From a virus (Duplodnaviria > Caudoviricetes), in the IMG/VR virus record IMGVR_UViG_3300025168_000467, positions 1 to 28,740 of that record: 28,740 nt of DNA. One strand, given 5' to 3'. Position numbers and translations under genes: made by a program. This document shows positions 1-28,740 of the stretch, piece by piece. The stretch's first letter is position 1; each line of letters opens with the position of its first letter. A model generated the notes under the pieces. It saw nothing but the letters and a program-made list of their open reading frames with translations, was not told the origin of the DNA and did not search any database.

Positions 1-1
1 A

Positions 2-181
2 GTAAGTAACTTACAAAAAACCTTAGATGAGATAAAGATAGAAGTTAAGGAAAATAGAAGTGCTATCCAATCTCTCAAACAAGAAATGGCTACTGGCAAA
101 GGTAGTATTAAAGCAGTCATGTGGATAGGAGCGGCTACCGCCGCAATTTGGACAATAATGAAAATTTTAAAGATAGGATAG
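2..181 (+). CDS. 3' end of a small coiled-coil protein with a C-terminal hydrophobic helix (partial, runs off the window start)
   Basis: Frame 2 is open from base 2 to TAG 179-181: VSNLQKTLDEIKIEVKENRSAIQSLKQEMATGKGSIKAVMWIGAATAAIWTIMKILKIG. Not in the ORF track. Confidence 0.7.
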   Translation, partial: VSNLQKTLDEIKIEVKENRSAIQSLKQEMATGKGSIKAVMWIGAATAAIWTIMKILKIG

Positions 182-213
182 AAATGAAAACAGAACAAAT
201 AGGGAGTTTATTA

Positions 214-315
214 ATGAATGATATTTCAGCATTAAACTTAATAATATTAGTAGTGTTACTTTTCTTAGTAAAAAAGAATAAATGTAACTGCGGCTGTGGC
301 TCATGCTCCAAGTAA
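214..315 (+). CDS. 33-aa single-TM peptide with a Cys-rich tail (CNCGCGSC)
   Basis: GGGAG RBS at 202-206, ATG at 214, MNDISALNLIILVVLLFLVKKNKCNCGCGSCSK. The track start at 121 overlaps the upstream gene. Confidence 0.6.
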   Translation: MNDISALNLIILVVLLFLVKKNKCNCGCGSCSK

Positions 316-713
316 TAGGAAGTTTATTAGGGGGTAAAGACGGAGCTTTAAAAACTATTGCAAAAGTAGTTGACGAAATCCATACCTCAGAAGATGAGAA
401 ACTAGATAAAAAAATATTAATGCAACGTATTCAGCAAAAGTTAGCTGAAAAACAATTAGATGTAAATAAAGTCGAAGCAGGTCACAGGTCAATATTTGTG
501 AGCGGTTGGAGACCTGCAATCGGTTGGGTAGGCGGCTTTGCTTTAATGTTTGAGTTCATACTTTCACCTTCAATAGAATGGTACGCAAAATTTTCAGGAT
601 TAGAAATAACTGCTCCTAATATAGAAACTGGTTCGCTTCTAGCAATAGTCACTTCAATGTTGGGTGTTGCAGGAATGAGAAGTTTTGAAAAATCGAAAGG
701 ACTAACAAAGTAA
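303..713 (+). CDS. holin, 3TM (GTA-holin-like) family
   Basis: SGWRPAIGW motif, hydrophobic segments and C-terminal MLGVAGMRSFEK are typical of this family. Lies in the late lysis/packaging region. Confidence 0.8.
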   Translation: MLQVIGSLLGGKDGALKTIAKVVDEIHTSEDEKLDKKILMQRIQQKLAEKQLDVNKVEAGHRSIFVSGWRPAIGWVGGFALMFEFILSPSIEWYAKFSGLEITAPNIETGSLLAIVTSMLGVAGMRSFEKSKGLTK

Positions 714-862
714 TGACTAAAAAAGGATTATATGCAAACATTCACGCTAAACGTAAAAGAATTGCGTCTGGTAGTAATGAAAGAATGAGAAAAGTTGGAA
801 CAAAAGGTTCTCCTACCGCCGCAAATTTTAAAAGAGCGGCTAAAACTGCGAAAGGAAAATAA
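713..862 (+). CDS. 49-aa highly basic phage protein
   Basis: TAATG coupling with the holin; MTKKGLYANIHAKRKRIASGSNERMRKVGTKGSPTAANFKRAAKTAKGK. Confidence 0.75.
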   Translation: MTKKGLYANIHAKRKRIASGSNERMRKVGTKGSPTAANFKRAAKTAKGK

Positions 863-863
863 C

Positions 864-914
864 ATGCCAAAAAAACCAAAACCTAAACCAAAACCGAAAC
901 CAAAGGGATATTAA
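864..914 (+). CDS. 16-aa Pro-Lys repeat peptide
   Basis: AAAGGA RBS at 851-856; MPKKPKPKPKPKPKGY. Fills the gap between neighbours almost exactly, and the Pro codons vary (cca/cct/ccg). Confidence 0.5.
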   Translation: MPKKPKPKPKPKPKGY

Positions 915-1034
915 ATGCAAAATTTTTTAGACGAGTTTAAATACTCATGGAAAGGGTTAAATAAAAACTTTAGACGTTTTTTAATAGGTGTAGGAATTAT
1001 CCTGCTAGTTATTCTTTGGAATAACATCTTTTAA
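915..1034 (+). CDS. 39-aa membrane peptide
   Basis: MQNFLDEFKYSWKGLNKNFRRFLIGVGIILLVILWNNIF; TAATG overlap with the next gene. Confidence 0.65.
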   Translation: MQNFLDEFKYSWKGLNKNFRRFLIGVGIILLVILWNNIF

Positions 1035-1261
1035 TGAATGAAAAGGAAAATCCACAAGTAAAACCAAACATAGAAAAGATAATAGAAGAGTTACCTATTC
1101 TTTTAGTTTCTCAAGCCTACAAAAAACTAACTTCAGGTGAAGACCTAACAGCTTCAGAAATGAAAGTGTGTTTAGACGTATGCAAAACATACAGTAGTGA
1201 AAATATTGTAGAGAAAGCTAAGAATATACTTGAGGACTTACCTTATGACACTGACGGATAA
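1034..1261 (+). CDS. terminase small subunit (T7 gp18-like)
   Basis: 75 aa, directly upstream of and overlapping the large terminase. Size, position and the C-terminal LPY motif fit. Confidence 0.7.
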   Translation: MNEKENPQVKPNIEKIIEELPILLVSQAYKKLTSGEDLTASEMKVCLDVCKTYSSENIVEKAKNILEDLPYDTDG

Positions 1262-2894
1262 ACGTATAAAGAATTTTAAAAACTTTTTATACTTATGTTG
1301 GAAACATTTAAACTTACCTGAACCAACACCCATACAATATGATATAGCTGACTATCTACAATCAGATGAGAAAAGAATAGTTATAGAAGCATTTAGGGGT
1401 GTAGGCAAATCTTGGATTACAAGTGCATTTGTTTGTCATCAACTATTATTAAATCCTCAAAGAAATATCTTGGTTGTATCTGCAAGTAAAAGTAGAGCAG
1501 ATGACTTTAGTACATTTACACAGCGTCTCATAGCTGAGATGCCTCTATTACAGCACTTACAGCCTAGAAATGAACAACGACAAAGTAAAGTTAGCTTTGA
1601 TGTTGCACCTGCATTAGCGTCACATGCACCCTCAGTAAAATCTATGGGTATTACAGGACAGCTTACAGGTTCAAGAGCAGACTTAATTATTGCTGATGAC
1701 GTTGAGTCAGCTAATAACTCTCAAACACAATTAATGAGAGACAGATTAGGTGAAACAGTAAAAGAATTTGATGCAATTATAAAACCTAAAGTTGGTAGAA
1801 TTGTATTTCTAGGTACACCACAAACTGAAATGTCATTATATAATGATTTAGAAGAGCGTGGGTTTAAAACTAGAATATGGACAGCTTTATATCCTGATAA
1901 AGTACAGACAGTAGGGTATGGGCATAAGATAGCTCCAGTTATTAATAATGTTATAGACAAAGAAGGTAAACCTACTGACCCTTTAAGGTTCAATGAAATA
2001 GATTTGATGGAACGATTAAGTTCTTATGGTCGTTCAGGGTTTAACTTACAGTTTATGTTAGATACTTCTTTATCTGACGCAAACAAACACCCTCTTAAAC
2101 TTAATGATTTAATTACGGTGTCAGGTTGCACAACATGGGAAGAAGCTCCTGCTAAGATACAATGGGCTTCAGGACAAGACCAAATAAAAGCGGTTGACCC
2201 TGAGTTACCTAATGTTGGACTTAAAGGTGATTATTGGACATCTCCTCTTTATATGTCAGACGAATTTACACCATTTGAAGGTGTAGCCATGTCTATTGAC
2301 CCTTCAGGTCGTGGTGCAGATAAGACAGCGTATGCAGTTCTTAAAATGTTGCATGGTGTTCTGTATTTAACAGACATAGGAGCATTAGAAGGTGGTTATT
2401 CTGATACTGTATTAGAGAAATTATCTAACATTGCTAAAAGAAATAAAGTAAATCATGTGGTTATCGAGAGTAACTTTGGTGATGGTATGGCTACAGCCTT
2501 ACTAAAACCTGTTATGGCTAAGATACACCCATGTGAAATAGAAGAAGTAAGACATAATATTCAAAAAGAGAAGAGAATTATAGACACATTAGAGCCTATT
2601 ATGAATACTCATAGGCTTGTTATTGATGAATTACTCGTCAAAGAAGACTTTAAACTAGACCCTGACCATCAGTTATTTAGACAGATGACTAGAATAACAA
2701 GAGAGAAGGGTGCGTTAAGACATGATGACCAAATAGATGCTTTAGCTATTGCGGCTAACTATTGGGTTGAGAGAATTGACAGAGACCAAACTCTAGCTTT
2801 TGACCAACATAAAGATGATTTGATTAATCAAGATTTAGAGAGGTTTATGGAACATACCATAGGCAGACAATCAAGAGACGATAGGTGGATATAG
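1245..2894 (+). CDS. terL: terminase large subunit (T7 gp19-like DNA maturase B)
   Basis: Walker A AFRGVGKS, LTGSRADLIIADDVE, LGTPQ, nuclease motifs IDPSGRGAD and HDDQIDALA. Start set at ATG 1245, after GAGG. Confidence 0.97.
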   Translation: MTLTDKRIKNFKNFLYLCWKHLNLPEPTPIQYDIADYLQSDEKRIVIEAFRGVGKSWITSAFVCHQLLLNPQRNILVVSASKSRADDFSTFTQRLIAEMPLLQHLQPRNEQRQSKVSFDVAPALASHAPSVKSMGITGQLTGSRADLIIADDVESANNSQTQLMRDRLGETVKEFDAIIKPKVGRIVFLGTPQTEMSLYNDLEERGFKTRIWTALYPDKVQTVGYGHKIAPVINNVIDKEGKPTDPLRFNEIDLMERLSSYGRSGFNLQFMLDTSLSDANKHPLKLNDLITVSGCTTWEEAPAKIQWASGQDQIKAVDPELPNVGLKGDYWTSPLYMSDEFTPFEGVAMSIDPSGRGADKTAYAVLKMLHGVLYLTDIGALEGGYSDTVLEKLSNIAKRNKVNHVVIESNFGDGMATALLKPVMAKIHPCEIEEVRHNIQKEKRIIDTLEPIMNTHRLVIDELLVKEDFKLDPDHQLFRQMTRITREKGALRHDDQIDALAIAANYWVERIDRDQTLAFDQHKDDLINQDLERFMEHTIGRQSRDDRWI

Positions 2895-2918
2895 TACCCT
2901 TCTAACAGGAGGTACTTT

Positions 2919-3401
2919 ATGAAAGTATTAGTATTTATCGTTATATTCTTTAGCTCATTTAATGTATTTGCGGAAGATTATCAAGAGAGGTTTGTTAACA
3001 CTATAAAGGCATGTTTAAAAGCTCATAACAGCGTCTCAGAGTCGTTTATACCTGAGAGCCTAGTGATTGCTCAAGGTGTAATAGAGTCTAACTGGGGTCG
3101 TAGTCGATTTGCTACGGAAGGTAACGCTTTATTTGGTATCCGTACTTATGATTTAGATATACCTCACATGAAGCCTTTGAATAATCTTCATGCTAACTTT
3201 GGTGTAAAGATATATGAAAGTGATTGTGACTCAGTAAGTGATTATATTATCTTATTAGAAACATCACATCATTATGAAGGATTAAGACAAACACTAACGT
3301 ATGAGAACCACACAATGAAAGATATTGTGTATTCTCTTAAAGTATATTCAGAAAACTCTGAGTATCCTCAACTATTATTATCATTAACAAGGAAGTTTTA
3401 A
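2919..3401 (+). CDS. GH73/Bax-like glucosaminidase with an N-terminal signal peptide
   Basis: AQGVIESNWGRSRFA and NALFGI motifs, C-terminal YSENSEY, hydrophobic N-terminus ending VFA; AGGAGG RBS. Confidence 0.85.
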   Translation: MKVLVFIVIFFSSFNVFAEDYQERFVNTIKACLKAHNSVSESFIPESLVIAQGVIESNWGRSRFATEGNALFGIRTYDLDIPHMKPLNNLHANFGVKIYESDCDSVSDYIILLETSHHYEGLRQTLTYENHTMKDIVYSLKVYSENSEYPQLLLSLTRKF

Positions 3402-3812
3402 ATGAAAGACGTCAAAGCTCGTATTAAACAGCACGAAGGTTACAGATTAGAAGCCTATAAATGTACTGAAGGCTATTTAACAGGTGGATACGGACATAGA
3501 ATTATGGACGGAGAAGCTATACCTTCAACTAAAGAAGGTTGGGAAGAGATATTTGAGTCAGACTTTGATACAGCCTGTGTAGGAGCTTCAGAGCTTGTAA
3601 CTAATCCTGAAGTTAATCAAACCGCTCATGGCTTAGTTGTGGAGATGGTATTCCAAATGGGGACTTACGGTGTCTCTAAGTTTGTCAGGTTTTTAAAAGC
3701 GGTGAATGACCAACAGTATAAAGTTGCAAGTATGGAAATGCTAGACTCAAAGTGGGCAAAGCAGACACCAGAGAGAGCTAAAAGTATGTCAGAGGTAATG
3801 GCAAATATTTGA
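3402..3812 (+). CDS. phage lysozyme (GH24, T4-lysozyme-like endolysin)
   Basis: HEGYRLEAYKCTEGYLTGGYGH catalytic segment, MVFQMG, MLDSKWAKQTPERA. Confidence 0.9.
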   Translation: MKDVKARIKQHEGYRLEAYKCTEGYLTGGYGHRIMDGEAIPSTKEGWEEIFESDFDTACVGASELVTNPEVNQTAHGLVVEMVFQMGTYGVSKFVRFLKAVNDQQYKVASMEMLDSKWAKQTPERAKSMSEVMANI

Positions 3813-3862
3813 TAGAAAAATATGAGTAGGTATCATCGATAATGACTATCCAATTTTCCCCA

Positions 3863-3920
3863 TAGCCCACGCCAAAAACGCCAAAGACAGCCCAAAAAAA
3901 GCCAATGAATAAGCCAAAAA
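3863..3920 (+). repeat. cluster of short GCC(C)AA repeats in the non-coding end region
   Basis: gcccac, gccaaaaa, gccaaag, gcccaaaa, gccaat, gccaaaaa spaced about 7-12 nt apart. Confidence 0.5.
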
Positions 3921-4023
3921 TCCTGTGTATATGAGGATATTCAATCCTTTGTATATCAAAGCTAATTAAATGTTTTGTTTATGTGTGAGGTAGGGTCTAT
4001 TTTTTTCTAATACTATTCATATG

Positions 4024-4044
4024 TATTAAAGTTCCCATAGTAGA
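4024..4044 (+). promoter_or_regulatory. putative phage RNA polymerase promoter (left-end copy)
   Basis: TATTAAAGTTCCCATAGTAGA is identical over 21 bp to 8867-8887. Confidence 0.7.
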
Positions 4045-4078
4045 GATAAGAAGCTAAACACTAGCTATATAGTACAGC

Positions 4079-4119
4079 ATCATTACTCCTTATTAATACA
4101 CTTAGTTATCATTACTCCT
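4079..4119 (+). repeat. 12-bp direct repeat ATCATTACTCCT x2
   Basis: Exact copies at 4079-4090 and 4108-4119. Confidence 0.7.
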
Positions 4120-4124
4120 GCATT

Positions 4125-4164
4125 AAATAGATAGGCTTATAATTATAGGCTTATCTATTTTTTT
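4125..4164 (+). terminator. long AT-rich hairpin followed by a T-run; possible intrinsic terminator
   Basis: AAATAGATAGGCTTATA pairs with TATAGGCTTATCTATTT (G-U pairs included), followed by TTTT. Confidence 0.45.
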
Positions 4165-4195
4165 AAATTAATTACAACTTATCAACAATCCGTTG

Positions 4196-4223
4196 TTGAC
4201 TTTAAATCATAAATAACTAAATT
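4196..4223 (+). promoter_or_regulatory. candidate host sigma70 early promoter
   Basis: TTGACT (4196-4201), 16-bp spacer, TAAATT (4218-4223), upstream of the early transcript leader. Confidence 0.45.
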
Positions 4224-4270
4224 AAATATTGATTAAGGGTTTTGCATATTTCGCCCTGATAACAAAAATA

Positions 4271-4386
4271 TAGAGCCTTTGGCGGTTGCGTCCTTTTTGG
4301 GCGGTATCTGAACCGAGTTTGTTTTTAAAGCTAAAGGGAAGCCCTCTCTACCTGAAGGCGGTAGCATGTTTGCTAAGTAGGTCAGG
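4271..4386 (+). ncRNA. GC-rich multi-stem structured leader of unknown class
   Basis: Nested pairings TAGAG 4271-4275/CTCTA 4346-4350, CCTTTGGC 4276-4283/GCTAAAGG 4330-4337, CGGTT/AACCG, CGTCC/GGGCG, plus CTACC/GGTAG and TAGCA/TGCTA hairpins. No convincing ORF. Confidence 0.45.
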
Positions 4387-4391
4387 TTGTT

Positions 4392-4449
4392 TTGTTTGTC
4401 TGTAATTATTTATTACATTGATAAGAACAATTAAGTTCGAAACAAACAA
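4392..4449 (+). ncRNA. hammerhead ribozyme HHR1, type III, U3-A8 core variant
   Basis: Stem III TTGTTTGT/ACAAACAA, GTC triplet (cut after 4400), stem I TGTAAT/ATTACA, core TTGATAA 4418-4424, stem II GAAC/GTTC, GAAA 4439-4442. Confidence 0.85.
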
Positions 4450-4465
4450 CAACAAGGAAACAACA

Positions 4466-4711
4466 ATGAATACAGAAAAAAAACAAATACATGAAGCGGA
4501 TAAAGAATGGAAACTTGGATTAGGTATCGCATTTAGAGCGTTACTCGGTGTGCCTAATAGTAAAAAAAATCATGGTTTATATAATGATTTTATTCATGCT
4601 TATTGTCTTTTTAAAAAAGACCAAATTGTAAAATGTGGTGATATTCACAGAACATATCTAACATTACAATTAAAAAAATACGACAACACACATTATGAGG
4701 CGGCTCAATAG
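4466..4711 (+). CDS. early hypothetical protein (81 aa)
   Basis: AAGGA RBS, then ATG 4466. The track start at 4418 lies inside the ribozyme. Confidence 0.8.
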   Translation: MNTEKKQIHEADKEWKLGLGIAFRALLGVPNSKKNHGLYNDFIHAYCLFKKDQIVKCGDIHRTYLTLQLKKYDNTHYEAAQ

Positions 4712-4727
4712 AGCCGTTTATGTCTTA

Positions 4728-4777
4728 GTGTCTACATTTATAAAATGTACTGATGAGCTTATCTAAAAGCGAAACAC
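4728..4777 (+). ncRNA. hammerhead ribozyme HHR2, type III
   Basis: Stem III GTGT/ACAC, GTC (cut after 4732), stem I TACATTT/AAATGTA, CTGATGA 4750-4756, stem II GCTT/AAGC, GAAA 4771-4774. Confidence 0.93.
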
Positions 4778-4802
4778 AGCAACAACAACAAGGAAAACAA
4801 CA

Positions 4803-4946
4803 ATGACAAAACAACAAGTTGAACAACAACAACATCAACAATGGTTAAAGCGTCAGGTTAATATCAAAAAACCTGATACATCAAAGCATGATTTAAAGAT
4901 TGCTGAAATGCACATTAACAATCCATTTTTCAAAAGGGGGTTTTAA
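4803..4946 (+). CDS. early hypothetical protein (47 aa, Gln-rich N-terminus)
   Basis: CAA-rich leader and AAGGA RBS; MTKQQVEQQQHQQWLKRQVNIKKPDTSKHDLKIAEMHINNPFFKRGF. Confidence 0.75.
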   Translation: MTKQQVEQQQHQQWLKRQVNIKKPDTSKHDLKIAEMHINNPFFKRGF

Positions 4947-5032
4947 TGGAGTGGGAATATATTGTTTTATTTTTAGTTTGGATTGCACCTATTTTAATAT
5001 TTTGTTTAGATAAAGGGGAATTAAATGATTAG
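4946..5032 (+). CDS. 28-aa membrane peptide
   Basis: TAATG coupling, AGGGGG RBS; MEWEYIVLFLVWIAPILIFCLDKGELND. Confidence 0.65.
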   Translation: MEWEYIVLFLVWIAPILIFCLDKGELND

Positions 5033-5198
5033 AAATATATTAGAGTCTTTCACAATCGCTTTATCATTACCAATTTTATTATTTGCTCCTATACTTGGGA
5101 TAGTGGCACTGGCTAACGGTCACTTTGATTTAGCGTTTATTAGTTTTATTATAACCGCTATCGCTTTAGTTTTAAGCGGCATTTATAATGACTATTAA
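5025..5198 (+). CDS. 57-aa two-TM membrane protein
   Basis: AAGGGG RBS; MIRNILESFTIALSLPILLFAPILGIVALANGHFDLAFISFIITAIALVLSGIYNDY. Confidence 0.7.
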   Translation: MIRNILESFTIALSLPILLFAPILGIVALANGHFDLAFISFIITAIALVLSGIYNDY

Positions 5199-5409
5199 AA
5201 CAAGCATAGAATTGACTGATGATTGTATTGTTTATCAAGACAATAAAAAATTATTAATTGATTTACAGGCTACAAAGAAAAAAGCGGAGAATTTATATCA
5301 TGAGCTATTATGGTTTGATGAGATAAAAAAAGCTAATACAGTTAAATTTTTTTTAACAGGAATAAACTTAACTATTAACGAGGGCAGGGACGTTGAACCT
5401 GCTTTTTAA
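5188..5409 (+). CDS. early hypothetical protein (73 aa)
   Basis: ORF track; overlaps the upstream stop and ends just before HHR3. Confidence 0.75.
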   Translation: MTIKTSIELTDDCIVYQDNKKLLIDLQATKKKAENLYHELLWFDEIKKANTVKFFLTGINLTINEGRDVEPAF

Positions 5410-5413
5410 TCCA

Positions 5414-5469
5414 GTAACACTGATGAGCTTTAAATAAGCGAAACGCCCTGAAATATGGGCGTCTGTTAC
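5414..5469 (+). ncRNA. hammerhead ribozyme HHR3, type I
   Basis: Stem I GTAACA/TGTTAC, CTGATGA 5420-5426, stem II GCTT/AAGC, GAAA 5440-5443, stem III CGCCC/GGGCG, GTC (cut after 5463). Confidence 0.95.
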
Positions 5470-5512
5470 ATTTAGACGTAACAAACAACAACAACAACAA
5501 AGGACAAACAAC

Positions 5513-5920
5513 ATGAAATCTTACCAAATGACTAACCCAAGTTCAGGGAATGTGGTTAATAATCAATATACTATTTTTGACGGCTTAGGTAATACGTTTT
5601 TTCAGAGCTACCATACTATGATAGCTAAAATTAATGATTATGGAAAAGTTTTTTTAGATACTAATTACTGGAATTACTCACGCACTACAGGAAAATATAG
5701 AAATGAATTTCTTGGTGAACGTATAGCAGAGACAAGAAAAAAAATAGATAACGGTGAATATAAACTTGTAGACCTCAATGAAGAGTATGCAAAGCACCAA
5801 GAAGAGGAGCTAAAAAACAAATACTTTACAAAATGGAAGAGTGAAGAGGAGGAGAAGGCTCAAGCGTTTAGAAATGAGCGTGTAGCGTTAAGAAGAGAAT
5901 TAAACGGCTTTAGAGACTAA
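5513..5920 (+). CDS. early hypothetical protein (135 aa)
   Basis: CAA leader and AAAGGA RBS; FQSYHTMIA and YSRTTGKYRNEFLG motifs; charged C-terminal helix. Confidence 0.85.
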   Translation: MKSYQMTNPSSGNVVNNQYTIFDGLGNTFFQSYHTMIAKINDYGKVFLDTNYWNYSRTTGKYRNEFLGERIAETRKKIDNGEYKLVDLNEEYAKHQEEELKNKYFTKWKSEEEEKAQAFRNERVALRRELNGFRD

Positions 5921-5922
5921 CA

Positions 5923-5980
5923 AAAAGCGAAACGCCTAGAAATAGGCGTCCATAGTTTATAACTATGCTGATGAGCTTTT
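5923..5980 (+). ncRNA. hammerhead ribozyme HHR4, type II
   Basis: Stem II AAAAGC/GCTTTT, GAAA 5929-5932, stem III CGCCTA-gaaa-TAGGCG, GTC (cut after 5950), stem I CATAGTT/AACTATG, CTGATGA 5968-5974. Confidence 0.95.
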
Positions 5981-6004
5981 AACAACAACAAAAGGACAAA
6001 CAAC

Positions 6005-6184
6005 ATGAAAATAGATTTTTACACTGAAGATACAACAGAAGGAAAGCAACTTGTCATTGTATTTGAAAAATCAAAAGGCAAGTATCAACAAAGGATTATA
6101 GGACTATTAAAAGATATTAAAGTTTCAGAAAAAGAAGCGGAAAAAATTGAAAGTTTATTAATAGATTTAGAACATGTTAAATAA
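6005..6184 (+). CDS. early hypothetical protein (59 aa)
   Basis: AAAGGA RBS; MKIDFYTEDTTEGKQLVIVFEKSKGKYQQRIIGLLKDIKVSEKEAEKIESLLIDLEHVK. Confidence 0.8.
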   Translation: MKIDFYTEDTTEGKQLVIVFEKSKGKYQQRIIGLLKDIKVSEKEAEKIESLLIDLEHVK

Positions 6185-6284
6185 TCTTTTAATAATATTG
6201 GCTTTCGTTCCTGCTCTTTTTATTCTTTATGCAATAGAGAAAAAATGGACTGATAAACTTACTGATTATTTTAACAATAAGTAA
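6174..6284 (+). CDS. 36-aa membrane peptide
   Basis: MLNNLLIILAFVPALFILYAIEKKWTDKLTDYFNNK; the stop TAA lies in HHR5 stem I. Confidence 0.6.
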   Translation: MLNNLLIILAFVPALFILYAIEKKWTDKLTDYFNNK

Positions 6285-6343
6285 CACTGATGAGCTTTTA
6301 ATAAGCGAAATTAGACCGCATTTATTGCGGTTTAATCTGTTAC
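6281..6343 (+). ncRNA. hammerhead ribozyme HHR5, type I
   Basis: Stem I GTAACA/TGTTAC, CTGATGA 6287-6293, stem II GCTT/AAGC, GAAA 6307-6310, stem III TTAGACCGCA/TGCGGTTTAA, ATC triplet (cut after 6337). Confidence 0.93.
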
Positions 6344-6420
6344 AATCTAACATTTTTTAGAATTGCAACGCCAAACAATCTAATTTTTAGGGGTAATCTT
6401 ACCCTAATTTTTCTATTTTG

Positions 6421-6503
6421 TGATGACTAGACGGCAATCATTATTTCATAATGTGATGACTAGACGGCAATGCTCAAAATTCCATTTGATGACTAGACGG
6501 CAA
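6421..6503 (+). repeat. three exact 17-bp direct repeats TGATGACTAGACGGCAA with 33-bp period
   Basis: Copies at 6421-6437, 6454-6470 and 6487-6503, with unrelated 16-bp spacers. Confidence 0.95.
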
Positions 6504-6534
6504 CAACAAACAACAACAATAAGGGAAATATATT

Positions 6535-6966
6535 ATGCTTGATGATACTCTATTAGAAATTCCTAAATTTCTGAAAGACAACGCTATGAAGCCTGATACT
6601 ACCAAATCTGAACCTAAGTCTAAAATAGGTGATACCTATATAACTAAGGACGGTTGGGAAATGAAGTATAGCTCAGGCGGCTATTGGATACCTATAAAAG
6701 ATACCAATGCCGTTGAGTCTAATAGCAGGGAAGAGGTTAGACAATATATCTTAAATGAGTTTAAGTTATTACCGCCTAACTCAATTAAGAAAAAACCTTT
6801 TCTAAAACTATTGAGACGTAATGCTCCTGACATTAATCCTAGCTCTATTAATAGACAGCTTAACAACTTGCTAAAGCTGAGAGCTTTAGAGATAACTCAG
6901 GAATACAAGACAAAACGATTCGTTATTGGAGGTAAAAACTTTAACGCTTATTACAAAAAACTTTAG
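6535..6966 (+). CDS. early protein with an N-terminal FtsZ-tail-like peptide and a possible C-terminal winged-helix domain
   Basis: AAGGG RBS; N-terminus DDTLLEIPKFLK; C-terminal INPSSINRQLNNLLKLRALEI followed by a beta-hairpin-like segment. Confidence 0.8.
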   Translation: MLDDTLLEIPKFLKDNAMKPDTTKSEPKSKIGDTYITKDGWEMKYSSGGYWIPIKDTNAVESNSREEVRQYILNEFKLLPPNSIKKKPFLKLLRRNAPDINPSSINRQLNNLLKLRALEITQEYKTKRFVIGGKNFNAYYKKL

Positions 6967-7019
6967 AACGAAACGCCTAGAAATAGGCGTCTGTGGATTA
7001 ATTCCATACTGATGAGTTC
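6966..7019 (+). ncRNA. hammerhead ribozyme HHR6, type II
   Basis: Stem II GAAC/GTTC, GAAA 6970-6973, stem III CGCCTA-gaaa-TAGGCG, GTC (cut after 6991), stem I TGTGGA/TCCATA, CTGATGA 7009-7015. Confidence 0.93.
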
Positions 7020-7091
7020 AGTACATATTGACGCAGTAGTGCGTTATATGCTTAGATAACTTAAAATTACTGTTGGGAGGTGATTTGTTAT

Positions 7092-7223
7092 ATGAAACAT
7101 ACAACACCAAAAATATTTAATATTTACTGGTTTAGTGCAACTACTAAAACAACAAGTATGAGTCTTGGAAGTCAAACAGGATTTTTTACTGACCAAAGTA
7201 ATGCACCCAATATAACGAGATAG
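7092..7223 (+). CDS. 43-aa hypothetical peptide
   Basis: GGGAGGT RBS at 7075-7081; MKHTTPKIFNIYWFSATTKTTSMSLGSQTGFFTDQSNAPNITR. Confidence 0.55.
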   Translation: MKHTTPKIFNIYWFSATTKTTSMSLGSQTGFFTDQSNAPNITR

Positions 7224-7231
7224 GAGTCAAG

Positions 7232-7354
7232 ATGAATTTTTATTTATTCAGCATTTATGTTGAAAAATATTCGAAGTGGGTTTCTTTTAGAACTATCACT
7301 AATAGATACGAGTTCATTGTTGATTTTGGCTATTGGCGTGTATATGTGCTGTAG
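7232..7354 (+). CDS. 40-aa aromatic-rich peptide
   Basis: AGGAG RBS; MNFYLFSIYVEKYSKWVSFRTITNRYEFIVDFGYWRVYVL. Confidence 0.65.
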   Translation: MNFYLFSIYVEKYSKWVSFRTITNRYEFIVDFGYWRVYVL

Positions 7355-7425
7355 CTAAATACTCGTAGTGTGATTTACTTACGTCTCCACACTAGAAAAA
7401 CTGAACTAAGTAACGGAAGCATATA

Positions 7426-7764
7426 ATGATGACTAAAGGATATAACTTACTAAAGATAATAGAGGAAATGCGTAAGTTTGACCCTTTGTTGGAAAGTCAA
7501 GCCATAGCAATATTTTTTGTGGTTTGCCTCAATGGAGGAAAAGACGGAATATCAATGCAGGATATTTCGGAGAAGCTAGACCTAGCTCAATCAACTGTTA
7601 GCAGAAATGTATTTAAACTATCATTTACTAATAGACACAGAGAGCGTGGAATAGATTTATTAGAAGCGTTTGAAGACCCTATGGAGAGAAGACGTAAGCT
7701 AGTAAAATTAACGGCTAAGGGAAAGCGAGTGTATGAGACACTTGCTGAGTTAGTCAAAAAATAG
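7426..7764 (+). CDS. MarR-family winged-helix transcriptional regulator (candidate lysogeny regulator)
   Basis: HTH ISMQDISEKLDLAQSTVSRNV and wing EDPMERRRKLVKLTAKG; directly upstream of the integrase. Confidence 0.9.
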   Translation: MMTKGYNLLKIIEEMRKFDPLLESQAIAIFFVVCLNGGKDGISMQDISEKLDLAQSTVSRNVFKLSFTNRHRERGIDLLEAFEDPMERRRKLVKLTAKGKRVYETLAELVKK

Positions 7765-7775
7765 AGGAGGATATT

Positions 7776-8666
7776 ATTAAAAATCCAAAACTACTAACTG
7801 AAATTCACAAAAAACTAACCCATAAAGGGTGGGAGTCTTTACAAGCTAAACGAGCTTTAAAAGTGATAGAGCTTTTAGGTCAAGCAATGCTTGTAACGGA
7901 AGTGAATGAGACTCATGTTGAGCATTTAGTTAATACGCTTGAGGAGCGAGGGCTACAAGGTAGCACCATTAATCGTTACTTAGCGTCTTTATCTAAAATG
8001 TTATCTTACGCACACAAAAGACATGCAATCTATCACATGGAGCGTATGCCTTTTATTGAGTGGCATGAGGAGAACGAAGGACGAGACCGCTATCTAATGC
8101 CTGAAGAAGAGCAGGAGATGATTAAGTTATTGACCGATTGGAATATGACTGACTATCTTGAGCTTTACTTATTCTTAATTGATACAGGTATGCGATTAGG
8201 GGAAGCTCTATCTTTTAAGAAGTCAAATGTAACTATCAATGAAGTTAACAATAAAAAGAAACTTGTTGTTAATCTAAAAGGTAGTCAGACCAAAAATGGT
8301 CATAAGAGAAGTATACCTTTGACAGAAAGAGCTAAATCTATTGTTTTACCATTGTATGACAATACTGAGCGTAATGACAAAATATTCTCTCATCTAAATT
8401 ATTGGAGAGCAGAAAATGTTTGGCGTAAGCTCAGAAAAGAAATGGACTTACAAGATGATAAAGATTTTGTAATACATTGTCTTAGACATACCTGTGCGAC
8501 AAGACTAGCACAGTCAGGTAAAATAGAATTGCATCTTGTAGGTGAAATGTTAGGTCATAGAAGTTGGGTAATGATTAAACGCTACTCACATTTAATACCT
8601 AGCAATTTATTAGGAGCGATAGATGTCTTGGATAATCATAATAATAGTCAATCCGTTACTGGATAG
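7776..8666 (+). CDS. int: tyrosine recombinase / phage integrase
   Basis: Catalytic residues R (TGMRLGE), K (TKNG), HCLRH, LGH and RY are intact. The frame is open upstream of GTG 7863 back to ATT 7776, behind GAGGAGG. Confidence 0.95.
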   Translation: MKNPKLLTEIHKKLTHKGWESLQAKRALKVIELLGQAMLVTEVNETHVEHLVNTLEERGLQGSTINRYLASLSKMLSYAHKRHAIYHMERMPFIEWHEENEGRDRYLMPEEEQEMIKLLTDWNMTDYLELYLFLIDTGMRLGEALSFKKSNVTINEVNNKKKLVVNLKGSQTKNGHKRSIPLTERAKSIVLPLYDNTERNDKIFSHLNYWRAENVWRKLRKEMDLQDDKDFVIHCLRHTCATRLAQSGKIELHLVGEMLGHRSWVMIKRYSHLIPSNLLGAIDVLDNHNNSQSVTG

Positions 8667-8751
8667 GCTTACAAATTAAGATTTATCCTTTGTTAAAAAA
8701 ATAAATTGTAGGAGCGGAATAATCGCTGTATACAGTCAAAAATTAAAACAT

Positions 8752-8794
<43 letters not shown>

Positions 8795-8866
8795 TTGTAC
8801 CTATCCTCAAGTAATTAGGTTGTTTAATTTTCCTCTGTTTGGCAGTATGTAGCCACTATCCGCTCC

Positions 8867-8887
8867 TATTAAAGTTCCCATAGTAGA
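8867..8887 (+). promoter_or_regulatory. putative phage RNAP promoter upstream of the RNAP gene
   Basis: TATTAAAGTTCCCATAGTAGA, identical to 4024-4044. Confidence 0.7.
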
Positions 8888-8924
8888 TACTTAAACTATT
8901 AACACAATTAATAAGGAGTTAATT

Positions 8925-11375
8925 TTGACAACAACAAAACTTTTAGAAGTAGTACCTAATTATAATGACGAATTATCTCACGAAAAAGAGATGAAATTAC
9001 TTGGTCAACAACGCACCAATAAGCGTTTAAATTCCCATATACAAAGAGAAGAAGAGTCAGTGACTAGCTATGGTAAAGTTATGGTAGCCACGACAATCAG
9101 ACCTTTAGCAGATGCCATTGAACAGTATTTTAAGACTTGCCATCATGCCACTATTGGTCAGCCGCCTATCGCTTATGTAAAGATGTCTAATATTTCACCT
9201 GACATTCTAGCCTTAATTACAGGTAAACACATTATCAATACAATTACACAATCAAAACCATTAACCGCTACAAGCATATCACTAGGCGGTAAAGTGGAGA
9301 CTGAGGAAGCCTTAAAGAATTTTCAGGCGTTAAATCCTGAGCTATACGAGACAGTCAAACAAGACCTCGACAAGAGGTCATACAATTACGGCTACAAAAG
9401 ACGTAAATTAAAAGAGAGTGCTAAAAGAGGTGAGGTATCTTGGGAAGAGTGGACTACTCCTCAAAAACTTCATGTAGGATTAAGGCTTATTGAGCTGATG
9501 ATACAATCTACAGGCATGATTGAGATAGCTACAGAAACTATTAATCGTAAGAAAACTAAAATTATTAAGCAAACACAGAAAACTAGAGAATGGATTAAAA
9601 ATAGAAATGGTTTCAATGAGCTTTTAAATCCTGAGTATTTACCAACTGTTATGATGCCTAAACAATGGACATCTCCTGAAGGTGGTGGTTACTGGACGAA
9701 AGAGCTTCCTGAGTTAGACTTGGTAAAACAAAAAAATAAGATGTTTAAAAAAGAGCTTGAAAATTTTGAGATGCCTGAAGTTTATAGTGCAATTAACAAC
9801 ATGCAGAATACGCCATTTAAAATTAACAGTTATATCTTAGGCGTACTACAGGAAGCATGGGACAGAGGTTTGTCTGTTGGTGGTTTACCTCCAAGTGAAA
9901 ATATAGATGTACCTAACAAGCCTACTGACATTGATACAAATGAAGTAGCTCGTAAAGCATGGAAGAAAGAGGCTGTTATTGCTCATACGGAAAATGCTAG
10001 AATGTTTAGTAAGAGATTACTGTACGCAAAGATAATCTGGTCTGCACAAAAATTTAAAGACTACGAGTCTATTTACTTTCCTTTACAAATGGATTTTAGA
10101 GGACGAGTATATTGTGTACCTGCGTTCTTAAATTATCAAAGCATTGAAGGAGCTAAGGCTCTCTTACAATTCTCTAATGGTAAAGAAATAACGGAAGAGA
10201 ATAACGGTGCGTTTTGGTTAGCCGTACATGGAGCTAACATGTGGGGTGAAGATAAAATTACCCTTGAGGAGAGAGTTAAGTGGGTACATAAGAATGAAGA
10301 CATGTTTTTTAAATGTGCTGATGACCCATTTACAAATAGAGATTGGGAACAAGCCTCAAATCCATTCATGGCTTTAGCGTGGTGTGAGGAGTGGTGGCAG
10401 TTTAAACAACAAGGCTACGGATATGTTTCTAATTTACCAGTGTCTATTGACGGTTCTTGTAATGGTCTGCAACTTTATTCTTTAATGTTAAAAGATGCAC
10501 AGGCAGGTAAGCTCGTTAATGTAGTGCCGTCAGATAAGCCTCAAGACATTTATCAAATAGTAGCGGATAATGTTAATGAGAAATTAAAAGAAGATGCAAG
10601 AGAAGGTAAGCCATATGCACAGCAATGGTTAGACTACGGCGTTAAACGTAGCACAACTAAAAGAAGTATTATGACAATTTGTTATGGCTCAACAAGGTAC
10701 TCATGCACAGACTTTGTTGTTGAAGACTTAACAAAAAGAAAAGATAAAGGAGAAGAACACCCTTTTGATATTGATGTCTTTAGACCTGCCTCTTATTTAG
10801 CAGGTGTGATATGGGATAGTATTGGAGACAACTTAACCTCAGCAAGAATAGGTATGGATTACCTTCAAAGTATAGCGAGGATTGTTTCAAAAGAACAATT
10901 ACCTATTCACTGGTTAACGCCTATTGGATTTCCAGTGTATCAATCTTATCCTGAAATGAAATCTAAAAGAGTTAAGGCAATGTTAATGGGTGAGGTAATT
11001 AAACCTCGTATTAATACTGAAACAGATAAAACAGATAGGCTTAGAATGTCTAATGCAATAGCACCTAATGTTATTCATTCGATAGACTCAGCATGTCTTT
11101 TAAAAACTGTAAACTTAGCTAATCTTAATGGGGTAAGAAATTTTGCAAATGTGCATGACAGTTTTGGAACAACGGCGGCAGATGTAGAGACTTTAATAAC
11201 ATGTTTAAAAGAGTCTTTTATTAATGTGTTTACACAGACAAACGTCCTCCAAGATTTTAGAGATGATGTGGAAGCTCAGTTACCTGAGAAGCTACGTCAT
11301 AAATTACCACAAGTACCTGCACAAGGTGATTTGGAAATAGAAAATCTCAGACAATGTGACTTTTTCTTTGCCTAA
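8925..11375 (+). CDS. T7-like single-subunit RNA polymerase (gp1)
   Basis: DFRGRVY, DGSCNGLQ, RSTTKRSIMTICYG, HDSFGT and C-terminal FFFA; TAAGGAG RBS with a TTG start. Confidence 0.98.
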   Translation: MTTTKLLEVVPNYNDELSHEKEMKLLGQQRTNKRLNSHIQREEESVTSYGKVMVATTIRPLADAIEQYFKTCHHATIGQPPIAYVKMSNISPDILALITGKHIINTITQSKPLTATSISLGGKVETEEALKNFQALNPELYETVKQDLDKRSYNYGYKRRKLKESAKRGEVSWEEWTTPQKLHVGLRLIELMIQSTGMIEIATETINRKKTKIIKQTQKTREWIKNRNGFNELLNPEYLPTVMMPKQWTSPEGGGYWTKELPELDLVKQKNKMFKKELENFEMPEVYSAINNMQNTPFKINSYILGVLQEAWDRGLSVGGLPPSENIDVPNKPTDIDTNEVARKAWKKEAVIAHTENARMFSKRLLYAKIIWSAQKFKDYESIYFPLQMDFRGRVYCVPAFLNYQSIEGAKALLQFSNGKEITEENNGAFWLAVHGANMWGEDKITLEERVKWVHKNEDMFFKCADDPFTNRDWEQASNPFMALAWCEEWWQFKQQGYGYVSNLPVSIDGSCNGLQLYSLMLKDAQAGKLVNVVPSDKPQDIYQIVADNVNEKLKEDAREGKPYAQQWLDYGVKRSTTKRSIMTICYGSTRYSCTDFVVEDLTKRKDKGEEHPFDIDVFRPASYLAGVIWDSIGDNLTSARIGMDYLQSIARIVSKEQLPIHWLTPIGFPVYQSYPEMKSKRVKAMLMGEVIKPRINTETDKTDRLRMSNAIAPNVIHSIDSACLLKTVNLANLNGVRNFANVHDSFGTTAADVETLITCLKESFINVFTQTNVLQDFRDDVEAQLPEKLRHKLPQVPAQGDLEIENLRQCDFFFA

Positions 11376-11413
11376 ACCTATGCAACTACGGATAGCAAAC
11401 CACTATGGGATAG

Positions 11414-11431
11414 TAAAGTACCCATAGTAGA
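11414..11431 (+). promoter_or_regulatory. putative phage RNAP promoter for the replication genes
   Basis: TAAAGTACCCATAGTAGA, 17/18 identical to the 4027/8870 motif; intergenic, after RNAP. Confidence 0.7.
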
Positions 11432-11449
11432 CATGAAAGGTCAACAATT

Positions 11450-11554
11450 ATGATTAACGAAAAATATAGAAACTTACCATTAGACGAAGCAGTCGCACTA
11501 ATGGCTAAAGGTTGGATACTAGAGGAGATTGAAGAAGATGGCGAAGAACAATAA
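11450..11554 (+). CDS. 34-aa acidic peptide
   Basis: GAAAGG RBS; MINEKYRNLPLDEAVALMAKGWILEEIEEDGEEQ. Confidence 0.65.
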   Translation: MINEKYRNLPLDEAVALMAKGWILEEIEEDGEEQ

Positions 11555-12155
11555 TACAAAAATAATTACACCAGTCGGTGTTAGTCAGTACGCATGGCTA
11601 ACAACGGCTGATACTCGTTTTGATGAGATAGGTCATTTTAAAACGAACCTTATTGTGGAGACTGATAAAGTTCAGCAAACAATAAAAGCTATTGATGATG
11701 AGCTTTCTAAAAGTTTATCTCTTGCACAAGAGAAAAGCAAAGGAAAGAAAATCAAACAAGCTGATGCTCCATATTTTGAGGAGCTTGATGATGATGGTAA
11801 ACCTACAGGGAATACTATTTTCAAGTTCAAGACTAAAGCACAAATTATTTCTAAGGACGGCAAGGTAATACCTAATAGGGTAGCTATCTTTGACAGCAAG
11901 GGAACACCAATGGTGGACGCTAATGTCTGGTCAGGTTCGGAGATGAAAGTTAGTGCAGAGTTAATTCCTTATTACACCGCTATGGCAGGTGCAGGTGTTT
12001 CTCTTAGATTGAGAGCAGTACAGATAACTAAACTTGTTGAAGGTGGTAGCAGTAATGCAAAAGGTTACGGCTTTGACGAAGTTGAAGACGGTTATAAATT
12101 TGAAAGTAAGGAAACAGATGTTCAAGAGACGGCTGAAGAGGAGTCTGACTTCTAA
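11538..12155 (+). CDS. ssDNA-binding protein (T7 gp2.5-like)
   Basis: TPVG..YAWL, GVSLRLRAVQ, acidic tail ending in Phe (EEESDF). Confidence 0.93.
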   Translation: MAKNNNTKIITPVGVSQYAWLTTADTRFDEIGHFKTNLIVETDKVQQTIKAIDDELSKSLSLAQEKSKGKKIKQADAPYFEELDDDGKPTGNTIFKFKTKAQIISKDGKVIPNRVAIFDSKGTPMVDANVWSGSEMKVSAELIPYYTAMAGAGVSLRLRAVQITKLVEGGSSNAKGYGFDEVEDGYKFESKETDVQETAEEESDF

Positions 12156-12534
12156 ACAAGTCGGACTTAGACATGGCTTCAGGTCAGGACTCGAAGAGCG
12201 TATTGCAGATGAGTTACGAAGTTATCGTGTTAGGTATGAATTTGAAGAGACAAAGTTGAAATATACTAAGCCTGAGAAAATCCATACCTATACACCTGAC
12301 TTCTATTTACCTAAGCAAAATATTTATATTGAAACTAAGGGATTGTTTACCAGTCAAGACCGTCAGAAAATGCGGTTCATAAAAGAACAACACCCTGAGT
12401 TAGACATACGATTTGTTTTTAGTAATGCTAAAGCAAAGATAAGCAAGAAGTCAAAAACTACCTACGGAATGTGGGCAGAGAAATATGGTTTTAAATATGC
12501 AGATAAGCATATTCCTAAAGAATGGTTAAAATGA
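12118..12534 (+). CDS. endonuclease I / Holliday junction resolvase (T7 gp3-like)
   Basis: FRSGLEE, YTPDF, IETKG, QHPELDIRFVF, IPKEWL. Confidence 0.95.
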   Translation: MFKRRLKRSLTSKQVGLRHGFRSGLEERIADELRSYRVRYEFEETKLKYTKPEKIHTYTPDFYLPKQNIYIETKGLFTSQDRQKMRFIKEQHPELDIRFVFSNAKAKISKKSKTTYGMWAEKYGFKYADKHIPKEWLK

Positions 12535-12956
12535 GAAATGAAAGATTAGACACAAAATATATTGTTATTCATTCGTCTGATACATCTCCTGAAAAAGATT
12601 TGAATGTAGAAGACCTTGATACACAGCACCGTAAAGAAGGTATTTTTTCTGTTGGCTTTCATAAAATAATTACTCGTTCAGGTGAGATACAAAATGGACG
12701 AGACATAAAATTATCTGGTGTTCATGTAAACAACGCAGGAAAAATTACTAATGCTAATAGTATTGGTATTTGTCTGGTTGGTGGTAGCACTGAAGATAAT
12801 ATGCCTGATTGTAATTTTACTTTTAGTCAGTATCAAGCACTTGTGGAGCTTGTAAATGATTTAAAAAAAGATTATAAATCGGCTGTTGTTGTTGGCTACA
12901 GAGATGTAGCTGACGTCCTGACTCCGCACTTCAATATAACGGAGTTGTTGAGTTAG
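12531..12956 (+). CDS. T7 gp3.5-like N-acetylmuramoyl-L-alanine amidase fold, probably inactive
   Basis: IVIHSS, SIGICLVGG and FTFSQ motifs; C-terminal Zn ligands are altered (GYRD, no Cys). Confidence 0.88.
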   Translation: MRNERLDTKYIVIHSSDTSPEKDLNVEDLDTQHRKEGIFSVGFHKIITRSGEIQNGRDIKLSGVHVNNAGKITNANSIGICLVGGSTEDNMPDCNFTFSQYQALVELVNDLKKDYKSAVVVGYRDVADVLTPHFNITELLS

Positions 12957-12964
12957 TTGTTGTT

Positions 12965-12998
12965 ACCCTCTGAGTAGAAATACTCAGGGGGTTTTTTA
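12965..12998 (+). terminator. intrinsic terminator
   Basis: ACCCTCTGAGTA-gaaa-TACTCAGGGGGT followed by a T-run. Confidence 0.85.
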
Positions 12999-13029
12999 TT
13001 TCCCCAAATATTTCACCTAAAAAATTTAT

Positions 13030-14631
13030 ATGCAAAACACAGAAAGCAATTTTCTATACCATGCTCCATGCGAGGTATGTAATTCTAAAGATAACAAAGC
13101 AGTTTATGATGACGGACATACATATTGCTTTGGCTGTCAAACAACAACTAAAGAAGGAGACAATTCATTGCAACAAACATTCACACCTATTAATACTGAT
13201 TTTATTCAAGGTCAGATAACTCCCTTAACAAAAAGAAAAATAGATACTAATACAGTACAAAAATACAAGTATGAAACTGGTACACATAATAATCAGCCAG
13301 TGCAAATTGCAAACTATTATAATAAAGATAAACAATTAGTAGCACAGAAACTACGCTACCCTGATAAAACTTTTCAATGGTTGGGTGACAGTAAACAAGC
13401 AGGTTTATTTGGTCAGCAACTTTGGAGAGATAAAGGTCGTATGATAATCGTCACTGAGGGTGAAGTTGATTGTCTATCTGTAAGTAAAACTAATCAAAAT
13501 AAATTTCCAGTAGTAAGTATTAAAACTGGTGCGGCAGGAGCTAAAAAAGATTTAGCCAAAGAGCTTGAGTTCTTAGAAGGTTATGAGTCTGTTGTATTAA
13601 TGTTTGACCAAGATGATGCAGGTCAAAAAGCGGCATTAGAATGTGCTAAATTATTTTCCCCAAACAAAGCAAAGATTTGTACCTTACCTCTTAAAGACGC
13701 TAACGAAATGTTAGTGTCAGGTAAAGTAAAAGAATTAACTGACTGTATATTCTCAAGTAAAGAATATAAACCTGATGGCATAGTATTAGGTTCTGATTTA
13801 TGGAATGAGATTAAGAAGGAAGACAAGTATGTCAGTGTTGACTATCCATTTCCTAGTCTCAATGTAAAAACACATGGTCTTAGAAAAGGTGAGCTAGTCA
13901 CCATTACGGCAGGTAGTGGAGTAGGGAAGAGTTCATTTTGTAGGCATGTAGCTTTAGATTTATTAAAGAAAGATTTTAAGGTTGGTTACATAGCATTAGA
14001 GGAAAGCGTTAAGCGTTCAGCCTTGGGTATCATGGGTGTTGAATTAAAAAAACCATTACATTTAACAAGGGAAGGCGTGAATGAACAACAACTGGAGACC
14101 GTCTTTAAATCAACTGTTGGTAATGGGAATTTTTATTTATATAATCACTTCGGTTCTACCGTTGCTGATAACTTACTTAACAAAATAAGATACTTAGCTA
14201 AATCATGTGAGGTAGACTTTGTTATCTTAGACCACTTACACATGGCTCTATCAGCATTAGGTGATGAGCATACAAGTGATGAGCGTAAACTCATAGACTA
14301 CACCGTATCTAAACTTAGGACATTAGTAGAAGAGACAGGCATAGGTATGATTTTAGTATCACACCTAAGCAGAACAAAAGACGGCAACAAAGGTTATGAA
14401 GATGGCGTTGCTGTTAGTATGAATAGTCTAAGAGGGTCAGCTAGTATTGGTCAGTTATCAGATTTAATCTTATCTATTTCAAGAGACTTACAAGATGAGA
14501 AAAATTTAGCTCAAGTCAACGTACTTAAAAATCGTTTTAGCGGAGAGACAGGTAAGGCTTGTCATTTATATTATGATTTAGAAACTGGGTGTTTGAATGA
14601 AGTTAAGGAGGACACAATTAATGAGTTCTAA
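13030..14631 (+). CDS. primase-helicase (T7 gp4-like)
   Basis: Zn finger CEVC...CFGC, TOPRIM EGEVD and FDQD, Walker A GSGVGKS, ILDHLH, LVSHL, LRGS, KNRFSG. Confidence 0.97.
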   Translation: MQNTESNFLYHAPCEVCNSKDNKAVYDDGHTYCFGCQTTTKEGDNSLQQTFTPINTDFIQGQITPLTKRKIDTNTVQKYKYETGTHNNQPVQIANYYNKDKQLVAQKLRYPDKTFQWLGDSKQAGLFGQQLWRDKGRMIIVTEGEVDCLSVSKTNQNKFPVVSIKTGAAGAKKDLAKELEFLEGYESVVLMFDQDDAGQKAALECAKLFSPNKAKICTLPLKDANEMLVSGKVKELTDCIFSSKEYKPDGIVLGSDLWNEIKKEDKYVSVDYPFPSLNVKTHGLRKGELVTITAGSGVGKSSFCRHVALDLLKKDFKVGYIALEESVKRSALGIMGVELKKPLHLTREGVNEQQLETVFKSTVGNGNFYLYNHFGSTVADNLLNKIRYLAKSCEVDFVILDHLHMALSALGDEHTSDERKLIDYTVSKLRTLVEETGIGMILVSHLSRTKDGNKGYEDGVAVSMNSLRGSASIGQLSDLILSISRDLQDEKNLAQVNVLKNRFSGETGKACHLYYDLETGCLNEVKEDTINEF

Positions 14632-14818
14632 ATTGTGGACTGTAACAGAAGAGATTAGTAAAGCTATAAAGTTTGCAAAAGAAAATCCATTTCATAACGT
14701 AACAATAGAAGTACCTAATGCAAACACACAGATAGCCGCAGAGATAACATTAAACGAACTATCAATTATTGATGAAGCGGCTTCAAGAATTTTAGTATCA
14801 ATCGCAACGGTACATTAA
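14621..14818 (+). CDS. hypothetical protein (65 aa)
   Basis: AAGGAGG RBS, then ATG 14621. Confidence 0.75.
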   Translation: MSSKLWTVTEEISKAIKFAKENPFHNVTIEVPNANTQIAAEITLNELSIIDEAASRILVSIATVH

Positions 14819-14928
14819 TGGAGATTTGGGAAGCATGGTTAATTGTAATGGTAACAATAAACACAGTACAAAATGTAATAGTATTTTTTGTAGGAAGGAA
14901 ATTTAAGCGTGAAAAAAAGAAAAGTTAA
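14818..14928 (+). CDS. 36-aa membrane peptide with a basic tail
   Basis: TAATG coupling; MEIWEAWLIVMVTINTVQNVIVFFVGRKFKREKKKS. Confidence 0.6.
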   Translation: MEIWEAWLIVMVTINTVQNVIVFFVGRKFKREKKKS

Positions 14929-15202
14929 ACTACCTAGTATTCCATTTAACTATGGTTTCTATGTTGCTTATTGGAAAGACATTGAGTCAGACCCTTCATG
15001 GAAAGATATGTCAGATGTATTAAAATCAAAACCATGCGTATGTGTTAGCACAGGTTGGCTCATAAAAAAAGATGAAGACGTACACATATTAATGAGTGAT
15101 TTTAATTATAAAAAAGATGAGACGTTAGGTGACGCAGGTTCTTCTACTGTCATTCCGTCATGTAATATTATTAAACTAATAAAGGTGGATATAAATGTCT
15201 AG
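14909..15202 (+). CDS. hypothetical protein (97 aa)
   Basis: GTG start after AAGGA; overlaps the pol start. Confidence 0.75.
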   Translation: MKKRKVKLPSIPFNYGFYVAYWKDIESDPSWKDMSDVLKSKPCVCVSTGWLIKKDEDVHILMSDFNYKKDETLGDAGSSTVIPSCNIIKLIKVDINV

Positions 15203-16904
15203 TTATGTATTTGATATTGAAACTGATGGATTACTTGATGATGTCTCTAAGATACATTGTCTTGTTTTAAAGGATATAGATACTCAAGAGATAACTTCTT
15301 ATGAAAGAGAGGACTGGTACATTGGTACAAATAAATTAGAGAAAGCTGATTTAATTATTGGTCATAATATAATTAAGTATGACATTCCAGTATTAGAAAA
15401 ATTATTCCAGTTTAAAAATAAGGCAAAAATTTTTGACACTTTAGTAGCAACTCGTTTGTTATACCCTGACGTTAGAGACCAAGATTTTAGACGTAAAGAT
15501 TTTCCTACTAAAATGATAGGGCGTCACAGCCTTGCGGCATGGGGTCATAGAATAGGTGAGTACAAACAATCTATTGAAACAGACTGGTCAGAATATACTC
15601 AGGAAATGTTAGAGTATTGTATTCAAGATGTTGAGGTAACACATTCTTTATATAATTTAATTGAGAAAAAGGGTTACTCAAAAGATGCTATGCAACTAGA
15701 GCATGATGTTGTTTCTATTATTCATAGACAAGAACAGCATGGCTTTACATTTAATACTGAAGGTGCGGAGAAATTATATTCTAAATTAAATGCTAGACGC
15801 ATGGAATTAGAAGAGGAGTTTCAAAAATTATTCTTACCTATTACTACTAAAAGAATATCAGAAAAGACAGGTAAACAATTAAAAGATAAAGTAACTGTAT
15901 TCAATCCTTCTAGTAGATTACACATTGCTGATAGGTTAACAACTAAGTATGGTTGGACGCCTAAAGAATACACAGCAGATGGTAAACCTAAATTAGATGA
16001 TATAGTTTTAAGTCAGTTAAATTATCCTGAAGCAAAACTATTAGCTGAACATTTTTTATTAGATAAAAGAATAGCACAGATTGCAACTGGTACACAGGCA
16101 TGGTTAAAGACTGAGAAGCATAATAAAATACATGGGACTTGCAATACAAACTCAACTGTAACAGCAAGAGCTTCTCATTCGTTTCCAAATTTAGGGCAAG
16201 TGCCAAGTGTATCTGTACCTTATGGTAAAGATTGTAGAGCATTATTTACAGTACCATCATCAAGGAAGTTAGTAGGTATAGATATTTCAGGACTTGAGGT
16301 ACGCATGTTAGCTCACTTCATGTCTAAGTATGATGGCGGAGAATATTCTAAAGTAGTTTTAGAAGGTGACATACATACAGAGACACAGAAACTAGCAGGA
16401 CTAGAGTCAAGAAATATTGCTAAAGTTTTTTACTACGCATTTTTATATGGAAGTGGCGTGAAAAAAATAGCACAGATAACAGGTAAGAAAATAAAAGAAG
16501 CCTCAGCAATTCGTAAGAGGTTCTTAAATAATTTACCTGCATTAAATAAATTAATACAACAAGCACAGAAAGCGGCGGAGCGTGGGTATATAATAGGTCT
16601 TGATAAAAGACATGTTAAAGTTCGTAGTTCTCACGCCGCATTAAATACTCTTCTACAAAGTTCAGGAAGTTTAGTATCAAAGCAGTGGTTGATTGAGTTT
16701 AATAAAGTAACAAAAGATATTCCAAATTGTCAGCAGGTAGTTTGGGTACATGACGAAATACAAGTTGAGTGTGAAGAGAAAGATGCTGACTTGGTAGGAA
16801 GGTTAGCTGTCGAGTCTATTCAACGGTCAGGCGAACATTTCAATCTGCGTATTCCTCTTACTGGTGAATACAAAATAGGAAATAATTGGAGCGAGACACA
16901 TTAA
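15195..16904 (+). CDS. family A DNA polymerase (T7 gp5-like)
   Basis: Exonuclease motifs FDIETDGL, GHNIIKYD and YCIQD; motif A DISGLEVR; motif B RNIAKVFYYAFLYG; motif C VHDE. Confidence 0.97.
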   Translation: MSSYVFDIETDGLLDDVSKIHCLVLKDIDTQEITSYEREDWYIGTNKLEKADLIIGHNIIKYDIPVLEKLFQFKNKAKIFDTLVATRLLYPDVRDQDFRRKDFPTKMIGRHSLAAWGHRIGEYKQSIETDWSEYTQEMLEYCIQDVEVTHSLYNLIEKKGYSKDAMQLEHDVVSIIHRQEQHGFTFNTEGAEKLYSKLNARRMELEEEFQKLFLPITTKRISEKTGKQLKDKVTVFNPSSRLHIADRLTTKYGWTPKEYTADGKPKLDDIVLSQLNYPEAKLLAEHFLLDKRIAQIATGTQAWLKTEKHNKIHGTCNTNSTVTARASHSFPNLGQVPSVSVPYGKDCRALFTVPSSRKLVGIDISGLEVRMLAHFMSKYDGGEYSKVVLEGDIHTETQKLAGLESRNIAKVFYYAFLYGSGVKKIAQITGKKIKEASAIRKRFLNNLPALNKLIQQAQKAAERGYIIGLDKRHVKVRSSHAALNTLLQSSGSLVSKQWLIEFNKVTKDIPNCQQVVWVHDEIQVECEEKDADLVGRLAVESIQRSGEHFNLRIPLTGEYKIGNNWSETH

Positions 16905-16905
16905 T

Positions 16906-17304
16906 ATGACAGCAAATTTTAAACCTGACTTAGCCTTTGGTGAAAGTCACGAACAAAAAATATTTAAAATACTAAACATGGATAAGTCTACTGTAGAAGT
17001 TAAGACTGAAAAGTTTGAGTCTTGGACTCGTAATGGTAACATGTGTATTGAAGTAGAATGTTATGGTAAGCCTAGCGGTGTATATCACCCTGCACATAAA
17101 AAGAATAAAGTAAAATATTGGATACATAATTTATGTGCCAAAGGTAATGAAAATTATTTAGGCTCGTTACTATTACCATTAAAGAATGTAAAAAAACTAG
17201 CAAAGAAATATCAAAATAAATACGTCATGGGTGGAGACAATCGTGCAAGTAAATTAATTCTTGTACCTTTATCAGAAGTATTTTCAGAAAAAAATTTTAA
17301 CTAA
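16906..17304 (+). CDS. hypothetical protein, possible PD-(D/E)XK-like fold
   Basis: FKPDLAFGE..VEVKTE..GNMCIE pattern; the fold call is inference. Confidence 0.7.
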   Translation: MTANFKPDLAFGESHEQKIFKILNMDKSTVEVKTEKFESWTRNGNMCIEVECYGKPSGVYHPAHKKNKVKYWIHNLCAKGNENYLGSLLLPLKNVKKLAKKYQNKYVMGGDNRASKLILVPLSEVFSEKNFN

Positions 17305-17327
17305 TCTATGCAGGAAAGGATAGTATA

Positions 17328-18074
17328 ATGAAGAGACGATTATTAATAGACGGTGATATATTAATTTATAAAATTGCTACACAAAACGAAGTTGATACTC
17401 ATTGGGGTGACGGTATGTGGACTCTTCATTGTGATGAGAATATTTGTAAAGCTCATGTTGATAGTACCTTAGATGATTTAATGAGAGACTTAGATGCTAA
17501 CTCTTTTACAATAGCATTGACACATAAACATAATTTTAGAAAAGATGTACTACCATCTTATAAAGATAATCGTAAAGCTAAAAGAAAGCCAATGGTTCTT
17601 AATGCTTTAAGAGAGTATGTAATAGAAAAATATAATGCAGTTGTATTTAAAAACTTAGAAGCTGATGATGTCTTAGGTATTCTAGCTACAGAAGACCATA
17701 ATGAATACCGCATTATTGTCTCTATAGATAAAGACTTAAAACAAATACCTTCTGTAATTTCTAGTAATGGTTCGGATACTGAGAGTGTAACTCAAGGTCA
17801 AGCCGATTACTGGTTCATGTCACAAACATTAGCAGGTGACAAAGTTGACGGCTATGATGGGATAGCAGGGGTAGGAATTAAGACAGCCCAAAAGATATTA
17901 GGAGACGATACTAATGTTCCCCTCTTAGATTTATGGCAAAAAGTTGTGAGTGCATACACTTCAAAAGGTTACACAGAGAAGGAAGCATTACAACAAGCTA
18001 GAGTTGCAAGAATATTAACAGACAAAGAATACAATAGAGAGACAGGAGAAGTAACATTATGGCAAGTAAAGTAA
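17328..18074 (+). CDS. 5'-3' exonuclease (T7 gp6-like)
   Basis: IDGD, NFRK, YKDNR, LEADDVLG, SIDKDL, GDKVDGY. Confidence 0.95.
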   Translation: MKRRLLIDGDILIYKIATQNEVDTHWGDGMWTLHCDENICKAHVDSTLDDLMRDLDANSFTIALTHKHNFRKDVLPSYKDNRKAKRKPMVLNALREYVIEKYNAVVFKNLEADDVLGILATEDHNEYRIIVSIDKDLKQIPSVISSNGSDTESVTQGQADYWFMSQTLAGDKVDGYDGIAGVGIKTAQKILGDDTNVPLLDLWQKVVSAYTSKGYTEKEALQQARVARILTDKEYNRETGEVTLWQVK

Positions 18075-18340
18075 CAAGTGATTTATTAGTTGAGGCAAAT
18101 AAATTAGTGGGTGGAGATAGGCAAAAAGACTATGGTGATAAAGTAGATAACCATAGTAACATAGCTAAGTTATGGTCAGCCTATTTAGATATTCCTGTTA
18201 CTGCACATGATGTAGCTTTGATGATGGTTCTTTTAAAAATGGCTCGTACTAAACTGGGTGCAATAAGTAGAGATACTTATGTTGACATGGCGGCTTATGG
18301 TGCGATTGCAGGAGAGATAAAATTCAGGGAGGATAAATGA
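18059..18340 (+). CDS. DUF6378-like small helical phage protein
   Basis: GDRQKDYG, IAKLWSAYL, LLKMAR, DTYVDMAAYGA. Confidence 0.8.
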   Translation: MASKVTSDLLVEANKLVGGDRQKDYGDKVDNHSNIAKLWSAYLDIPVTAHDVALMMVLLKMARTKLGAISRDTYVDMAAYGAIAGEIKFREDK

Positions 18341-20094
18341 TAGATTATACAAGAGATGATTTATTAACTCACTTTGGTAAGACTACATTAAAAGATAGAT
18401 ACTTATTACCTGAAGAACAATCACCGCAAGACGCATTTATGAGAGCGGCTAAAGCCTTCTCAGATAATGATGAGATGGCTGAACGTATTTATAATTATTC
18501 TTCAAAGTTATGGTTCATGTTTTCTACTCCTATACTTACTAATGGTGGGACAAATAGAGGTCAGCCTATTTCTTGTTTCTTAAATTATGTTCCTGATAGT
18601 CGTGTAGGATTAACAGGACATTACACAGAGAACGCATGGTTAGCTTCTGTTGGTGGTGGCATTGGCGGTTACTGGGGAGACATAAGAAGTGATGGTACTG
18701 CTACGTCAGGCGGTAGTCAAAGCTCAGGGTCAATACCTTTTCTTCATGTAGTTGACTCAGAGATGTTAGCATTTTCTCAAGGCAAGACAAGAAGAGGAAG
18801 TTACGCCGCTTACATAAATATTACACACCCTGAAATTATAGAGTTCTTAGACATGCGTAAACCTAGTGGTGGAGATGTTCATAGAAAATGTTTAAACTTA
18901 CATCATGGTGTAAATATATCAAATGAGTTTATGCAGTTAATTGATAACTGTCTTAGTGAGCCTACTTATGATGACAGTTGGGATTTAATTGACCCTCATA
19001 CAAAGAAGGTAGTTAAGACTGTATCAGCTAGAGAGTTGTGGCAAAAGATTTTAGAAAATCGTGTAGCTACTGGTGAGCCTTACCTAAGTTTTATTGATAC
19101 TATTAATGAAGGACTACCTCAATCACAAAAAGATTTAGGATTAAAAGTACATCATTCAAATTTATGTAGTGAAATAACTTTACCAACTGATGAACACCGC
19201 ACTGCTGTGTGTTGTTTATCTAGTGTAAACTTAGAGAAGTATGATGAATGGAAAAATGACAGTATGTTTATTCCTGATTTAATTAGGTTCTTAGATAATG
19301 TCATTCAACACTTTATAGATAATGCTCCTGAAGAAGTATTCAGAGCTAAGTTTAGTGCAATGAGAGAAAGAAGTCTTGGCTTAGGTGCTATGGGTTTCCA
19401 TGCGTATTTACAATCTAAAGGTATTCCGTTTGAGTCAGCATTAGCTAAGAGTCAGAACCTACAGATATTTAAAAGTATAAAAGAACAAGCAGTTGAGGAG
19501 TCTAAACGTCTTGCAGTTAAACGAGGTGAAGCTCCTGACATGGAAGGGACAGGTATGCGTAACGCTCACTTGTTAGCGATAGCACCTAACGCTTCTAGTT
19601 CAATTATATGTGGTACAACATCACCATCAATAGAACCTTTTAGAGCTAATGCGTATGTTCAAAAAACTATGTCAGGTTCTTTTCTAGTTAAAAATAAATT
19701 CTTAGAAAAATTATTAGAAAAGAAAGAAATTAATAATGACAAAACTTGGCAAAAGATATTAGCTAACAGAGGTTCGGTATCTAATATAGATGAGTTAACA
19801 GAGTATGAAAAAGATACTTTTAAAACTGCTATAGAAATAGACCAACAATGGATAATAGAACACGCAACTGACAGGCAGAAATATATATGTCAAGCACAGT
19901 CAGTAAATGTTTTTGTCCCTGCTGATGTAGACATAAAAGATTTACATAACATGCACATGTTAGCGTGGAAAAAGAAATTAAAAACTCTTTACTATTGTAG
20001 GTCGGAAGCAATTAAACGAGCAGAGTTAGTCTCACAAAAAATAGAACGAACAGTAATACCAGAAGCAGATGAATGTCTAGCTTGTCAGGCGTAG
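18337..20094 (+). CDS. nrdA: ribonucleotide reductase class I alpha subunit
   Basis: PISCFL, SNLCSEI, LAIAPNASSS, KTLYY and C-terminal CLAC. Confidence 0.97.
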   Translation: MIDYTRDDLLTHFGKTTLKDRYLLPEEQSPQDAFMRAAKAFSDNDEMAERIYNYSSKLWFMFSTPILTNGGTNRGQPISCFLNYVPDSRVGLTGHYTENAWLASVGGGIGGYWGDIRSDGTATSGGSQSSGSIPFLHVVDSEMLAFSQGKTRRGSYAAYINITHPEIIEFLDMRKPSGGDVHRKCLNLHHGVNISNEFMQLIDNCLSEPTYDDSWDLIDPHTKKVVKTVSARELWQKILENRVATGEPYLSFIDTINEGLPQSQKDLGLKVHHSNLCSEITLPTDEHRTAVCCLSSVNLEKYDEWKNDSMFIPDLIRFLDNVIQHFIDNAPEEVFRAKFSAMRERSLGLGAMGFHAYLQSKGIPFESALAKSQNLQIFKSIKEQAVEESKRLAVKRGEAPDMEGTGMRNAHLLAIAPNASSSIICGTTSPSIEPFRANAYVQKTMSGSFLVKNKFLEKLLEKKEINNDKTWQKILANRGSVSNIDELTEYEKDTFKTAIEIDQQWIIEHATDRQKYICQAQSVNVFVPADVDIKDLHNMHMLAWKKKLKTLYYCRSEAIKRAELVSQKIERTVIPEADECLACQA

Positions 20095-20101
20095 GAGTAA
20101 A

Positions 20102-20242
20102 ATGAAAGAATATAAATCAATGGACGGTAATAAACAATCTGTCTTATGGACTGTTTATCACACAGTCTTGGCAGTTGAGTTAGCAATAATAATATTAATT
20201 GAAGCGTTAGAATTATTTGATTGGTGGGGGTGGTTAGTATGA
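20102..20242 (+). CDS. 46-aa membrane peptide between nrdA and nrdB
   Basis: AGGAG RBS; MKEYKSMDGNKQSVLWTVYHTVLAVELAIIILIEALELFDWWGWLV; ATGA overlap with nrdB. Confidence 0.7.
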   Translation: MKEYKSMDGNKQSVLWTVYHTVLAVELAIIILIEALELFDWWGWLV

Positions 20243-21189
20243 GTTTATTTAAAGAGAGAGTACACTATAAACCTTTTGATTATGAGTGGGCGTTTGAAGC
20301 CTATGACTTACAACAAAAAATGCACTGGCTTCCTAGTGAAGTACCATTGCATGAAGATGTAAGGGATTGGAATGAGCGATTAACTCCTGAAGAAAAAAAT
20401 TTAATTAATCAAATATTAAAATTCTTTACGCAAGGAGATGTTGACATAGCTCAGGCTTATAATGACAAATACATTCCTAAGTTTAAACCTCCTGAAATTA
20501 GAATGATGTTATCAGCTATTGCAACAAGTGAATGTAATCACGCACATTCTTATTCATTACTTAATGATACTATTGGTTTACCTGATAGTGAGTATAAAGC
20601 ATTTCAAGAATATAAAGAAATGTCTGATAAACATAATTATCTTTTTGAAGATAAAGGTGAAGGCGTATCAGGACTAGCTAGAGAGATGGCTTGTTTCTCT
20701 GCGTTTGGTGAAGGCTTACAGTTGTTTGCTTCCTTTGTTATGCTCCTTAACTTTAGTCGTTATGGTCGTATGAAAGGTATGTCTCAAATAGTTACATGGT
20801 CTATTAGAGATGAGACACATCATGTTGAGTCTATGATAAAACTTTTTAAAGAGCTTATCAAAGAACACCCTGAGATATGGACTGAGGAATTTAAAGCGTC
20901 TATCTATCAAACATGCAGAGACATGGTTGACTTAGAAGATAGATTTATTGACCTTGCATTTCAAATGGGTGGGATACGAGGATTAAAAGCTGAAGAAGTT
21001 AAGCAGTACATAAGGTACATTGCTGATAGAAGACTGTTACAATTATCATTAAAACCTAACTATGGCGTTAAAGATAATCCTTTAGGTTGGTTAGACTGGG
21101 TTCTTAACGGCGTAGAACATGCAAACTTCTTTGAAAACAGAGCAACTGAGTACAATAAAGGTACAGTATCAGGCTCATTATGGGGATAA
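20239..21189 (+). CDS. nrdB: ribonucleotide reductase class I beta subunit
   Basis: FFTQGD, ECNHAHSY (radical Tyr), EGLQLF, RDETHH, NFFE. Confidence 0.97.
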   Translation: MSLFKERVHYKPFDYEWAFEAYDLQQKMHWLPSEVPLHEDVRDWNERLTPEEKNLINQILKFFTQGDVDIAQAYNDKYIPKFKPPEIRMMLSAIATSECNHAHSYSLLNDTIGLPDSEYKAFQEYKEMSDKHNYLFEDKGEGVSGLAREMACFSAFGEGLQLFASFVMLLNFSRYGRMKGMSQIVTWSIRDETHHVESMIKLFKELIKEHPEIWTEEFKASIYQTCRDMVDLEDRFIDLAFQMGGIRGLKAEEVKQYIRYIADRRLLQLSLKPNYGVKDNPLGWLDWVLNGVEHANFFENRATEYNKGTVSGSLWG

Positions 21190-21204
21190 AGTTCCCTTTT
21201 TAGA
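21187..21204 (+). promoter_or_regulatory. putative late phage RNAP promoter
   Basis: TAAAGTTCCC-tttt-TAGA at the start of the structural module, where T7 has phi6.5. Confidence 0.6.
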
Positions 21205-21212
21205 GGATATAC

Positions 21213-21395
21213 ATGAATACATTAAATGATTTAGCTCTTCCTAAGACAGTTGATGACTTACTAGAGCTATTAAATAAGACATATCCTGAACAATCTGCGT
21301 CTATTGAAGACAATGCTAAAGAAATTTATTTCAAAGCAGGTCAACGAGACGTAGTGCGTTTTGTTAATGTTTTAAAAAAGAGGAGTGAGGACTGA
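21213..21395 (+). CDS. hypothetical protein (T7 gp6.5 position)
   Basis: GAGG RBS; LNKTYP..AGQRDVV. Confidence 0.8.
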   Translation: MNTLNDLALPKTVDDLLELLNKTYPEQSASIEDNAKEIYFKAGQRDVVRFVNVLKKRSED

Positions 21396-21592
21396 TGTGC
21401 ATGAGTAATAGAACGCCAAGTTACGCTAGACCTGACCCTTATATTAAATACAATAACGGTAATGTATTTGACCCTAAAATTCCTGAAGAAGAAACTACTA
21501 CTGCTACTACTGATTTAGCTAAAAAAGTTGTTACAGACAATTATGGTCAAGGTGGTGTTGAAGGTTCTAACTCAGGATTAAATATAAATTAA
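21395..21592 (+). CDS. small putative virion protein (gp6.7-like position)
   Basis: Begins MCM, ends SNSGLNIN; TGATG coupling. Confidence 0.75.
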   Translation: MCMSNRTPSYARPDPYIKYNNGNVFDPKIPEEETTTATTDLAKKVVTDNYGQGGVEGSNSGLNIN

Positions 21593-21619
21593 AGGAAAAT
21601 ATAAAATGAGGAAACTATA

Positions 21620-21844
21620 ATGTGTATGGGTGGCGGCGGCGGTAATCGTCCTGAACCTGCTCCAAATCCAGTAGTAAACGCTTCACCAATAGGTGATGAC
21701 TTAGCTCCTGAATTGGTAACAGCAGATGAATTAGATGAAGATGTGAAGAAAAAGAAAAAGAAAAAAGATGGTACTTCAATGTTACAAACTTCTGGTACTA
21801 ACACTGCTACAGCTTCGTCAAATTCTGGTCTTAATATTCAATAA
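21620..21844 (+). CDS. small putative virion protein
   Basis: Begins MCMGGGG, has a Lys run, ends SNSGLNIQ; directly precedes the portal. Confidence 0.8.
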   Translation: MCMGGGGGNRPEPAPNPVVNASPIGDDLAPELVTADELDEDVKKKKKKKDGTSMLQTSGTNTATASSNSGLNIQ

Positions 21845-21847
21845 TAA

Positions 21848-23401
21848 ATGGAAAATATAAAGATAGATACAGCAAAAGAACGCTACGAAAAATTAAAACA
21901 CGATAGACAACATTACTTAGATAGAGCAAGAGAATGTTCTGAAATAACTATACCTGCTCTCATTCCTGATGATACATTTAAAACTTCGTCAGATTTATAT
22001 ACTCCCTTTCAATCAATAGGAGCAAGAGGTGTTAATAACCTTGCTTCCAAACTCCTCCTTTTACTACTTCCTCCCAACTCTCCCTTCTTTAGATTATCCG
22101 TAAGTGGAAAAACTAAAGAAGAATTGGAGAGTCAAAAAGAATTAAAATCTGAAATTGAAAAATCTCTTGCTAGTATTGAAAGAGAAGTGTCAAGTAAGAT
22201 TGAGCAACTTGCAATTAGAACAAGTGTATTTGAAGCATTAAAACATCTTATTGTAAGTGGTAATGTTCTAACATATTTACCTAAGAATGGAACAATGCGT
22301 GTGTATCCTTTATCTCAATATGTATGTAGAAGAGATAATTCAGGAACACTTTTAGAAATTATAATTAAAGAAAGTATTACACCTTTAAGTTTAGATGAAG
22401 CTGTGCGTGAAGAAATTGCAAAAGACTCTGATTATAAAGAAGATGAAGAGTGTGATTTATATACTCATATTTATAAATTAGATGATAAGAAATTTTATAT
22501 TTGTCAGGAAGTTAAAGGAATAAAAATACCTGACTCAATAGGGACTATTGTTTCTGATAACATGGCGTATCAAGCACTACGAATGGTTAGAGTAGACAGC
22601 GAAGATTATGGTAGAGGATATGTTGAAGAATTTTTAGGAGATTTAAAATCACTTGAAGGTTTATCACAAGCTCTTGTAGAGTCTGCGGCGGCTAGTTCAA
22701 AAGTTGTATTTATGGTTAGACCTAATGCAGTAACTCGTAAAAGAGATTTAGCTATGACTAGAAATGGTGACATTATAACTGGTGCTAAAGATGATGTCTC
22801 AGTATTACAAACTGATAAACAATATGACTTACAAGTAGTACAGCAATCCATACAAAAAATAGAAGAACGTATGTCTTATGCTTTCTTATTACACACATCA
22901 ATACAAAGAGATGCAGAGCGTGTAACAGCACAAGAAATTAGATACATGGCGGAGCAACTTGAAACAAGTATGGGTGGTATATATTCTTTATTATCTCAAG
23001 AGTTTCAACTTCCATTAGTTTCTGTACTAATGAAACGTATGCAACAAAACAAAGAGATACCTGCATTACCTAAAAATAGTGTTAAGCCTACAATTATAAC
23101 AGGCATAGAAGCACTGGGACGAGGGAATGATTTACAAAAATTAAGAGAATTTGTAGCTGAGATTGCAAACTTAGCTCAAATAAATCCACAAGTAGTAAGT
23201 GCCTTAAATCCTAATGATTTAATTAAACGTATCGCTACTGGTCTAGGCATAGATACAGAAGGTTTAATGAAAACAGAAGAGGAAATAGCGGCAGAGCAAC
23301 AAGCTCAACAAGAACAAATGCAACAACAACAAATGATGGGCATGGCTGAGAAAGCTGTTGCACCAGTTGCAAATAACTTATCGAAACAGGATACTCAATA
23401 A
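21848..23401 (+). CDS. portal / head-to-tail connector (T7 gp8-like)
   Basis: QSIGARGVNNLASKL, YGRGYVEE, ERVTAQEIR, TGIEALGRG. Confidence 0.97.
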   Translation: MENIKIDTAKERYEKLKHDRQHYLDRARECSEITIPALIPDDTFKTSSDLYTPFQSIGARGVNNLASKLLLLLLPPNSPFFRLSVSGKTKEELESQKELKSEIEKSLASIEREVSSKIEQLAIRTSVFEALKHLIVSGNVLTYLPKNGTMRVYPLSQYVCRRDNSGTLLEIIIKESITPLSLDEAVREEIAKDSDYKEDEECDLYTHIYKLDDKKFYICQEVKGIKIPDSIGTIVSDNMAYQALRMVRVDSEDYGRGYVEEFLGDLKSLEGLSQALVESAAASSKVVFMVRPNAVTRKRDLAMTRNGDIITGAKDDVSVLQTDKQYDLQVVQQSIQKIEERMSYAFLLHTSIQRDAERVTAQEIRYMAEQLETSMGGIYSLLSQEFQLPLVSVLMKRMQQNKEIPALPKNSVKPTIITGIEALGRGNDLQKLREFVAEIANLAQINPQVVSALNPNDLIKRIATGLGIDTEGLMKTEEEIAAEQQAQQEQMQQQQMMGMAEKAVAPVANNLSKQDTQ

Positions 23402-24135
23402 TGGTAGAACAAGTAGAAATAAAACAAGAAGAAACTACGGCTGAAAAACCAGTCGAAGAAACAACAGGTAGACCTGAATGGTTACCTGAAAAATTTAATT
23501 CACCTGAAGATATGGCTAAAGCCTATGGTGAATTGGAAACAAAATTAGGACAGCCAAAAGAAGAAGCTCCTAAAGAAGAAACTAAGCAAGAAGAAACTAA
23601 ATCTGAAGAGTCATTAGAGATAGCTGAAAAGGCTGTTGAGAACGCAGGTTTAGATATGAGTAATTTACAAACACAATATAATGAAAATGGTAAACTAGAT
23701 GATAGCTCTTATGAGTCATTAGAAAAAGCAGGAATACCAAAAGATTATGTTGACGCTTTTATACAAGGGCAACAAGCTCTTGCAACACAACAACAAAGCG
23801 AAGTTAAAAGTATTGTAGGTGGAGATGAAGCCTATAAGAACATGTCTGAATGGGCGGCAGGTAATATGTCTGAAGGCGAAAAGAAAGCATATAACACAGC
23901 CGTTAATAGCAGAGACATGGATACTGTTAAGTTAGCAGTAGAAGGACTTAAAGCAAAATATGAACAAGTTAATGGTACTGAACCTAGTCTCGTACAAGGT
24001 AAGGCGTCACCAACTGGTGAACAAGGTTATCGTTCATGGGCTGAAGTTACAACTGCAATGAATGACGCTAGATATTCTAGTGACCCTGCTTATCAAGCAG
24101 ATGTAAAAGCAAAACTAGCGAACAGTAAAATATAG
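23401..24135 (+). CDS. capsid assembly scaffolding protein (T7 gp9-like)
   Basis: Acidic; LPEKF, VGGDEAY..M.EWA, AMNDARY..DPAY; between portal and capsid. Confidence 0.93.
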   Translation: MVEQVEIKQEETTAEKPVEETTGRPEWLPEKFNSPEDMAKAYGELETKLGQPKEEAPKEETKQEETKSEESLEIAEKAVENAGLDMSNLQTQYNENGKLDDSSYESLEKAGIPKDYVDAFIQGQQALATQQQSEVKSIVGGDEAYKNMSEWAAGNMSEGEKKAYNTAVNSRDMDTVKLAVEGLKAKYEQVNGTEPSLVQGKASPTGEQGYRSWAEVTTAMNDARYSSDPAYQADVKAKLANSKI

Positions 24136-24271
24136 TTGTGCGACATGGTATATGTGGCAACTGCCAAACATAATTAAGTTAAGTAACTTTACCCTTTGCG
24201 GAGGACAATTCTGATTATGAAACTGAACAATGTAAGGCTTTCTTAAATAACCTTAACTAAAGGAGACTAAA

Positions 24272-25249
24272 ATGGCAAATGCAACACCAGTATCGGTGGG
24301 CAAAGTCAATGCTTCTGGTAGTGAAGACGCTTTATTTCTGAAAGTTTTTGCAGGAGAAGTATTAACTTCTTTTGAAAGAGCTTCAGTAACAGCAGGTGCA
24401 GAGATGGTACGTTCTATCTCTAACGGTAAGTCAGCAACTTTCCCAGTAATGGGTAGAGTAGCGGCGGCTTATCACACAGCAGGTGCGGAAATCACAGGAA
24501 GTGACGTAAACCACAACGAAAAAGTCATTACAATTAATGACTTACTATTAAGCTCAGTATTCCTTAGCAACATTGAAGAAGCTAAGAACCACTGGGACGT
24601 AAGAAGTGCTTACTCTACAGAAATTGGTAGAGCTTTGGCTTTCCAAAAAGATAAGCATATCTTACAAACAATCGGTCAAGCGGCTCAGGCGGCTACCAAC
24701 GTAACAGGCGGAGACGCAGGTACAGTATTAACTAATACAGGTATCGCTTCTGCAACTGCGGCTACTGCGGCAAACGCAATGATTGACTCATTGTTTGATG
24801 CCGCTTCTAACCTAGACTCACACTACGTTCCAAAAGAAGGTAGAAAGTGTTTCCTAAGATTAGAAGAATACTACAAATTAGCTAACGCTACAAATGCAGT
24901 CAATGTTGACTTCAGTGGCGGTGCTAATGGTGGTGTGGCTGAAGGTAAAGTAATTAAAGTAGCAGGAATTGAGTTAATTCCAACTCCTCACTTTGTTTCT
25001 TCAAACGTAAACTCAGGCGTAGACCAAGGTTCAGCTACAGCAGGAGGTTCAAATCCTCAAGCTGTTAACTTGGCTAACTATGTGGCATTAGTTTGTCACC
25101 CTAGTGCGGCAGGTACAGTTAAGCTGATGGATTTATCAACTGAAATGGAATATGACATAAGACGTCAAGGTACATTAATGGTTGCTAAATACGCAATGGG
25201 ACATGGCGTCCTAAGACCTGAAGCGGCTGTAGGTATTAAAGAAGCGTAA
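24272..25249 (+). CDS. major capsid protein (T7 gp10-like)
   Basis: ALFLKVFAGEVLTSF, RSISNGKSATFP, KYAMGHGVLRPEAA; AAGGAG RBS. Confidence 0.98.
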   Translation: MANATPVSVGKVNASGSEDALFLKVFAGEVLTSFERASVTAGAEMVRSISNGKSATFPVMGRVAAAYHTAGAEITGSDVNHNEKVITINDLLLSSVFLSNIEEAKNHWDVRSAYSTEIGRALAFQKDKHILQTIGQAAQAATNVTGGDAGTVLTNTGIASATAATAANAMIDSLFDAASNLDSHYVPKEGRKCFLRLEEYYKLANATNAVNVDFSGGANGGVAEGKVIKVAGIELIPTPHFVSSNVNSGVDQGSATAGGSNPQAVNLANYVALVCHPSAAGTVKLMDLSTEMEYDIRRQGTLMVAKYAMGHGVLRPEAAVGIKEA

Positions 25250-25276
25250 GCCTCTTTAACTACATAATCTTAACTA

Positions 25277-25308
25277 GAGGGCGGACTTAGTTCCGCCTTC
25301 TTCTTTTT
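25277..25308 (+). terminator. T-phi-like terminator after the capsid gene
   Basis: GAGGGCGGA-cttagt-TCCGCCTTC followed by TTCTTTTT. Confidence 0.85.
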
Positions 25309-25318
25309 AAGGGAAACT

Positions 25319-25921
25319 ATGACAACACAGATTACTCCAACTACTGAGCTTCAAGCTGTTAATACTATGTTATCAGTAATAGGTGAAGCTCCTGTTAATA
25401 CAATTACAGGTAATACGAATGTAGATGTATCAGTCGCTAAAAATATTTTAGATGAAACATCTATGTCAGTTCAAACTCAAGGTTGGAATTTTAACACACA
25501 ATATAAATATGTAGTTTCTTTAGACACTGATAATAAAATACCACTACCCTCAAACTGCGTTCAAGCTGACGCCTCAGCAGATTTCCGTTATATGAATGTT
25601 GTTATCCGTGATGGCTATTTATATGATATGGATAATCACACTGACGTTTTCACTACTGCACCTACACTTGATGTAGTTCTAGTGCAACAATATGAACACC
25701 TCCCTGAATACGCAAGACAATACATTACATTAAAATCAGCTAGAAGATTTGCTTCTCGTTTTATTGGTGACTCTGAAATAACTAAATTAGTAGGTACTGA
25801 TGAACAAGAGGCACACAATACTTTTAAACAAGCTGATACAAGAAGTGCTGATGTAAATATACTTTCAGGAGACGCTAATACTTATTCAATAATTAACAGA
25901 CCTCCAAGAAGGACATACTAA
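25319..25921 (+). CDS. tail tubular protein A (T7 gp11-like)
   Basis: TELQAVNTMLSVIGEAPV, QTQGWNFN, YI...ARRF. Confidence 0.95.
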   Translation: MTTQITPTTELQAVNTMLSVIGEAPVNTITGNTNVDVSVAKNILDETSMSVQTQGWNFNTQYKYVVSLDTDNKIPLPSNCVQADASADFRYMNVVIRDGYLYDMDNHTDVFTTAPTLDVVLVQQYEHLPEYARQYITLKSARRFASRFIGDSEITKLVGTDEQEAHNTFKQADTRSADVNILSGDANTYSIINRPPRRTY

Positions 25922-28413
25922 TGCCAGTTGTATCGCAGAGTATTCCTAATTTTATTAATGGTATATCTCAGCAAACACCAACACAAAGAGGAATTAATCA
26001 AGCAACTGAACAAGTAAATCTACAAAACAATATTGTAAATGGTTTATCAAAGCGTCCACCTCTTGAATATATAGCAACACTTGATGCTTCAAATGTATTC
26101 CCCAACACAGCAAAATTATGGAACATACAGCGTGATGAAAGTAATCAATACTTATGTGCTTTTTATGACAACGGTGTAAAGGTATATGATTTAGCAGGTA
26201 ATGAAAAAACAGTTTCTTTTCCAAATGGAAATACTTATCTTAACTCAACTAATCCAAAAGAAGATTTTAAATTAGTTAACATAGCTGACTTTACTTTTAT
26301 TGCTAATAAATCTATTGTGCCAACAGCAGACAGTACAACGTCTGCGGCTAAAGTAGAAGAGTTCTTAATTTATGCTAAGACATCTAACTACGGTAGAGAA
26401 TATAAAGTTGCTCTTAAACACCCTAGTATGTCGTATGAGATAGAAGTTATATTTCAAATGCCTAGTGGTAATGATGCAACTACTGACAGTGAATTTAGAG
26501 ATACAAATAAAATTACAGATATACTTTTAAAAGGTACTTCAAGTACACACTGGAATGGGAGTGCGTCACAAATAGGATTTAAAACTGTTCGTACTGATAC
26601 AGGAGCTACGTTATCTACTACTGAAGGTTTAACAAATTATTCTGGTATTAGTAACTACTTTACTTTTGAGTCTTATGACTCTGTTATCTATGGTAAGCCT
26701 ACTGACGGAAACGCAAACTATACTGTGTCTACTTCTGATGGTGCAGGTAATGCGTCTATGTATGCTATTAAAGATAAGATACAAGATTTTACAAAGCTAC
26801 CTTATTACGGAAAAGATGATGTTATTATACAAGTAACAGGTGATGAAGGAGATACTCTTTCTGATTATTTTGTGCAATTTAAAGGCAATGGTATTTGGAA
26901 TGAGTGTATTGCTCCTGCTACAAGCATAGGATTAACAGACACTACAATGCCTCATGCACTTGTTAATAATAATAATGGTACTTTTACATTTAAAAAAATA
27001 GAATTTACTGACAGAATATGTGGAGACTCTTTATCAAACTCTGACCCTTCTTTTGTTGGTAAAACAATTCAAAATTTAACATTTTATAAAAGTCGTTTAG
27101 GAATTTTATCAGGTGAAAATTTAATTTTATCTGAAAATGCAAGTTACTTTAATTTCTTTGCTACAACAGTTACACAAGTTTTAGACACTGACCCTATTGA
27201 TATAGCGGCGTCAGGTACACAAGTTAATACTCTTAAAAACTCTGTAGCATTTAATGAAACTTTATTATTATTTTCTGATACAGCTCAATATAAATTAGAC
27301 TCAGGTGGTGATACAATAACACCTACGTCAGCTATACTAAATGAAGTCTCAGTGTTTGAGCATGATGACAGTGTAACTCCTGTAGCGGCAGGTAAATTTG
27401 CATATTTTTGTCAATCAAGAAATAATAATACAGCAGTAAGAGAATACTATGCTGATGATGATACTTTAACAAATGATGGTTTAGATATTAGTGTGGCAGT
27501 ACAAAGTTTAATTCCTGCTAATCCATATCAAATTATAAGTAATACGATTGAAGATACTTTATTATTTTTAGTATCAGATACGGCAGACGGTGCAGTAGCT
27601 CCTGCTTCTGTAGGTTCTGCTGTTACTCCAACAAATGCTAACACAATATATCTTTATAAATATTTCTTTGATAAAGGTGAGAAGGTACAAACAGCATGGT
27701 CTAAGTGGACATTTAATGGAGTAAAAATATTAGGTGGTATGACTAGCGATAGTTTTGTTTATTTATTTACTGCTGAAGGACAAGATACAAAATTATTTAA
27801 AATAGATTTAAGAAACTTAGAAGACACAACTATTGGTTTTAATGTTCATTTAGATTTACGAAAAAAAGTTACTGGAACATATAGTACAGTTACAGGCTTA
27901 ACTACAGTAACATCACCGTATGGTGCTAAGACAGGACTTATGGCAGTTGATGCTACTAACGGTTCTAACTATGCGTTAACGTATGTTAGTGGTTCTAACT
28001 ACACACTGATTGGTAATCATACAAATGTTTACATAGGTGTTCCGTATGAGTCTTTATATACTTTATCACCTCAATATATTCGAGAAGATACAGGTAGAGG
28101 ACTTATGGCTATTACGTCAGGTCGTTATCAAATACGAACAATAAATTTTGATTTTGAAAACTCAGGATATTTTCAAGTAGAAGTATCTCCTGAAAATAGA
28201 GATACAAATACAACATTTATGAATGGTTATATAATTGGTACAGCAGGAAGTACAGTAGGTACACCTGCAATTAGTTCAGGCACATTGAGAGTACCTGTTC
28301 AATGCCGTAACACAGATTTTACTCTTAATATTAAAAGTGATTCTCACTTACCTATGTTTATAGCAAGTGCAGAAGTCGAGGGTTACTATCATAGACGCTC
28401 AAGGAGAATGTAA
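25921..28413 (+). CDS. tail tubular protein B (T7 gp12-like)
   Basis: SQSIPNFINGISQQ, GLSKRPP, PSFVG, RLGILSGE, DPID, AWSKW. Confidence 0.95.
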   Translation: MPVVSQSIPNFINGISQQTPTQRGINQATEQVNLQNNIVNGLSKRPPLEYIATLDASNVFPNTAKLWNIQRDESNQYLCAFYDNGVKVYDLAGNEKTVSFPNGNTYLNSTNPKEDFKLVNIADFTFIANKSIVPTADSTTSAAKVEEFLIYAKTSNYGREYKVALKHPSMSYEIEVIFQMPSGNDATTDSEFRDTNKITDILLKGTSSTHWNGSASQIGFKTVRTDTGATLSTTEGLTNYSGISNYFTFESYDSVIYGKPTDGNANYTVSTSDGAGNASMYAIKDKIQDFTKLPYYGKDDVIIQVTGDEGDTLSDYFVQFKGNGIWNECIAPATSIGLTDTTMPHALVNNNNGTFTFKKIEFTDRICGDSLSNSDPSFVGKTIQNLTFYKSRLGILSGENLILSENASYFNFFATTVTQVLDTDPIDIAASGTQVNTLKNSVAFNETLLLFSDTAQYKLDSGGDTITPTSAILNEVSVFEHDDSVTPVAAGKFAYFCQSRNNNTAVREYYADDDTLTNDGLDISVAVQSLIPANPYQIISNTIEDTLLFLVSDTADGAVAPASVGSAVTPTNANTIYLYKYFFDKGEKVQTAWSKWTFNGVKILGGMTSDSFVYLFTAEGQDTKLFKIDLRNLEDTTIGFNVHLDLRKKVTGTYSTVTGLTTVTSPYGAKTGLMAVDATNGSNYALTYVSGSNYTLIGNHTNVYIGVPYESLYTLSPQYIREDTGRGLMAITSGRYQIRTINFDFENSGYFQVEVSPENRDTNTTFMNGYIIGTAGSTVGTPAISSGTLRVPVQCRNTDFTLNIKSDSHLPMFIASAEVEGYYHRRSRRM

Positions 28414-28740
28414 TGAAAGAAAAATATGTACGCATTGCTAAGTTAGCAGATGTACTAGAGTTAGCTCCTAAAATTAGAAAAGGAGATAGAGCAGAAATTA
28501 GAGCTTCCGATAATGTTTCACCATTAGAAGCCTTAATCGTTCCCTTTACAATCGAAGGTCATAAAACTTATTCTATTATTGGCACTAAAGAAGAAGGTGT
28601 TATTGGTATGTTTGGGTCAACGCCAAGTGCAGAAAAAGGTTATGGCTGTGCATGGTTATTATCAAGTGAAAATTTATTTAATCATACAAGACAATTTTTA
28701 AAAGAGTGTCCTTATTGGATAGAGCAAATGAGTGAGGGGT
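28413..28740 (+). CDS. T7 gp13-like protein (partial, runs off the window end)
   Basis: TAATG coupling; MKEKYVRIAKLADVLELAPKIRKGDRAEIRAS...IGMFG...AWLLSS; syntenic after gp12. Confidence 0.8.
   Translation, partial: MKEKYVRIAKLADVLELAPKIRKGDRAEIRASDNVSPLEALIVPFTIEGHKTYSIIGTKEEGVIGMFGSTPSAEKGYGCAWLLSSENLFNHTRQFLKECPYWIEQMSEG

What the first reader, a model, noticed from the sequence alone, without database searches (positions are those of the whole stretch)
4392..7019. Six hammerhead ribozymes punctuate the early operon: a self-processing phage early transcript
Seen: six complete hammerhead folds on the coding strand within 2.6 kb, each with the core (CUGAUGA in five), GAAA, an NUH triplet and three stems. 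Predicted cuts fall after 4400, 4732, 5463, 5950, 6337 and 6991. All lie at gene boundaries, and I saw none elsewhere in the window. Cleavage would give pieces of 332, 731, 487, 387 and 654 nt carrying 1, 4, 1, 2 and 1 ORFs, plus a final piece leading into marR-int. Known: T7 cuts its equivalent early polycistron at intergenic host RNase III sites. Inference: this phage replaces that host-dependent processing with ribozymes, yielding 5'-OH mRNAs that are poor substrates for 5'-monophosphate-stimulated decay. Hammerheads have been reported in phage and prophage DNA, but I do not know of a characterised ordered array serving as the processing system of a T7-like early region.
Basis: partly seen in the sequence, partly recalled or inferred. 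Interest (0 to 1): 0.95.

Follow-up and report, generated by a model that had tools for sequence, protein, structure and literature searches.

The report
Hammerheads replace RNase III in pelagiphages
Six hammerhead motifs (RNAs predicted to cut themselves) sit between the first genes of an ocean phage that likely infects SAR11 bacteria; such arrays have been known since 2011, but related phages carry either a hammerhead or a T7-style, predicted RNase III cutting stem at the same gene junction, so the ribozymes likely do the message-trimming job of a host enzyme.

Summary
Observation confirmed: six complete hammerheads (types III, III, I, II, I, II) at the stated cuts, none elsewhere, none in 100 shuffles at strict settings. 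The phage is an HTVC019P-type pelagiphage. Arrays are clade-wide: 200 hits in 366 kb of early regions, 0 in 1,232 kb elsewhere, including cultured phages.

The kind is known. Perreault 2011 showed that triple arrays cleave, and the loci carrying their primers are T7-like proviruses with the array at the homologous position. This scan has 37 earlier phage-array findings, one of them with an RNase III swap.

Added here: upstream of one orthologous gene, 18 of 18 informative junctions carry either a hammerhead (7) or a T7-R1.1-like stem (11), never both. Both devices are predicted to leave a 5'-terminal hairpin on the downstream piece. Type III always comes first (26 of 26 arrays). The first cut would release an uncatalogued, co-varying ~120-nt leader RNA.

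Likely function: processing into end-protected mRNAs. Nothing was tested in vivo; single-transcript status is unproven; the likely host family has RNase III. New member of a known kind; interest 0.55.

The parts
4196..4223 (+). Candidate sigma-70-type early promoter (TTGACT-16-TAAATT); inferred only
   Evidence: One search lists it, but the scan is at chance level (21 found, 22.7 expected); TTGACT is kept in L014 and L015
4273..4389 (+). Uncatalogued structured leader RNA (long-range 8-bp P1 plus a second co-varying helix), predicted to be released by HH1
   Evidence: P1: 5 of 8 pairs change on both sides, 98% of cells paired, 13 sequences; second helix >=6 bp in 19 of 25 vs 111 of 568 cross-pairings; no relevant Rfam match; single-sequence MFE z 0.17
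4392..4449 (+). HH1, type III hammerhead with U3-A8 core swap, predicted cut after 4400
   Evidence: U3-A8 is a known natural, active covariation (PMC3088659 passage)
4466..4711 (+). ORF, 81 aa, no family
4698..4719 (+). GC-rich hairpin predicted to cap the 3' end of piece 1, just upstream of the internal type III cut
   Evidence: the same feature in 5 of 5 distinct internal type III contexts
4728..4777 (+). HH2, type III hammerhead, predicted cut after 4732
4803..5409 (+). Four small coupled ORFs (4803-4946, 4946-5032, 5025-5198, 5188-5409), function unknown
5414..5469 (+). HH3, type I hammerhead, predicted cut after 5463
5464..5483 (+). Predicted 5'-terminal hairpin of the HH3 product: a second copy of the stem I 5' strand pairs with the first six nucleotides after the cut
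   Evidence: co-varies with stem I in 25 of 60 distinct type I products
5513..5920 (+). ORF, 135 aa, phrog_21575; DUF8033-like by ESM Atlas (score 0.90, a lead)
5923..5980 (+). HH4, type II hammerhead, predicted cut after 5950
6005..6284 (+). Two ORFs (6005-6184; 6174-6284, whose stop codon lies inside HH5 stem I)
6281..6343 (+). HH5, type I hammerhead with AUC triplet, predicted cut after 6337
6425..6501 (+). Three exact copies of GACTAGACGGC at 33-nt spacing; unexplained; could mark an internal promoter or a protein-binding site
   Evidence: 3 exact copies; early-region and + strand only in the 21 loci checked
6535..6966 (+). ORF, 143 aa, weak phrog_436 match, function unknown
6966..7019 (+). 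HH6, type II hammerhead starting at the last base of the stop codon, predicted cut after 6991
7426..7764 (+). MarR-like regulator (context)
7863..8666 (+). Integrase (context)
8925..11375 (+). T7-like RNA polymerase (context), 76.8% identical to HTVC109P

Best explanation
The six elements are complete hammerhead folds that likely self-cleave the phage's early transcript into one- to four-gene mRNAs whose ends are predicted to be hairpin-protected, the job that host RNase III does at the matching junctions of phage T7. Shown: the folds, their confinement to early gene junctions on the coding strand, the fixed order (type III first), and the exchange with a T7-R1.1-like stem at one orthologous junction in relatives. 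Inferred steps: (1) host RNA polymerase starts near 4230; (2) each ribozyme cuts soon after it is made; (3) types I and II leave stem III as a 3'-terminal hairpin on the upstream gene, types II and III leave stem I as a 5'-terminal hairpin on the downstream gene, and the missing cap is supplied separately where a type lacks it (a downstream copy of stem I for type I, an upstream GC hairpin for internal type III); (4) each piece then has its own unstructured CAA-rich leader and Shine-Dalgarno sequence and is translated and degraded independently; (5) the first cut frees the structured leader as a separate RNA.
For: Six folds, 0 in strict shuffles. 200 hits in 365,858 early bases and 0 in 1,232,161 other bases across 171 loci; no hit is read through by an ORF. 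Stem pairs vary widely around a fixed core in 132 distinct sequences (partly circular, since the descriptor demands pairing). U at nucleotide 7 after the cut in 48 of 48 type II/III, a feature the descriptor does not ask for. Arrays at the homologous site of T7-like proviruses cleave in vitro and in E. coli (PMC3088659 section 6). A motif that recovers three T7 RNase III stems finds 20 hits, all in early regions on +, and none in 24 listed early regions with three or more hammerheads. Upstream of the 'MQIAK' gene: 11 stems, 7 hammerheads, never both; one further locus is truncated (alignment). The states are interleaved among near-identical marR/int sequences (quick tree). T7 R1.1 is cut at nt 5887 (PMC8708148), which is CCUUUAU|GA in L300; in the same register 19 of 19 distinct pelagiphage stems start a >=4-bp hairpin at that G (shuffle mean 1.6, max 9). 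Type I product hairpin in 25 of 60 (shuffle mean 1.7, max 7; foreign hexamers 4 of 250). Type III first in 26 of 26 mixed arrays.
Against: No cleavage or RNA-end data for this phage. One transcript is not shown: the promoter scan is at chance level, and the triple GACTAGACGGC after HH5 could be an internal promoter. The RNase III-like stems are followed by a U-run and could be terminators; RNase III has no strong sequence consensus. The swap is seen in the HTVC019P subgroup, not in the window's own closest relatives. 35 of 60 type I products lack the strict product hairpin, including HH5's. Stem I has competing folds, and type I motifs have A rather than U at nucleotide 7 (77 of 82), so cleavage may be slow or partial. 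The likely host family has RNase J (strong match in 12 of 13), which can degrade 5'-OH ribozyme products (glmS: PMC6765202 passage; the role of RNase J1 is recalled). Distant pelagiphages have neither device by my tests (0 of 9), so processing is dispensable or done otherwise. Loci are not independent samples.
Confidence: 0.7

Rival explanations
1. Cleavage is a decay timer: each cut gives RNase J and 3' exonucleases an entry point, so early host-takeover genes are shut off quickly, as with the glmS ribozyme.
For: RNase J, RNase E and RppH are present in the likely host family. glmS cleavage lowers expression (PMC6765202). Some T7 RNase sites are followed by a drop in reads (PMC6938266).
Against: Hairpins are conserved at both new ends, with extra ones added where the ribozyme type does not supply them. 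A decay signal would not need them.
Confidence: 0.1
2. The type I and II ribozymes are translation-coupled switches. The stop codon lies in or beside stem I/II, and the downstream stem I copy forms an inactive fold, so cleavage is partial and depends on ribosome traffic on the upstream gene.
For: The upstream stop lies within -10..+15 nt of the ribozyme start in 48 of 80 type I and 14 of 17 type II. For HH3 the alternative hairpin wins in MFE folds with flanks.
Against: Compact genomes place any element next to stop codons. The RNase III-like stem sits at the same distance and has the same product hairpin, which fits product release and capping. Stem I is complete before the competing copy is transcribed. 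Not exclusive of the best explanation.
Confidence: 0.1
3. The ribozyme-plus-leader units are mainly recombination joints for gene cassettes; cleavage is neutral and they spread by hitch-hiking.
For: L014 lacks ORF1 together with HH2, and L015 lacks HH4; conserved blocks centre on the ribozymes while the genes between them differ.
Against: The catalytic core is kept while stems diverge, which lowers sequence identity and so recombination. An unrelated RNase III-like stem fills the same slot.
Confidence: 0.07
4. Pieces flanked by two ribozymes are ligated into circular mRNAs.
For: 5'-OH and 2',3'-cyclic phosphate ends are RtcB substrates (recalled).
Against: RtcB found in 0 of 13 host-family genomes (genomes incomplete). 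Perreault et al. detected no circular or spliced products. RNase III ends would not fit this route.
Confidence: 0.03

Closest known systems
Clustered hammerheads flanking genes in prophages: Agrobacterium tumefaciens, Azorhizobium caulinodans and Clostridium scindens triple arrays (Perreault et al. 2011, PMC3088659)
   Same: Several hammerheads of mixed type flank single genes or short blocks on the coding strand, upstream of marR-integrase. IMG/VR proviruses carrying the paper's primers encode a T7-like RNAP; L259 has marR 37.5% identical to the window's, and L260 has terL 58% identical, followed by types III, III, I.
   Different: Six rather than three; a marine pelagiphage clade with cultured members; canonical 4-bp stem II. 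The paper calls the loci only 'presumably a prophage', leaves the purpose unknown and makes no RNase III comparison in the parts I read.
Phage T7 early-region RNase III processing sites (R0.3, R0.5, R1, R1.1, R1.3; list of five recalled)
   Same: [quoted passage not shown] Relatives of this phage carry stems in the R1.1 register.
   Different: Self-cleavage with 5'-OH and cyclic-phosphate ends instead of host-enzyme cleavage. The window itself has no such stem, and T7's early region has no hammerhead.
Halovirus HF1/HF2 HHphage hammerhead (PMC3088659 discussion)
   Same: A hammerhead before the first ORF of an early polycistronic transcript; the mapped 5' end lies within 3 nt of the cut.
   Different: A single variant-core ribozyme in an archaeal virus, not an array.

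Membership tests
Hammerhead ribozyme | Core C3-U4-G5-A6-N7-G8-A9 and G12-A13-A14 | tested here: met
   CUGAUGA in five; UUGAUAA (U3-A8 swap, a known active variant) in HH1; GAAA in all six
Hammerhead ribozyme | A15.1-U16.1 pair and NUH triplet | tested here: met
   GUC in five, AUC in one
Hammerhead ribozyme | Three helices around the core | tested here: met
   stem I 6-7 bp, stem II 4-6 bp, stem III 4-11 bp; pair types vary across 132 homologues
Hammerhead ribozyme | Tertiary contact between stems I and II for activity at low Mg2+ | tested here: inconclusive
   U at nt 7 after the cut in 48 of 48 type II/III fits the U1.7-A contact (recalled); type I has A there (77 of 82); no pseudoknot was identified
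Hammerhead ribozyme | Rfam gathering score for a hammerhead model | tested here: not met
   Best scores 36.3 vs 48.5 (HH2) and 24.6 vs 56.3 (HH3). This is a curation threshold, not a structural criterion; L227 and L241, which also hold descriptor hits, are missed too
Hammerhead ribozyme | Site-specific self-cleavage | not testable with these tools
   Needs in vitro transcription; 14 of 18 consensus hammerheads were active in PMC3088659
Clustered prophage hammerhead arrays (Perreault 2011) | Several hammerheads flanking single genes or short blocks on the coding strand | tested here: met
Clustered prophage hammerhead arrays (Perreault 2011) | Temperate-phage context near an integrase | tested here: met
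   marR and integrase follow the array; same order as in L259
T7 RNase III processing system (works like) | Host RNase III cuts an intergenic stem | tested here: not met
   No R1.1-like stem in the window; not a member, although relatives carry such stems at junctions where others have hammerheads
T7 RNase III processing system (works like) | One early polycistron from promoters at the genome's left end | tested here: inconclusive
   All ORFs co-directional; promoter scan at chance level; no RNA data
T7 RNase III processing system (works like) | Products are stabilised mRNAs | not testable with these tools
   Only predicted terminal hairpins
HTVC019P-type pelagiphage (Autographiviridae) | T7-like RNAP nearest to Pelagibacter phages; marR-integrase-RNAP order | tested here: met
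   76.8% to HTVC109P, and 16 of the 17 best rows are named Pelagibacter phages; same gene order as HTVC109P
HTVC019P-type pelagiphage (Autographiviridae) | attP matching a host tRNA | tested here: inconclusive
   tRNA-like stretch 8752-8839; no match within 3 mismatches in 5 incomplete host-family genomes

The most novel reading that the evidence does not exclude
Early operons of T7-like pelagiphages are built from interchangeable processing cassettes, a hammerhead or an RNase III site, under one design rule: every product gets a hairpin at both ends, which dictates which circular permutation goes where. The first cut also matures a new class of ~120-nt structured phage RNA with a function of its own, such as an antiterminator, a decoy or an anti-defence RNA. 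If so, this explains why phages carry all three hammerhead topologies, and it can be tested in cultured HTVC109P, HTVC019P and HTVC105P.
Probability: 0.4. Interest if true: 0.8.

Novelty: new member of a known kind. Interest (0 to 1): 0.55.

Why it matters
The biological role of bacterial and phage hammerheads is described as largely unresolved (PMC6765202). This clade offers a natural swap experiment: the same junction holds a ribozyme in some phages and a T7-type RNase III stem in others, and cultured phage-host pairs exist for both states (HTVC109P 3 hammerheads; HTVC019P 2 hammerheads plus 2 stems; HTVC105P 0 plus 2). End-mapping in those infections would settle whether phage hammerheads are mRNA-maturation devices. 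It would also link the 2011 arrays to T7 early-mRNA processing. The array as such is not surprising any more.

Tried and rejected
Rfam whole-window scan missed all six ribozymes. Gathering scans of 19 pelagiphage/roseophage loci and 9 prophage loci found no ribozyme of any class, so a switch to twister, pistol or similar classes in hammerhead-less relatives was not detected, but the scans are insensitive here. No RNA holder was listed by the look-up of sequencing runs; read laying was not used. A generic long-hairpin test for RNase III sites did not discriminate and was replaced by the T7-derived motif. The promoter scan was at chance level. The attP-like tRNA stretch had no match in 5 host-family genomes, and ARAGORN found no tRNA. 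Early ORFs have no Pfam family above the cut-off; the Atlas gave only DUF8033 for 5513-5920 and nothing useful for 6535-6966, so an anti-defence role is not shown. The leader RNA has no thermodynamic signal on its own (z 0.17). Likenesses of the leader to RNase P, group I intron and HDV-like cores are recalled only; the pseudoknot they need is not kept in the window's copy, so I do not claim them. GACTAGACGGC as a MarR operator is rejected because it occurs in phages without marR; as a phage RNAP promoter it is unlikely because the full HTVC109P genome has it only in the first 1.5 kb. Among distant bacterial T7-like prophage loci (L178-L258), only L227, L229/L230 and L241 had hammerheads, so the array is not a general feature of T7-like prophages. 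Literature searches for a paper placing hammerheads in pelagiphages or Autographiviridae gave no such title in the listings; searches gave no statement that the Agrobacterium locus is T7-like. The careful tree did not finish; the quick tree is cited.
Full report
1. Observation. I wrote a descriptor for the three hammerhead topologies and ran it on both strands of the window. At strict settings, 100 dinucleotide shuffles of the window and 500 of the region gave none; at relaxed settings the mean was 0.07 per window. HH1 has the U3-A8 core swap, which Perreault et al. report as a natural, active covariation. Piece sizes and ORF counts are as stated. Rfam misses all six in a whole-window scan. 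Local scans give sub-threshold hits for HH2 (E 3.5e-6) and HH3 (E 0.24) only.

2. The phage. Gene content is T7-like, with marR, integrase and RNAP after the array. The RNAP is 76.8% identical to that of Pelagibacter phage HTVC109P, so this is an HTVC019P-type pelagiphage and the host is likely SAR11 (inferred; the attP check gave no match). The early ORFs have no informative family.

3. Distribution. I fetched relatives by integrase, RNAP and MarR and scanned them. After dropping 7 same-contig duplicates, 171 loci gave 200 hammerhead hits in 365,858 bases between lysozyme/terL (or the contig start) and marR/RNAP, and 0 in 1,232,161 other bases. Among complete early regions: RNAP >=65% identical, 17 of 22 have at least one and 14 have three or more; 55-64%, 18 of 18 and 8; under 55%, 0 of 9. 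The five zeros in the first group hold hammerheads with core insertions. Cultured phages: HTVC109P 3, Eistla 3, HTVC031P 3, HTVC168P 2, HTVC019P 2, and HTVC105P, HTVC309P, HTVC200P and CRP-171 0. Only HTVC109P was fetched whole, so leaders at the far end of linear records could be missed. Six is the highest count seen (the window and L005). Many loci are close kin, so the counts are not independent events.

4. Precedent. Perreault et al. 2011 (PMC3088659; I read section 6, part 1 of the discussion, passages, supplement 2 and part 1 of supplement 10) describe clustered hammerheads flanking genes in prophages, propose processing into operon- or gene-length mRNAs, and show cleavage of three triple arrays in vitro and of one in E. 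coli. One primer from each of two loci matches one IMG/VR provirus each, and both encode a T7-like RNAP. L259 has two type II hits 940 nt apart (the published ArdA piece; ArdA confirmed), then marR and integrase; my descriptor recovered 2 of the 3 published ribozymes there. L260 has terL followed by types III, III, I. So the tested arrays already lie in the early region of temperate T7-like phages, although the authors did not say so in what I read. A 2019 review (PMC6765202, passages) repeats the processing idea and calls the purpose unresolved. This scan holds 37 earlier findings of such arrays. I did not find pelagiphage hammerheads in print (listings only). [quoted passage not shown]

5. 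Exchange with RNase III-like stems. Intergenic regions of HTVC105P and HTVC309P have CUUAAAG...CUUUGAG stems right after stop codons. A motif that recovers three T7 processing stems (T7 863, 1438, 5858) finds 20 pelagiphage hits, all in early regions on +, none elsewhere, and none in the 24 listed early regions with three or more hammerheads; one further, incomplete locus (L120) has three hammerheads and one stem at another junction. Upstream of one orthologous gene (starting MQIAK), 19 distinct junctions were found: 11 with the stem, 7 with a hammerhead, none with both, and 1 truncated. For 3 hammerhead and 4 stem loci the upstream gene is also the same. The two states are interleaved among near-identical marR/integrase sequences, for example L131/L133 and L103/L104 (quick tree). 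T7 R1.1 is cut at nt 5887 (PMC8708148, passages), which is CCUUUAU|GA in L300. In that register all 19 distinct pelagiphage stems begin a hairpin of at least 4 bp at the G after the cut (shuffle mean 1.6, max 9). A terminator reading stays possible, because a U-run follows, but that U-run is the loop of the downstream hairpin. After I had found this, a look-up showed that the scan noted the same swap in another genome (e1-5355597); that note is not independent proof. The likely host family has RNase III (13 of 14), RNase E (13 of 13), RNase J (strong match in 12 of 13) and RppH (5 of 5; name recalled), and no RtcB was found (0 of 13). These genomes were drawn as the family of G005, whose record title is an uncultured Pelagibacteraceae bacterium.

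6. Design rules. Of 130 distinct sequences (82 I, 30 III, 18 II; one non-canonical hit and four non-pelagiphage loci dropped), type III precede all others in 26 of 26 mixed arrays. This fits end protection: types I and II leave stem III on the upstream gene, while type III leaves none and so suits the first position. Where a type III is internal, a separate GC hairpin sits just upstream (5 of 5). Types II and III leave stem I at the 5' end of the downstream piece. Type I would leave six unpaired bases, but 25 of 60 distinct products carry a downstream complement that changes with stem I (shuffle mean 1.7; foreign hexamers 4 of 250); 35 of 60 do not meet the strict test, HH5 among them. That 5'-terminal hairpins block RppH, RNase E and RNase J is recalled knowledge. 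Stop codons lie within -10..+15 nt of the ribozyme start in 48 of 80 type I and 14 of 17 type II, which leaves room for translation coupling.

7. Leader RNA. The ~120 nt before HH1 (4273-4389) form a conserved structure. P1 has two-sided changes at 5 of 8 pairs, with 98% of cells paired; slid controls give 20-57% for the whole structure. A second helix of at least 6 bp is found in 19 of 25 sequences, against 111 of 568 cross-pairings and a shuffle mean of 7.1, max 14. A model built from 13 sequences finds one copy per locus at the start of the early region in further phages, including HTVC109P. In a pattern scan of IMG/VR, 24 of 25 distinct copies have a type III cut 65-104 nt downstream. There is no relevant Rfam match, and no folding-energy signal for the single sequence. 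Other relatives hold unrelated leaders in the same slot, as earlier scan notes also say. Its function is unknown; my best guess is an antitermination or decoy RNA, at low confidence.

8. Mechanism and verdict. Most likely (0.7) the ribozymes mature one early transcript into independently capped mRNAs, standing in for RNase III sites. That they are real, active hammerheads is about 0.95 likely. Rivals are a decay timer (0.1), a translation-coupled switch (0.1), neutral cassette joints (0.07) and circularisation (0.03). It works like T7 early processing but is not a member of that system; it is a member of the clustered phage hammerhead arrays of 2011. Novelty: new member of a known kind. Interest 0.55: the array is not surprising, but the swap, the ordering rule and cultured hosts make an open question directly testable. 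Other papers consulted: PMC6938266, PMC1540722 and PMC6630229 (passages only).

Noticed in passing
L035:6317-6398, L036, L076:4151-4231, L056:5992-6077: Type I hammerheads with two extra hairpins between A9 and stem II; different sequences but the same predicted fold in L056 versus L035/L076. L039:6655 has a 1-nt insertion there.
   Followed up: partly
window 6425-6501: GACTAGACGGC three times at 33-nt spacing; clade-wide, early region and + strand only, sometimes inside hammerhead stem III; unexplained.
   Followed up: partly
window 4273-4389; L087, L089, L092, L120, L142, L147, L177, L014: The 5' leader slot holds several unrelated GC-rich leader classes in close relatives; only the window's class was analysed.
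   Followed up: partly
window 8752-8839: tRNA-Phe-like fragment between integrase and RNAP, probably attP; no match in 5 host-family genomes.
   Followed up: partly
L227:7080-7632, L229:7967, L241:3199: Hammerheads upstream of marR/integrase/RNAP in distant T7-like prophages (Chelatococcus; Melainabacteria and Flavobacteriales MAG contigs).
   Followed up: no
L254:6525-7538: Seven tandem ar14 sRNA matches on the minus strand upstream of a T7-like RNAP locus.
   Followed up: no
window 4125-4160: 16-bp AT-rich hairpin with a U-tract after the lysozyme gene; probable terminator or genome-end element.
   Followed up: no
window 4450-4465, 4778-4802, 5484-5512, 5981-6004: Every processed piece has an unstructured CAA-repeat leader before its Shine-Dalgarno sequence; the same leader follows the RNase III-like stems in relatives.
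   Followed up: partly
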